Translations under genes and position numbers: made by a program
Source: an uncultured cyanobacterium
GTDB lineage: Bacteria; Cyanobacteriota; Cyanobacteriia; Cyanobacteriales; Nostocaceae
DNA: 64,000 nucleotides
Assembly: GCA_963706595.1 (NCBI GenBank)
Contig: OY970166.1
Coordinates: 2,144,001 to 2,208,000, forward strand
Reading direction: 5' to 3'
The notes under the pieces: model-generated
Database searches by the model: none
What the model saw: only the letters and a program-made list of their open reading frames with translations
Told to the model about the DNA's origin: nothing
Part shown: one piece after another, positions 1-64,000 of the stretch
Numbering within the stretch: position 1 is the stretch's first letter
Layout of the letters: each line of letters begins with the position of its first letter

Positions 1-1085
1 TCTACTGTCCATCCATACCTTTTTTGTAAAGCGTTCCATTGGTTGTTAATTACTAAGTAAGCTCCATGCAGTCCCCCCCAAAACACGAATTGCCACCCTG
101 CACCATGCCAAAGCCCACCTAGCAGCATGGTAATCATTAAATTGAAGTTTCGCCTCGCTTCTCCTTTGCGATTCCCGCCTAGTGGTATATAGAGGTAATC
201 TCGTAAGAAGTTAGAGAGGGTAATGTGCCACCTGCGCCAAAAATCACTAATACTTACACCTTTGTAGGGTGAAAAAAAGTTACTTGGCAATGTAATTCCA
301 AACATTCTAGCTATGCCAATTGCCATGTCAGAATAGCCAGAAAAATCAAAGTATAACTGCAAAGTGTAGGCAATTGCACCAAGCCAGGATTCAAGAAATG
401 CCGGAGAAGTGCCTTGAGCCGCAGCATTAAATACTGGGCTGACATAAACGGCGATGTTATCAGCCAACACCACCTTTTTGAATAGCCCCAAACTAAACAT
501 AGTAATGCCTACAGAAAAATTTTCCGAATTAAAACGGTGTATGCTTTGATTAGCAAATTGCGGCATTACCTCTGAATGGTGAATAATTGGACCTGCTATT
601 AATTGCGGAAAAAAGGTAATAAATAGACAATATTCTACAAAACTATAATTCTTTTGTTCTTTGTAAGCATCTACCAAGTAAGCTATTTGCTGAAAAGTGA
701 AAAATGATATTCCTAAAGGTAGAATTATTTTCTGTAAATTCAAGTTTGCACCCAGCAAATCAGATGCAGAGGAAACGAAAAAGTTAAAGTATTTATAATA
801 TCCAATCAATAACAGGTTGAAAATTACCCCTATTATTAGAAAAAGTTTTTTGTTTTTTGGTAAATCAAAAGATTTACTTATGCCGGAACTAATCAGAAAA
901 TTAATAGTAATGGAAATAAGTATCAGCGCTAGATATTTAGGATTCCACCAGCCATAAAAAAATAAAGAAGCAAGTACCAGCGATATAATTGCTAAACGTT
1001 GATAACCGTATTTATTAAGACTAAAAAATATGAGCAGGGTGACTGGGAGGAAAAGAAATATGAATTCTACAGAATTAAACAGCAT
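1..1085 (-). CDS. MBOAT family O-acyltransferase, AlgI/DltB-like (3' end runs off the window)
   Basis: Manual translation from ATG at 1085: MLFNSVEFIFLFLPVT...; contains FWRRWHITLSNFLRDYLYIPLGG and GLWHGAGWQFVFWGGLHG, typical AlgI-type motifs. Absent from the ORF track because there is no stop in the window. Confidence 0.9.
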   Translation of the reverse strand, partial: MLFNSVEFIFLFLPVTLLIFFSLNKYGYQRLAIISLVLASLFFYGWWNPKYLALILISITINFLISSGISKSFDLPKNKKLFLIIGVIFNLLLIGYYKYFNFFVSSASDLLGANLNLQKIILPLGISFFTFQQIAYLVDAYKEQKNYSFVEYCLFITFFPQLIAGPIIHHSEVMPQFANQSIHRFNSENFSVGITMFSLGLFKKVVLADNIAVYVSPVFNAAAQGTSPAFLESWLGAIAYTLQLYFDFSGYSDMAIGIARMFGITLPSNFFSPYKGVSISDFWRRWHITLSNFLRDYLYIPLGGNRKGEARRNFNLMITMLLGGLWHGAGWQFVFWGGLHGAYLVINNQWNALQKRYGWTV

Positions 1086-1310
1086 ACTTTGTTAAAAAAG
1101 AATGTGAAATATTTATCATTGTTCAACCTTGCAAAATACCACTAGCTTGGAGATAATAAGCTGAAAAAATCTTATTTTGCAGAACATATTCAAATACAAC
1201 TTTTGTGGAATGGGCATCTTGCTCGTCCAAATTGTGCAAGTTGAATGCTCAACAGCTTCTAACCTGATTAGTGAATTCAGCAGACGTGCTATTAAGTCAC
1301 GTCTTTATGT

Positions 1311-2027
1311 TTAAATTTTCTTAAAAATACCAACCCAGCCATCTTTTCTACCCAAGTAGCCAAATGACATTCGGCAAAGCAATGCACTGATGAACTCTAA
1401 CATCTGATATAGTTTTGTATCCCAGCCTCTGATATATTTTCCTCTAACTAAAGTGAATAGATAGTGCCTCTTACGAAATTGCACGTCTTTGAAGGCGAGT
1501 TTATTTTTAGAATAGTACTGCACCTGAGTAGCCTTTTTCCCAAACACCATGATAATAGACATGGGTGAATATGGTTTTATATGGTCAAAATCATCATAAA
1601 AATATTCATTTAATAAGGGAGTAGCAATAATTAAGTAGCCACTAGGTTTTAGTCTGTCTAGGTAATCATCGAGCCAGTCTTTTAAATCAGATGGATAAAA
1701 GTGTTCAATAATATGAGACATTAAAATACAATCAAACTTGTCTTCGTTATCGGCAAATTCTTCTACAGTTACACACTTCAAACCTTGCTTTTGATTGGCT
1801 TTAATAATTTCAGGATTGACATCTACACCTAATACATTATAGCCTGCTGCCATGAGTCCTAGCATCTTTTTACCATAGCCACAACCAACATCTAAAACCC
1901 GATAATTGGATTGATTATTTGGGGCATACTTGCCTAAAAATTTTATGATAATGGCTTGGTCATAGTCATACTTGGTTAATGAATAGAAAAATTTTTTGAC
2001 TTGTTCGTATAGATTACTCATGCCCAT
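1311..2027 (-). CDS. Class I SAM-dependent methyltransferase
   Basis: VLDVGCGYG motif I, GVDVN, FDCILMSHIIEH. Confidence 0.85.
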   Translation of the reverse strand: MGMSNLYEQVKKFFYSLTKYDYDQAIIIKFLGKYAPNNQSNYRVLDVGCGYGKKMLGLMAAGYNVLGVDVNPEIIKANQKQGLKCVTVEEFADNEDKFDCILMSHIIEHFYPSDLKDWLDDYLDRLKPSGYLIIATPLLNEYFYDDFDHIKPYSPMSIIMVFGKKATQVQYYSKNKLAFKDVQFRKRHYLFTLVRGKYIRGWDTKLYQMLEFISALLCRMSFGYLGRKDGWVGIFKKI

Positions 2028-2304
2028 AGTAATATTTTTTAGTAAAGGACAAAATCAAAGTTTTAAATGTTTGTTAGCTGATATGCTAGTACAGCACGGC
2101 GTAAATGAGTCCCCCTCGAAAATAGTTTAACTACCCAGAATCAACGCCTTTTGACAGAGATCATTTATAGTTAGACAACACATCGATCTGTGATAAGTAG
2201 GGAAATCCGAATACATTATATACAGATATCTCTGAATATTCAGGCATGATCACTTGAGCAACTGCCGATAAAATCCTCATTGAGAGATCATTTAATCATA
2301 GATT

Positions 2305-4269
2305 ATGTTAGAACAAGGCACTATCAGTATTCATACTGAGAATATTTTCCCAATCATCAAGAAGTCTCTGTACTCAGACCATCAAATCTTCCTGCGGGAG
2401 TTGGTATCCAACGCTGTAGATGCCATCCAAAAGCTGAATATGGTATCCCGCGCCGGGGAATTTGCCGGAGACATCGGTGAACCAGAAATCCAACTGGCTA
2501 TCGACAAAGAGAAAAAAACCCTTTCGATTACCGATAACGGCATTGGGATGACAGCAGAGGAAGTTAAGAAATATATCAATCAGGTAGCTTTCTCTAGTGC
2601 CGAAGAATTTATTCACAAGTATGAAGGCAAATCAGATCAACCAATTATCGGTCACTTTGGTCTGGGTTTCTACTCCTCCTTCATGGTGGCGCAAAACGTA
2701 GAAATTGATACTCTTTCATACAAAGAAGGGGCGCAAGCTGTCCACTGGACTTGTGATGGTTCACCAGCTTTCACCTTAGATGAATCACCCCGCACAACTC
2801 GCGGTACTACTATTACTCTGACTCTCCAAGGAGAAGAAGAGGAATTTTTAGAAGATGCACGAATTAAGAATCTTGTCAAGACTTATTGCGACTTCATGCC
2901 AGTACCAATTAAATTGGACGGTGAAGTATTAAATCGGCAAAAAGCACCTTGGCGGGAGTCTGCTAATAACCTAAGTGAAGAAGATTACTTAGAGTTTTAC
3001 CGCTACCTGTACCCATTTCAGGAAGAACCTTTGTTATGGGTGCATTTAAATACTGATTACCCCTTTATCATCAACGGGATTTTGTATTTCCCCAAAATGC
3101 GTCCCGATGTCGATGTTACCAAAGGGCAAATTAAGCTATTTTGCAATCAAGTTTTCGTCAGCGACAACTGTGAAGAGATTGTCCCGCAATTCCTGATGCC
3201 GATGCGGGGTGTGATTGATAGCACTGATATTCCCTTGAATGTGTCTCGGAGTGCTTTGCAAGGCGATCGCACAGTGAAGAAAATAGGCGATTATATAGCT
3301 AAGAAAGTAGGCGATCGCCTTAAAGAACTATACCGCGACAACCGCGAACAATACATCAGTGCCTGGAAAGACCTCAGCACATTTGTCAAATTTGGGGTTC
3401 TCAACGACGAGAAATTCAAAAAACAAATTGAAGATATCATCGTCTTCCGCACCACAGCCAAACTAGGTGAAAAAACCGAAACCCCAGCAGTAGAAGTACA
3501 GACTTCCGAAAGCGATGTGTGGCAAGATATCGCCGCCAACTCATCGACTCTTCCATACACAACCCTGAAAGAATACTTAGAACGTAACAAAGAACGTCAC
3601 GAAAATCGAGTATTTTACAGCACCGATGAAACCACCCAATCCACCTACATAGAACTGCACAAAAACCAAGGCTTAGAAGTCCTATTCATGGACTCCTTCA
3701 TCGACACCCACTTTATCAACTTCCTCGAACGGGAATACTCAGATGTCAAATTTACGCGAGTAGATTCCGACCTAGATAACACCCTGCTAGAGCAAGACAA
3801 AACCGGGGAAATAGTTGACCCCACAACCAACAAAACCAAGAGTGAGGTAATCAAAGAATTATTTGAGAAATCCCTCAACAAACCCAAACTCAACATCCGT
3901 ACCGAAGCCTTGAAATCAGACGACCCCCAAGGCACACCACCAGCCATGGTACTATTACCAGAAATTATGCGTCGCCTGCGGGAAATGAACGCCATGATGC
4001 AGCAGCAGAATGCAGATTTTCCTGAAGATCACATTTTATTGGTAAATACCGCTCATCCCCTGATTCAAAACCTAGCCAACCTCAACCAAGGTAGTATCAT
4101 TCAGGATGATGGTCAGACATCAACAAATCCCTTAGTGAATATGATTTGTCAACACGTTTATGATTTGGCGCTGATGTCTCAAAAAGGATTTGACGCAGAA
4201 GGAATGAAATCCTTCGTCGAGCGTTCCAACGAAGTCCTGACCAAACTCACAGAACAAGCCAGCAAATAA
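2305..4269 (+). CDS. htpG: Molecular chaperone HtpG (Hsp90)
   Basis: IFLRELVSNAVDA, DNGIGMT, IGHFGLGFYS GHKL ATPase motifs; 654 aa. Confidence 0.98.
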   Translation: MLEQGTISIHTENIFPIIKKSLYSDHQIFLRELVSNAVDAIQKLNMVSRAGEFAGDIGEPEIQLAIDKEKKTLSITDNGIGMTAEEVKKYINQVAFSSAEEFIHKYEGKSDQPIIGHFGLGFYSSFMVAQNVEIDTLSYKEGAQAVHWTCDGSPAFTLDESPRTTRGTTITLTLQGEEEEFLEDARIKNLVKTYCDFMPVPIKLDGEVLNRQKAPWRESANNLSEEDYLEFYRYLYPFQEEPLLWVHLNTDYPFIINGILYFPKMRPDVDVTKGQIKLFCNQVFVSDNCEEIVPQFLMPMRGVIDSTDIPLNVSRSALQGDRTVKKIGDYIAKKVGDRLKELYRDNREQYISAWKDLSTFVKFGVLNDEKFKKQIEDIIVFRTTAKLGEKTETPAVEVQTSESDVWQDIAANSSTLPYTTLKEYLERNKERHENRVFYSTDETTQSTYIELHKNQGLEVLFMDSFIDTHFINFLEREYSDVKFTRVDSDLDNTLLEQDKTGEIVDPTTNKTKSEVIKELFEKSLNKPKLNIRTEALKSDDPQGTPPAMVLLPEIMRRLREMNAMMQQQNADFPEDHILLVNTAHPLIQNLANLNQGSIIQDDGQTSTNPLVNMICQHVYDLALMSQKGFDAEGMKSFVERSNEVLTKLTEQASK

Positions 4270-4328
4270 AAACTGCCAAATCTGCTTTTTGACCTCACCC
4301 CGCCTTTGACTTACCCCCTCTCCTTACC

Positions 4329-4677
4329 CTACGGTGTACACACAAGTGATCTCATCACTACCAGTCCTCGAATTACCCCACCCTAACCCTCCCCTTGGAA
4401 AGGGGAGGGAACTAGATTTTCCGGTTTCCCCCCTTTCCAAGGCAGGGCTGTTTCATTCCCTCAAAGGCTTATTATGTCAAGGGATATTTAAAGCGATCGC
4501 TCTAAATATCCTGAGAAAAATTTGAATTTTTTGGATTGAAATGTAGGTTTTCCATGACTTCTGTCCCAAAAATTATCCCTAATGATATTGACAAATCCTC
4601 CCTCCTTATCGAATGAAACAGCCCTGCTTTCCAAGGGGGGATTAAGGGGGGTATTTCGACTTGTGTGTACACCGTAG
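4329..4677. mobile_element. MITE-like element with 19-bp perfect TIRs, containing a second MITE
   Basis: CTACGGTGTACACACAAGT (4329-4347) and its reverse complement ACTTGTGTGTACACCGTAG (4659-4677); a second degenerate right end at 4751-4766. Confidence 0.7.
4443..4626. mobile_element. 184-bp MITE with 16-bp TIR and 10-bp TSD
   Basis: TIR CAGGGCTGTTTCATTC (4443-4458) / GAATGAAACAGCCCTG (4611-4626); direct repeat CTTTCCAAGG at 4433-4442 and 4627-4636. Confidence 0.88.
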
Positions 4678-4925
4678 CGCAAGGGAGGAGGGGAACTGGA
4701 TTTCCGGTTACATCTTGTTTTTAAGACTGGAAACTCTCTTTGATTCAGGATGTGTGTACAGCGTAGGCTTACCAAGGACATTCCCCCCTCTCCTTGGTAA
4801 GGAGAGGGGTTGGGGGTGAGGTTCTGTATTTGATTATTGAAAATTAAATATCCGTTACTTGGAACCCCTGTATGCAGACTAAAATAGAAAGGTTGTATTA
4901 AAATAGAAAATTGGAGATAATTGTT

Positions 4926-5162
4926 ATGTCTCGTCGCTGCGAACTAACTGGTAGAAAAGCAAATAACGCCTTTGCAGTTTCTCACTCACACCGCCGTACC
5001 AAACGCCTGCAACACGCCAACCTGCAAAACAAGCGTGTTTGGTGGGCTGCTGGAAATCGCTGGGTGAGAATGAAGCTATCCACTAAAGCCATCAAAACCC
5101 TAGAAGTCAAAGGGTTAGAAGCAATGGCCAAAGAAGCTGGAATCAATCTGAATCATTACTAA
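4926..5162 (+). CDS. rpmB: 50S ribosomal protein L28
   Basis: [37 protein letters not shown] at 4926 after GGAG. Confidence 0.97.
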
Positions 5163-5255
5163 GCTTGTGAACCTGTAGGGTGTGTTATGCCGTCAGGCTA
5201 ACGCACCATCCAGGACTTTCCGTGCTTTAAGACTAAAATCCATAACGCACCCTAC

Positions 5256-5490
5256 TGGCGTGACAAGGCTAAAATGTTGCAATAGATTTTTGAGAAAATT
5301 GAGATAAATCAATGTTTTCTGCTTTCTTCTAATGCACTACTTTAAGCTTGTCAGTCCACTACTGGCGTGGCAAGCTTAAAATGATGCATTATATTTCTCT
5401 TGTGGAACAGGCATCTTGCCTGTTCTGGGCGGGCTAGAAGCCCACCCCACAATATTTATGTTTATGCACTACTTTAAGCTTGCCACGCCA
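5256..5490. mobile_element. Two head-to-tail MITEs separated and flanked by CTAC
   Basis: Unit 2 has perfect TIRs TGGCGTGGCAAGCTTAAA (5363-5380) / TTTAAGCTTGCCACGCCA (5473-5490); unit 1 (5256-5358) has degenerate copies; CTAC at 5252, 5359 and 5491. Confidence 0.75.
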
Positions 5491-5523
5491 CTACTGGCTG
5501 GACATAAAAGAATAGTTCCTACC

Positions 5524-5550
5524 AAAACCCCCCAAAATGGGGGGTTTTTT
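5524..5550 (+). terminator. Intrinsic terminator-like hairpin
   Basis: AAAACCCCCC-AAAAT-GGGGGGTTTTTT. Confidence 0.7.
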
Positions 5551-5939
5551 AATTGCTTCACATTACTTTATCTTTACTTGATATATTTTTTGAACCAAGT
5601 GGGTAGTATAAGATTACTCCGCTAACTATTCCTGTATACTTGACTGTTGCGAAAATACAGTTTAGCAAAATATAAGTGTAATTACGGTGTGATTGAGTTA
5701 ATAGTTCATAAATTAAATCTCTGGCAAAAATCAGTATTTTCCTTAAAATCTCAAAACTTTATCAATGCTATAACTTTAAGAAAAAATTTTTCATGTATTG
5801 ATATCGTATTTTTTTTCTGAGTTAGTTCAATAGGAAAACTTGTTATAAACAAAACTCGCCTGTAAATGTTCAGCAGGCATAATCTGTAATTGCGAAAGCA
5901 CGATAAACCCTTAAACAACCACTTGACAGGAAAGCAGCC

Positions 5940-8900
5940 ATGTCTCGAAAACGCCAGCTAGTCAAGATAATTAATAAAATTACCAAACAGGTTAGTAAGC
6001 ATTTTTTATCTCCAATTAAAAAGAAAATTGTTTGGTTACTGCGAACATTATTTGTCACCAAGAGACGACGAAGTTCTGCAAACGCTGGTTTTGTCTTGCC
6101 AACAGTGGCAATGGTATCAGTAGTAGTCGTATTGCTATCTACAGCAATTGTATTTCGCTCTTTTGAGCGCGCCAAAAATTCCGGCAATGTCCGCGTAAAT
6201 GAGGCGGTGATGAACGCTGCTATGCCAGGAATTGATCGGGCTAGAGCTAAATTAGAACAATTATTGTCTGACCCTGCATTACCACGTTCAACTCCAACAG
6301 ATTTAGCTCTATATGGTGTAATTAAAAATAGTAAATATGATTTTGGTGATGAAACTCGCTTGAGGCTGGCTCAAGATTTTAACGGAACTGCTGGTATTCA
6401 ACCCAGCACGACACTCGAAGATGATGAAACTTTAAATACTGCTTGGAAATTCCCTGTTGATACTGATAATAACGGTAAATTTGATAGCTTCACTCTTTAT
6501 GCTATTTACTTTCGTAGTCCAACCCGCGACACAAGTAATCAATTTGATAGAGCCAGAACGCCTTTAGATGCCAGAACTCCACCTATGGATCAGAGTCAAA
6601 TAGGTGGTGCTTGTGCAGGTGCTATTGGTACAAGTGCCAGCTTGATTGGTGACTCTAGCTGGTACAAAGCAGGTAGTAATTTGGCCAAAAGCTTTTTTGT
6701 TTATACAGTTAATGTACCTATTGATGCTCTTGGTACTCTTCTTGATGATACCAAATATGAAACAAAGGCAAGTAGAGGATTTTCCGCTTTAGAATACCAG
6801 CAAGACCGAGAAAGAATTCCCGTCAATAACAAAGCAGTTTGGTTTGAGAATGACCTAGAAATTGCTCCGGGTGGCGAGTTGTTGTTGAACGGTTCCATCC
6901 ATACAAACGGTAATTTACTAGCTGGTACTGTTGTTAATGGTCAAATTATTTACCGTCAAGTTAGTAGTAAAAACTCCTGCTATTATGAGCAGGAGAATGC
7001 GAAGATTACAGTTGGTGGCAATCTTGGCACCGCAGGTGTTAATGGTGATGCTGACACCGGAGCATTAAGGATGGATTTATTTCGCGGCTATAAAGTAGAT
7101 CCGTGGACGACAGATCAAACTGCTCCAAACGCATCCAAGATTATTATTGGTGGCGACACTGGCCATAAATCAACCACAGCAGGTGGTGGTCAGACAGTAT
7201 CTCACAATGATGCTGCTTATAACGAGCGTATCAGCAAGATGAAGCAAGAAGCGCTGGATTTGTGTACTACTTGTGCAGCTGCAACTACAGTAACTGCTTT
7301 AAATACTGCTGTTGCTGCCGTTGGCAGATATCCTGAAGAAATTAAAGATAACTTTGATAGTCGGGTTACGTTAAGTACTACTGATATAGATTTAGAAACG
7401 GCTCAGGATATTTTAGGCGAAGAAATTGAAAATTATCTGAGAGACCGCACCCGACGAGTTCCTTTTGCAGAAGTGGCGCAAGCTATACCTACAGCAGCAG
7501 AAGCTTTAGGGACTTACGAGACTGCTGCTGCTTTTACAGGGACAGGTGAAATTGAAGTACCCGCAGAGTGGCGAGAAATAACTACCACAAACACAGGATT
7601 GACTTTAAATCTCGATAAATTAGAGGCCACAGAACCAGAAAAACAAAGCAATGACGGTACAGAAAATTATGCAGGCGATCGCGTTTTAATTGGTAATAAC
7701 CTGCCAGCCTTTTGGAAAAATAGTGACAACGCTTACGGCACAGGACAAAAATTCCGTCAGCCTGTTGACAGCACAACTTACTGGAATAGTTCCGACACAC
7801 CTAATGAAGTCCGTACCCGTGCTTCTCAAATACAACCACAACTCAGTTTAGGACAAACAGGCCGCAACCAATTTTGGGAAGAAAAGGCTGTTGAAGATGA
7901 TTCTGCCAACCCATTATCTAATGTGGGTGGTTTGCGGGTAATTACAGGGGCTGGTATTTATGTAGATGATGATGGTCTTAGTGGTACTGGCTCCTTTCCC
8001 CGTAGTGCAGACTCCTTACCCCCAACGCTGGATACAAGTTTTGTAGGTAGTAGTGCAGGTCAAATGCCTGCTCCTCTAACCTTTGATGCACCATTAACTG
8101 CGGTTAGTAATATATTCGTGTGGCCTGATACCATGCCCATGTCATCACCTACTAGCGCTCTCACAGGTGATTTGCTCATGAGGGCTACGGCAGTTTATCA
8201 CTTCAAAGACAACGCAGGTACTGCCCAGACTCCCATCGCTTGTGTCAGTAGCTACTATGATCCGACAAATAATATCACCGCCCAAAATGAACCTGCTTTA
8301 ACCACATCATGGATAAATCCTTCAGCGGCCGATCCTACTGATCCTACAACCATCGGCAAATCAAATAACGGCATTGTCTACCCTCCTGCTGATAGAACAA
8401 GTATTACTACTAATCTGGCAACTCTCACACGGCAGGCGAGGTTAGTATTTCCCAACGGGCGTATTGCCAATGAGCCATTGAGAAAGGCGATAAAGAAATA
8501 CACCGATAATGGAAGTAACTTTGATAATTTCACAATGGAGAATTATTCTGCCGTTGATACAGCCCTCTGCGCCCTTTCAATTATCAACGGTGCGACACCT
8601 GCTGCAACCCCAGTAGTTCCTCATGGAGCAATTCGAGAAGCAAGTTTCCTTGATGCTAGGGAAGTAAAAGCACTACAACCCCTAGAAGATCGTTTAGTAG
8701 GTGTTGTTCTAGAAAAAGGTTATCGAAACGACGACAATGATAGTGAACGTGAATACAATCTCGACTTAGAACAGCGTCAACCCTTAGAGATTCGCGTCAC
8801 CGAACTTGACTTGGGTCAGCTTGCGGCTACGAGTATCGCTAGCACTGAGTATTTACTCCCCAAAAGCGGCATTATTTATGCTACTCGTGATGATGCTCTC

Positions 8901-10806
8901 CCAGATTTGAGCTACGCAACTATTGAGCCAGGCGATCTTAATGATCCACAATATCAGGATAAAATAAAATTATTTAGCCAAACTGACTTCAAGCTCGATC
9001 CTACCCGTCGCCCGAATGGTATCCGGCTCATCAATGGTGTAAACTTGGCGCGAACTGGAACCAATACTGCTACTTACGACCCATCGGAGAAGGGGTTGAT
9101 TTTAGCCAGTAACCTACCAGTTTATATTAAGGGCGAGTTTAACCTGCATAAAATTCCTGGAGGTACTACTCAGATAGAAGAGTTTACAGCCCTTGAAACT
9201 ACTGCCAACTTCTACACAAGGTCAGGCTTCAATAACAACTTTGCCTGCCGTCCAGGACGAGGCGCGTGTCCTACTGGTGCTACTACTGGTGATTTGTGGC
9301 GACCATCGACTGTTTTAGCTGATGCTCTCACCCTCTTATCTGGTGGCTTCCAAGATGGCTTCCGTAGTGATGGGGACTATGACCTGAATGATAATGCCGC
9401 AAGTATTCCTAAGTCAAATTCACCTGCGGATGTCGTGAACTATTTTGCTACTAATATTAGTAGTAGCTGGGGAGGTACTGCTGGAAGTCCCAATACCAAA
9501 ACTTCTTACAATGCTAATGGTGTCACACCTATCCAGCGCCGGGCTGAATTTAACGAGTATTTGATGGAAGTTTGCCCAAAAGTACCTGCTTCCACTTGTG
9601 ATCAGGATGACCCCAATGACTGGAAGGTTTTTATCCGATCAGATACAACACCTCGGACGGCAACAGAAGTCTTAAATGATTTCACCACCATTAACATAGA
9701 CGGTTTTGTTAACGACAATCTTGCTTCCGGTACAACGGCTCTACCTCCATTTTTTGATCCAGATGATCCACCAGACGTTGATTATAGTCTTTATCCTCGT
9801 CGGGTTGCCTTCTATAGAGATGGAGCCGGTAATCTTTTGGATAAAGATGATGCTGTAATTGATGCAGTAGCAGCTGCGGCTGGTAAGCTACCAGTGCCTA
9901 TTGGTATTGAGGATATTACATTTAAAGTTCAAAAATTCCCGTACGGTGTTGGAACTCCTAAACCCCGTTTGTTAGCAACAGCACTGTGGTTTCAAACCAG
10001 CAACAGTAATACTAACCCTAACACCCCCGCCTCAAAGCGATACGCAGCAAATCTACCCCTGTTTCTTCAGTCACTCCCATCTGGTACACAGCAACCTAAA
10101 CTAGTACCAATTTTACAAATTTACAGTCCACAAGGAACCCCTGGTACTAGGTACTAATTTAAACACTGGAAGTACCACCAACAGAATTCAAAGAAACTGG
10201 GTGCAACAAGCATCAGGCACTACTGTTTACAATACAGGACTGGCAGCTGGTAACAGCCCCAGCCGACCGGAGGAACAATCGGCAGGTTTACAAGCTTTTG
10301 TGAGGTACTTAGAAAATTGGGATTCAAGTACCGTTAAGATCAGAGGTAACTTTATTCAATTCAAACGAAGTGCTTATGGTACAGCACCATTAGCACCTAT
10401 TTTGTCCGATAAAGCTGAACAAACTCCCACTAATGACGAAAATCTGAGTATTTTTGATTTGCGATACAACAAATACTGGACTCTTAACGGAGCGCCAGCA
10501 GGTACTTTGCCATACTACTGGCCACCCGGACGGAACTGGGGTTTTGATGTAGGGCTGTTATCTCAGTTACCAGACTTATTTGCCCAAAGGTTTACCGTTC
10601 CACCATCAGCACCACCCGCAGAATATTTCCGGGAAGTTGGTAGAGATGATAACTGGGTCAAAACTTTGCTGTGTGCTAAACAAGCCGCAAGCGCAACCGA
10701 AACCAATTATTCAGTAAATGCGGTTCCTGCTAGTTATCGTCCTTCAGACTGTCCCAGTGCTTCGACATATCCTACCGCTCCTCCCTCAGACGATGGTGAC
10801 TCATAA
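5940..10806 (+). pseudogene. hpsA: Hormogonium polysaccharide biosynthesis protein HpsA, frameshifted near the C-terminus (ORFs 5940-10157 and 10201-10806)
   Basis: Large protein with pilin-like N-terminus (AGFVLPTVAMVSVVVVLL), TAWKFPVDTDNNGKFDSFTLY and LEQRQPLEIRVT motifs, first gene of the pseudopilin/GT cluster. Deleting one copy of GGTACTA (10143-10156) fuses the two ORFs. Confidence 0.85.
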
Positions 10807-11567
10807 TGAGTATATACAAGCGATTTAGCCAAAAAATAAAAGTAGCAAATCCCAGAAGATGGAAAAAATTTACTTCATCTAGTGAAGCAGGTTTCACCAT
10901 CGTTGAATCCTTGATGGCAATAGTTGTAGTTGCCATCCTCATGGCTGGAATTTCACCAGTGTTGATATTGTCAGTTGCTACTCGTGTTCAGGCTAGGCGA
11001 ATTGAGCTAGGAAGCCAAGCCGCCAGAACCTATATTGATGGCATCAGGGCTGGCTCAATTCCAATTCCCAAGAACGTAGTTCAGTTGGACGAAGTTGACG
11101 CAACGGATAATTTTGATGATTCCCAGAGGGTGAATTTCGCCGGGGTTGCAGCACCTAGTTCAACCTTACCAACTTGCTCAACTCCTACGAACGGTTACTG
11201 CCAGAACAGTACAACTCCAAGCACAAGCACCACAAGCTTGTATTGCATAGACCGAGATGGCAGTGGTTGTTCCAATAGCAGTTCTCAAGACTTAGTTATT
11301 CAAGCTTATCGAAGTACCAGTGCTACCACAGTTAACGCTGCCAACGATGATCCTGACAAAGGCTACCTTTTAGCCGTGCGGGTTTACAGAGCAGACGCTT
11401 TTAGCGGTAGTGGCACCCTTGAAACAATGGAGGCTAATAGCTCTAAAGCTGCAACTTTTACTGGCGGATTGGGTAATAAAACCGCACCTTTAGTCGAAAT
11501 AGTCACAGAAGTTGCACCCAGAACCGCCAATTTTCAGGATTACTGTACTCGTTTTGGTGGTTGTTAG
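10806..11567 (+). CDS. hpsB: Hormogonium polysaccharide secretion pseudopilin HpsB
   Basis: Type IV prepilin motif AG/FTIVESLMAIVVV; position after hpsA. Confidence 0.8.
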   Translation: MSIYKRFSQKIKVANPRRWKKFTSSSEAGFTIVESLMAIVVVAILMAGISPVLILSVATRVQARRIELGSQAARTYIDGIRAGSIPIPKNVVQLDEVDATDNFDDSQRVNFAGVAAPSSTLPTCSTPTNGYCQNSTTPSTSTTSLYCIDRDGSGCSNSSSQDLVIQAYRSTSATTVNAANDDPDKGYLLAVRVYRADAFSGSGTLETMEANSSKAATFTGGLGNKTAPLVEIVTEVAPRTANFQDYCTRFGGC

Positions 11568-11638
11568 TAAATCAAATCATCAACTATTTGATAAACATTA
11601 CCAGAATTAAAGCTCAAGCATGAAGGGGAAACTGCTGG

Positions 11639-12694
11639 ATGAAAAACATACTCACATTTATTCTCAGAAGTCAACTTCAAAACAATAAGCAGGTTAAATC
11701 ACAAAATGGCTTTACCCTGATAGAGCTACTTGTAGCTATGGTTATAGCCTTTCTGGTAATTACACCTTTAATGGGGTTTATGATTGACATCCTGAACACA
11801 GACAGGCGGGAACAAGCAAAAACCACGTCAGAACAAGAAATACAGTCCGCACTAGACTATATTGCACGAGACATGGAACAAGCAATATATATCTACGATG
11901 CGGATGGAATTAATGGAAATACAACTCTAACTCCAGCCATCACTGGAATTAAAGCTCAAATCCCACCAATACCAACTGCAACAGATAGAGTCCCTGTACT
12001 CGTATTTTGGAAACGGTCTTTTTTAGGTAAAGACCAAGAAGTAACAGTTTCTGGTTCTGATACCAGAGTAGGTTGCTTAGTGACGCTTCCTGGTGGTAGT
12101 ACGTGTAATGAGCAAGATTATCTTGTTTACTCTTTGGTGGCTTATTACCTAGTCAAGGATAGTAGCGCTACTTGGAACAGCACCACTGCTAGAATTGCTC
12201 GGTGGGAAATTCGGGATGGTATCCGCGATATTACTGGAACCGAAACCCGCACAGAAGGTTCCACCACTGTTAAATATCTTTTGTTACCCAACCCTGGTTT
12301 TATGGCATTTGACACCTCTTTAGAAGGGGATTTAGGTACAAAGTTGGGTAACTGGACAAAACACTCAGAAGCCTACAATTTTACTGTCAATCGTTTAAAT
12401 ACCTTAGTTGATTTCATCGACCAAACTACAAATGCAGATGGATCTCCCGCACCAGTTTGTAATTCAGATGAGCAACAAGTGCCAAACTATGGCGCAACTG
12501 GTTTTCCTGCGGCTTTGAAAACAGGCAGTTTCTATGTTTGTGTAAATTCTGAAAAATATGTAGCACGAATTCATATTAGAGGTAATGCATTAGCTCGAAC
12601 TACAAACGGTGCTGAATATAGTCCTCAGCAGGCTATATATTTTCCAACTGCAAGTATCCAGATTAAAGCTCGTGGGTTCCTTGGTCTTGAATAA
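11639..12694 (+). CDS. hpsC: Hormogonium polysaccharide secretion pseudopilin HpsC
   Basis: NG/FTLIELLVAMVI; ALDYIARDMEQAIYIYD; VPVLVFWKR. Confidence 0.8.
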   Translation: MKNILTFILRSQLQNNKQVKSQNGFTLIELLVAMVIAFLVITPLMGFMIDILNTDRREQAKTTSEQEIQSALDYIARDMEQAIYIYDADGINGNTTLTPAITGIKAQIPPIPTATDRVPVLVFWKRSFLGKDQEVTVSGSDTRVGCLVTLPGGSTCNEQDYLVYSLVAYYLVKDSSATWNSTTARIARWEIRDGIRDITGTETRTEGSTTVKYLLLPNPGFMAFDTSLEGDLGTKLGNWTKHSEAYNFTVNRLNTLVDFIDQTTNADGSPAPVCNSDEQQVPNYGATGFPAALKTGSFYVCVNSEKYVARIHIRGNALARTTNGAEYSPQQAIYFPTASIQIKARGFLGLE

Positions 12695-12707
12695 ACTGGA
12701 GCAGAAT

Positions 12708-13349
12708 ATGCATAATTCAATTGTATTAGAAGTTTTAAAAAAATACTTGAAAATTAGACTCCCTAACAGTTCAAAGTCACATTTACTAACAAGTAGCTCT
12801 CAATCTGTGGGTCTTTCTCAATCAAGTGCTGGGTTTACCATGATAGAACTCATAGGAGTGGTAGTCATGATTGGAATTTTAGGAGCTATAGCGGCTCCCG
12901 GATGGCTGGGTTTCGTTAATAGACAACGGGTGAATAAAGCTAATGACGTTGTTTTAGTTGCCTTACGGGAAGCACAGCGAGAAGCTAAAAGAACAAAACG
13001 TGATTACAGCGTCAGTTTTAGAACTGACGCTGATATTCCCCAAATTGCAATTCATCAAGGTACAACACCAAGCAATTGGCGAAACTTAGGCGAGGATGTG
13101 GGAATTAAAGCGGGAGAAGTATTGCTTAGTAATATAGAATCTGATGATGACCCACAAACAATCACGTTTGATTATATGGGAACTTTGCCAAATGCTGACT
13201 TCGGCACACCACCAGACGGCTCAACAGAAGCACCAGGATTAAAAATTGTGGTAGCCGTACCCGATTCTAATATACAGCGATGTGTAATAGTGAAAACTCT
13301 CTTAGGCTCAATGCTCACAGAAAAAGATGATCAATGTGATCATGAGTAA
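12708..13349 (+). CDS. GspH/FimT-like pseudopilin (HpsD by position)
   Basis: AG/FTMIELIGVVVMIGILGAIAAPGW; ATG 12708 preceded by GGAG. Confidence 0.8.
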   Translation: MHNSIVLEVLKKYLKIRLPNSSKSHLLTSSSQSVGLSQSSAGFTMIELIGVVVMIGILGAIAAPGWLGFVNRQRVNKANDVVLVALREAQREAKRTKRDYSVSFRTDADIPQIAIHQGTTPSNWRNLGEDVGIKAGEVLLSNIESDDDPQTITFDYMGTLPNADFGTPPDGSTEAPGLKIVVAVPDSNIQRCVIVKTLLGSMLTEKDDQCDHE

Positions 13350-13568
13350 GTCAAATTTATTTGGTTGAAAAAGTATACCAAAAACCGTATAAACACGGTA
13401 TATAAAACACGTCCTAAATAGGATAATCAGAACATCAGGGGCAGTTTATTTAGTTTTATATATTAATTTTGTAGCTGCTAGAAAAATCGCCCTAATTTGT
13501 GCCTAACCAGATTTTAAATCTTACTAAATTAGGGTAATAAAACTTATTTAAGTTAAATCAGGGGAGCT

Positions 13569-14552
13569 ATGCCTACTAAACTTAATTTTACCGTGGCTAT
13601 ACCAACCTACAACGGTGCAAGTCGTTTACCTGAACTACTAGAACGACTGCGAAATCAAATCTACACCGAAAATTTAGCTTGGGAAATCATTGTTGTAGAC
13701 AATAACAGCACAGATAACACGGCTGAACTTATCAAAAGTTATCAAGAAAATTGGCCATGTTCTTATCCCTTAAAATATTGCTTTGAAGCCCAACAGGGAG
13801 CAGCTTATGCCAGAAAAAAGGCTGTGGAAGTAGCTTCAGGCGAACTTATAGGTTTTCTGGATGATGACAACTACCCAGCACCTACATGGGTCGCAGCCGC
13901 TTATACTTTTGGGGCGCAGCATCCACTGGTTGGAGCTTATGGAGGCCAAGTTCATGGTGCTTTTGAAGTTGAACCACCAAAAAATTTTGATAAAATAGCT
14001 TCTTTTTTAGCAATTACCGAGCGAGGTACAGAACCCCATCGTTACGAACCTCAAATGAAAATCCTACCACCAGGAGCCGGTTTAGTCGTTCGTAAACAAG
14101 CATGGGAAAAAACAGTTCCTCAAAATTTGGTTCTAAATCACAAAGGTAGAGAAGCTGGGTTAGCCAGTGAAGATTTAGAAGTTGTATTACATATTCAGTT
14201 GGGTGGTTGGGAAGTTTGGTATAACCCAGAAATGCACGTTTACCATCAAATCCCGGCATGGCGATTACAAAAAGAACACTTAGTTAGTATATTTCGCTGC
14301 GTTGGCTTAAGTCGGCATCACTTACGGATGCTGAGAACTCAACCTTGGCAAAGACCTTTAGCCAGTCTGCTATATTTAGTTAATGATTTACGCAAAATCA
14401 TAGTTCACTCATTTAAACATCGTAGAGCAGTACAAAAAGATTTAATTGCCGCTTGCGAAATTGAACTATTAGTTAGTAGTTTACTCAGTCCATTTTTCTT
14501 GTTAAAACTTAGATACTTTAATTATTTGTTTTTTCAACAAAAAATATCATAA
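13569..14552 (+). CDS. hpsE: GT2 glycosyltransferase HpsE
   Basis: VAIPTYNG, IIVVDNNSTD, FLDDDN, SEDLE; position in the hps locus. Confidence 0.8.
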   Translation: MPTKLNFTVAIPTYNGASRLPELLERLRNQIYTENLAWEIIVVDNNSTDNTAELIKSYQENWPCSYPLKYCFEAQQGAAYARKKAVEVASGELIGFLDDDNYPAPTWVAAAYTFGAQHPLVGAYGGQVHGAFEVEPPKNFDKIASFLAITERGTEPHRYEPQMKILPPGAGLVVRKQAWEKTVPQNLVLNHKGREAGLASEDLEVVLHIQLGGWEVWYNPEMHVYHQIPAWRLQKEHLVSIFRCVGLSRHHLRMLRTQPWQRPLASLLYLVNDLRKIIVHSFKHRRAVQKDLIAACEIELLVSSLLSPFFLLKLRYFNYLFFQQKIS

Positions 14553-14578
14553 TAAAATTCATAGATTATGTAATTGAA

Positions 14579-15583
14579 ATGGAAAACCCAATTCAAAGTC
14601 AATATTTAGACTTTACTGTAGCTGTCCCCACATATAATGGTGCAGAGCGTTTACCTAAAGTTTTAGATCGCCTTTTGAGTCAAACAGGACTACAAAATAT
14701 CAACTGGGAAATAATTATTATTGATAATAATAGCTCTGATCAGACGGCAGAGTTAGTTTCTAGTTACCAAAATAGCGGTAAATTTAAAGTTAATTTAAAA
14801 TATTTCTTGGAAAAAAAGCAAGGCATACCATTTGCACGTCAAAGGGCGGTAAGCGAAGCTAAGGGCGAATTCATCGCATTTATAGATGATGACAATTTAC
14901 CTGATCCTGTTTGGGTAGCAGCAGCCTATAATTTTGGTCAAAAGCATCCTCAAGCTGGTGCTTGGAGTGGTCAAATTCATGGTGAATATGAAGTTAAACC
15001 ACCTCAAAATTTCAAAAAAATTCAATCTTTTTTAGCTATCCGAGAATACTCTTCTCAAACACATTTATTTGAGCCAGATAATTTAAGATTACCCCCTGGC
15101 GCTGGACTTGTTGTTCGTAAGCAAGCATGGTGTGAAGCAGTTCCAGCTACACCTGCGTTGCATGGAAAACTACCAGGCATATTTGTGCAGGGTGATGACT
15201 ATGAATCATTACTTTATTTACACAAAGCAGGTTGGAAAATTTTGTATAACCCGGCAATGCACATTTATCATCAAATACCACATTGGCGATTAGAAAAAGA
15301 TTATTTACTAACTTTAGCCCGTGGTTGTGGATTGTGTGTTTTTCAATTACGTTTGGTTAATGCTAAAACCTGGGAAAAACCCATAATTTTTATCAAAACT
15401 ATTTTGGGCAACTTTCGCAGAATATTCAAATATTTGCTCAAACATAAAAATCAAATAAAGCATGATATTACTTTACTTTTTGAACTTGAATTTTACCGAG
15501 CTAGTATGATGAGTCCTTTTTATACACTTAGATGCTATTTTAAAAAAGCTTTTAGCACAAAACAAGCTGTTAATAATGAATAA
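14579..15583 (+). CDS. GT2 glycosyltransferase, HpsE paralogue (HpsF by position)
   Basis: VAVPTYNG, FIDDDN, LPPGAGLVVRKQAW shared with the preceding gene. Confidence 0.85.
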   Translation: MENPIQSQYLDFTVAVPTYNGAERLPKVLDRLLSQTGLQNINWEIIIIDNNSSDQTAELVSSYQNSGKFKVNLKYFLEKKQGIPFARQRAVSEAKGEFIAFIDDDNLPDPVWVAAAYNFGQKHPQAGAWSGQIHGEYEVKPPQNFKKIQSFLAIREYSSQTHLFEPDNLRLPPGAGLVVRKQAWCEAVPATPALHGKLPGIFVQGDDYESLLYLHKAGWKILYNPAMHIYHQIPHWRLEKDYLLTLARGCGLCVFQLRLVNAKTWEKPIIFIKTILGNFRRIFKYLLKHKNQIKHDITLLFELEFYRASMMSPFYTLRCYFKKAFSTKQAVNNE

Positions 15584-16553
15584 CTTACGTCAAATATTCC
15601 CACAAATATCTGTAGTTATCCCAGCTTATAATTGTGAGAAAACTATTCAAGCAACAGTTGAATCTGTTCTCAATCAAACTTTTACTAATTTTGAATTAAT
15701 TATTATTAATGATGGTTCGCAAGATTCGACATTAGATAGAGTTTCGCAAATTAAAGACACCAGAATTAAAGTATTTTCTTATCCAAATGCTGGCGGAAAC
15801 GTGACTCGCAATCGTGGACTACACCATGCAATTGGCGAATTTGTCAGCTTTCTTGATGCAGATGATATTTGGACACCTGATAAACTGCAACTCCAGTTAC
15901 AGGCTTTGCAAAATAATCCAGATGCTCAAGTTGCTTATAGTTGGACTGATTATATTAACGAAAATGGCGAAATATTTCTTTCAGGTACACACATTACTGC
16001 AAATGGAGATGTTTATGAGAAGTTGATAATCACTAACTTTTTAGAAAGTGGTTCTAATCCTTTAATTCGTAGGGAAGCTGTACTAGAATTAGGTGGATTT
16101 GATGAATCTTTACCAGCTGCTCAAGATTGGGATATGTGGTTAAGATTAGCAGCGCGATATTCTTTTGTCGCTGTTCCTTCAGTACAAATATTATACCGAG
16201 TTAGTGCTAATTCCGTTTCTTCTAATCTTGCCAAGCAGGAAAAATATTGTTTGCAGGTAATTACAAATGCTTATCATGCCAAAGGTTTAAATAATCAAAA
16301 TATTCTCAATTTGAGTATGACTAACCTGTATAAATATCTAACCTGCAAAGCTTTAAATAAACCACACAACAGACAAAAGGGTATAGCTGCTGCTGGCTTT
16401 TTGTGGAAATATTTTATTTATGATAATTCCAGATTTAAACGAACAAAATTTACATTAAAATTATTATTAAAAATTAGCATAATCATTTTTTTACCTGATA
16501 ATTTATCTACCCAATTTTTTGAGAATCGAAAAACAGTTAATTTAAAAACCTAA
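15576..16553 (+). CDS. GT2 glycosyltransferase (HpsG by position)
   Basis: SVVIPAYN, IIINDGSQD, FLDADD, QDWDMWLRL. Confidence 0.88.
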   Translation: MNNLRQIFPQISVVIPAYNCEKTIQATVESVLNQTFTNFELIIINDGSQDSTLDRVSQIKDTRIKVFSYPNAGGNVTRNRGLHHAIGEFVSFLDADDIWTPDKLQLQLQALQNNPDAQVAYSWTDYINENGEIFLSGTHITANGDVYEKLIITNFLESGSNPLIRREAVLELGGFDESLPAAQDWDMWLRLAARYSFVAVPSVQILYRVSANSVSSNLAKQEKYCLQVITNAYHAKGLNNQNILNLSMTNLYKYLTCKALNKPHNRQKGIAAAGFLWKYFIYDNSRFKRTKFTLKLLLKISIIIFLPDNLSTQFFENRKTVNLKT

Positions 16554-16681
16554 GTGATTCGGTGTAAATATTTAAAGGGTTGTATTCGCGAATGAAGGGC
16601 TGAAGCCCTCACTACAAACGGCCGCCAACTGACTTAAAGTTTCTTGTTTCTTGTATCTTTATCTAATTTCAGTTAATTTCT

Positions 16682-17236
16682 GTGCATCTACCACCTTTAT
16701 TTAAACCTAAAAATTTATTGAGAGATGGCCACCCTCGTGGCTTCACATTGTTAGAGATATTGGTAGCTTTGGTAATGATTGGTATATTGTCAGCTATAGC
16801 TGCTCCTAGCTGGTTAGCTTTTGTAGAAACTCAGCGCCTCAAGACTGGCCAAAGTCAAGTATATAGTGCTATGCGCCAAGCCCAAAGCCAAGCCAGCAAA
16901 GACAAATTAACTTGGCAAGCTAGTTTTCGTGAACAAAATAGCATTGTCCAATGGGCGGTTCATCCTGCTACTGTTAACCCTTCTGATGCTATCTGGAATA
17001 ACCTGGATTCAAATATACGCCTTGATTCTGAGACAACTTTGCAAGAATCAAATGGTGTCAGAAGAATTCAATTTGACTATACAGGTAGTGTCAGGCAACC
17101 ACCACTAGGACGAATTACCCTATCTAGCCAGTCTGGTGGTACAGCCAAGCGTTGTGTGATTGTTTCTACTATTTTAGGGGCAATGCGAACAGCAAAAGAG
17201 CAGACTAATCCCAATGATGGCAAATATTGCTATTAA
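16682..17236 (+). CDS. GspH/FimT-like pseudopilin (HpsH by position)
   Basis: RG/FTLLEILVALVMIGILSAIAAPSW; C-terminal KRCVIVSTILG. Confidence 0.82.
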   Translation: MHLPPLFKPKNLLRDGHPRGFTLLEILVALVMIGILSAIAAPSWLAFVETQRLKTGQSQVYSAMRQAQSQASKDKLTWQASFREQNSIVQWAVHPATVNPSDAIWNNLDSNIRLDSETTLQESNGVRRIQFDYTGSVRQPPLGRITLSSQSGGTAKRCVIVSTILGAMRTAKEQTNPNDGKYCY

Positions 17237-17246
17237 GATATTTTAA

Positions 17247-17912
17247 GTGAATTACTTAAGGTATCCCGTGCCGAAATTATCAGACATTGCTAAACAGCAC
17301 TTAATTATTTTTACTCGCTACCCAGAACCAGGGAAGACCAAAACCCGACTCATTCCCGCTTTGGGTGCTGTGGGCGCTGCCAACTTACAACGGCAGATGA
17401 CAGAACATACAATACTTCAGGTTCAACAACTGCAAAAAACCACTGCTATATCTTGGGAAGTGCGGTTTGCCGGTGGTAACTCCCAACTCATGGAACACTG
17501 GCTGGGGTCTAATTTAGTATACCATCCTCAAGGTGAAGGTGATTTAGGTGCGCGGATGGCGCGATCGCATACCCAAGCCTTTGAATCTGGTGCAGAACGA
17601 GTCATAATCATTGGCATCGATTGTCCTGGAATCAATTGTGACATCCTTGCCCAAGCCTTTGAGCAGCTACACACTCATGATCTCACACTAGGCCCAGCCC
17701 TTGATGGTGGTTATTACTTAATTGGGTTGTGTAACCCGATTCCCGAAATATTCGTTAATATCGATTGGGGAACCAGTCAAGTATTACAGCAAACTGTGAA
17801 TATTGCCGAAAAGCTGAAAATATCCCTGGCATACTTGCCTCCTTTAGCTGATATTGACCTTCCGGAGGATTTACAAATTTGGGAACAAACCCTGAACAAA
17901 ACAACTAAATAA
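17247..17912 (+). CDS. DUF2064/TIGR04282-like glycosyltransferase (start may be GTG 17268)
   Basis: IFTRYPEPGKTKTRL, QGEGDLGARM, IGIDCP, LGPALDGGYYLIG, DIDLPEDL. Confidence 0.85.
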   Translation: MNYLRYPVPKLSDIAKQHLIIFTRYPEPGKTKTRLIPALGAVGAANLQRQMTEHTILQVQQLQKTTAISWEVRFAGGNSQLMEHWLGSNLVYHPQGEGDLGARMARSHTQAFESGAERVIIIGIDCPGINCDILAQAFEQLHTHDLTLGPALDGGYYLIGLCNPIPEIFVNIDWGTSQVLQQTVNIAEKLKISLAYLPPLADIDLPEDLQIWEQTLNKTTK

Positions 17913-18248
17913 TGCTGAGGTATGGAGGTGAGAAATTGCGGGGAAATTCCCATAAAAATCACTTAATGTATCTCTTTATATCTTCTTCATATTCAGCCAG
18001 ACTTTTATCCCTACTTAGCTTCGTATCTTGAACTACCTAGTGTTTCCTGAAGACAGTTCCGAAAACAAATGTTACCTTAGTGTAGTTAAAAATCTAATTG
18101 CATAAAATCTATACAAGTGTATAACTAGCTGATACTTTTGTATAACAGTTAAGTTAATGAAATAAGTTTCATACAAGAGTTAGAGAAACTAAATTCAAGT
18201 AACTTTCAATAGGATAATCACTCTGATACACCAAACAATTGCCAAATT

Positions 18249-19088
18249 ATGACTAATCGGATTGCTTCTGGAAACGCCCCCCTCACACTCAAAGTAGTGG
18301 GGATAATTTTAGTTTTGTCCTTTTTACTAGACTTTTTAATTCTGTTGTTGCCCTTCCAACCAACTGATAGGGGATGGCAAATCAATCTAGCCACAGCGTT
18401 AGTTGACAGAGGTATTGTGCCTTTGGTTGGTATAGGAATGCTATTCGTCGGCTATTGGATTGATAGTTTTGGTGAAGGCGATCGCCCAAAACCTCTAGAT
18501 GTCAGATTTCCTGTTTTGGTACTCTCCAGTGTCTTAGGACTATTTTTCTTGCTGATTTTTCCCTTGCACTTGAACAATGTCCGACAAGCTAGCGCTCAAA
18601 ACGTCGTTCAAATCCGCCAAGATGCCGAACAAGCAGAAAACCAACTGCAAAATCAATTATCTCAATTCCAAGCCCAAATCAGCAACGAGCAAGGAAAAGC
18701 TCAACTAGAACAGCTGCGAAACCAAGCCAGAAATCAGTTTAGCGAGTTGCTCAAAAACGAGCAAACATACCAACAAGCCTTAAATAACCCCCAACTTCCC
18801 GCAGCCCAAAAAGATTTACTCAGGAAGTTTAAAGAAAATCCCCAAGAACTAGAGGACTTCATCAAGCAGCAAACAGATCCCCAAACACAAGCTACTCAAA
18901 GAGTTACCCAAATTCGCCAACGTCGAGAAGCAGCAGAAAAACAAGCCAAAGACAACGCTTGGAAATCTGGACTGCGAATTGGGATTAGTAGTTTGCTCTT
19001 ATCCATTGGTTACATGATCATTGGCTGGACAGGTTTACGGAGTATGGGTGTTTTACAAGGTGGTAAACGCAAAGTAGCCGCACGCTAG
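18249..19088 (+). CDS. hpsJ: HpsJ family membrane protein
   Basis: Three N-terminal TM helices, WQINLATALVDRGIVPLVG, Gln-rich coiled coil, C-terminal TM. Confidence 0.75.
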   Translation: MTNRIASGNAPLTLKVVGIILVLSFLLDFLILLLPFQPTDRGWQINLATALVDRGIVPLVGIGMLFVGYWIDSFGEGDRPKPLDVRFPVLVLSSVLGLFFLLIFPLHLNNVRQASAQNVVQIRQDAEQAENQLQNQLSQFQAQISNEQGKAQLEQLRNQARNQFSELLKNEQTYQQALNNPQLPAAQKDLLRKFKENPQELEDFIKQQTDPQTQATQRVTQIRQRREAAEKQAKDNAWKSGLRIGISSLLLSIGYMIIGWTGLRSMGVLQGGKRKVAAR

Positions 19089-19123
19089 TTAACTATCAAT
19101 AGACATCTAGTGACAATAAAATC

Positions 19124-19150
19124 TAGAGACGTTCGGTGGAACGTCTCTAC
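19124..19150. repeat. REP-like palindrome (G)TAGAGACGTT-N-AACGTCTCTAC
   Basis: Same family at 31537-31564, 52669-52696 and 54848-54875; degenerate copy near 29267-29292. Confidence 0.75.
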
Positions 19151-19195
19151 AAGAGTTAACCACAGCAATTAACAAAATTATTAAAAAATTGAACA

Positions 19196-20107
19196 ATGTT
19201 ATCAATTTATATCCTGACATATAACGAAGAGTTAGATATTGCGGCTTGTATTGAGTCCGCCATGCTATCAGATGACATTATTGTTGTAGACTCATGCAGT
19301 AGCGATCGCACAGTAGAAATTGCCAGTCGTTACCCTGTTCGCACCGTCCAACACGCCTTTGAAAGCCACGGACTACAACGCACCTGGATGCTCGAATCTA
19401 TTCCCCCCAAATATGAGTGGGTATACATCCTCGAAGCCGATGAACGCATGACACCAGAACTATTTGCCGAATGCGTACAAGCCACCAAAAACCCCGACTA
19501 TATCGGCTACTACGTCGCCGAACGGGTAATGTTCATGAATCATTGGATTCGCTACAGCACCCAATATCCCCGCTATCAAATGCGTCTGTTCCGCCACGGT
19601 AAAGTCTGGTTTACAGATTATGGTCATACTGAGCGCGAAGTATGTAACGGTGCTACCAGTTTCATCAAAGAAACATATCCTCACTACACTTGTGGCAAAG
19701 GTTTAACCCGTTGGATTGAAAAACATAACCGTTATTCTACAGACGAAGCCAAAGAAACCTTGCATCAAATTGAACAAGGTGAAGTCAACTGGCAAGATTT
19801 ATTCCTGGGTAAAACAGAAGTTGAACGACGACGAGCCTTAAAAGATTTATCATTACGTTTACCCGCCAGACCATTTCTGCGCTTTCTGTATATGTATTTT
19901 ATTTTGAGGGGTTGTCTCGATGGCCGCGCTGGCATAGCTTGGTGTACATTACAGGCATTTTACGAATACCTGATTTTGCTTAAAGTTTGGGAAATGAAAA
20001 ATATGCCTACACCCAGCTTAGAAATAGGTGTATCTAACAGTGAACAGAACACAGCACAAACCATTGAGACTGTGCCAAAAGCAGCAAAGAAATTTGATGC
20101 AGTTTGA
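19196..20107 (+). CDS. GT2 glycosyltransferase, KdtX/beta-1,4-glucosyltransferase-like (HpsK by position)
   Basis: ILTYNEE, VVDSCSSDRT, ILEADE, KHNRYS. Confidence 0.85.
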   Translation: MLSIYILTYNEELDIAACIESAMLSDDIIVVDSCSSDRTVEIASRYPVRTVQHAFESHGLQRTWMLESIPPKYEWVYILEADERMTPELFAECVQATKNPDYIGYYVAERVMFMNHWIRYSTQYPRYQMRLFRHGKVWFTDYGHTEREVCNGATSFIKETYPHYTCGKGLTRWIEKHNRYSTDEAKETLHQIEQGEVNWQDLFLGKTEVERRRALKDLSLRLPARPFLRFLYMYFILRGCLDGRAGIAWCTLQAFYEYLILLKVWEMKNMPTPSLEIGVSNSEQNTAQTIETVPKAAKKFDAV

Positions 20108-20580
20108 GTTTACCTAAGTTGTGAGCTTAATATCAGGATTTTTACCAACATCTGCCTTTCCCACATCCCCAGACTTTCTGATATCCGAAGATATTTTGGG
20201 AAGTTATATTGAATTAATATTCTAAATTTTCAGAAAAATCAATTACAACTTCACCACCTGATTCGCATCCTCCTCTCGCTGTACTGTCATACTTACAGAA
20301 TTATCAGCAGTTTTGAAGAGAGCGCGGTAAGATGAGTAATATGTCAGCAACTTGCAACAAACGTTTACAAGTCTGACACAGAAAAGTAACACTTTCAAAG
20401 TTAAATCAGCCATCATCTTGGTTGGTAAGTGTCCATACGCACTCTTCTAGGAAAATACTAATTTTCTAGGAATAAGTGTATATTTTTATAGCATGATTTC
20501 AGATGCTGACAATCTTGGGCAGTTGCTTCAAGTAGTAACTACTACAAGCAATGTCCTCGTAGCTTGACAAATATACTGGT

Positions 20581-21354
20581 ATGAATACTAATAACAAAAG
20601 TTCCAGTAACCTAAAACAGGAGAATAGGGACTTGGGAATTAATCACCTAAAACAGGATTTAAAGAATGACCTGATTGCTGGTTTACTGGTAGTAATTCCT
20701 TTAGCCACAACTATTTGGCTAACCATTACCATCGCTAATTGGGTAATCAACTTTCTCACGAAAATTCCCAAACAACTGAATCCCTTTGACGGTCTCCAAC
20801 CTATACTAGTAAATATATTAAATCTAGTCGTCGGACTGGCCGTACCTCTATTAAGCATTCTCTTAATCGGGTTGATGGCTCGCAATATTGCAGGGCGTTG
20901 GTTATTAGATTTTGGTGAGCGAATATTACAAGCAATTCCTTTAGCTGGGCAGGTATACAAAACCCTGAAGCAGCTGTTAGCCACCCTACTCAAAGATTCA
21001 AACGAAAAATTTCGCAGTGTCATTTTAGTAGAATATCCCAGAAAAGGAATATGGGCGATCGGTTTCGTCACCGGGAGCATGAGTAGCGAAATTCAAGCTC
21101 GTCTGCCTCGTACCATGCTCAGTGTTTTCATTCCCAGTACCCCAAACCCCACCACAGGATGGTATGCCATCGTTCCAGAGGATGAGGTCGTAAACCTATC
21201 CATGCCCATAGAAGACGCATTCAAAGTATTAGTTTCTGGTGGCATCATCGCTCAGAATACACCTCTACCTCCCTTGGTTTTATCCAATGAGCGAAACCTA
21301 GAAGCACAACCCCTAGAAACCAAGCTGCCAATAATCCCCTGGGACGAAACTTAA
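20581..21354 (+). CDS. DUF502 membrane protein
   Basis: IAGLLVVIPLATT, VILVEYPRKG, VFIPSTPNPTTGW. Confidence 0.9.
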   Translation: MNTNNKSSSNLKQENRDLGINHLKQDLKNDLIAGLLVVIPLATTIWLTITIANWVINFLTKIPKQLNPFDGLQPILVNILNLVVGLAVPLLSILLIGLMARNIAGRWLLDFGERILQAIPLAGQVYKTLKQLLATLLKDSNEKFRSVILVEYPRKGIWAIGFVTGSMSSEIQARLPRTMLSVFIPSTPNPTTGWYAIVPEDEVVNLSMPIEDAFKVLVSGGIIAQNTPLPPLVLSNERNLEAQPLETKLPIIPWDET

Positions 21355-21459
21355 AATCAATCCGGCAAAGTCGCCAGTAAATAGATAGTATGATTATCTG
21401 ACTTTGCCACAAGGCTCAACTATTAACCTCTAATCATTAGTGTTTAGGCACTCACCTCC

Positions 21460-22089
21460 ATGCAAGAACGAAAACCCCAGCAAATTGCTCGTGAATTGGC
21501 ACTTTTAAGTCTTAGCCAGTTGCCAATTAACCCGAAAAGATTGACAGAAGAGCATCTACCAAAGTTAGTGCTAGCCACAGTCCGCACTCTGAGATCAGAA
21601 GTGCAAGATACTCTAGATAACGCCACTGGCGAACTGCAACGCAGTAATGAGCGCCTCTTAACTAGTGAAACTCGGGCTTCAGACCTCAACACTGCCAGAA
21701 ACCTCGTCAAAGAGGCTATAAACTACACCCAAACTGCCATCAATCAACTTGGAGCCGCAGTTGAGTTCCCAGAATTGATTCAACTAGCAAATCAAGATAA
21801 AGAAGTGGGCAGATATGCCATCGAACTGGTGAAATTAGTCAACGAACATCGAGTCAGCATCGATGAAGAAATTTCTTTGGCTTTAGTAGATTGGCAAGTC
21901 TCTCGTTTAGCCCAAATAGACCGAGATATTTTGCGAATCGCGGTGGGAGAAATGAGGTTTTTCAACCTGCCAGACAGAGTAGCTATCAATGAAGCCGTAG
22001 AGCTAGCCAAACGCTACAGTGGAGATGAAGGACATCGGTTTATTAATGGTGTGCTGCGCCGAGTTACAGAACAAAAAGCAGCCGTGTAG
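21460..22089 (+). CDS. nusB: Transcription antitermination factor NusB
   Basis: [29 protein letters not shown]. Confidence 0.95.
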
Positions 22090-22288
22090 TCTTTCAACCT
22101 GATTTGTTAATTGTTGTGAGCAGAAGCCAGTTGTTTCGGGTGCTTCCCCCCTGTTGAGCAAACTGGCTATGAGAGGTGAGGATATTCGGGAGGCTGAAAG
22201 CCCCACCAGAAAAGGCAACATAATAGTTTCATTAAACTAATAACTAATAACTAATAATTCCAACTCACAACTAATACTTATAGCTGCA

Positions 22289-31723: not shown

Positions 31724-33739
31724 ATGAATGGTCAAATTTTGGATGCACGTTATCAAATTCTCAAAGTTCTGAATGTGGAGGAGGTGGTCCAAACATATTT
31801 AGTGGAAGATGCTATGCTTCCGGGTCGCCAATTGATCATCAAGCAGCTACATCCTGGTAGTGATAATCTCCAAGAGTTAAGAACTGTGCGTGGGTTATTT
31901 GCAGATGAGGCAAAAAAGTTACAGCAGCTGGGAGAAGAACACGACCAAATCCAAAATTTAGTTAATTCTTTTGAAGATAATCAAGAATTTTATCTCGTTC
32001 AAGAATACATTATTGGTAATAACTTAACCGCAGACATTAGCCTGGGAATACCTCTGCAAGAAGAACAAGTAATTAGTGTTTTATCAGAAGTATTAGAAAT
32101 TTTGGGATTTGTACATAGTCGGGGAGTGATTCACCAGGATATTAAACCAGCAAATATCATTCGTCGAGAGTCAGATAAAAAGTTAGTGTTGGTGGACTTT
32201 GGTGCTGTTCAGGAAATTGTGACTACTATTGTTGGTAATCTGGAATATGTGCCAGTGGAACAATTGCGCGGTGAACCCCAGTATAACAGTGATATCTACG
32301 CTTTAGGAATAGTGGCGATCGCGGCACTGATCGGTTTACCATCTCAGAAAATCTCTAGACTACAACATCAAAAAAGTCTACTCACAGGCGAGATTATTTG
32401 GCGGAACAAAAATATCACAGTCAGTAAAGAATTAGCCAAAATTATTGACAAAATGGTACGTTTTGACTATCGTCAGCGCTACCAATCTGTAACTGAAGTT
32501 TTAAACGATTTACAGCAATTAAAAAGTCCTAAATATACTCAACAAAAACAGCTTCATCCACAACTTGGGTTAATTTTAGCTGGGATAGCTAGTTTTATCG
32601 GGATTATGACAGCAACGTGGTGGTTACAATCCAGACAAACTGTAGTTACTGAAGTTAGTTTTGAGCAATTATATCAGGAGGGATTAAGAAAATATCAATC
32701 AGGAGATTATCAAGCTGCAATTGAGGATTTTACTCAGGCGATCGCCCTTGATTCCCAAAATGCTTTGGCTTACAATAAACGAGGTGATGCTTTTTATCAG
32801 CTAGGAGATTATGAGCAAGCAAAGGCAGATAGTAGTAAAGCAATTGAGTTAAATCCTCAAAATGCCAATGCTTACTATGATCGAGGATTTGCATTATATG
32901 AATTAGGCAAATACAAAGAAGCAATTGCTGATTATACAAAAGCTATTGAATTAAATCCTGATAATGTTTACGCTTATTATGGACGAGGTTTAGCCCTGGT
33001 GAAGTTGCAGGAGAATAAAGAGGCTAATGCAGATTTTAGCACAGCTATCAGGCTGAAACCTGATTATATTGAAGCTTATTTAGAAAGGGGTATTTTGCGC
33101 CGTCGGCTGAAAATTTATAAAACAGCGATAGAGGATTTTGATGCTATAATTAAGATTAATCCTAATGATGCTAGACCTTATTATCAAAAAGGTTTAATTG
33201 CCGCTAGTAATAATCAAAAGTACGCCGCTATTAGTGAATATACAGAAGCAATTAATCGCAATCCAAATTATGCAGTAGCCTATCTCCGACGAGGGGATAT
33301 ACAGAGTGAATTGGGTTACAAATTAGAAGCTACTGAAGATTATAACACAGTTTTAAAACTGAATCCTAAATGGGGTGCTGGTTATAATCATCGAGGTATT
33401 CACCGTTTTTCCTTCGGAGATTATAAAGGCGCAATTGAAGATCATACTAAAGCCATTGAACTCAATTCTCAGGATGCGGCGGCTTTTAATAACCGTGGTA
33501 ATGCTAATTCGCAGTTGTGGTATCTTAAAGCTGCTAATGCAGATTACACTCAGGCGATCGCGATTAATTCTAAATACGGTTTAGCTTATTATAACAGAGC
33601 AGTGAATCGCGCGAAACAGAAAAATAAAAAAGGTGCGATCGCGGATTTTCAACAAGCTATAAAACTATTCCGAGAAAGTGGGGAAAGAAAAAGTCTTCAA
33701 GATGCACAGAAAGAACTTAATCTATTACTAAATAGGTGA
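31724..33739 (+). CDS. Ser/Thr kinase-like domain + TM + TPR repeats
   Basis: HQDIKPANII, VDFG, SDIYALG; central hydrophobic helix; about 10 TPRs. Confidence 0.9.
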   Translation: MNGQILDARYQILKVLNVEEVVQTYLVEDAMLPGRQLIIKQLHPGSDNLQELRTVRGLFADEAKKLQQLGEEHDQIQNLVNSFEDNQEFYLVQEYIIGNNLTADISLGIPLQEEQVISVLSEVLEILGFVHSRGVIHQDIKPANIIRRESDKKLVLVDFGAVQEIVTTIVGNLEYVPVEQLRGEPQYNSDIYALGIVAIAALIGLPSQKISRLQHQKSLLTGEIIWRNKNITVSKELAKIIDKMVRFDYRQRYQSVTEVLNDLQQLKSPKYTQQKQLHPQLGLILAGIASFIGIMTATWWLQSRQTVVTEVSFEQLYQEGLRKYQSGDYQAAIEDFTQAIALDSQNALAYNKRGDAFYQLGDYEQAKADSSKAIELNPQNANAYYDRGFALYELGKYKEAIADYTKAIELNPDNVYAYYGRGLALVKLQENKEANADFSTAIRLKPDYIEAYLERGILRRRLKIYKTAIEDFDAIIKINPNDARPYYQKGLIAASNNQKYAAISEYTEAINRNPNYAVAYLRRGDIQSELGYKLEATEDYNTVLKLNPKWGAGYNHRGIHRFSFGDYKGAIEDHTKAIELNSQDAAAFNNRGNANSQLWYLKAANADYTQAIAINSKYGLAYYNRAVNRAKQKNKKGAIADFQQAIKLFRESGERKSLQDAQKELNLLLNR

Positions 33740-33744
33740 ATATA

Positions 33745-33883
33745 AGAACCCCACCCCCAACCCCCTCCCCGCAAGCGAGGAGGGGGCTTTAAATTTGCAA
33801 ATATTTTTAACCTCACTCCGGTTTTAACTTGCGTGAAACTCTCCCCTCTCCTTACTAAGGAGAGGGGTTGGGGGTGAGGTTCT
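33745..33883. repeat. GC-rich palindromic repeat pair (REP/MITE-like)
   Basis: GAACCCCACCCCCAACCCC...GGGGTTGGGGGTGAGGTTC; CCCCTCTCCTTACTAAGGAGAGGGG related to 4785-4810. Confidence 0.65.
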
Positions 33884-33937
33884 ATATTTTATTAAAAGCG
33901 TAATTTCATAGGGATTAGTCATTTTTGTAACTTTATG

Positions 33938-33946
33938 GGGAATACT
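33938..33946 (+). promoter_or_regulatory. Possible SigJ-type -10 element GGGAATACT
   Basis: Exact match to the consensus I recall for Nostoc SigJ promoters, 41 bp upstream of ATG 33988. Confidence 0.35.
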
Positions 33947-33960
33947 AAAATTAATATTCT

Positions 33961-34962
33961 TTGTCAAATGAAGGCAAATTTTCACGAATGGACTGGAAAA
34001 CAATACTTAAAGCACAACAGACTGATTTTATCGCCAGACTAGAATCTGGTGATTTACTACATTGTGACAAAGAAGGAAAGCATAGTGAGTTAACTGTCAT
34101 CTCCGGTGAGAGGTTAAAGCAATTACGGGATTTTTGCTGGGAGATGGCTGAAAAATATAGACGAACTGCTTCAAATCCTATTCGTGATGTCTTCTTCAAC
34201 AACATGAAGGGAAAACTGGGTGAGGAAGTTGTCAAAATTCGGTTAGCTGACTTTGTAACTGAGGTTGACTATGAAAAACGCATTGGTGGAGATGGAAAAG
34301 TTGATTTTACCTTAACTTCTGACTCATCTGTTGGTATTCAGGTTAAAGCTCGTTATGGCGATTTTGATCAAATTCAATGGTCAATTAGCCGAGAAGAAAT
34401 TGAAAAAAATGCCGTTCTGGTTTGTATTTTAATTCAAGAGGAAGTGAGTGAAGCTCAGGCTGAATATAATCTTATTCTAGCGGGTTTTTTACCAACTGAT
34501 ATGATTACTTTGACTGGTGATAAAGCTTCAGTGGGAATAAATGAATTGCTTTATGCTGGAGGGTTACGTGGCTATTTAGATAGTTTAATATCATCCAAAT
34601 TTGATAAATATATTGATTTGGCTAAAAAATGCTTTAATAAAGAAGATTATGAAGGTGAGATCGCTCATTATAATCAAGCGTTAGAAATAAACCCAAAGAA
34701 TGCTGGTGCTTACAATAACCGGGGGAATGCTCGCTCTGAATTAGGAGATAACCAAGGTGCAATTGATGATTATACTGAAGCTATCAAAATTGACCCCAAT
34801 TGTGCTGATGCTTACTATAACCGGGGGCTTTCTCACTCTATCTTAAAATCCAGACAATCTGCAAATAAAGATTTTAGAACTGCCGCAAATTTATATAAAA
34901 AATCAGGAGATGAAACATCTTATCAAGATGCTATGAAAGAAATTAGAAAGATTATATTATAA
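33961..34962 (+). CDS. TPR protein with N-terminal PD-(D/E)XK nuclease-like domain (start may be ATG 33988)
   Basis: KGKLGEEVV...DGKVDFTL...IQVKAR spacing; C-terminal TPRs (AYNNRGNARSELGD). Confidence 0.7.
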   Translation: MSNEGKFSRMDWKTILKAQQTDFIARLESGDLLHCDKEGKHSELTVISGERLKQLRDFCWEMAEKYRRTASNPIRDVFFNNMKGKLGEEVVKIRLADFVTEVDYEKRIGGDGKVDFTLTSDSSVGIQVKARYGDFDQIQWSISREEIEKNAVLVCILIQEEVSEAQAEYNLILAGFLPTDMITLTGDKASVGINELLYAGGLRGYLDSLISSKFDKYIDLAKKCFNKEDYEGEIAHYNQALEINPKNAGAYNNRGNARSELGDNQGAIDDYTEAIKIDPNCADAYYNRGLSHSILKSRQSANKDFRTAANLYKKSGDETSYQDAMKEIRKIIL

Positions 34963-34994
34963 GTACCTGATATCACTTTTAACTAATAACCCAA

Positions 34995-35027
34995 AGATCC
35001 CCGACTTCTTGAAGAAGTCGGGGATCT
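34995..35027. terminator. Perfect 16-bp hairpin between convergent genes
   Basis: AGATCCCCGACTTCTT-G-AAGAAGTCGGGGATCT. Confidence 0.6.
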
Positions 35028-35135
35028 GATCCTCTCGCTATTTGTAAAAGTCATTTTTTTAAACGAACCGCCAAGTACGCAAAGTACGCAAAGTACACAA
35101 AGAGAAGAAAAATCAGAAACAATAACTAATCATCA

Positions 35136-35882
35136 TTACTCTAAATCAGGTTCTACACCCAAAGCCCGCAATTGTTCAATCAACCGTTCTTTTTGCCGTC
35201 TTTCCTGTTCTGTGCGTTCCCTTTCCGCTTCCGTCGGAGTCAAAACCCAATTACCTGTACTATCATACCAACGTAACCAAGGCTGCTGAATATTGTGATA
35301 ACTTCCTTCCCAAACACCCAAACCTAACTCAATTTCTGGAATCCAAAAACGGGAATCTGATAAAATAACTTCCGCATAACGACCACCATCTAATTTAAAC
35401 ATTTTAAATTCATATTTATAACGGTCAAAAATAGCATAATAAGGAATCCTTAAAATCTTCTCGTATACTTCCCATTTTGTCGGCGGTTTTGCCACATCTC
35501 GCAAAGTCTGTCCTAAATCTTCCTTCTCAGTTCCAGGTGAGAGTAATTCCACAATAATAAATGGACTAATTCCCTCTTGCCAAACCACATAACTCAGACG
35601 TAAATCACCATTTTTATAAAGCGGCGAAACATCCACAGCCACAAACCAATCTGGTCTTTTGTACCATGTCGGATGATGGGGGTCATAATAAAGATTCATA
35701 TCACTAGCAGTAAATATCTTGTCGCTAGGATAACTAGGCGAGTTAAAACTTTCGTCTAACAAACGCGGTTGTAATAAATGAAAATGATCAGGTAAACCAG
35801 GTTCCTCTGGATCTTCACTCATGAGATCATACATAGTGGGTAAAACTTCTTCGGGAGAAAGGGGTGGATCAGTTTGATACAT
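35136..35882 (-). CDS. Uma2 family (DUF820) endonuclease-like protein
   Basis: RPDWFVA, IIVELLSPGTEKED, KWEVYEKILRIPYYAIFD, C-terminal coiled coil. Confidence 0.9.
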   Translation of the reverse strand: MYQTDPPLSPEEVLPTMYDLMSEDPEEPGLPDHFHLLQPRLLDESFNSPSYPSDKIFTASDMNLYYDPHHPTWYKRPDWFVAVDVSPLYKNGDLRLSYVVWQEGISPFIIVELLSPGTEKEDLGQTLRDVAKPPTKWEVYEKILRIPYYAIFDRYKYEFKMFKLDGGRYAEVILSDSRFWIPEIELGLGVWEGSYHNIQQPWLRWYDSTGNWVLTPTEAERERTEQERRQKERLIEQLRALGVEPDLE

Positions 35883-36038
35883 TAGAGAACACTACTGTAT
35901 AACTCCTCCCTCCATTATGACTTTCTCCGCGTCCTTGGCGGCTTGGCGGTTCGATAAAATTCTTCTACCCTGTTGCGAAACCTTAATTAATTGATACACT
36001 TGTTCTTCATTAGCCATCAGCCCAGTTAAACAGCGCCT

Positions 36039-39000
36039 ATGGTACACGTTAAGCGCGTGGAACTTACCAACTTCAAATCCTTCGGTGGTACTACCTCAGT
36101 CCCTCTACTACCGGGGTTTACTGTCATTTCTGGGCCAAATGGTTCGGGTAAATCTAATATTCTCGATGCTTTGCTGTTTTGCTTGGGACTTTCTAGTTCT
36201 AAGGGTATGCGGGCGGATAGATTACCGGATTTGGTAAATAATAATCAAACTTCTAGGGGACGGGCTTCGATTGAGGCTAGTGTGACGGTGACTTTTGATT
36301 TGTCGGGGGAGGATGTGTCACGCAGAGGCGTAGAGGCGCGGAGAGAAGAGGAGGAGGATGTCTCACGCAAAGGCGCAGAGGCGCAAAGTGAGGAAGAAAA
36401 TGAAGAAATTCCCCACTCCCCACTCCCTACTCCCCACTCCCCTCTTGAATGGAGTGTGACTCGGCGGTTGCGGGTGACTCATCACGGGAGTTATACGTCG
36501 AATTATTATATGAATGGTGTAGCTTGTACTCTGACTGAGTTACATGAGGAGTTGAATAATCTCCGCATTTATCCAGAGGGGTATAATGTTGTGCTGCAAG
36601 GGGATGTTACTAGCATTATCTCGATGAATGCTAAGGAACGTCGGGAAATTATTGATGAGTTGGCTGGGGTTTCGGCTTACGATCGCAAGATTATTCAAGC
36701 GAAGAAAACTCTGGATGAGGTGAAGGATAAGGAAGATAGTTGTCGGATTATTGAGACTGAGTTGACTACTCAGCGCGATCGCTTGTCTCAGGATCGGGCG
36801 AAGGCGGAAAAGTATCAAAAACTACGCACGGAATTTTTGGCTAAACAGTCTTGGGAGGCGGTTCTCTCTTGGCGATCGCTTCAAGCACAACAAGAAAAGT
36901 TAATTGGGGAAATTCAAGCAGGCGATCGCACTTCTACTGAATTAAATTCTCAACTCACAGCCCTCAATTCCCAAATTTCTCAGAAAAGCGCTGAATTAGA
37001 AGAACTCAATGCCCGTGTCAAGGCTTTGGGTGAAGAGGAACTTTTGGCGGTACAATCTACTCTGGCGACTCAAGAAGCAGAACGGAAACAACTCCAACGC
37101 CGACAAGCTGAGTTAAATACGGCTATTCAGGAAACTGTGAAGCGGTTAGCGCAAACTCAGCAGGAAGTTACACAGTATCAGCGTTCTTTGGCGGAATTTG
37201 CCCAAACTCAGGTTGTCGAACAGCAATCTATTCTCTCCTGTCAGCAACAACGGGATGAAGCCCAACAAGCTTTAGATGCTTCTCGCGCCGCAGCAGCAGA
37301 AATCGCCACCGCTTCGGAAGCTTGGGTACAGCAACAAACGGCTTACAATCGTCAAATTGAAGCTTTACTGCAAACTCTCGAACCCCAGCGCACTGAACAA
37401 GCCCAACTCAGGGAACGCCATGATCAGTTACAGCAGTTAATTACAGAACAAACTCAGCTAATTGCGACTTTAGAACCAGAATTAGCCGCTAAGGAAACTG
37501 AATGTAATCGGGTGGAAACGGAGTTTAACGCTTCTAGTGAACCCATCCAAAATTTAGCCGAAAATCTCTCAGCGACAGAACAAGAATTACAAATCCAACA
37601 GGAAACCCAAAAGCGACTTCTGCAAGAACAACGGGAAAAACAACGCCAGTTGGATAAAATTGAGGCGCAAGCCCAAGCCCAACAGGAGGTACAAGGAACC
37701 CAAGCAAGTAAAGTTATATTACAATCTGGATTGCCGGGGCTTTGCGGTTTGGTTGTTCAATTAGGTAAGGTGGATTCTCGCTATCAGTTAGCTTTGGAAA
37801 TCGCTGCTGGTGGGCGTTTAGGGCATATTGTGGTAGAAGATGACAGTGTAGCCGCAGCCGGTATTGAATTACTGAAACAAAAACGCGGTGGTAGGGCGAC
37901 TTTTTTACCTTTAACTAAGATTAAAGCTAGTAAGTTTACGCAGGATGCTACTTTGCGTTATGCCAATGGTTTTGTTGACTATGCGGTGAATTTAGTGGAG
38001 TGCGATCGCCGTTATCAAGATGTTTTTAGTTATGTATTCGGTAATACTGTAGTTTTTACAAATATTCAACAGGCGCGCCCCAATATCGGACTGTATCGCA
38101 TTGTCACTTTAGATGGGGAATTGTTAGAAACTAGCGGCGCGATGACTGGGGGAAGTAGTAATCAGCGTTCCTCGTTGCGGTTTGGGAAAGGAGAATCGGC
38201 GGAATCTCAGGAAGTTGTGGCTTTAAAGAGTCGCTTGGCAGATATTGAACGAATTATTGAACGTTGTACCGAGGCGATCGCTACTTTAGCAGCCAGAACC
38301 AAAGAACTTACCCAAGCCCTCACAGAAGCCAGACAGGGGCGACGAGAACAGCAGTTACAGTTGTCACAACTGCAAAAGGATATTCAGGGTTTAACAGCCC
38401 AATTAGAGGGGACGCAATCGCAACTTACCCAAAACAGCGAAAAAATCACCGTCGCCCAATCCCGGTTGTCAGTTTTGGATCGGGAATTACCAGGACAGGA
38501 AACTGAACTGCAACAATTGCGACAAGCTTTAGCCGAGTTGGAAGACTCTCAAACCCCTAGTGAATGGCAAGAAATCCAAGTAACTATTAAAAGCCAAGAG
38601 CAACAATTGCAACAACGAGAGGGAGAATTAAGGGATGCCCAGCAAAGATTAAAAAATTTGGAAATTCAGCAATTGCGATCGCAAGAGAAAATCCAAGAAG
38701 CTGAAACCAAGATTCACCAATATCACGAACAGCAAAATAGCCAACAAAATCAACTCAACACCCTGCAAAATCAGCATTCTGAACTCAACAATCAAATTAG
38801 CGAAATCCAGGCGAAGCTGAGTCAAATGGAGCAGAATCTGGGGGCAGAAAAACAAAAACGTGACGCAACAGAACAGGAAGTGCGATCGCAACTTCTCAAA
38901 CAACAACAACTGCAATGGGAAATTCAAAAACTCCAAGAAACCCAAACAAAGCGGCGAGAAGATTTGACAGCCTTGCAAAACCAACTGCGAGAAACTGGCG

Positions 39001-39692
39001 CAGAATTACCCAATCCTCTGCCAGAAGTCCCCGATAAAGTCGATTTAGAGGAATTGCAAAAAGAACTACGCAGCCTAGCCAAACGCTTACAGGCGATGGA
39101 ACCCGTGAATATGTTGGCTTTGGAAGAATACGAACGCACCAACAACCGTCTTCAGGAACTAACAGAAAAATTGCAAACCCTAGAAGGGGAACGCACCGAA
39201 TTACTTTTACGCATTGAAAACTTTACCACCTTGCGGCAAAGGGCTTTTACAGAAGCCTTTGATGCTGTGAACGAAAACTTTCAATCGATTTTCGCCATAC
39301 TTTCCGACGGTGACGGCTATTTACAATTAGAAAATCCTGAAGATATTTTTAACAGTGGACTAAATTTAGTCGCCCACCCCAAAGGTAAACCAGTCCAGCG
39401 TTTAGCTTCCATGTCCGGCGGTGAAAAATCCCTCACAGCCTTAAGTTTTATCTTCGCCCTGCAACGCTACCGTCCCTCGCCATTTTACGCCTTTGACGAA
39501 GTAGATATGTTTTTAGATGGGGCAAACGTCGAGCGATTATCTAGAATGATTAAACAAGAAGCCCAACAAGCGCAATTTATAGTTGTGAGTTTGCGTCGTC
39601 CGATGATAGAATCAGCCGAGCGCACCATTGGCGTAACTCAAGCACGAGGAGCTTATACTCAAGTTTTGGGTATTAAATTAAAATCATCTTAA
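36039..39692 (+). CDS. smc: Chromosome segregation protein SMC
   Basis: NFKSFG, GPNGSGKSN Walker A, hinge GRATFLPL, MSGGEKS, FDEVD. Confidence 0.98.
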   Translation: MVHVKRVELTNFKSFGGTTSVPLLPGFTVISGPNGSGKSNILDALLFCLGLSSSKGMRADRLPDLVNNNQTSRGRASIEASVTVTFDLSGEDVSRRGVEARREEEEDVSRKGAEAQSEEENEEIPHSPLPTPHSPLEWSVTRRLRVTHHGSYTSNYYMNGVACTLTELHEELNNLRIYPEGYNVVLQGDVTSIISMNAKERREIIDELAGVSAYDRKIIQAKKTLDEVKDKEDSCRIIETELTTQRDRLSQDRAKAEKYQKLRTEFLAKQSWEAVLSWRSLQAQQEKLIGEIQAGDRTSTELNSQLTALNSQISQKSAELEELNARVKALGEEELLAVQSTLATQEAERKQLQRRQAELNTAIQETVKRLAQTQQEVTQYQRSLAEFAQTQVVEQQSILSCQQQRDEAQQALDASRAAAAEIATASEAWVQQQTAYNRQIEALLQTLEPQRTEQAQLRERHDQLQQLITEQTQLIATLEPELAAKETECNRVETEFNASSEPIQNLAENLSATEQELQIQQETQKRLLQEQREKQRQLDKIEAQAQAQQEVQGTQASKVILQSGLPGLCGLVVQLGKVDSRYQLALEIAAGGRLGHIVVEDDSVAAAGIELLKQKRGGRATFLPLTKIKASKFTQDATLRYANGFVDYAVNLVECDRRYQDVFSYVFGNTVVFTNIQQARPNIGLYRIVTLDGELLETSGAMTGGSSNQRSSLRFGKGESAESQEVVALKSRLADIERIIERCTEAIATLAARTKELTQALTEARQGRREQQLQLSQLQKDIQGLTAQLEGTQSQLTQNSEKITVAQSRLSVLDRELPGQETELQQLRQALAELEDSQTPSEWQEIQVTIKSQEQQLQQREGELRDAQQRLKNLEIQQLRSQEKIQEAETKIHQYHEQQNSQQNQLNTLQNQHSELNNQISEIQAKLSQMEQNLGAEKQKRDATEQEVRSQLLKQQQLQWEIQKLQETQTKRREDLTALQNQLRETGAELPNPLPEVPDKVDLEELQKELRSLAKRLQAMEPVNMLALEEYERTNNRLQELTEKLQTLEGERTELLLRIENFTTLRQRAFTEAFDAVNENFQSIFAILSDGDGYLQLENPEDIFNSGLNLVAHPKGKPVQRLASMSGGEKSLTALSFIFALQRYRPSPFYAFDEVDMFLDGANVERLSRMIKQEAQQAQFIVVSLRRPMIESAERTIGVTQARGAYTQVLGIKLKSS
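36308..36443 (+). repeat. In-frame repeat-derived insertion in the smc head domain
   Basis: Two CACGCAGAGGCG(T/C)AGAGGCGC-type units plus a (CCCCACT)n STRR. Confidence 0.75.
39472..39688 (+). repeat. Left direct repeat (smc 3' end) bounding the glycan island
   Basis: Near-identical to 49290-49486. Confidence 0.92.
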
Positions 39693-39796
39693 TAAAGCAT
39701 TAATAAAAAATAATTTTTTGTGTTCTGGATAAATGAGAAGTAAATTTTAACATAGCTCACGATTATATAAGAGAATATTGCCTAAGTGTCAGTAAA

Positions 39797-40675
39797 CTAA
39801 ATATCTTGCAATTTAGTTTTAAAAAATCCCAAAATATTAGCTAATTGTGAGATAAATAATAAGCCAAAAATAAATATTTTGGATGGTTGCTGATATTTTT
39901 TTACAAATGGATAAGTTAGTAGTTGAAAATAAAAGCGCAATGGTTCAACTTTCAAGGATGTTTGATTACGGCGAAAACGAATTTGATGAAAGTAAAATGC
40001 ACCACAACCGTAATTAAAATGTTGTCGCCAAAATCTCGATAAACTGAGATGATGGGAATGATATATTATGGCTTGAGGAACATAATATAAAAAATACCCG
40101 GAAAATAGCCAGCGATCGCAAAATTCCCGATCTTCTCCCGCAGCTAAAGGAAAAGTAATATCAAACTGTCCTACTTGGTTAAATAATTCTCTAGAAACCG
40201 CAAAGTTATTAGAAGCGAAAAACTGAGCTTGACCAGAATCTATATTGTAATATTCGTAGATATAATCAATAAGTAATTGACTAGCTGTGGAGTAAAGGTT
40301 ATCTGGCAGAGCGTTGATGGTTTTTCCCCCTAAAAGAGCATTTGGAGTCTCCAAGAAGCCATTTTCGAGGGCTAATAGCCAATTTGGTTCAGGGGTGCAA
40401 TCATCATCAGTAAATGCTAAATATTGACCTTTGGCTGCGTTAGCACCTGTATTTCTCGCTGTAGCTGGTCCAGCATTAGCTTGTCGAATTAAATTGAGTT
40501 CCATCTCGTTATCATAAGATTTCACTAGCACATCAAGAGGGCGATCGCTACCATCATCGACAATAATAACCTCAAAGCGATCGCGTGGGTAATTGAGACG
40601 AGTTATGGAATCTAAGCAAGTCTTTAATCTTTCAGGACGATTATAGGTAGGGATGATAATTGAAAAAGTTAGCAT
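39797..40675 (-). CDS. GT2 glycosyltransferase
   Basis: SIIIPTYNR, VDDGS, AGPATARN, FTDDDC, GEDREF. Confidence 0.9.
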   Translation of the reverse strand: MLTFSIIIPTYNRPERLKTCLDSITRLNYPRDRFEVIIVDDGSDRPLDVLVKSYDNEMELNLIRQANAGPATARNTGANAAKGQYLAFTDDDCTPEPNWLLALENGFLETPNALLGGKTINALPDNLYSTASQLLIDYIYEYYNIDSGQAQFFASNNFAVSRELFNQVGQFDITFPLAAGEDREFCDRWLFSGYFLYYVPQAIIYHSHHLSLSRFWRQHFNYGCGAFYFHQIRFRRNQTSLKVEPLRFYFQLLTYPFVKKYQQPSKIFIFGLLFISQLANILGFFKTKLQDI

Positions 40676-40695
40676 CGCTATGGTTGTAATACGTT

Positions 40696-42159
40696 TTATT
40701 GGGAGTTGGTTTTAGGAGAAGATCGTAATAAGGCAACTAGGGTAAAAATATGGGAAAATAATTCAGGAAAAAGCAGTTTTATGGAGAGAGTATACACAAT
40801 AAATCCGATGATAGAGCAAATGATTAAACTGAGTTGAAGACTAAGAATAGGCGTGAGAGATTGTTGAATGATAAAGATAACTGAAACCATGATCATTGTA
40901 CTGATAACAGGGGCTAAAAATTGAGATAAATAGGTTTTCCAAGACAGAGAAATTAATTTGCCTAAAAACCATTGTCCTAAAGGAAAAACCAGATAATCAC
41001 TAATGACATAAGCACCCGCAACGGCTAAGATTCCCCACTGCACAGCTATCAAACAAGCAAGAACATTAACAATAGCATTCAGCAAGCCTAATTTCATCTG
41101 TATTGAAGGTTGACCCATTGCGACAAAAGCAGAGCGTTGAAAAAAAGAAACGGCTCGAAGAATTCCCGTTAAGGGAAGAATTTGTAGTATGGGAATTGCA
41201 CTTCTCCATTGTTCACCAAATAGGGTTATTACTAATTGTGGACTGAGAATAATAATCGCAGAAAAGACGGGAAACGCAATTAAACTGGTAAATTGAGTAG
41301 CTCGATAAAAAGCAGATAGAAACTGTTTGGGTTCATCTTGTAAGCGAGAAAAAGTGGGTAAAGCAACTTGATTTAAAGTTCCAATCAATAATTGAGTTAG
41401 AACTTGTAAAATTCGATGGGAAATTGCATAATAGCCTAATGCCACTTCTCCTAAAAAATAACCAATTAATAAATTATCTGTCCTTTGATTAAAAAATTCT
41501 AATAATTTATATCCTAAGAGATTAAGACTAAACCTATATAATTGGGATAAGGCTTGCCAAGAAAATTGGAATTTAGGTCGCCATGTACTAGCTGTCCATA
41601 AAACAATGACACCTATGATTTCATAGGTTAACTGTTGTCCCACTAAACTCCAAACTCCATAACCCCAAAAAGCCATTAAAATTCCCACTATTCCAGCAAT
41701 GAGAATGCCTAATAAAGAACGAGTAGCCATGACTTTAAATTTAAATTCACGTTTCAATAAAGTCACTTGAGTTTGGCTAAATGAGGCGATAATAAACAGT
41801 ATAGAAAGAACTTGAACAATCAGATTTAAACGAGGTTGATTAAAGGTAAAAGCAATGAGATTAGCACTACTCAACGTGATAGTTGTTAGCAAAAAACCTA
41901 CAAAAACTTGTGTCCAAAAAGCAGTATTGATATCTTGTTCTTCTAAGTTCTGTTTTTGAATTAAAGCATGAGCAAAACCTTGATTCAAGAAGATTTGCAT
42001 AAAGTTAATAAAAACATTAGCTAATGCTACTAGACCGAAGGATTCTGGGGTTAATAAACGAGCTAAAATTAAAAAGACAATAAATGAGCCAGCTTGACTT
42101 CCCCAATTTTGAATCCCCGACCAAAAAACTCCCTGAATAGTTTTGCTTTTAATGTTCAT
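40696..42159 (-). CDS. Wzx/MOP polysaccharide flippase (WzxC-like)
   Basis: LARLLTPESFGLVA, DNLLIGYFLG, many TM helices. Confidence 0.9.
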   Translation of the reverse strand: MNIKSKTIQGVFWSGIQNWGSQAGSFIVFLILARLLTPESFGLVALANVFINFMQIFLNQGFAHALIQKQNLEEQDINTAFWTQVFVGFLLTTITLSSANLIAFTFNQPRLNLIVQVLSILFIIASFSQTQVTLLKREFKFKVMATRSLLGILIAGIVGILMAFWGYGVWSLVGQQLTYEIIGVIVLWTASTWRPKFQFSWQALSQLYRFSLNLLGYKLLEFFNQRTDNLLIGYFLGEVALGYYAISHRILQVLTQLLIGTLNQVALPTFSRLQDEPKQFLSAFYRATQFTSLIAFPVFSAIIILSPQLVITLFGEQWRSAIPILQILPLTGILRAVSFFQRSAFVAMGQPSIQMKLGLLNAIVNVLACLIAVQWGILAVAGAYVISDYLVFPLGQWFLGKLISLSWKTYLSQFLAPVISTMIMVSVIFIIQQSLTPILSLQLSLIICSIIGFIVYTLSIKLLFPELFSHIFTLVALLRSSPKTNSQ

Positions 42160-42362
42160 TTGAGGTTTTTAACTATCATAAGTGTAACCTGATAGGAATG
42201 AATAACGTTAGCTTAATTCAGTAAATTTTATAAGGGACAGTTTCAGATAGACCATTCCTTGAAATATTGCCCTGTAAATTTGCATAGTTTAAAACTAGAT
42301 GGACGGTGAAGAAATTTATTCATTTTAATCGTTAATTAATCAGTTATTTGTAAGTGTAAAAT

Positions 42363-43232
42363 CTAGACCGACCATTCAGAAAAACTTCTGTTAGTATATT
42401 GGCGCAAACTATCAATATCAGGTTTAAGATGTTCAATCAATCGCTGACGTAAATCTTGGTTTAAAGTCGGTTTCTCAATAGGTTGAGTACAAAGAAAATA
42501 CAAAAATTTATCAGCATAGTCTTTAACAGGAGAGGGAATCAAGTTGATCCCTTTCACCACAGAAGGTCTAATAACGTATTTACCAATTTTTGTTTTTCTT
42601 CTTTTATCCGTTGATTTATGGAGTTTTTCTTGATAGTTAATCGAGTCAACTTGATCAGAAACTCCTAAAAATTGAAAGACAGTCTTTAGGGTTTTTTGAG
42701 GAAAGTGATCTAATTCTTCGGTGGTTATAATTAAAATATTATTAGAAGAGTAATACTGCAAATACTGTTGAAGCTGAAAATAATAATGACTACGAATTAC
42801 ATAATCTTGATTAAAATCAGCCAAAGCGTCATTAATATCTCTGTCTTCTACAGACGCAGCATAACGATTAAGATAATGAGAAATCATTCGCTCAATTGGA
42901 TCTCTTAAAATATAAATGAGTTTAGCATTAGGAATCACAGAGTACATTCTTTGGGGAACACCTTTCCACTTCGGATAGGCAGAATAACTCGGTGAAGTTT
43001 CTCCCCGAATAGGAGCATCACTGTTAAAATGAGATCGATACCATTCCAGTCCTTTTTGCCAATTTTTTTCTTGAATAAAGAAATGCAGTTCTTTAGGGTT
43101 GGATAAATAAATTTGAGGATGGTGATTGAGATAGTGATGAAGACTGGTTGTTCCAGATTTCATAGCACCAATAATTACTAAATTTGGCAAAGTTTCTGAA
43201 GAAATAGGTTTAGAAGCAAGATGTTCGATCAT
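42363..43232 (-). CDS. Sulfotransferase
   Basis: 5'-PSB IIGAMKSGTTSL, KELHFF, GETSPSY, 3'-PB LRDPIERMISHY. Confidence 0.92.
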   Translation of the reverse strand: MIEHLASKPISSETLPNLVIIGAMKSGTTSLHHYLNHHPQIYLSNPKELHFFIQEKNWQKGLEWYRSHFNSDAPIRGETSPSYSAYPKWKGVPQRMYSVIPNAKLIYILRDPIERMISHYLNRYAASVEDRDINDALADFNQDYVIRSHYYFQLQQYLQYYSSNNILIITTEELDHFPQKTLKTVFQFLGVSDQVDSINYQEKLHKSTDKRRKTKIGKYVIRPSVVKGINLIPSPVKDYADKFLYFLCTQPIEKPTLNQDLRQRLIEHLKPDIDSLRQYTNRSFSEWSV

Positions 43233-43246
43233 AGTTTTTAATAAGA

Positions 43247-44119
43247 TTAAAAAAATATCTTCTGAAAAGGTGAAGCCATTCGACTTAAAGTATGAATAGG
43301 ATGAATTTTCATTGCTTCTTTAATACTTTTTAAAGCAATTAAACGTTGTCCTAATTTATAAGAAATAATTGCATGATCATACAAGAAATTAGCAAACATT
43401 TTCGGATGAGCTTCAAACAGTAATCGGTGCTTAGTCAATAAACGATTAAAATTCAGTTGTCGTTTATTAGCATCAAGAGAAACTCTGGGTTCTTGATGGT
43501 CAAATAGTTGATAAGTAACAATCGGTAATCCTTGAATTGAACACACTTGATTAAGCCTTAAAAAGAGTTCTGTATGGATACGAGAAGTAAAATTTTCATC
43601 AAACCCTCCAATATCCAAAAGGACTTTTTTTTCAACCACCATCGTCTGTTTACAAAAGAATGATTGATCGGGTTCAATTTCTTCGAGACTAAAATGAGAG
43701 CCTTTGGGTAAACTAGGGGGGATGCGAGTTTGCCTAACTTTTCCGTCTTTTCCTATCACTTCTAAAGCTGAAAGAAGAGCAACCGGTTCAGGTAAGCTAG
43801 TTTGATTAAGGGTATCTAAAGAAACCTGAGCCATGTGGGGGAGTAAACAGTCGTCATCATCCAAATAAGTAATCCACTGTCCTCTAGCTTCTCTTGCTCC
43901 GATATTGCGTGCAGCCGAACCTCCTCGGTTTTCTAGCAAGCGAATCACCCTAAGCCGTTCATTTTCTCCTAAATTCACTGGACTTGAAGAAGCGTCATCA
44001 ACTACAATGACTTCAAGTTGCTTGAAGGTTTGTCCCAATGCACTATTGACAGCACGAGGCAGGAGATGAGGACGATTATAAGTGGGAATAATAATACTTA
44101 ATAGCGGATTTGTCATCAT
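43247..44119 (-). CDS. GT2 glycosyltransferase
   Basis: SIIIPTYNR, VVDDAS, YLDDDD. Confidence 0.9.
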   Translation of the reverse strand: MMTNPLLSIIIPTYNRPHLLPRAVNSALGQTFKQLEVIVVDDASSSPVNLGENERLRVIRLLENRGGSAARNIGAREARGQWITYLDDDDCLLPHMAQVSLDTLNQTSLPEPVALLSALEVIGKDGKVRQTRIPPSLPKGSHFSLEEIEPDQSFFCKQTMVVEKKVLLDIGGFDENFTSRIHTELFLRLNQVCSIQGLPIVTYQLFDHQEPRVSLDANKRQLNFNRLLTKHRLLFEAHPKMFANFLYDHAIISYKLGQRLIALKSIKEAMKIHPIHTLSRMASPFQKIFF

Positions 44120-45321
44120 TAAAATCTTATTGGAGAAAGATAATTACTTCGGATTTCTTGATAAATCTCTAAAAAATGTTCAGTCCGACGATCCTCACTA
44201 AAGTAATTAATTGCTCGTTTTCTACCTGCGTGACCCATTTTTTCAGCTAAATCTCGGTCTTTTAAGATAGATAAAACTGCCGTTGATAAAGCCTCCTCAT
44301 CATTGGAGGGAACTAACAACCCTGTTACCCCATCTTCAATAATCTCAGGTTGCGCCCCGACTGCACTAGCAACAACTGCCGTTCCTCGCATCATGGCTTC
44401 TGTTGTCACATTGCCAAAGGGTTCATCCCAAATCGAAGGAACAACCTGCACCCAAGCACAATTAAAAGCTGTTTCTAGATCAGATCGAGTTAAATAGCCT
44501 AACCAAGTCACATTGTCACTAATTCCTAATTCTTGAGTTAGTTGATGTAAGTTAGCTTTTTCTTTACCTTCACCAGCAATTAGTAACCTAGCATTTGGTA
44601 GAATTGAAATTACTTTTTTAAAGGCTTGTAAAAGAATATCAACTCCCTTTTCTGAGGATAATCTTCCAGCAAAGGCAACTGTGGGAGGATTAGTCAGTGG
44701 TGGTCGAATTTCTCTGTATGGCACGCCATTATAAACTACTTGAACAGGAGAAATGCCTTCTGTTTCAAGTCTGGTTTTCATTCGATGACTTAACGCCACC
44801 ACTGTATCAAACGCATTACGCCAACGTAACCATAATTGACGCTGTATCATTAAAAATAGCCAAGACTGAGGCGTAACACAACCCATGTTTAAACAAGCTT
44901 TCCCTGCCTGATGATAACAAGGACTGCCATCGGGTAACATCTTCGTTCCGACGGGGCAAATTGGTCGGTAAAGGGCGGTTTGATAGACACTGGGAAAGGG
45001 TTTAAGTAAAGGTAGAATTAAGGGGGACAATTGGGTGAAAAACAAGCGAACATGAACAACATCCGGTTTAAATTCCCGTAAAACTTTTTTCAGCTTAAAA
45101 TAACTCGACAGGTTAGCGGTTTCCACTACCACCTCTAAGCGAGAATTCGTGCCAAAACAATGATAATCAGCCAATAAGGGACTATTTTCAACCGGGATGC
45201 AGTTACTTGTGAACAAGCGTACCTCATGCCCTTTCTCTCTTAACCCTTCTCTGAGGGATAACATTTGTAATTCTGCTCCACCTGTGGCTGTCCCATAGTC
45301 ATGAATTAAAAGAATTTTCAT
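44119..45321 (-). CDS. GT4 glycosyltransferase
   Basis: GGAE, FAGRLSSEKG, PSIWDEPFGNVTTEAM. Confidence 0.92.
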   Translation of the reverse strand: MKILLIHDYGTATGGAELQMLSLREGLREKGHEVRLFTSNCIPVENSPLLADYHCFGTNSRLEVVVETANLSSYFKLKKVLREFKPDVVHVRLFFTQLSPLILPLLKPFPSVYQTALYRPICPVGTKMLPDGSPCYHQAGKACLNMGCVTPQSWLFLMIQRQLWLRWRNAFDTVVALSHRMKTRLETEGISPVQVVYNGVPYREIRPPLTNPPTVAFAGRLSSEKGVDILLQAFKKVISILPNARLLIAGEGKEKANLHQLTQELGISDNVTWLGYLTRSDLETAFNCAWVQVVPSIWDEPFGNVTTEAMMRGTAVVASAVGAQPEIIEDGVTGLLVPSNDEEALSTAVLSILKDRDLAEKMGHAGRKRAINYFSEDRRTEHFLEIYQEIRSNYLSPIRF

Positions 45322-45324
45322 AGA

Positions 45325-46398
45325 TTAACTATGGGTGGTTACAGAAACAGATACGTTTTCACAGGGATGATCGTTGTCAGAATTGGTATTATTTAACCAC
45401 TGACGAGCATATTGGTCAGTTAGATAGTGATTCATAAGTTTTTCTATGGGAGCAAATAACCCATACATTAGCAATTTGTGTAAAAGTCGATGCTTAATTC
45501 CCAATGTTAGAGAATTAATAATTGGTTGTAAAAGAGTTTTTCTCCGTCGCCATCCTAAGCCTTTATATTTCTGCAAAAAATACATATCTTCTGCAATGTT
45601 CCATTTTTGTCGTAAACGGTTTAAACTTGCTAATTCCCAAGCATCACTCCATCGCAACATATAAAATTTCAAATCTGACAAATTTGGGGTAATTCCTGTT
45701 ACATAGGTGACAATACTTTCTGGTTCAAAATAGACAGTTCCACCATGTTTTCTAACTGTCATACAAAAATCAACGTGTTCTTTTGTATTAAGCATTTTTT
45801 CGTCTAAATATCCCACGTTCTCAAAAATTTCAGTTTTTGCTAACATACAGTGAAATTCACATAATTCTGTTTCTTTACGGGTGAGGGTGGGAAGCATTTT
45901 TTCCACCTTGTGTCCTTGTTTGTACATTTTCTCCCGTAAACGCTTTCTTCCTTTGATATCGGTGAAAATATGGGCTTCTCCCCCGGCAAAATGAATTTGT
46001 TCGTGGACGGGTTCATGCTGACACATTAAAGGTCCGACAATAGTTGCCTCTGTTGCTTCTGCACAGTCGAGTAATTTAGTTAACCATCCCTGAGACACAA
46101 TCACATCATTATCGACAAAGACTACATAGGGAGTAGTCACCCGTTTTAAACCCATGTTCCTTGCTACATTAGGAACAAGATAATGTTCAGTCCGAATTAA
46201 ATCAAATCCTTTTTCCTGGGCTTGACTTTTTAAATAATCTTTAATAGAAGTCGGTGAGCCACCATCAACATAAACTAATTTGAAGGGAATATCGGTATTT
46301 TGATAGATATTCTCTAGGGAAGAGATGGTAAAACTAAAACGTTCTCTAGGAACAACAACCAGAGTGACTTTTGGTTCGATTGGGGTGAATAGCTGCAT
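45325..46398 (-). CDS. GT2-like glycosyltransferase
   Basis: VYVDGGS, ARNMGL, VFVDNDV, EHVDFC. Confidence 0.8.
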   Translation of the reverse strand: MQLFTPIEPKVTLVVVPRERFSFTISSLENIYQNTDIPFKLVYVDGGSPTSIKDYLKSQAQEKGFDLIRTEHYLVPNVARNMGLKRVTTPYVVFVDNDVIVSQGWLTKLLDCAEATEATIVGPLMCQHEPVHEQIHFAGGEAHIFTDIKGRKRLREKMYKQGHKVEKMLPTLTRKETELCEFHCMLAKTEIFENVGYLDEKMLNTKEHVDFCMTVRKHGGTVYFEPESIVTYVTGITPNLSDLKFYMLRWSDAWELASLNRLRQKWNIAEDMYFLQKYKGLGWRRRKTLLQPIINSLTLGIKHRLLHKLLMYGLFAPIEKLMNHYLTDQYARQWLNNTNSDNDHPCENVSVSVTTHS

Positions 46399-46464
46399 AT
46401 TTTTTACAGACCTAATAACATCGAATTAAATTTGATTCATGAGTATTTGCACAAATCAGAAGAA

Positions 46465-47940
46465 TTAGCTCACTATTACAGGCTCTTTTTTGCCTTTAGT
46501 CATAAATTCCTCATGATAGGATCGCTCAGTATTGACTGTCCAGAGGTTATGATTTGCGCCCATGATATTCTCAGCCGCTAATAATGCAGACAACATGGAA
46601 TGGTCTTGATTGTTATAACGGTGCATCCCATTACGTCCTACTGATTGTAAGTTCTCAAAACTATCTACATAGTCTTGAATGACGTTTAAATGTTGCTGAT
46701 ATTCACCATCGTAGACAGGATAAGCTTTCTTTTCCCGAATGACAGTCCCATCTTCAATTTTCTTAATATCATCTAGTAAGCCTAAATTGACAATTTCTTT
46801 ACTGGCTAATCTAATTAAATCTTGATCTTCCATTGACCATAAATCATCCCCCTCACTACAAAAATATTCCATTCCTAAGCAAGTTTTACGGGGATCTGGA
46901 ACCATTTTCATACTCCAATTTTTAAAATTCTGAATGCGTCCAACTTTAATTTCTGGACTGTGAATATAAATCCAATTGTCTGGAAAAAGGTCTTCTTGAT
47001 TAATCACTATCGGCACAATCAGAAAATCCCGATATTTCAGACTACGGGCAGCTTTCAGAACATTTTCTGGAGGTAAGGGATCTAGACGGTGCATCAATGC
47101 CGTGATCGGCATGGTATTAATGAATTTATCTCCTGTAATTTCAAAGGTTTCATCACCTTTTTTGGCAATAATCCGAGTAATGCGTTTGTCTTTTCGTTCT
47201 ACTCTGATTACTTCCGTATTTAATAATACGGGTGAACCTTGTTCATTCAATTTTTCTTGAAACCGTTCCCACATCATCCCCGGTCCCAATATGGGATAGT
47301 CAAATTCTTTAATCAGAGTTTTGGTGTCATTACTGCCAAATAAAGCGTTAATTATTGCTTTTGTGAGAGATAATCCTTTAATTCTTTGTGCTGCCCAATC
47401 TGCGCGAATTTGAGTACAGGGAATTCCCCAAACTTTTTCGGTATAGCTTTTGAAAAAGGTTTTATATAATCGTTCTCCAAACCTGTTTATCACCCATTGT
47501 TCAAAATTTTCTTCGATGGGTAAAGGACTGGCTTTGACTTTTAAATAACTATAAATAATCAGCAAAGTTTGGATAATTCCCAAGTTCCACACTGCATTAA
47601 CTGGTTCTAAGGGATAACTAAAAAATTTTCCTTTATAGTAAATGCGAGATAAACGGGGAACTTTAATAAATTCATCTCCTAACACCTCATTCCACAAATT
47701 TTGGACTTGGGTAACTTTGGTAAAAAAGCGATGTCCTCCAATATCAAAGCGATAGCCTTTGTAGGTTTCAGTCCGAGAAATTCCCCCCACGCGATCGCCT
47801 TTTTCCAACACTACAGAATGTAAGCCATGTTTAGCTAATTGATAAGCCGCAGTTAATCCCGCAGGTCCGCCACCAATGACAACACTCAAGGGAAAGTTGT
47901 GGTGGTTATGCTCATGATTACTATTCTTATTTTGTTTCAT
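46465..47940 (-). CDS. FAD-dependent oxidoreductase (UDP-galactopyranose mutase/HemY-like fold)
   Basis: IGGGPAGLTAA, FDIGGHRFF, GRNGMHRYNNQDHSM. Confidence 0.82.
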   Translation of the reverse strand: MKQNKNSNHEHNHHNFPLSVVIGGGPAGLTAAYQLAKHGLHSVVLEKGDRVGGISRTETYKGYRFDIGGHRFFTKVTQVQNLWNEVLGDEFIKVPRLSRIYYKGKFFSYPLEPVNAVWNLGIIQTLLIIYSYLKVKASPLPIEENFEQWVINRFGERLYKTFFKSYTEKVWGIPCTQIRADWAAQRIKGLSLTKAIINALFGSNDTKTLIKEFDYPILGPGMMWERFQEKLNEQGSPVLLNTEVIRVERKDKRITRIIAKKGDETFEITGDKFINTMPITALMHRLDPLPPENVLKAARSLKYRDFLIVPIVINQEDLFPDNWIYIHSPEIKVGRIQNFKNWSMKMVPDPRKTCLGMEYFCSEGDDLWSMEDQDLIRLASKEIVNLGLLDDIKKIEDGTVIREKKAYPVYDGEYQQHLNVIQDYVDSFENLQSVGRNGMHRYNNQDHSMLSALLAAENIMGANHNLWTVNTERSYHEEFMTKGKKEPVIVS

Positions 47941-48288
47941 TATTTGATTTTTTTAATTTTCTGGAATTAATAACTCAAAGGCTAATACTCCTGACTGTTC
48001 AATGTATTCTGTTGATTAGATTGCCAGCCCTGAGTAAGCATGAAAAAGTTATCTTCTCACCATCTAAAAGTTGTTTAGTACAACTTGTCAGGTGGAAAAT
48101 TTGCGAAGCATAAATAATTGCTACATCTGCTCCTTAATAGTTCCGGTAACAAGGTTTAGCAGTGAGATTGTTAAGTGGTTTTATTTGTTGTTGGTTATTG
48201 ACTTAAATTTTACCTGTTTGATTTGTCAGTATGCATTAATATACCATAAAGTTTGGTAACTAAAATATACAGCAAAGATAAATGTTTG

Positions 48289-49266
48289 TCAAAACTTCCC
48301 AAGAATTATACTGATGATAAAAGCCGAGCCACTGTAGAAATAGTAACACCAGTGCCAAGGTATAACCTGGACACTAAATATCATGCCTCGCTTGTTGAGA
48401 AAAAAGCGGTACACTGGCAAGTTAATAATTATCAGTAATAAACTAATTATCATGCTGAAAATCAGTAGCGGCTGTAGCCAGAAACTCGCCAATATACTTA
48501 GTAATAAAGAATAAACTAGAATTACACTGACGCGACTAGACCAGCCAAGGTTTAAATCAGAAGGCATTTGTCCTTGACGCAGTATTAATTGAGTCCAGGG
48601 TAATGCGCGATCGCACACATCTGCTTTAATTAAAGAAACTATTCCCCATCGTTTCAAATGTTTAACTTGCAAAGCTTTAACTAGGCGAATTTTGTAACCT
48701 GCTGCTTTAAGTCGATAACCTAACTCAATGTCTTCCACACAAGGACGACGATAATTTTTATCAAAACCGTCCATAGTCAAGAAGATATCACGACGAATTG
48801 CGCCGCAAGCACCCCAAAACGTGAAAGCATCTTCATTGCCATTTTGATGGGTATAATGATGAAAAAGATTTTTGTATTGAGACAGAAAATTGCTTGCTCC
48901 TGGAGCATCATCATAAGAACCAATCAATGCTGCTAGACTTGCATCTTCTGTAAACGCCAATCTTACCTGATTGATGGTATCTGGAGCGATCGCCACATCA
49001 GCGTCCACAAAAAAAAGGATATCTCCTTCAGCCGCAGCTGCACCTAAATTCCTGGCTTGTGCAGGTCCGCCTTTCTCCTCCACATTAATTACCTTAGCTC
49101 CCCAGTCGGCTGCTACTTGCCCAGATTCCGTATCCCCATCCGCTACCACAATCACTTCTGTGGGCTGGGAAATAGACGCGCCCATGCTTGACAAACACTG
49201 GCGGAAACTTTCACCACCATTATGAACCGGAATGATCACCGAAATTGATAGCTGTGTTGGGTTCAT
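48289..49266 (-). CDS. GT2 glycosyltransferase with C-terminal TM segments
   Basis: [31 protein letters not shown]. Confidence 0.9.
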
Positions 49267-49289
49267 TTCTACTTTTACTAGCCTCAGTA

Positions 49290-49502
49290 GTCCCTCGTCA
49301 TTTTACGCCTTTGACGAAGTAGATATGTTTTTAGATGGGGCAAACGTCGAGGGATTAGCTAGAATGATTAAATCAAGAAGCCCAACAAGCGCAATTTATA
49401 GTTGTGAGTTTGCGTCGTCCGATGATAGAATCAGCCGAACGCAGCATTGGCGTTACTCAAGTTTTGGGAATTAAATTAAAATCATCCCATACATCTGCTT
49501 GA
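49290..49502 (+). pseudogene. Duplicated smc 3' fragment (right direct repeat)
   Basis: Encodes [17 protein letters not shown]; has a 1-nt insertion and a 21-nt deletion relative to the left copy; ends ...KLKSSHTSA*. Confidence 0.9.
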
Positions 49503-49560
49503 GTTTTTGTTAATAATAGTGTATAGATAAACCGGATTCGAGATCAGGACTCGGTATAGA

Positions 49561-50550
49561 ATGACCTCTGAACAGATAATTAGGCGTTCCGACATATTAA
49601 ACACCCAGGTGATTACTCGCGACAACGGCAAACGGCTCGGTGTCGTCAATCAGCTTTGGGTTGATATCGATCAAAGAGAGGTTGTGGCAATTGGTCTGCG
49701 AGACAGCCTGATCTCTATTTCGAGTTTGCCACGATATATGTACCTCAGCACCGTCAACCAAATTGGCGATGTAATTCTCGTTGACAACGAAGATGCCATA
49801 GAAGACATCGAAGTTGAAACCTTAAGTAACCTGATTAACTGGGAAGTAATCACAGAAACAGGCGAAGTCTTAGGCAGGGTGCGGGGCTTCAAGTTCAATG
49901 GCGAAACTGGTAAAATTCTCTCTATAGTCATTGCTTCTTTAGGATTACCCCAAATTCCCGACCAATTTCTCAGCACCTACGAATTTTCGGTGGATGAAGT
50001 CGTCAGCACTGGCCCCAGCCGCTTGATTGTCTTTGAAGGAGCCGAAGAACGAGTTAATCAGTTAACAGTGGGTGTACTAGAGCGCTTAGGCATAGGTAAA
50101 GCACCGTGGGAGAGAGAAGCCGAAGAAGAATATGGCTATACTCCGCGTACAGTTTCACCAGCGAATCAGCTACCCAGTGGAGTCCCATTACAACCACCCA
50201 GAACCAGAGTTCGCGCTCCCGAACCTGTAGTTGAGGAAGAATGGACAGAAGACTATGTGGAAGAAGAAATTCCCCAGCGTCAAGTCATGCGGGCGCGACA
50301 GTACGAACCCATTCAATACGAAGACGACGAGGAAGATAACTGGAGTGAAGCCAGTGGTAGGGATAGATATCAAGAACCACCAGCCAGATATGAACCCCAA
50401 CCACCGACTTACAGCAAGCCTTACGCCGACGATTACGACGATTACGACGATTTAGAAGGCGACGCTTGGGAAGATGCACCAAAGCCAGTCAACATTCCCA
50501 AGAAAATCAAAGAAAGACAGCCAGAATACGAAGAAGAAGGCGGATATTAG
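49561..50550 (+). CDS. PRC-barrel domain protein
   Basis: Two PRC-barrel repeats (VITRDNGKRLG; VITETGEVLG), acidic tail. Confidence 0.88.
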   Translation: MTSEQIIRRSDILNTQVITRDNGKRLGVVNQLWVDIDQREVVAIGLRDSLISISSLPRYMYLSTVNQIGDVILVDNEDAIEDIEVETLSNLINWEVITETGEVLGRVRGFKFNGETGKILSIVIASLGLPQIPDQFLSTYEFSVDEVVSTGPSRLIVFEGAEERVNQLTVGVLERLGIGKAPWEREAEEEYGYTPRTVSPANQLPSGVPLQPPRTRVRAPEPVVEEEWTEDYVEEEIPQRQVMRARQYEPIQYEDDEEDNWSEASGRDRYQEPPARYEPQPPTYSKPYADDYDDYDDLEGDAWEDAPKPVNIPKKIKERQPEYEEEGGY

Positions 50551-50843
50551 GATAATTCGTGAACACGGATCAGACGGATTAAGGGATTTCACGGATTTTA
50601 ATTATGTTAGCAAATAAAAAAAATCTGCGTAATCAGCGTAATCCATATAATCCGCGATCCGGATTTTAGTGTCTGTTGCTATCACAAATAATCTCATCCG
50701 CGCCATCCTTTAATCAGCGTTCGTAGTTCGTAGTTCGTAAACCCTCTTCCTCTTATTCACGCGGAAGGGGGTATTTAATTTCTTAACTCCTCCTCCTCTC
50801 TGCGCCTCTGCGCCTCTGCGTGATATAAATTCTTAATTCAGCA

Positions 50844-51539
50844 GTGCATAAAAAAATTTCGATTATTATCCCCACCTTCAACGAAGCGGCAAATATTGAG
50901 AATGCGATCGCCTCTACTCAACCCAGTACAAATGTAGAATTAATCGTAGTAGATGGTGGCTCACAAGATGATACTCTCAGCATAGCTCAAACATTAGGTG
51001 TAAAAGTTATCTCATCTGCCCCTGGTCGTGCGGCGCAAATGAACGCCGGTGCTATGGCTGCAACTGGCGACATTCTGCTGTTTCTTCATGCCGATACCCG
51101 CCTACCTGCTGGCTTTGATAGCATGGTTCGCAGCGCCCTACAACAGCCGCAAACAGTAGCTGGTGCTTTCTCCTTGCTGATTGATGCCGACTATTGGGCT
51201 TTGCGATGGGTAGAAAAAGGAGTAAACTGGCGATCGCACTTTTATCAAATGCCCTACGGTGATCAAGCAATATTTTTAACAATAGAAATATTCCAAAAAA
51301 TTGGCAAGTTTCCCGAATTACCTATAATGGAAGACTTTGAACTCATCCGGCGTTTAAAACGTATCGGAAAAATTACTATTATTCCAGTACCCATTGTCAC
51401 CTCAGCCCGGAGATGGTTGAAAAAAGGCGTATTTCAAACTACCCTATTAAATCAAATTGTAATTACTGCTTATTTCCTCGGTGTTTCACCCGAACGCATT
51501 CGTCGCTGGTATCGCCAGGAAAAACCTCAGAAATTTTAA
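50844..51539 (+). CDS. TIGR04283-like GT2 glycosyltransferase
   Basis: GRAAQMNAGA, LFLHADT, PYGDQAIF, IMEDFEL, TSARRW. Confidence 0.9.
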   Translation: MHKKISIIIPTFNEAANIENAIASTQPSTNVELIVVDGGSQDDTLSIAQTLGVKVISSAPGRAAQMNAGAMAATGDILLFLHADTRLPAGFDSMVRSALQQPQTVAGAFSLLIDADYWALRWVEKGVNWRSHFYQMPYGDQAIFLTIEIFQKIGKFPELPIMEDFELIRRLKRIGKITIIPVPIVTSARRWLKKGVFQTTLLNQIVITAYFLGVSPERIRRWYRQEKPQKF

Positions 51540-51696
51540 GCTGTTTCTCATATCAGCTTCGTATATTAATAGCAGGTATAACGGATGAAGTACATCATAG
51601 CCCCCTCCTCGCTTGCGGGGAGGGGGTTGGGGGTGGGGTTCTTGTATCTCACTTAACTGATAACCGCTATAGCGATGAAAAATTCAGGTAAATTGC

Positions 51697-52449
51697 ATGG
51701 TTCAAAAACCCAAGCCCCGAACAAATCGTACACTCAAATTTTTAATAATTAGTTTTCTGATTATTACCCTGATTTTCCTAGCCCAATACGTCAACATTCC
51801 AGTAATTTTACATAATTCCATTTTATGGGTGCAAAGTCTTGGTGTATTCGGACCCATTGCTTACATTGTTATTTATAACTTAGCCACAATACTATTTATT
51901 CCTGGTTCTCTCTTAACCCTCAAAGGTGGTTGCTTGTTTGGCTTATTTTGGGGTTCTGTATATGTGTTAACTGCCGCAATTATTGGAGCAATTTTAGCAT
52001 TTATCGTCGGACGCTATTTATCCCGTGATTGGGTTTCGCAACAGATGAATAAACATCCTAAATTTCAAGCCATAGATTTAGCAGTAGCCAAAGAAGGATG
52101 GAAAATTGTCTTACTAACGCGGTTATGTCCCATCTTTCCATTCAACTTATTAAATTATGCTTTTGGAGTCACACAAGTTTCGCTCAAAGACTATATATTA
52201 GGTTCCTTTGGCATTATTCCCGGTACAGTTATGTACGTTTATATGGGTTCTTTAGCAGGTGATTTGGCAATGCTGAACGCAGCCAATCAGCCAACTAATC
52301 CCGAAGCGCAAATCTGGCAATGGGTAATGCAAATAATTGGGTTAATTGCCACTATTGCGATAACTATATATATGACGAAAATTGCTCAAAAAGCTCTTGG
52401 CGAAAGTATGGTGACAGCAGAAATTACTCAAGATAACACTAATGATTAA
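51697..52449 (+). CDS. TVP38/TMEM64 (DedA/SNARE-associated) membrane protein
   Basis: FIPGSLLTL, LLTRLCPIFPFNLLNYAFG. Confidence 0.9.
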   Translation: MVQKPKPRTNRTLKFLIISFLIITLIFLAQYVNIPVILHNSILWVQSLGVFGPIAYIVIYNLATILFIPGSLLTLKGGCLFGLFWGSVYVLTAAIIGAILAFIVGRYLSRDWVSQQMNKHPKFQAIDLAVAKEGWKIVLLTRLCPIFPFNLLNYAFGVTQVSLKDYILGSFGIIPGTVMYVYMGSLAGDLAMLNAANQPTNPEAQIWQWVMQIIGLIATIAITIYMTKIAQKALGESMVTAEITQDNTND

Positions 52450-52856
52450 TCTTAAAAGTTTAATCAAAGTAATATGATGTGTCGTGAGTAGCTACCAATT
52501 TGGGTTTATAATGAGGATTAATTTCCTGGGGTTGCTGAATGGGAATATAAAATTGGTAAATGAAATCCTTTCAAACTTGATCATTTGTGCCTAATTTTAT
52601 AATATCGTGGTCACGTAGCGTTTCCTAGAAAAGCGCGATCTCGTGACAATAATTTTCGCTGAAGGAGTGTAGAGACGTTTCATGAAACGTCTCTACAAGG
52701 GTTTTCGGCTCACGAATTTGCTTAACAGAGTAGATTGTATGAGAATAGAAAGTATTGATGTTAGCCTCTAAAATGGAAGCAATTACAAGTTTAACTTGAT
52801 CATTCCCATAAACTAAAAGCAGCAAACTTATTGAAACAGGCCGAGGAAAGTAGATT

Positions 52857-54257
52857 TTGACTGAAACGAATAATTTCAACTCTACCACCCAAAATATCAC
52901 GCGCAACGAATTACGGGATTTAGTGCGAAATCAGCTACAAATTCTCTTAGAATCGGGGAATTTGCAGGAAGCCAAATCTATTCTCCGACCTGTGCAACCT
53001 GCGGATATTGCTGAGGCCATTGAAGGCTTACCAGAAGCAATGCACGCTTTGGTTTTTCGCTTGCTTCCTAAGACTGAGGCTATCGAGGTGTATGAATATC
53101 TCGACTACAGTGTGCAAGAACATTTAATTGAGGAACTGAAAAGTCAAGATGTGCGTGACATTGTAGATAAAATGTCTCCAGATGACCGCGCTAGGTTATT
53201 TGATGAATTACCAGCCAAAGTTGTCAATCGTTTGTTAGAACAACTCAGTCCCACAGAACGCCAAGCTACAGCTCAACTTTTGGGTTATGAAGCGGGTACG
53301 GCTGGGCGCATCATGACACCGGAGTTAATTTATCTCAAAGAAAATTTTACAGTCACTCAAGCCATAGAGCGAATTCGTAGCCTCGCTAATGTCAGTGAAA
53401 TAATTTATTACCTTTACGTGACTGATACTGCTAGGTGTTTGACGGGAATTGTCTCTTTACGGGAGTTGGTGGTGTCTCAGCCTGAACAAACAATGGGCGA
53501 AATTATGACCCGTGAAGTGGTGTTTGTTCACACAGATACAGACCAAGAAGAAGTCGCTCGATTAATTCAAAGATATGATTTTTTAGCTGTTCCTGTGGTG
53601 GATAAAGAACAGCGTTTAGTAGGTATTGTCACTGTTGATGATGTGATTGATATTTTGCAACAGGAAACCACTGAGGATATCTACGCTTTGGGTGGTGGTG
53701 TGCAGTCTGATGGTGACAACTATTTTCAAATGAGTTTACTGCAAGTAGCTCGCAAGCGCGTAGTGTGGTTGTTTGTCTTATTGATAACCAATACAGTCAC
53801 GGGTACAATTATTAAGTCTCAAGAAGATATTTTAAAACAAGTAGTCATCCTGACGGCGTTTATTCCTTTGCTGACAGGTACTGGTGGGAATGTGGGCGCT
53901 CAGTCTTCTACAGTGGTAATTCGGGGGATGAGTACCGATGAAATCAGATCCCTGAAGATATGGCAGATAATTGGCAGAGAAGCGATCGCCGGGGCGTTTT
54001 TGGGTTTAATGTTAGGTAGCATCGCCACAATCTGGGCTTATTTTCTCCAAGGACGCGCCGAGGTAGCATTTACCGTAGGTATCAGTCTGGTAGCTATTTC
54101 TATTATTGCTTCTGTCTCAGGTTCAGCACTGCCATTTTTATTCCGCGCCCTCCGCTTAGACCCAGCGTTGATGTCAGCACCGTTTATTACTACAGCCGTT
54201 GATGTCCTCGGTGTTTTGATTTACTTTAAGTTGGCACGAGTAATTTTAGGGTTATAG
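52857..54257 (+). CDS. mgtE: Magnesium transporter MgtE
   Basis: MgtE N domain, CBS pair, GTGGNVGAQS, DPALMSAPFITTAVD. Confidence 0.96.
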   Translation: MTETNNFNSTTQNITRNELRDLVRNQLQILLESGNLQEAKSILRPVQPADIAEAIEGLPEAMHALVFRLLPKTEAIEVYEYLDYSVQEHLIEELKSQDVRDIVDKMSPDDRARLFDELPAKVVNRLLEQLSPTERQATAQLLGYEAGTAGRIMTPELIYLKENFTVTQAIERIRSLANVSEIIYYLYVTDTARCLTGIVSLRELVVSQPEQTMGEIMTREVVFVHTDTDQEEVARLIQRYDFLAVPVVDKEQRLVGIVTVDDVIDILQQETTEDIYALGGGVQSDGDNYFQMSLLQVARKRVVWLFVLLITNTVTGTIIKSQEDILKQVVILTAFIPLLTGTGGNVGAQSSTVVIRGMSTDEIRSLKIWQIIGREAIAGAFLGLMLGSIATIWAYFLQGRAEVAFTVGISLVAISIIASVSGSALPFLFRALRLDPALMSAPFITTAVDVLGVLIYFKLARVILGL

Positions 54258-54391
54258 TCCCAAGAGGGAAAGTCAAAAGTCAAAAGTCAAAAGTATTAAA
54301 TTCCCTCGCAACAAATCAAAAGAACAGATTTTTTCTTTGGCTAAAAGCCCTGCTATATAATGAAAAGTCTGCAATCCCGACGCGGAATTTT

Positions 54392-54649
54392 TTACAATTC
54401 TGAAGCTGTCTCTGGTGCAACAATTTCTCCAGTCCCTAATTCTAAGATCATATCCTGATCAGTGATTAATTCATTCAGTTCCTTAACTTGTAAATTCATT
54501 TTTTCACAAGAGTCTCTGAGTTCGCTGGCAAAAGTATTGATATCATCGCCATAGCCACATTGATAAGCAGCAACTTCTATTCCCTGCTTGGCATTTGCTC
54601 TAGCACAATCTACTAATTCTGTGCCAATCAATGGTGTTGGGGATGTCAT
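54392..54649 (-). CDS. Small conserved-looking hypothetical protein
   Basis: 85 aa, LVDCARANAKQG...CGYG; clean ATG start and stop. Confidence 0.7.
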   Translation of the reverse strand: MTSPTPLIGTELVDCARANAKQGIEVAAYQCGYGDDINTFASELRDSCEKMNLQVKELNELITDQDMILELGTGEIVAPETASEL

Positions 54650-54881
54650 AAGCCGTAGTGGTTATTTGTTATTTGTCGTTAGCTAGACTAGCATTTATTT
54701 ACTATTAACGCATCCATCCGATGGCAGAGAAATAAAAATTGGTAATTGTGAAAATGTCATATCCCGATATCTTGAAGATAACAGGATTGTCATTTGTTGC
54801 TAAATAGACCTCTGGTGACAATTAAATATGCGTTTCCTAGAACCCTTGTAGAGACGTTCCATCGAACGTCTCTACATTCTC

Positions 54882-54972
54882 AGGACTTACGCAGAAATTA
54901 CCAAAAGGGTCAATTTAATGAACCGCCAAGTCGCCAAGAACGCCAAGAATTAGGGGAGTGTGCGTAAGTTCT
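54882..54972. mobile_element. Short MITE-like element
   Basis: AGGACTTACGCA / TGCGTAAGTTCT ends; internal CGCCAAG repeats. Confidence 0.55.
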
Positions 54973-55007
54973 AATTCTTTTTCCATGATCATTTCTCAGT
55001 TTTGGCA

Positions 55008-55862
55008 TTAGCCGTTGACTATTGAACCACCATTGGGATGTAATACTTGACCAGTCATATAAGAGGCATCATCGGAAGCTAAAAATACATAACTGGGTGC
55101 AACTTCTTCTGGTTGTCCGGCTCGTTGCATTGGAACTTGTTTGCCGAAAGTTGCAACTTCATCGGCGGGAAAGGTGGAAGGAATTAATGGTGTCCAAATC
55201 GGTCCAGGTGCGACAGCATTAACCCGAATCTCTTTGTTAACTAAATTTTGGGATAAGGAACGAGTAAAGGCGACTATTGCCCCTTTTGTAGAGGAATAAT
55301 CAAGTAATTTGGCATTGCCTTTATAAGCTGTAACTGATGTAGTATTAATGATGGCACTACCTGCTTTTAAATGTTTCATTGCGGCTTTAGTCAGGTAAAA
55401 CATCGAGAAAATATTAGTGCGGAAAGTGCGTTCTAGTTGTTCTTGACTAATTTCCTCAATGTTTTCTTTTGGGTGTTGTTCAGCCGCGTTATTAATCAGA
55501 ATATCGAGTTTACCTAATTGCTCAACGGTTTGTTCTACAGCTTGCTGACAAAAGGTTTCATCGGTAATATCGCCTGCGATCGCCACTACACGCCGCCCTT
55601 GTTTTTCTACCAAATGTTTGGTTTCTTTTGCATCGTCATGTTCCTTCAAGTAAACGATCGCCACATCTGCACCTTCTTTTGCAAAGGCGATCGCCACAGC
55701 CCGACCAATACCACTATCTCCGCCTGTGATTAATGCTACTTTATTATTTAACTTGCCACTACCTTGATACTGGGGGTCATCAGCTTTGGGTTTGGGCTGC
55801 ATTTCTGATTCTTTACCGGGTGGTTTTTGTTCCTGTGGTGGTTGCAAGATTTCTTCTGGCAT
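55008..55862 (-). CDS. SDR oxidoreductase (general stress protein YdaD/YhxC-like)
   Basis: TGGDSGIG, NNAAEQ, YSSTK, VAPGPIWTP. Confidence 0.93.
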   Translation of the reverse strand: MPEEILQPPQEQKPPGKESEMQPKPKADDPQYQGSGKLNNKVALITGGDSGIGRAVAIAFAKEGADVAIVYLKEHDDAKETKHLVEKQGRRVVAIAGDITDETFCQQAVEQTVEQLGKLDILINNAAEQHPKENIEEISQEQLERTFRTNIFSMFYLTKAAMKHLKAGSAIINTTSVTAYKGNAKLLDYSSTKGAIVAFTRSLSQNLVNKEIRVNAVAPGPIWTPLIPSTFPADEVATFGKQVPMQRAGQPEEVAPSYVFLASDDASYMTGQVLHPNGGSIVNG

Positions 55863-56277
55863 CAGATAATTTCCTGTAAATTTATGAATGAAAAAACCAT
55901 TAACAAAATTCTAAAAGTAAACCCTGGATCGATAATTCAATCCAAGGTTTTATTTATGCTTTAACTCCCAACTTACAATTTGTAAGTTCAGGGATTTTTA
56001 CCCCGGATGTAAGCCAAACGTACTAATTGAGGGCAATTGCACGCGACCGACATTTTTATCCTCACACCTGACACACGCTCTTAATCTGACCACTGAAAAC
56101 AAGTACACAACTCTCTTGGAATGTCAGGATTGCTCCTGTTCATCTGCTTTTAATGTAACTATGAAATTAGGGAAGTTTATCATTCTGGAGATGGAAAGAC
56201 AAATTAACTTTTCTCAACCTTAAGACGTAAAATAAACTATTATTAATAAATAATTTGAACGTTAATTTCACTGAATT

Positions 56278-56940
56278 ATGGCTAATCAAACTCTGGGAAT
56301 AGAACCAAAACTATATAACTACTTACTCTCTGTATCTTTACGGGAACCAGAAATCCTGTCTCAACTGCGGGAAGAAACAGCACAGCATCCAATGGGGATG
56401 ATGCAGATTGCACCGGAACAGGGGCAGTTTATGGCTTTGCTGGTGCAATTAATAGGAGCCAAAAAAACTTTAGAGATAGGGGTATTTACGGGTTATAGTT
56501 CCCTAGCTGTGGCTCTAGCGTTACCTCCAGAAGGTCGGGTAGTAGCCTGTGATGTGAGTGAGGAATTTACTGCGATCGCACGTCGTTATTGGCAAGCAGC
56601 CGGGGTAGCGGATAAAATAGACTTACATATAGCCCCAGCAATGGAGACATTAGATCAGTTACTGGCCGCAGGTGAAGCAGAAACCTTTGACTTCGCCTTC
56701 ATTGATGCTGACAAGAGCAATTATGATGGTTATTATGAGCGATCGCTGCAATTAGTCCGTTCGGGTGGATTAATTGTGATTGATAATGTGCTTTGGTCTG
56801 GTAGAGTTGCAGATACCGAAGTTCAAGACAATCGCACTACAAAGATTCGCGCCTTGAATGAGAAATTGCATCAAGATGAGCGCATTAACCTGAGTTTAGT
56901 TCCTATCGCTGATGGTTTAACCCTGGCGCACAAGAAATAA
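56278..56940 (+). CDS. Caffeoyl-CoA-type O-methyltransferase
   Basis: LEIGVFTGYS, FDFAFIDADK, IDNVLWSG. Confidence 0.93.
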   Translation: MANQTLGIEPKLYNYLLSVSLREPEILSQLREETAQHPMGMMQIAPEQGQFMALLVQLIGAKKTLEIGVFTGYSSLAVALALPPEGRVVACDVSEEFTAIARRYWQAAGVADKIDLHIAPAMETLDQLLAAGEAETFDFAFIDADKSNYDGYYERSLQLVRSGGLIVIDNVLWSGRVADTEVQDNRTTKIRALNEKLHQDERINLSLVPIADGLTLAHKK

Positions 56941-56984
56941 TTCCTGTAGAGGTAATTCATGAATTACCTCTATAGCAAAATTTG

Positions 56985-57119
56985 GGCGTTGCTGAATTTG
57001 AATATGAAATTCCAAAAATACATCTCCTCAAGTCTTCTTCTGGTGCGACTCTGCGCCTGGTGCGTGTTAGCGGAGCGGGGCGGAGCAACGGTAAATTCAT
57101 ATCTTAATTAAGCAACGCC
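56985..57119. mobile_element. 135-bp MITE with 8-bp TSD
   Basis: TIR GGCGTTGCTGAATTTGAATATGAA / TTCATATCTTAATTAAGCAACGCC; TSD AAAATTTG at 56977-56984 and 57120-57127. Confidence 0.8.
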
Positions 57120-57216
57120 AAAATTTGTGAATTTTATAGTATTAATAATTACGAGTCATATTATACCATAAAACATGGTATTGTGTAAAATTACTAGTCA
57201 AGTTGTCAGAATTTAT

Positions 57217-57666
57217 ATGGAGAACAGCCAAGTGTTTAGAGTCAATAGTCCTCAAGTTGTCTGTGAAACTATTGATGGAGAAGTGGTAGTTGTCGATCTT
57301 GAGCGGGGTTACTATTACAGTCTGCTAAAAACTGGCGCAGATTTGTGGAGTTGTATCGAGCGTCATCTTCAGCGCGATGACATAATCCAAGAAATTGGAC
57401 AAAAGTATGATGGGACTATCGCAGAGATTACTGAGGCGATTGATGAGTTTCTTGACAAATTGCAACATGAGGGATTAATTGTGGCTGATGCCACTATTAC
57501 ACCTGGGGCTATTAATGAGCAAGAATCAGTTACCAGTAGCGAAAAGCCCAAATTTGAGAAACCGATACTAGAGAAGTTTACAGATATGGAAGATTTGCTG
57601 CTGCTCGATCCGATTCATGAGGTGGATGTAGAAGCTGGATGGCCAAATGTGAAGACGGTTTCATAG
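57217..57666 (+). CDS. PqqD/RRE family protein with C-terminal peptide extension
   Basis: VVCETIDGEVVVVDLERGYYYSLLKTGADLW...FLDKLQHEGLI is a PqqD pattern; tail FEKPILEKFTDMEDLLLLDPIHEVDVEAGWPNVKTVS. Confidence 0.85.
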   Translation: MENSQVFRVNSPQVVCETIDGEVVVVDLERGYYYSLLKTGADLWSCIERHLQRDDIIQEIGQKYDGTIAEITEAIDEFLDKLQHEGLIVADATITPGAINEQESVTSSEKPKFEKPILEKFTDMEDLLLLDPIHEVDVEAGWPNVKTVS

Positions 57667-57690
57667 TGAATACAATATTGTGATTTTACT

Positions 57691-58737
57691 ATGAGTTTAA
57701 ACTGGAGCGATGGCGTAGCCGCCCGCCAAGGGCTTCGCCTGGCTTACTTTGATAGTTATCGATTAAAATTGTCCCACAAACAATTACTCAAAGCCACACT
57801 GTTAAAAGAGCAGGCAATGTTAACGGCTTGGCAAGATTGGCGAGATTCAGTTGATATAGAAACTTTAGATGCTAGTTCCTATTCATTGTTGCCACAACTT
57901 TACCAAAACTTATTAGCTCATAAAGTTGATGACGCTGATATGGCAAGGCTAAAGGGGATCTATCGTCGCCATTGGTATGCTAATCAATTGCAACTCAAAT
58001 CGCTGACAGCAATATTGTCTAGTTTAAAGGATATTGGCATTGAGGCGATTGTGCTGGGAGATGCCGCTTGGGGTGGGATAGGTAAAAATCAAATTGAGAA
58101 TTACCGCCCAATTTATAGCTTCCATCTCTTGCTTGATGGCAATTATTTAGAGACAGCAATCGAGCATTTGCTCTCGCTAAATTGGCATAGTGTTGATGGT
58201 AGTACCCAACAATTTAGGGAATTACGCCACAATTGTGATTCATCGCTGAATTTACGGCTTTATTTGCAAGGACATCTGTTTTGGGCAATTCCCCAAGACT
58301 ATACAGATGGGCAGGTGTGGCATTATGCAACTGCGGATTGGAGCCATGAAGCTGGTTGGCGGCTGAGTGCAACGGATCAGTTCCTGGATGGATGCGCGCG
58401 AATGTTTTTTAGACGACTAACGCCTAAATCATCGAATCCACAGATACACAGGATTGCAGATGCTTTGGTGTTAATTGCGAATCTCCCAAACAACGATTGG
58501 ATCAGGTTGATCACACAAGCACAGCGATATCAAATGATCTTGCCTGTGCGGAATATGTTGCAGCTTTTGCAGCAGTTATTTTCAGTAGAATTACCAACGT
58601 GGGTATTACCGGCTCTCTGGCAAATGCCGATCGCCAATACGGAGTGGCTAAAATATCGAGTTTTAGATGGCGATCGCCGTTCTCTGATGCGTTCAACCAT
58701 TGTGCAATCGCTACAACTGTTGACTCTTTCAAAGTAA
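57691..58737 (+). CDS. Nucleotidyltransferase-like protein (NTP_transf_5-type, degenerate)
   Basis: LLPQLYQNL, RLKGIYRRHWYANQ, GIEAIVLG; the canonical DxD is not visible. Confidence 0.6.
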   Translation: MSLNWSDGVAARQGLRLAYFDSYRLKLSHKQLLKATLLKEQAMLTAWQDWRDSVDIETLDASSYSLLPQLYQNLLAHKVDDADMARLKGIYRRHWYANQLQLKSLTAILSSLKDIGIEAIVLGDAAWGGIGKNQIENYRPIYSFHLLLDGNYLETAIEHLLSLNWHSVDGSTQQFRELRHNCDSSLNLRLYLQGHLFWAIPQDYTDGQVWHYATADWSHEAGWRLSATDQFLDGCARMFFRRLTPKSSNPQIHRIADALVLIANLPNNDWIRLITQAQRYQMILPVRNMLQLLQQLFSVELPTWVLPALWQMPIANTEWLKYRVLDGDRRSLMRSTIVQSLQLLTLSK

Positions 58738-58758
58738 TTGTTTCTTAACTAGATTCCA

Positions 58759-59865
58759 GTGATTTTTATGTATCCTAACCCTGATCTGAGTATTGCTCAG
58801 AGCGATCGCCTTGCTTATTTCCAACTGGTATATACAGGCTTTGAAAGAGCTGCTCAGATTGCCAGTGAGGTACAGTATTATTATGCAATTGGTAAGTATA
58901 AGATATGTCTGAGGTTTGCAGGGGAAGGGTTAATTCCCCAGATTACCCCTGCATTGTCTCATCTCTCTATAGCCCCAGTTCCCCAGCCTGATCTAACTAT
59001 TTGCCTATGGGATAATACCTCAACTAAAACACAATTGCCATTATTAATTGATAGTCTATTAACTCTGATTCGACTGCATTGGACAGATTATCTCGGTCCA
59101 CGCAAAGAGATCAAAGCCTATGATGGCGATCGCATTCGCAGCAATTTTCATATTGGTCCCAACATTCTCAGCGTACTAGATCGAGAGCAAAATTTAGCTT
59201 GTTATTGGATTGACAATGCTGAAGATATTCCTTATTGGGAAAAAGGTTCACCCCTGCAAACCATCTTAAATTGGTGGACAAGCGATCATCGCCAACATCA
59301 ATATGTTCACGCAGGTGCGATCGGTAATCCTGATGGGGGTGTTTTGTTAGCGGGAAAAGGCGGATCTGGCAAATCTTCCACTGCGCTTACCTGTATCAAT
59401 AGTTCGCTGCTCTATGCCAGTGATGATTATTGTTTAGTCACCAGTGATCCTCAACCCTATGTTTATAGCCTCTACAACACCGCCAAATTAAAAGGACAAG
59501 CGGATCTAGAACGATTTCCCCATTTAGCGGATCTCGTTGATAATTGCGATCGCTTAGAGAATGAAAAAGCAATGCTATTTTTGCATCAACATCATCCTCA
59601 AAAAGTCGTACAAGGATTTCCCATCAAAGCGGTGCTAGTGCCTCAAATCACAGGGAAACTAGATACCCATATCCGTCCTATGAGTGCAGGAGCAGCCTTG
59701 CGCGCCCTAGCCCCTAGTACCATCTTTCAATTAGCTGGTAGTGGACAAACAGCATTACAAATCATGTCAAGTTTGGTCAAACAGGTTCCTTGCTATGTTT
59801 TGGAACTTGGCACAGATATGGTACAAATTCCCGATGTAATTCAACGTCTGCTATCGCAAATATAA
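58759..59865 (+). CDS. HPr kinase-like P-loop kinase
   Basis: VHAGAI, GVLLAGKGGSGKSS Walker A, SDDY. Confidence 0.82.
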   Translation: MIFMYPNPDLSIAQSDRLAYFQLVYTGFERAAQIASEVQYYYAIGKYKICLRFAGEGLIPQITPALSHLSIAPVPQPDLTICLWDNTSTKTQLPLLIDSLLTLIRLHWTDYLGPRKEIKAYDGDRIRSNFHIGPNILSVLDREQNLACYWIDNAEDIPYWEKGSPLQTILNWWTSDHRQHQYVHAGAIGNPDGGVLLAGKGGSGKSSTALTCINSSLLYASDDYCLVTSDPQPYVYSLYNTAKLKGQADLERFPHLADLVDNCDRLENEKAMLFLHQHHPQKVVQGFPIKAVLVPQITGKLDTHIRPMSAGAALRALAPSTIFQLAGSGQTALQIMSSLVKQVPCYVLELGTDMVQIPDVIQRLLSQI

Positions 59866-59896
59866 ATCTGGGAAACTTAAAACAGGAGTCGATCAC

Positions 59897-60314
59897 ATGG
59901 GATATCTCCGGCGAAAAATGATTGAGGGATTAACTCGATTTGTGCCGACAATTCTTCCTCCCCAAAGGCAATACTATAACGAAACCAATAATGATCGATG
60001 GATTTGTGAATATGTCTTTCCCAATAAACGGGATGGTTATTTCTTAGAAGTTGGAGCAGGTGCTGCTCAAAAAATATCATGCTCCTCAAGTGATTGATTA
60101 TGCTGCTTTTGATATTGAGGGCAGTGAGTTGGATGTTTTAGAAGTTTTTCCCTTTGAGCCTTATGTCTTTCTAGCTCTGAGTTTGGAATGTGATGGTTCT
60201 ATCCGTTTACCCATTTCTCAGTTATTAGAATCCAATGGCTATCGACGCGCTAAAAATCCATTTAATCGGGATAAACCTTGGGAAATGTATTGGTTACATC
60301 AGAGTGTTTACTAG
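59897..60314 (+). pseudogene. FkbM-family methyltransferase with internal deletion and frameshift
   Basis: N part ...DGYFLEVGA and C part ...VIDYAAFDIEGSE...LESNGY overlap at TTGGAGCAGG (60051-60060); the middle is missing. Confidence 0.75.
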
Positions 60315-60392
60315 TTTGGTTACTCTTAAACATCTGTGAGCAGATTTTTGGTATCATCTTGAGGTTTTTATCCTAACAGTTTTTGGGCATTA

Positions 60393-61085
60393 ATGAATAA
60401 CTTACCTTTAGTAACTGTGATTATCCCTGTCTATAATTACGCTAATTATATAGCCGCAACACTTGACAGTGTATTTGCTCAAACCTATCGCCCAATTGAA
60501 GTCATTGTTGTGGATGATGGTTCAACAGATAACAGTGCGGAAATTGTGCGTGGTTATCCAGAAGTACAGTATTTTTATCAATCAAATCAAGGTGTGTCAG
60601 TTGCTCGCAATGTGGCGATCGCTGCTGCTAAAGGTGAATTTATCGCATTTTTGGATGCAGATGATCTCTGGAAACCTGAGAAACTCAGTCTTCAAATTGC
60701 CTATATGCAGGAAAATCCTGATATTGGGATCACAGGTACAAAATCGATAAATTTTTTAGAATCAGATACTCAACTTCCCCCTTGGCTAAGAGATAAGCCC
60801 CATTGGGAAGAGGTGAGAGAGATCCTTCCCAGCACAATCGTGGTTCACAAATCTGTTTTTAGTCAAATCGGGGTATTCTCTCCTGATTATCGTGCCAGCG
60901 AGGATACAGAATGGCAATGGCGAGCCAAAGATGCAAATATATCCATCTTTAATATCAATGAAATCCTGACATTAAGACGATTTCAGGGTTCTAATCTATC
61001 GTGGGAGATGAAAGTAACTCAGAAATCTCGGATGTTGAGAATTATCAAGGAATCCATCGCTCGTAAATCGACCCAAGCTCGATGA
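60393..61085 (+). CDS. GT2 glycosyltransferase (tandem copy 1)
   Basis: VIIPVYN, VVDDGSTD, FLDADD, SEDTEW. Confidence 0.92.
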   Translation: MNNLPLVTVIIPVYNYANYIAATLDSVFAQTYRPIEVIVVDDGSTDNSAEIVRGYPEVQYFYQSNQGVSVARNVAIAAAKGEFIAFLDADDLWKPEKLSLQIAYMQENPDIGITGTKSINFLESDTQLPPWLRDKPHWEEVREILPSTIVVHKSVFSQIGVFSPDYRASEDTEWQWRAKDANISIFNINEILTLRRFQGSNLSWEMKVTQKSRMLRIIKESIARKSTQAR

Positions 61086-61179
61086 GCTAATCTATTTTAT
61101 TCATTCATAGAATTAAACACCTTTCAACAGATTTTCGGCATTATCTTCAGGTTCGTATCCTAATAGTTTTTGGGTATTA

Positions 61180-61872
61180 ATGAATAATTTACCTTTAGTG
61201 ACCGTTGTTATCCCTGTTTATAACTCTGCTAAGTTTTTGGCAGCAGCACTTGACAGTGTATTTGCTCAAACCTATCGCCCAATCGAAGTCATTGTTGTGG
61301 ATGATGGTTCAACAGATAACAGTGCGGAAATTGTGCGTGATTATCCAAAAGTACAGTATTTTTATCAATCAAATCAAGGTGTGTCAGTTGCTCGCAATGT
61401 GGCGATCGCTGCTGCAAAGGGTGAATTTATCGCATTTTTGGATGCAGATGATCTTTGGAAACCTGAGAAACTCAGTCTTCAGATTGCCTATATGCTGGAA
61501 AATCCTGATATTGGGATCACAGGTACAAAGGCGATAAATTTCTTAGAGTCAGATACTCAACTTCCCCCTTGGCTGAGAGATGATCCCAATTGGGAAGAGG
61601 AAAAAGTGATGATTCCTAGCACAATGGTGGTTCACAAATCTGTTTTTAGTCAAGTTGGAGATTTTTCTCCTGATTATCGTGCCAGCCAGGATACAGAATG
61701 GTTATGGCGAGCCAAAGATGCAAAGATCCCCATGTTTAATATCAATGAAATTCTGACATTAAGACGATTTCACGGCTCTAATGTATCATGGCTGATGGCA
61801 GGAACTCACAAATCTCGGATGTTGAGAATTATCAAGGACTCCATCGCTCGTCAATCGCAGCAATCTCGATGA
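61180..61872 (+). CDS. GT2 glycosyltransferase (tandem copy 2)
   Basis: Same 230-aa length and largely identical to copy 1; 787-bp period. Confidence 0.92.
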   Translation: MNNLPLVTVVIPVYNSAKFLAAALDSVFAQTYRPIEVIVVDDGSTDNSAEIVRDYPKVQYFYQSNQGVSVARNVAIAAAKGEFIAFLDADDLWKPEKLSLQIAYMLENPDIGITGTKAINFLESDTQLPPWLRDDPNWEEEKVMIPSTMVVHKSVFSQVGDFSPDYRASQDTEWLWRAKDAKIPMFNINEILTLRRFHGSNVSWLMAGTHKSRMLRIIKDSIARQSQQSR

Positions 61873-61899
61873 GCTAATCTATTTTATCCATGCAAAGAA

Positions 61900-62207
61900 T
61901 TAAACATCTATGAGCAGATTTTCGGCATTATCTTCAGGTTCGTATCCTAACAGTTTTTGGGCATTGCTGATATCCCAATAGCGGCGCGTGTTGCCAGAAA
62001 CTCCATAAAAAATTTGAAAACCAAGATTGTCATGCTCTAGCGATCGCCTAACTATTTGTGCTAAATCTCTAGGGCTACACCAATTTGATAATATCCGATC
62101 ATTGGGAGCATAAACTTTCGGTTCGGTTTTAAACCAGCCAATCCGCAAACAGATCACCGTCATCCCATAGCGATCGCCAAAATATTGTCCTAAAGCTTCA
62201 CCTAAAA
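61900..62207 (-). pseudogene. C-terminal remnant of an NAD-dependent epimerase/uronate dehydrogenase-like protein
   Basis: LGEALGQYFGDRYGMTVICLRIG...SPRDL...YGVSGN...LGYEPED; no Rossmann N-terminus. Confidence 0.75.
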
Positions 62208-62903
62208 TTATTGGTTTAAAGCTCTGTGTTTTGCACGTTCTCGATCTAGCTTGGCTTTGATGATGTGCAGTCTTTGATTGGCATATTGACGTTCTGTAAT
62301 TCCACTATTGCTTTCATGTAGTCGGCGGTGATATACCACATCTGGAATTGTAATTTGTTGCAGTTGATGTTCTATTGCCCAAATATACCAACTTATATCA
62401 ATACCTGTGTTGAGATTGGTGTCAAAGTTGCCCACTCTCAAAAAAGCCGATCGCTTGATCAACATAGCACTAGATATATGCGCCGCAACTGGTTTTTCTG
62501 GACAGCGAATCCTGTTTCTGAAGTTTTCATCTAGTTCTGGGCTATAAAAATTTTGAGCATAGCCAAAGACTGCTTCTATATCTGGGTTAGTATCAAAAGC
62601 CGCCATTTGTTTTGCTAGTTTGTCCTGAACCCAAATATCATCAGAATCGAGAAAGGCGAGAAATTCACCATTAGCTACTGCAATTCCGGCATTTCTAGCA
62701 GCACTGATGCCGCCATTGGTTTGATAGTGATATTTCAGGGGGTAGCTTTGGGCAATTTCGCCACTGCGATCGCTCGATCCATCGTCAATTACAATCAACT
62801 CGATATTGGGATGGGTTTGCTCTAAAACACTTTCAATAGCTTCGGCTAAATAGCGCTCTCGATTATAGCAGGGAATAATAACACTAACTAAAGGTAAATT
62901 CAT
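62208..62903 (-). CDS. GT2 glycosyltransferase
   Basis: SVIIPCYN, VIDDGSSD, FLDSDD. Confidence 0.92.
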   Translation of the reverse strand: MNLPLVSVIIPCYNRERYLAEAIESVLEQTHPNIELIVIDDGSSDRSGEIAQSYPLKYHYQTNGGISAARNAGIAVANGEFLAFLDSDDIWVQDKLAKQMAAFDTNPDIEAVFGYAQNFYSPELDENFRNRIRCPEKPVAAHISSAMLIKRSAFLRVGNFDTNLNTGIDISWYIWAIEHQLQQITIPDVVYHRRLHESNSGITERQYANQRLHIIKAKLDRERAKHRALNQ

Positions 62904-64000
62904 CAGATTGATTTATATACTTCACTATTACAAAAACTATCTAGAAAATAATTTGCTGATAGTTTATCACGAGTTTCGCAGGACTTGAGATATTCATGAG
63001 TTTCTAAAATGAGTGCCGTATCCAATGCTTTTGCTGCGGCTTCTTTTAGAGTATGGAAATACATCGGATAGTCTTCGCCTAGATATTCTTTCACCGCCGG
63101 AATCGGATTAACTAGCAGTGGTGTCGCACGGGCAATACATTCAATGATTGCATTATTTACACCAGAGTCATACAAATTCACAAAGGCGATATTCATCGAG
63201 AGCAGATCATCATAGGCATCGTCGGGAATATGTTCAATAACAGTTGTATTCTCAACATAAGCTGGATCAACTTGAATTTTATAAATCCTCCCTTCAATTT
63301 TCATTAGTTGATCTAATATTTTTTCTGCTGAGTCAAACAAAAAACCTAATCTGACTTTTTCGTAACCAAGACAGTTACCTTTAGCTAGAGGTAATTGATA
63401 AATCGAATGTAACTTCCGCAACCACCAGCCAATCTGCACCACTTTTTTCTGAGGATTGGCGAGAAATTGATTAAAATCAAATTGTTTTTCGGGAATCTCC
63501 GTGGGATGGATTAATACTGAAACTGGTTTGCCTGTTTCTTTCCTCAGCCAATCGCCATAATAGTGAGATAGTGCAAACAATCCCACGCAGTGAGGCAAAC
63601 TATCTTGCCAAATTTGCTTCTCAAATAGTTTTTGGGGCGATCTGTGATAATGGAACCAGATGGGCATCCTGTGGGGGTTGTGCATAAATCCCACCCAAGG
63701 GGTTTTATAAGGTACGATACCCTTTTCTTCTGAGTCCGCTAAACTCTGGAAAACTCCATCAGCCCGCATTTTTGCTAATATCCGGGGCGATCTCCTACCA
63801 AAGTGATGATGTTGAAAAAGAAATTGATTTTCTAGGAAGCCATCAAACAAAACACCTTGGGGATTGTGTAAAGAACTTAGTGCTTGAATTGCAAAATTCC
63901 AACCACTGCGATGAGGAGCAAAAACTCTTTGTTGTCCGAGATTAATTTTTCCTGTGGCTATACCTTGTAGTTTTTCAGTAGAAAAATAAAGATTTTCTGC
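62903..64000 (-). CDS. Hypothetical protein with GT-B-like C-terminal part (5' end outside the window)
   Basis: Frame is open to 64000 (AENLYF...HRSGWNFAIQ...); VQIGWWLRK, NNAIIECIARATPLLVN. Confidence 0.7.
   Translation of the reverse strand, partial: AENLYFSTEKLQGIATGKINLGQQRVFAPHRSGWNFAIQALSSLHNPQGVLFDGFLENQFLFQHHHFGRRSPRILAKMRADGVFQSLADSEEKGIVPYKTPWVGFMHNPHRMPIWFHYHRSPQKLFEKQIWQDSLPHCVGLFALSHYYGDWLRKETGKPVSVLIHPTEIPEKQFDFNQFLANPQKKVVQIGWWLRKLHSIYQLPLAKGNCLGYEKVRLGFLFDSAEKILDQLMKIEGRIYKIQVDPAYVENTTVIEHIPDDAYDDLLSMNIAFVNLYDSGVNNAIIECIARATPLLVNPIPAVKEYLGEDYPMYFHTLKEAAAKALDTALILETHEYLKSCETRDKLSANYFLDSFCNSEVYKSI

Follow-up and report, generated by a model that had tools for sequence, protein, structure and literature searches.

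The window analysed here, a stretch of 64,000 nucleotides from the genome of an uncultured cyanobacterium of the Nostocaceae, contains near its downstream end a small ORF (57217–57666) that encodes an RRE resembling the lasso B1 proteins, a linker and a tail of the form FEKPIL...DPIH...GWP...S. This ORF is followed by genes for a nucleotidyltransferase-like protein, an HprK-like kinase and several glycosyltransferases (Table 1). The tail, FEKPILEKFTDMEDLLLLDPIHEVDVEAGWPNVKTVS, is encoded at 57553–57663 of the forward strand and ends at the stop codon TAG (57664–57666). The ATG at 57217, from which the homologues align, is the likely start and gives a protein of 149 aa, an alternative ATG upstream (57175) giving 163 aa. 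The N-terminal part was assigned to PqqD/RRE family PF05402 (54.2 bits against a cut-off of 23.4, E 1.9e-14), and in its predicted model three strands and three helices make up a wHTH fold, whose nearest match in Foldseek was TbiB1, a lasso B1 protein (E 6e-5, target TM 0.89–0.91). The match to the NCBIfam model lasso_PqqD (NF033536; 50.5 bits) was weak and far under the curated cut-off of 80; the RRE stayed below cut-off with all NCBIfam lasso and PQQ models, and the tail was covered by no model. A profile of the conserved arm found no relative in the PDB (best E 1.2), and a search of the ESM Atlas returned PqqD clusters only. No reads over the gene were present in the small shares of two RNA runs that were inspected, which are uninformative about its expression.

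Table 1. Features of the RRE-tail gene and of the cassette that follows it (window coordinates)
Feature	Position	Strand	Evidence or remark
RRE domain, PqqD-like, lasso B1-type, residues 1–92	57217..57492	+	PF05402, model, Foldseek TbiB1
Variable linker, ~20 residues	57493..57552	+	Entropy 3.4–3.9 bits; pLDDT 56 for residues 101–110
Leader-like strand F113-x-x-P116-x-L118-x-K-F121, predicted groove filler	57553..57579	+	Model, conservation, co-variation, groove residues from the accessible text of PMC13381572
Conserved arm T122-D123-M-E-D-L-L-L-L-D131-P-I-H134-E-V-D-x-x-x-G-W142-P, with leading candidate site Asp131 (57607)	57580..57645	+	Model, conservation
NVKTVS and stop, non-conserved end	57646..57666	+	Terminal Ser (57661) not a family feature
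NTP_transf_5 protein	57691..58737	+	PF14907; metal-binding motif without its Lys and its two Asp
HprK/PEPCK-like kinase	58759..59865	+	His, GxGGSGKS and DD motifs intact
FkbM-type methyltransferase, two frames, accessory	59897..60314	+	Intact 238-aa form in locus L002
GT2 glycosyltransferase, cassette subfamily in 38/80 loci	60393..61085	+	
GT2 glycosyltransferase, paralogue of the 60393..61085 gene	61180..61872	+	
GT2 glycosyltransferase, cassette subfamily in 54/80 loci	62208..62903	-	
TPR and weak glycosyltransferase-like protein	62903..64000	-	Gene start at 64324, beyond the window

The NTP_transf_5 protein is predicted from its sequence to be inactive in this lineage. Its four closest relatives likewise lack the Lys and the DxD motif, and the D134A/D136A variant of PsmN is described as inactive in the accessible text of PMC6993621. 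Within the subfamily of this protein both Lys and DxD were kept in 28 of 58 members, and a second subfamily keeps DxD in 17 of 17. The His, Walker A and DD motifs of the kinase were invariant in 48 kinases. The kinase was related to HPr kinase with E 2.9e-6, and a fused homologue had a PEPCK fold (E 9e-11); the protein itself fell under the Pfam and NCBIfam cut-offs, with a weak match to the HprK-related kinase A of the HPr-rel-A system (TIGR04352; 32.7 bits against a curated 200). The split FkbM gene and a fragment of an epimerase-like gene at 61900–62163, which is whole (253 aa) in a genome of the same genus (G318), are due either to decay or to assembly errors. An NTP_transf_5-like gene with intact motifs (64296–65513) lies outside the window, just upstream of the TPR gene, and no exporter was seen beside the window copy of the cassette. 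Two GT2-like genes and a FAD-dependent oxidoreductase-like gene, as read from the sequence, occupy 45325–49266 on the reverse strand, 8–12 kb upstream, and the short ORF at 49232–49474, which by its sequence resembles the C-terminal end of an SMC protein, is apparently a fragment.

Homologues of the RRE-tail protein were numerous. At E ≤ 1e-30 the family profile retrieved 1000 clusters from a library clustered at 50 % identity; some of them may be relatives that lack the exact tail, and the best 150 of the 1000 were inspected. Among the matches listed, the closest named homologues came from filamentous cyanobacteria, and LDPIH was present in 118 of 120, the remaining two having IDPIH or being truncated. 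In an alignment of 356 RRE units the leader columns held Phe113 in 329 of 349 (Tyr in 16) and Pro116 in 340 of 349. The arm was still closer to invariance (D123 341/345, D131 335/338, P132 338/338, H134 335/335, G141 334/335, W142 334/334), with D137 kept in 291 of 335. Beyond the leader strand the arm was thus better conserved than the RRE itself. The linker (entropy 3.5–3.8 bits, against near-invariant tail columns) and the end after GWP varied freely. Judged from these alignments, the conservation of the tail is not a matter of chance. Conservation of FxxPxL, DPIH and GWP had been expected in the preliminary description together with that of a terminal Ser or Thr; the three motifs bore this out and the last residue did not, being Ser in 19, Thr in 20, Ala in 76 and Lys in 41 of 332 full-length homologues, and no Ser or Thr was found from LDPIH to the C-terminal end in 60 of the 332. 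Position 122 was Ser or Thr in 298 of 334 tails of the DPIH type, and Asp, Ala, Glu, Arg or others in 36.

The gene neighbourhoods were compared in 80 loci, kept out of 215 found, which by their record titles span more than 15 phyla. The kinase was present in 69, NTP_transf_5 in 64, GT2 enzymes in 64 (three subfamilies, in 54, 43 and 38 loci), a full-length ABC exporter in 27 and Wzm in six. For the 47 loci covered over at least 5 kb to either side, the kinase lay within 10 kb in 44, GT2 in 45, the nucleotidyltransferase in 40 and all three in 39, with an ABC exporter in 16 and Wzm in three. When 401 genomes of the phylum were searched, the tail profile matched 28 genomes, one of them spuriously (G075, locus L112; E 0.006, without an RRE), and the kinase profile matched exactly the other 27; all 29 true tail matches lay behind an RRE. 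The homologue query had included the tail and so favoured conserved tails, and the kinase-profile search provides an independent check, since all 27 genomes that it found also hold the tail. Within the genomes searched, the RRE-tail protein has this kinase as its obligate partner.

The same partners were also joined in single proteins. In P0128, P0135, P0170, P0269, P0270 and P0274 the RRE and tail precede the kinase, and in P0277–P0279 they stand behind a glycosyltransferase-like domain; in the kinase fusions the arm is internal, with 250–681 further residues behind it. Fusions of the kinase to GT2 occurred in 10 of the 80 loci. P0272 pairs an RRE with the rear half of a kinase and seems to be a deletion or a chimera, and mis-called starts or read-through may lie behind P0271, P0273, P0275, P0276 and P0280; these six were left out of the fusion count. 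The RRE-tail family is real, widespread and uncharacterised.

The tail opens with the (Y/W/F)xxPxL motif of lasso leaders, set behind a B1-type RRE into which it is predicted to dock, and the proposal that FEKPIL acts as a leader in cis, in the groove of its own RRE, is well supported by models and alignments. In the model a lone strand was formed at 118–121, with pLDDT about 90 in two models and 91 for residues 111–120; occupancy of the groove by F113, P116 and L118 is predicted from this arrangement. The remainder of the tail was modelled as a short helix followed by coil of low confidence (pLDDT 66, 52 and 46 for its successive parts). Co-variation points the same way. In LppB, Asp70, four residues before Phe74, is described as hydrogen-bonding the leader Tyr (PMC13381572, accessible text). 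The equivalent here is Ala74 (57436), found with a leader Phe, and Asp stands at this position in Tyr-binding RREs. Among 385 units, 28 of which had another or an unassignable leader residue, Asp was found with 10 of 18 leader Tyr, one of 337 Phe and one of two Trp. This was the RRE column best associated with the leader residue (Fisher 8e-10, the next 8e-5, with related sequences not independent), and in an RRE-only tree, made from every Tyr or Asp unit plus 110 randomly picked Phe units, the tips with Tyr and Asp fell into seven separate clades. Both P0128 and P0177 combine a first unit with Tyr and Asp and a second with Phe and Ala. The counter-evidence is that Asp was missing in eight of the 18 Tyr units. 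In the tandem repeats inspected, each RRE was followed by an aromatic-led strand, mostly F/Y/WxxPxL, with a single full arm per protein; P0121, P0122, P0124, P0138, P0140, P0142 and P0219 have two or three RRE units and the full arm on the last only.

A weak tail match (L114) led to a second subfamily, in which the tail ends Y-x-x-P-x-L-N-I-Y-R-D-M-G-D-L-L-A-L-D-P-P-x-P-G-L-x-D-x-P-W. The leader residue of these DPP tails was Tyr in 72 of 74 parsed tails, a set in which the rows L148 and L186 are mis-parsed, and the RRE Asp was present in 54 of 65 assignable cases. Position 122 was Arg in 69 of the 74 and Ser or Thr in two of 71, and His was absent from DPP tails. In a third type, family f34 from small genomes, the leader Pro is lost and position 122 is mostly Asn, with D-A-Q-E-L-L-L-A-D-P-I-H-E-V...GW retained. 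The f34 loci L100–L111 and L117:9039-10550 have kinases with a weak RRE-like C-terminal match and tails with a charged extension. All tail types have in common an aromatic residue at 121, D123, D/E126, L127–L128, D131 and P132, and a Trp 10 or 11 residues further on. No hydroxyl residue or His was universal across the types compared, and the polar residues shared by DPIH and DPP tails (Asp123, Asp/Glu126 and Asp131) are all acidic. The terminal Ser, Thr122 and His134, not being conserved across the homologues and the DPP subfamily, were therefore rejected as universal acceptors. The kinases of DPP loci formed one clade (23 tips, support 0.997), and the tail types were separated by two changes on the GT2 tree and five on the nucleotidyltransferase tree; co-inheritance and different source collections could explain the split of the kinases. 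The genome G125 holds a DPP-type cassette with GT4 enzymes (L115:6394-14232, contig C24) as well as one of the DPIH type, with a separate kinase for each, and offers a natural specificity control.

That the tail might only aid folding, the leader strand stabilizing the RRE and the rest being vestigial, is very improbable: LppB is described as insoluble without leader (PMC13381572, accessible text), and extra RRE repeats retain the strand alone, but the arm outdoes the RRE in conservation and survives the loss of the leader Pro in f34.

The preliminary description had read the protein as an uncleaved fusion of an RRE with a lasso precursor, whose core LDPIHEVDVEAGWPNVKTVS would be phosphorylated on the terminal Ser and closed through Asp at position 8. 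Its reading of the letters was accurate: lasso spacing places the core start at Leu130 and Asp137 at position 8, and the canonical Gly and Thr(-2) are missing, Thr122 and Leu128 standing in their places. Paeninodin-type kinases do modify a terminal Ser. A terminal Ser was, as given above, confined to 19 of 332 homologues, 60 had no Ser or Thr at all in the core, the arm has hundreds of residues behind it in the fusions, and Asp137 is absent from the DPP subfamily. The genome has no cyclase, its only match to PF00733 (Asn_synthase) being a weak one to an ORF that we take, from its sequence, to be QueC-like, and no macrolactam cyclase was detected when 303 unlabelled neighbour ORFs were searched through 247 representatives (E ≤ 1e-12). 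A B2 gene occurred in one of the 80 loci, 10 kb off and with its own RRE; elsewhere B2 was found in six of 26 other tail-bearing genomes, never on the contig of the tail. The reading of a lasso core with a terminal Ser acceptor is largely refuted, and a lasso fusion is now hardly credible.

Cleavage of the tail by another route was also looked for. None of the same 247 representatives belonged to a signal-peptidase family (E ≤ 1e-12), the only peptidases being the unrelated M24, S41 and Rce1, once each. No recurring free precursor was seen by eye in the 80 loci, where a leader-like motif occurred in 60 of 1547 intergenic short ORFs. The same listing did show a canonical Y-x-x-P-x-L...G...LT precursor at the other RRE locus of the genome. 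With no peptidase in the cassette and the tail internal in fusions, the protein does look uncleaved, as had been suggested.

That other locus (G000:C1:3282180-3289938, reverse strand, outside the window; L082 and L084) encodes a 96-aa RRE, a GT4-like enzyme, an HprK-like kinase, a GT2 enzyme, a B2 peptidase, a split ABC exporter and a nucleotidyltransferase. Its precursor of 40 aa has the canonical leader YSQPEL...G...LT and a core without Asp or Glu; with no cyclase in the genome, the locus may encode a phosphopeptide that stays linear and is cut by B2, or it may be what remains of a lasso cluster.

The nearest described systems are the clusters for linear polyphosphorylated peptides (LPP) of Bacillota (lppAKBSDN; Popov et al. 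2026, PMC13381572) and the pseudomycoidin and paeninodin clusters (PMC6993621), which are compared here as they appear in the accessible text of these papers. LPP clusters resemble the present cassette in their discrete lasso-type RRE, HprK-like kinase, NTP transferase, MsbA-like exporter, polysaccharide-locus context and aromatic-x-x-Pro leader motif and in having no cyclase, and the cassette carries the LPP gene set of RRE, HprK-like kinase, NTP transferase and exporter without a cyclase. What sets the LPP clusters apart is that the precursor has a gene of its own, that an SpI-like peptidase for the leader is encoded, that the acceptor Ser is conserved and that the cores vary; neither the SpI-like peptidase nor a separate YxxPxVLxHQxIxFETxxS precursor was found in the 80 loci. 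In the RRE-tail cassette, in contrast, the RRE carries leader and arm on the same chain and is accompanied by no peptidase; the arm hardly varies, no hydroxyl is conserved, the three GT2 subfamilies belong to the core and many phyla are represented. With pseudomycoidin and paeninodin (PsmK, PsmN) the cassette shares the HprK-like kinase, the PF14907 nucleotidyltransferase and the B1-type RRE fold, but it has no macrolactam cyclase, B2, Gly/Thr-2 signature or conserved terminal Ser. The pearlin scaffold peptides (TglA and BhaA with PEARLs; PMC11962472, accessible text) offer an analogy only: a carboxylate is phosphorylated with ATP on a ribosomal peptide, but it is the C-terminal carboxylate, the site is ATP-grasp-like, the reaction is tRNA-dependent, the peptide is free and homology is limited to the RRE fold. 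The cassette works like the LPP and pseudomycoidin tailoring modules but belongs to neither class.

A fused LPP-like precursor, phosphorylated and glycosylated at Thr/Ser122 (or His134) and freed by a housekeeping protease, would account for a set of RRE, HprK-like kinase, nucleotidyltransferase and ABC exporter that is the same as in the LPP clusters described in the accessible text, and for the frequencies of Ser/Thr122 (298/334) and His134 (335/335) in DPIH tails. Against it, position 122 is not Ser or Thr in 36 of 334 DPIH tails and is Arg in 69 of 74 DPP tails, which have no His; in the model residue 122 precedes the predicted helix, where it may serve as an N-cap. The cassette has neither a signal-peptidase-like nor a B2 gene, and internal arms would need two cuts. 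This reading is improbable for the family as a whole, and can hold for part of it only.

We tentatively favour, with a probability of about 45 %, a role of the RRE-tail protein as an uncleaved, reusable acceptor arm in glycan building, with Asp131 as the leading site. The leader-like strand would stay bound in the groove of its own RRE, the protein remaining uncut, and the D-M-x-D-L-L-x-L-D-P...W arm would be held out to the partner kinase and covalently modified, presumably with phosphate first and sugars next. Because no hydroxyl or His is common to both subfamilies, the site would be a carboxylate, Asp131 before Asp123. The nucleotidyltransferase and GT2 enzymes might then extend the phosphate as in pseudomycoidin, where a pair of the PsmK/PsmN type gives phosphate and then hexose on the peptide (PMC6993621, accessible text), and the pathway would end in a glycan at the surface, not in a secreted peptide. 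The one-to-one co-occurrence of tail and kinase in 27 of 401 genomes argues for such an arm, as do the fusions to kinase and glycosyltransferase-like domains, the lack of any other peptide substrate in sight, the flexibility and single copy of the arm, and the Wzm/Wzt-type and full-length ABC exporters of the loci. In related systems, as far as the accessible text describes them, RREs present peptides to kinases of this class (LppK, PsmK). Asp131 lies 18 residues past the leader aromatic, which is where LPP precursors have their phosphorylated Ser3 (consensus YxxPxVLxHQxIxFETxxS; PMC13381572, accessible text). This match is weak, with about three invariant acidic positions in an arm of 30 residues, and a beta-bulge in LppA could shift it by one. 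According to the same source LppK can phosphorylate a phosphate already in place, which makes an anionic oxygen acceptable to that kinase, and PEARLs, of a different fold, activate a peptide carboxylate by phosphorylation (PMC11962472, accessible text).

Several observations speak against an acceptor arm. In the model of the fusion P0270 (mean pLDDT 90.5) residues 126–143 of the arm stayed below 50, with no ordered kinase pose; the characterized kinases of the class use Ser, and in the text accessible LppK refuses Thr and Tyr and none is described with Asp. An arm that hardly varies and has a hydrophobic core would suit a binding motif just as well, and the adjacent nucleotidyltransferase looks inactive here.

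A close rival, if the less likely of the two, is that the protein acts without covalent change as an activator or scaffold: leader and arm would mimic a bound precursor and either activate the kinase and glycosyltransferases or bring them together, with Asp131 as pseudo-substrate or phospho-mimic, and the kinase would phosphorylate some other protein, a sugar or a lipid-linked glycan. This would suit the want of a conserved hydroxyl (Ser/Thr122 in 298/334 DPIH against 2/71 DPP tails) and a hydrophobic arm that is near invariant over many phyla, unlike the variable LPP cores, and also the rejection of even Thr and Tyr by LppK (PMC13381572, accessible text for both points). The internal position of the arm in fusions, the kinase-GT2 fusions and the polysaccharide-type exporters are likewise in keeping with it. 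A tight interface motif might, however, be expected to order on its partner, which the arm did not do in the P0270 model; no alternative substrate was identified, and the substrates described for the relatives LppK and PsmK in the text accessible are precursor peptides of the RRE type.

Bearing on both readings is a second cassette of the genome (G000:C1:3657860-3668428, outside the window), with a kinase 54 % identical to that of the window, a nucleotidyltransferase, Wzm/Wzt, a sulfotransferase-like protein and GT2. Its gene order matches that of L068, L072 and L080, which do carry the RRE-tail gene, and this gene is absent from the second cassette (3657860–3668428). Since the kinase stands there without it, the RRE-tail protein either acts in trans for the second cassette or is dispensable. 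A kinase without an arm beside it counts against the acceptor arm, and a single RRE-tail gene for two kinase cassettes fits an activator.

No description of this family, or of an RRE fused to its own leader, was found in the accessible main text of the literature searched. New here are the association of leader Tyr with the RRE Asp, the finding that tail and kinase occur in exactly the same genomes of those searched, the DPP subfamily, and the rejection of Ser, Thr and His as acceptors common to the whole family. RRE-guided genome mining seeks separate short precursors, so a family with its own leader would be passed over. According to the accessible text of PMC12710340, 21 % of PF05402 proteins exceed the size of a discrete RRE without other annotation, and the RRE-tail family may be among them.

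A more specific form of the acceptor reading is unlikely: a RiPP precursor, taken over by the RRE that binds it, would have become a protein carrier of glycan, on which the kinase makes an aspartyl (poly)phosphate at Asp131 and the nucleotidyltransferase and glycosyltransferases add a sugar chain. The labile link would hand the glycan on for export and the protein would be reused. If true, such a carrier would be a protein counterpart of the lipid-phosphate carrier in more than 15 bacterial phyla. A separate idea considered for the tail is Asp-Pro self-cleavage with transfer to a glycan, by analogy with the motifs of FrpC, mucin GDPH and inter-alpha-inhibitor.

Paeninodin and LPP clusters have been noted in polysaccharide loci, where their role was stated to be unknown (PMC13381572, accessible text). 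The RRE-tail family ties RiPP-type phospho-glycosylation enzymes to such loci. Should either reading hold, whether a carrier arm linked through Asp or a naturally self-activated RiPP kinase with a substrate other than a peptide, the chemistry would be new.

Follow-up and report, generated by a model that had tools for sequence, protein, structure and literature searches.

An RRE protein with a fused lasso-type leader and an invariant tail as a candidate carrier in a kinase- and glycosyltransferase-bearing cassette

The window analyzed here comprises 64,000 nucleotides of contig OY970166.1 from an uncultured cyanobacterium (Nostocaceae) and carries, toward its end, a group of tightly spaced, co-oriented genes faced by a convergent arm (Table 1). 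The gaps between the + strand ORFs amount to 24, 27, 31, 78, and 94 bp, in agreement with the initial annotation. Profile scans confirm its PqqD/RRE protein, as well as its HPr-kinase-like protein, whose two profile matches lie below cut-off and whose catalytic residues are intact, and its two GT2s with the further GT2 facing them, which match PF00535. The two + strand GT2s are 85% identical as proteins and lie in a DNA repeat of 853 bp at 89%. The genes of the convergent arm are part of the same locus as those of the + strand.

Table 1. Genes and protein segments of the locus (positions within the window; two entries extend to or lie past its end).
Feature	Position	Strand	Remarks
RRE-tail protein, 149 aa	57217..57666	+	PF05402 (PqqD) E 1.4e-14; RRE, variable linker, self-leader, invariant motif
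RRE domain, residues 1-91	57217..57489	+	AlphaFold2 pLDDT 80-88 over 11-90
Self-leader F113-x-x-P116-x-L118...T122	57553..57582	+	lasso positions -17/-14/-12
Motif D123-M...L-D131-P-I-H134-E-V-D-x(2-3)-G141-W-P143	57583..57645	+	near-invariant; candidate acceptor/carrier site
NTP_transf_5-like protein	57691..58737	+	PF14907 E 3.2e-8, 33.9 bits vs cut-off 31.2; K-G and D-x-D lost
HPrK-like kinase	58765..59865	+	PF07475 E 7.7e-4, TIGR04352 E 3.8e-8; both under cut-off
FkbM-family methyltransferase pseudogene, two pieces	59897..60314	+	~300 bp deleted near 60058, frameshift
Short GT2, 230 aa	60393..61085	+	PF00535 E 8.8e-38; DxD intact (FLDADD)
Short GT2, 230 aa	61180..61872	+	tandem duplicate of GT2 60393-61085
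NAD-dependent epimerase gene, 3' remnant	61900..62205	-	~470 bp of 5' part deleted
Short GT2, convergent arm	62208..62903	-	PF00535 E 6.8e-37; clusters with + strand GT2s
TPR protein, 489 aa	62903..64000, on to 64372	-	C-terminal part weakly glycosyltransferase-like
Intact NTP_transf_5	64296..65513	-	past window end, upstream of TPR protein gene

The nucleotidyltransferase-like gene of the + strand matches its family, as proposed, and does not hold up as an active enzyme, with G-D replacing K-G and S-F-H replacing D-x-D. PsmN D134A/D136A is described as inactive (PMC6993621), and the + strand protein is likely catalytically dead, judging from its residues. The catalytic motif is intact in the - strand NTP_transf_5. 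For the broken FkbM gene, a lone frameshift is rejected as the cause: the protein is intact in the congeneric genome G003 (241 aa), and tblastn places the gap of the window copy at residues ~61-160, revealing the deletion. The epimerase is intact in G003 as well (251 aa), and an ABC exporter is the third deletion relative to that genome. These losses speak for a decaying remnant that no longer has a function, a reading that concerns this copy and not the family. A search for RNA runs gave two with shares of 0.05-0.06 and no good source. The reading is unlikely, since G003 shares 86-98% identity with the RRE-tail, kinase, intact nucleotidyltransferase, three GT2s, and TPR protein, all of which are undamaged, and since the second kinase locus of the genome has no RRE-tail of its own. 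With the deleted parts gone, the window copy would yield a truncated product or depend on a paralogous locus at 3.66 Mb, which contains Wzm/Wzt, a sulfotransferase, and a GT87.

The RRE-tail protein combines two elements that are otherwise separate in the systems discussed below. Its fold matches TbiB1 with a TM of 0.88-0.91 by target length, and its best matches by sequence and fold (TbiB1, PbaB1-type, and TfuB1) mark the domain as a lasso-type RRE; the score against NF033536 is 50.8 bits, under the cut-off of 80. The initial annotation saw no precursor, which is corrected here: a lasso-type leader and a motif in core position are fused to the RRE. In an alignment of 139 distant relatives drawn from different 50% clusters, the leader residues F113 and P116 are kept in 131 and 138 members, respectively. 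The leader positions follow the lasso numbering of PMC10368454. When the protein is modeled alone by AlphaFold2, the leader forms a strand (118-121, pLDDT 83) after a disordered linker. A lasso-type Thr(-2) was sought in this fused FxxPxL leader, and position -2 is Leu in 131/139. T122 is Thr or Ser in 117/139 and Asp, Glu, or Gly in the others; it is rejected as an acceptor, being not invariant and showing substitutions that fit a helix N-cap.

In lasso numbering, the motif takes up the position at which the core starts. Herein, D131, P132, H134, and G141 occur in all 139 relatives and W142 in 138, no Ser, Thr, or Tyr is conserved, and the mean top-residue frequency reaches 0.86, compared with 0.51 for the RRE. 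Among 273 codon pairs of the motif, 11 are residue-changing, as against 81 silent ones. The constraint thus acts at the protein level, and a DNA or RNA element is ruled out by silent changes at normal rate. The motif lies at most 20 residues from the C terminus in 141 of 148 relatives. In proteins with tandem RREs, a leader-like stretch follows each repeat and the DPxH...GWP motif occurs once. Residues 129-143 have a pLDDT below 50 in the isolated model, and an export signal is not evident. Three of three short candidates for stand-alone tail peptides look like cut or mis-started RRE-tails, and no second tail-like sequence was found in the genome.

The kinase keeps H182, G197, G200, G202, K203, S204, D220, and D221, which matches the motif of BsfK. 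RRE-tail and kinase form a tight pair because they occur in an identical set of 14 among 301 cyanobacterial genomes, are naturally fused, and yield a modeled complex with a score of 0.81 (best of three controls, 0.00); the mark for this score, reached by 116/157 solved complexes and 2/215 mismatched pairs, is only a rough guide here. Six RRE-tail–kinase fusions occupy a minimum of two and perhaps three positions in a quick kinase tree, in which the branches of P0272, P0273, and P0279 are long, and the motif is internal, not terminal, in all six. Six kinase–GT2 fusions form one clade. Complex runs share at least 62% of contacts, with a partner pLDDT of at least 78. The RRE sheet face (12-35) is predicted to dock on the C-terminal helices of the kinase, which would place helix 123-128 beside R113 and the P-loop K198. 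Residues 129-143 lie outside the confident contacts, and the interface columns of the kinase show no extra conservation (0.63 versus an average of 0.62). In an AlphaFold2 model of the natural fusion P0273, the motif has a pLDDT below 50 and no docking pose, with only six alignment rows there.

The RRE-tail may also be read as a permanent activating subunit of the kinase, which its tethered leader would keep in the active state. The motif would then be a pseudo-substrate or the place where nucleotidyltransferase or GT2 docks, and a sugar, lipid-linked glycan, or leaderless protein would be the acceptor. This is a plausible reading and the main rival of the carrier reading given below, held at clearly less than even probability. 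Engineered leader–enzyme fusions act on leaderless substrates, and the one-to-one fusion with the kinase, the motif without a hydroxyl residue, and the resemblance of the gene set to surface-glycan loci, with the Wzm/Wzt, sulfotransferase, and GT87 of the paralogous locus, point in the same direction. RRE stimulates BsfK (PMC10368454), LppB is reported to be insoluble without its leader (PMC13381572), and an Asp at the position of the phospho-Ser of linear polyphosphorylated peptides (LPP) could mimic the product. Against it stand the models, in which the motif is not docked on the kinase, and the loci, which have no conserved alternative substrate gene.

The RRE-tail family comprises 968 clusters at 50% identity (E up to 1e-30), is seen in at least 432 GTDB stretches, and ranges over Cyanobacteriota, Nitrospirota, Chloroflexota, Thermodesulfobacteriota, Acidobacteriota, and others. 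Neighborhood analysis confirms the expected co-occurrence, which exceeds chance: the best 80 GTDB loci contain the kinase in 70, a short GT2 in 63, and an NTP_transf_5-like gene in 59 cases. The TPR protein family is found in 12 of them, the commonest ABC exporter family in only 23, and a WcaJ-type initiating transferase motif in one; GT87 is not a regular member (0/80), being seen only in the 3.66 Mb locus and in fusion P0274. The reported lack of a cyclase and B2 peptidase holds on inspection of the ORFs of the locus and of the next 40 kb. A lasso cyclase was not found in the genome, which is 94% complete by markers (NF033535, 0 matches; PF00733, only a QueC-like gene), and a PP-loop motif scan of the 80 loci returned a single, unrelated 365-aa enzyme. 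B2 occurs in one of the 80 loci, where it belongs to a separate group on the opposite strand. No peptidase is found among the annotated neighbor families, and no SpI-like leader peptidase in the locus or among the 22 commonest of these. The 80 loci share no conserved small ORF, with 10 scattered, unrelated precursor-pattern matches, and no alternative substrate gene is conserved across them. The idea of lasso tailoring enzymes reused for a glycan hence stands with regard to a conserved cassette that is free of cyclase and peptidase and tied to glycosyltransferases; the modification itself stays conjectural.

Elsewhere in the genome, part of a lasso set is present: a B2 peptidase lies at ~3.28 Mb, 1.08 Mb from the window, together with a single lasso-type precursor of 40 aa, and no cyclase accompanies them in the genome. 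Together with B2 matches in 24 of 50 cassette genomes, this gives some ground for a detached tailoring module that acts in trans on that precursor or on lasso peptides. Such a role is very improbable. The 3.28 Mb cluster comes with a separate RRE, kinase, and intact nucleotidyltransferase of its own, and tblastn at E 1e-4 gives no match between its kinase and that of the window. Further, 26 of the 50 genomes, whose completeness is not given, contain no B2 match, a second RRE match was not found in G012, G014, and G030, and the RRE groove is likely filled in cis.

The closest known system is LPP of Bacillota (LppA/K/B/S/D/N; PMC13381572), which, as described there, likewise has an RRE, an HprK-like kinase, and an NTP transferase without a cyclase, often contains an MsbA-like exporter, and sits among glycosyltransferase genes. 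Its leader motif [YFW]xxPx[LV] is shared with the self-leader. In contrast, LPP has a discrete RRE with separate precursors and a SpI peptidase, whereas in the cassette the RRE itself carries leader and motif, a conserved peptidase is missing, and a counterpart of the precursor YxxPxVLxHQxIxFETxxS was not found in its loci. LPP cores are highly variable, but the cassette motif is invariant; the cassette comes from many other phyla. The LPP acceptor is Ser3, and this residue, phosphorylated in Bsf as well, maps onto P132 or D131 of the RRE-tail; the motif thus has an Asp at the equivalent offset and no Ser/Thr. Paeninodin, pseudomycoidin (PsmK/PsmN, PMC6993621), and Bsf (BsfK/BsfB1, PMC10368454) share the TbiB1-like, lasso-type RRE fold, the kinase motif H-G-G-G-K-S-D-D, and an NTP_transf_5 with DxD, and the RRE-assisted phosphorylation of Bsf near the core start resembles the cassette layout. 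Unlike these phosphorylated lasso clusters, the cassette has several GT2s as core members and no cyclase, B2, Thr(-2), Ser acceptor, or separate precursor. HPr-rel-A/GAK cassettes (TIGR04352, TIGR04353, TIGR04355) also place an HprK-related kinase beside a PqqD-family protein; the best E-values of the cassette family against these models are 1.2e-12 (kinase A) and 1.1e-4 (PqqD), whereas the window kinase scores 32.8 bits with TIGR04352 (cut-off 200) and the window RRE has no match to TIGR04353.

The likeness to LPP raises the possibility of a true RiPP, in which the tail would be modified, then released by a protease of the housekeeping kind or one encoded at an unlinked site, and would leave the cell as a small glyco-phosphopeptide; the system would thereby amount to LPP in fused form. 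The leader–core layout in lasso register, the LPP core set of RRE, kinase, nucleotidyltransferase, and MsbA-like exporter, and the near-terminal motif agree with this. It is nonetheless quite unlikely in view of the missing peptidase and the rarity of B2 among the loci, the Leu in place of Thr(-2), the internal motif of the kinase fusions, and its invariance as opposed to the variable LPP cores.

The best-supported reading, already raised by the initial annotation and held here tentatively at just under even probability, is that the RRE-tail is a reusable or retained protein carrier or primer that starts a phosphate-linked glycan, extended by nucleotidyltransferase and GT2s. A carrier is favored over a released peptide because the motif is single in tandem-RRE proteins and internal in kinase fusions. 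It is further favored because the motif outconserves the RRE and occupies the lasso core-start position, because no other substrate candidate is found in the 80 loci or the genome, and because of the kinase pairing, fusions, and complex score, as well as the near absence of WcaJ-type motifs. The carrier reading is weakened by the low-pLDDT residues 129-143 outside the confident contacts and the interface without extra conservation, by the lack of an evident export signal and the limited spread of the exporter, and by the related characterized kinases, which are described as modifying Ser or Thr (PMC13381572, PMC10368454, PMC6993621), residues absent from the motif.

In the proposed sequence of events, the self-leader would likely fill the RRE groove in cis, as two models suggest, while the sheet of the RRE would bind the kinase with helix 123-128 near R113 and the P-loop K198. 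The kinase may then transfer phosphate to Asp131 or His134 of the motif or to a sugar that a GT2 has already attached there. By analogy with the requirement for PsmN, the intact - strand NTP_transf_5 would add a hexose to the phosphate; the chain may be extended and capped by two to four short GT2s along with a variable set of GT4, methyl-, and sulfotransferases, and the ABC transporter, where present, may export the product. The most specific version is rather improbable: the invariant Asp/His is phosphorylated by the kinase, the self-leadered RRE replaces both RiPP precursor and lipid carrier, and nucleotidyltransferase and GT2s build the chain on the phosphate before hand-off or export. Acyl carrier protein and glycogenin are carriers or primers whose site is invariant, and borosins are enzyme–precursor fusions. 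The RRE-tail resembles them in that a mobile segment bears an invariant local motif and in its fusion with the loading enzyme, a likeness of logic only and not of homology.

In the literature searched, this large family of many phyla is not described, the nearest works being the LPP and lasso papers, and no match was found for the motif string LLLLDPIH or for an RRE–precursor fusion; a fused leader and invariant tail on an RRE is a design not found there. The authors of the LPP study (PMC13381572) leave open the reason for which RRE/HprK/NTP-transferase sets are located within polysaccharide loci. With chaperone and candidate substrate joined in one chain, the cassette makes this presence, as well as the role of NTP_transf_5 enzymes, testable. 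If an Asp/His-phosphorylated carrier holds true, it would add a new, protein-primed route by which bacteria make glycans, along with a chemistry new to HPrK-family kinases. Either outcome would be new: in the one case, glycans would be built on a protein carrier, and in the other, RiPP machinery would have become a glycan kinase that works independently of a leader.

The RRE protein of the cassette, RRE-tail, is evidently more than a plain chaperone, as it brings its own leader and motif. ORF and profile checks bore out the reading frames, spacing and family assignments that the initial annotation gave for the cassette, and the RRE scores 54.5 bits against PF05402. The 149-residue chain consists of the RRE (1–91), a variable linker of ~20 residues, a lasso-type leader F113-x-x-P116-x-L118, and a motif reading D123-M-x-x-L-L-L-L-D131-P-I-H134-E-V-D-x-x-G-W-P143 in the alignment. 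Among 139 single-domain relatives (from the 150 best 50%-cluster representatives, 11 long ones excluded), the mean top-residue frequency is 0.51 in the RRE, 0.19 in the linker, 0.60 in the leader and 0.86 in the motif, and D131, P132, H134 and G141 are each kept in 139/139, in a set biased towards conserved tails by ranking with a tail-including profile. Compared with 13 close orthologues, the encoded residue differs at 11 of 273 motif codons, and silent substitutions are as frequent there as elsewhere.

AlphaFold2 models the RRE and a strand at 118–121 with confidence, leaves the linker disordered and gives low confidence to the C-terminal end. The natural fusion P0273 gives a like picture (pLDDT 88–90 in the leader, <50 in the motif). 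The fold matches that of the lasso RRE TbiB1 taken from leader complexes, and the leader would dock into the groove of its own RRE. Tandem-RRE proteins contain a leader-like stretch after every repeat and keep the DPxH...GWP motif once; hence, the leader appears to act as part of the RRE unit. In P0222, a tandem RRE possibly of a sister family with a different motif, the tail reads DPPLPI. RRE-tail and kinase form a single chain in P0133, P0140, P0195 (three RREs plus kinase), P0279, P0272 and P0273. Four of these fall in one clade of a quick kinase tree and two elsewhere on long branches. Some could be read-through artefacts, against which stands the presence of the three-RRE form in three distinct clusters. 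Together, fusions and tandem RREs indicate that the motif acts as a single functional site, for which a C-terminal position is not required. A kinase–GT2 fusion occurs in six loci, all of one clade, and a single record, P0274, joins a GT87 (membrane GT-C) to a complete RRE-tail, possibly by read-through.

The kinase groups with Nostocaceae sequences and resembles HPrK only distantly. Its H182, P-loop G197-G202-K203-S204 and D220-D221 are retained across 48 aligned members and match residues important in BsfK of the lasso-tailoring system Bsf (accessible part of PMC10368454). Modelled with ATP, Mg and RRE-tail, the complex scores 0.81, compared with 0.00 for the top of three controls; the mark used passes 116/157 solved complexes and 2/215 mismatched pairs, rates that are only rough with the alignments and ligands used here. 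Contact agreement between runs is at least 62%, with a partner pLDDT of at least 78. RRE residues 12–35, including the conserved E17, E22, G31, Y33 and S35, face kinase 307–339, and tail 121–128 faces a contact set including R113 and K198; the placement of 129–143 is uncertain. Beyond the HPrK P-loop, no solved structure related to this kinase was found, which makes a pass owed to memorised structures less likely. The models thus predict leader self-docking and RRE–kinase binding, and support the latter.

By the numbering of lasso leaders, Tyr at −17, Pro at −14 and Leu at −12 (PMC10368454, in part), the core of RRE-tail would start at L130. Bsf and LPP (linear polyphosphorylated peptide) kinases act on core Ser3, aided by an RRE (parts seen of PMC10368454 and PMC13381572), and this position corresponds to D131-P132. 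At close to an even chance, the motif serves as carrier or primer site and the phosphate goes onto Asp131, His134 or a first sugar; this reading fits best because the motif is invariant, mobile, single-copy and able to lie internally, with no linked protease. Quite possibly, RRE-tail is instead an accessory subunit, a reading kept close by a motif devoid of any hydroxyl. Release of the tail as a peptide is unlikely and tailoring in trans very improbable, both fitting more poorly than the carrier or accessory-subunit readings.

The sequences show that leader and motif are fused to the RRE, that the motifs of kinase and GT2s are intact, and that of two nucleotidyltransferases (NTases) one is dead and one live. 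In the + strand NTase, G-D replaces K-G and S-F-H replaces D-x-D, the latter required in the lasso-tailoring enzyme PsmN (PMC6993621, in part). Of 57 members of its group, 20 are intact, all at loci that lack the second NTase type; 19 share a locus with it, all degenerate, and 18 degenerate members show none within the stretch obtained. This type hence retains DxD only where the second is missing, resembling a conserved pseudo-enzyme, and the dead copy is perhaps retained as a scaffold. The congeneric genome G003 encodes RRE-tail, dead NTase, kinase, FkbM and two GT2s on one strand, and epimerase, GT2, TPR protein, intact NTase and a 592-aa ABC exporter on the other. Compared with it, the genome holding the window (G000, a single contig of 5.57 Mb) is missing about 300 bp from FkbM, 470 bp from the epimerase and 1.75 kb from the exporter. 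Both genomes share the tandem duplication seen in the two + strand GT2s.

Coordinates of the cassette genes, neighbouring features and further loci of G000
Feature	Position	Strand	Remarks
Window	G000:C1:2144001-2208000		
GT2, GT4, GT2, flavin oxidoreductase, GT2	43247-49266	-	small glycosylation operon ~8 kb upstream of cassette; not seen as its conserved neighbour
Short ORF	49232-49474	+	presumably resembles C-terminal piece of SMC protein (motif)
38-bp inverted repeat	56941-56978		terminator-like; directly after O-methyltransferase gene, separating it from cassette
RRE-tail	57217-57666	+	
NTP_transf_5-like	57691-58737	+	dead
Partner NTase	64296-65513	-	intact; second NTase type
L102	G000:C1:3282180-3289938		separate cluster, outside window
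L103	G000:C1 about 3.655-3.668 Mb (3657860-3668428)		paralogous glycan locus, outside window

A GTDB scan confirmed RRE-tail in at least 432 of 599 stretches. The best 80 of these loci, many of them incomplete, come from Cyanobacteriota, Nitrospirota, Chloroflexota, Thermodesulfobacteriota, Acidobacteriota and others, and include the kinase in 70, short GT2s in 63, NTP_transf_5-like proteins in 59, one ABC exporter family in 23, FkbM in 4 and the lasso leader peptidase B2 in 1. For the 46 of them reaching at least 17 kb, the counts are 44 (kinase), 42 (short GT2s), 40 (NTP_transf_5-like) and 12 (exporter family), and 40 of these loci carry two to four GT2s. Variable members are GT4, SDR with gluconolactonase, epimerase, TPR-GTs, and methyl- and sulfotransferases. 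RRE-tail and kinase occur in the identical 14 of 301 cyanobacterial genomes, and in 7 and 8, respectively, of 41 near relatives (the odd genome is 93% complete, in 620 contigs), counts in which kin genomes are non-independent and linked genes travel together. In genome G211, the two lie on separate contigs. Judged by these sequences, the pairing looks obligate.

The initial annotation would have yielded to a cyclase, B2 and canonical precursor encoded elsewhere; B2 and such a precursor do occur at 3.28 Mb in G000, but a whole-genome search found no lasso cyclase. They belong to the cyclase-free L102, which encodes an RRE, GT4, the precursor (40 aa, bearing YxxPxL and Thr(−2)), an HPrK-like kinase that is unrelated, GT2, B2, the halves of an ABC transporter and NTP_transf_5 in intact form. 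The predicted 13-residue core is Gly/Ser/Thr-rich without Asp or Glu, so a lasso ring is impossible. Its product is a candidate linear cyanobacterial phospho-glycopeptide, with B2 in place of the LPP leader peptidase SpI. L103 contains a kinase of the window's family (54% identical), dead and live NTase types, Wzm/Wzt-like ABC genes, a sulfotransferase, GT2, GT4 and GT87, and no RRE or RRE-tail; it may borrow that of the window. L081, a locus resembling L103, does include an RRE-tail.

In working, the cassette resembles LPP and phospho-lasso tailoring sets. However, it falls outside lasso clusters, lacking cyclase and B2, outside LPP, lacking SpI and a separate Ser3 precursor, and outside the HPr-rel-A models. 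Among PF05402 proteins, 21% exceed the length of a discrete RRE without another domain (PMC12710340, in part), and the portion of that text examined does not contain RRE-tail as described here. No description of the cassette was found in the literature searched, which left most subscription journals outside, and paper supplements may list these RREs; the nearest sources, as far as accessible, describe none (PMC13381572, PMC10368454, PMC6993621, PMC7470986, bioRxiv 2023.03.08.531785, PMC11912497). The cassette is hence a real, conserved form of RRE–kinase–NTase tailoring for which we found no prior description, and there is a real chance that it holds new chemistry.
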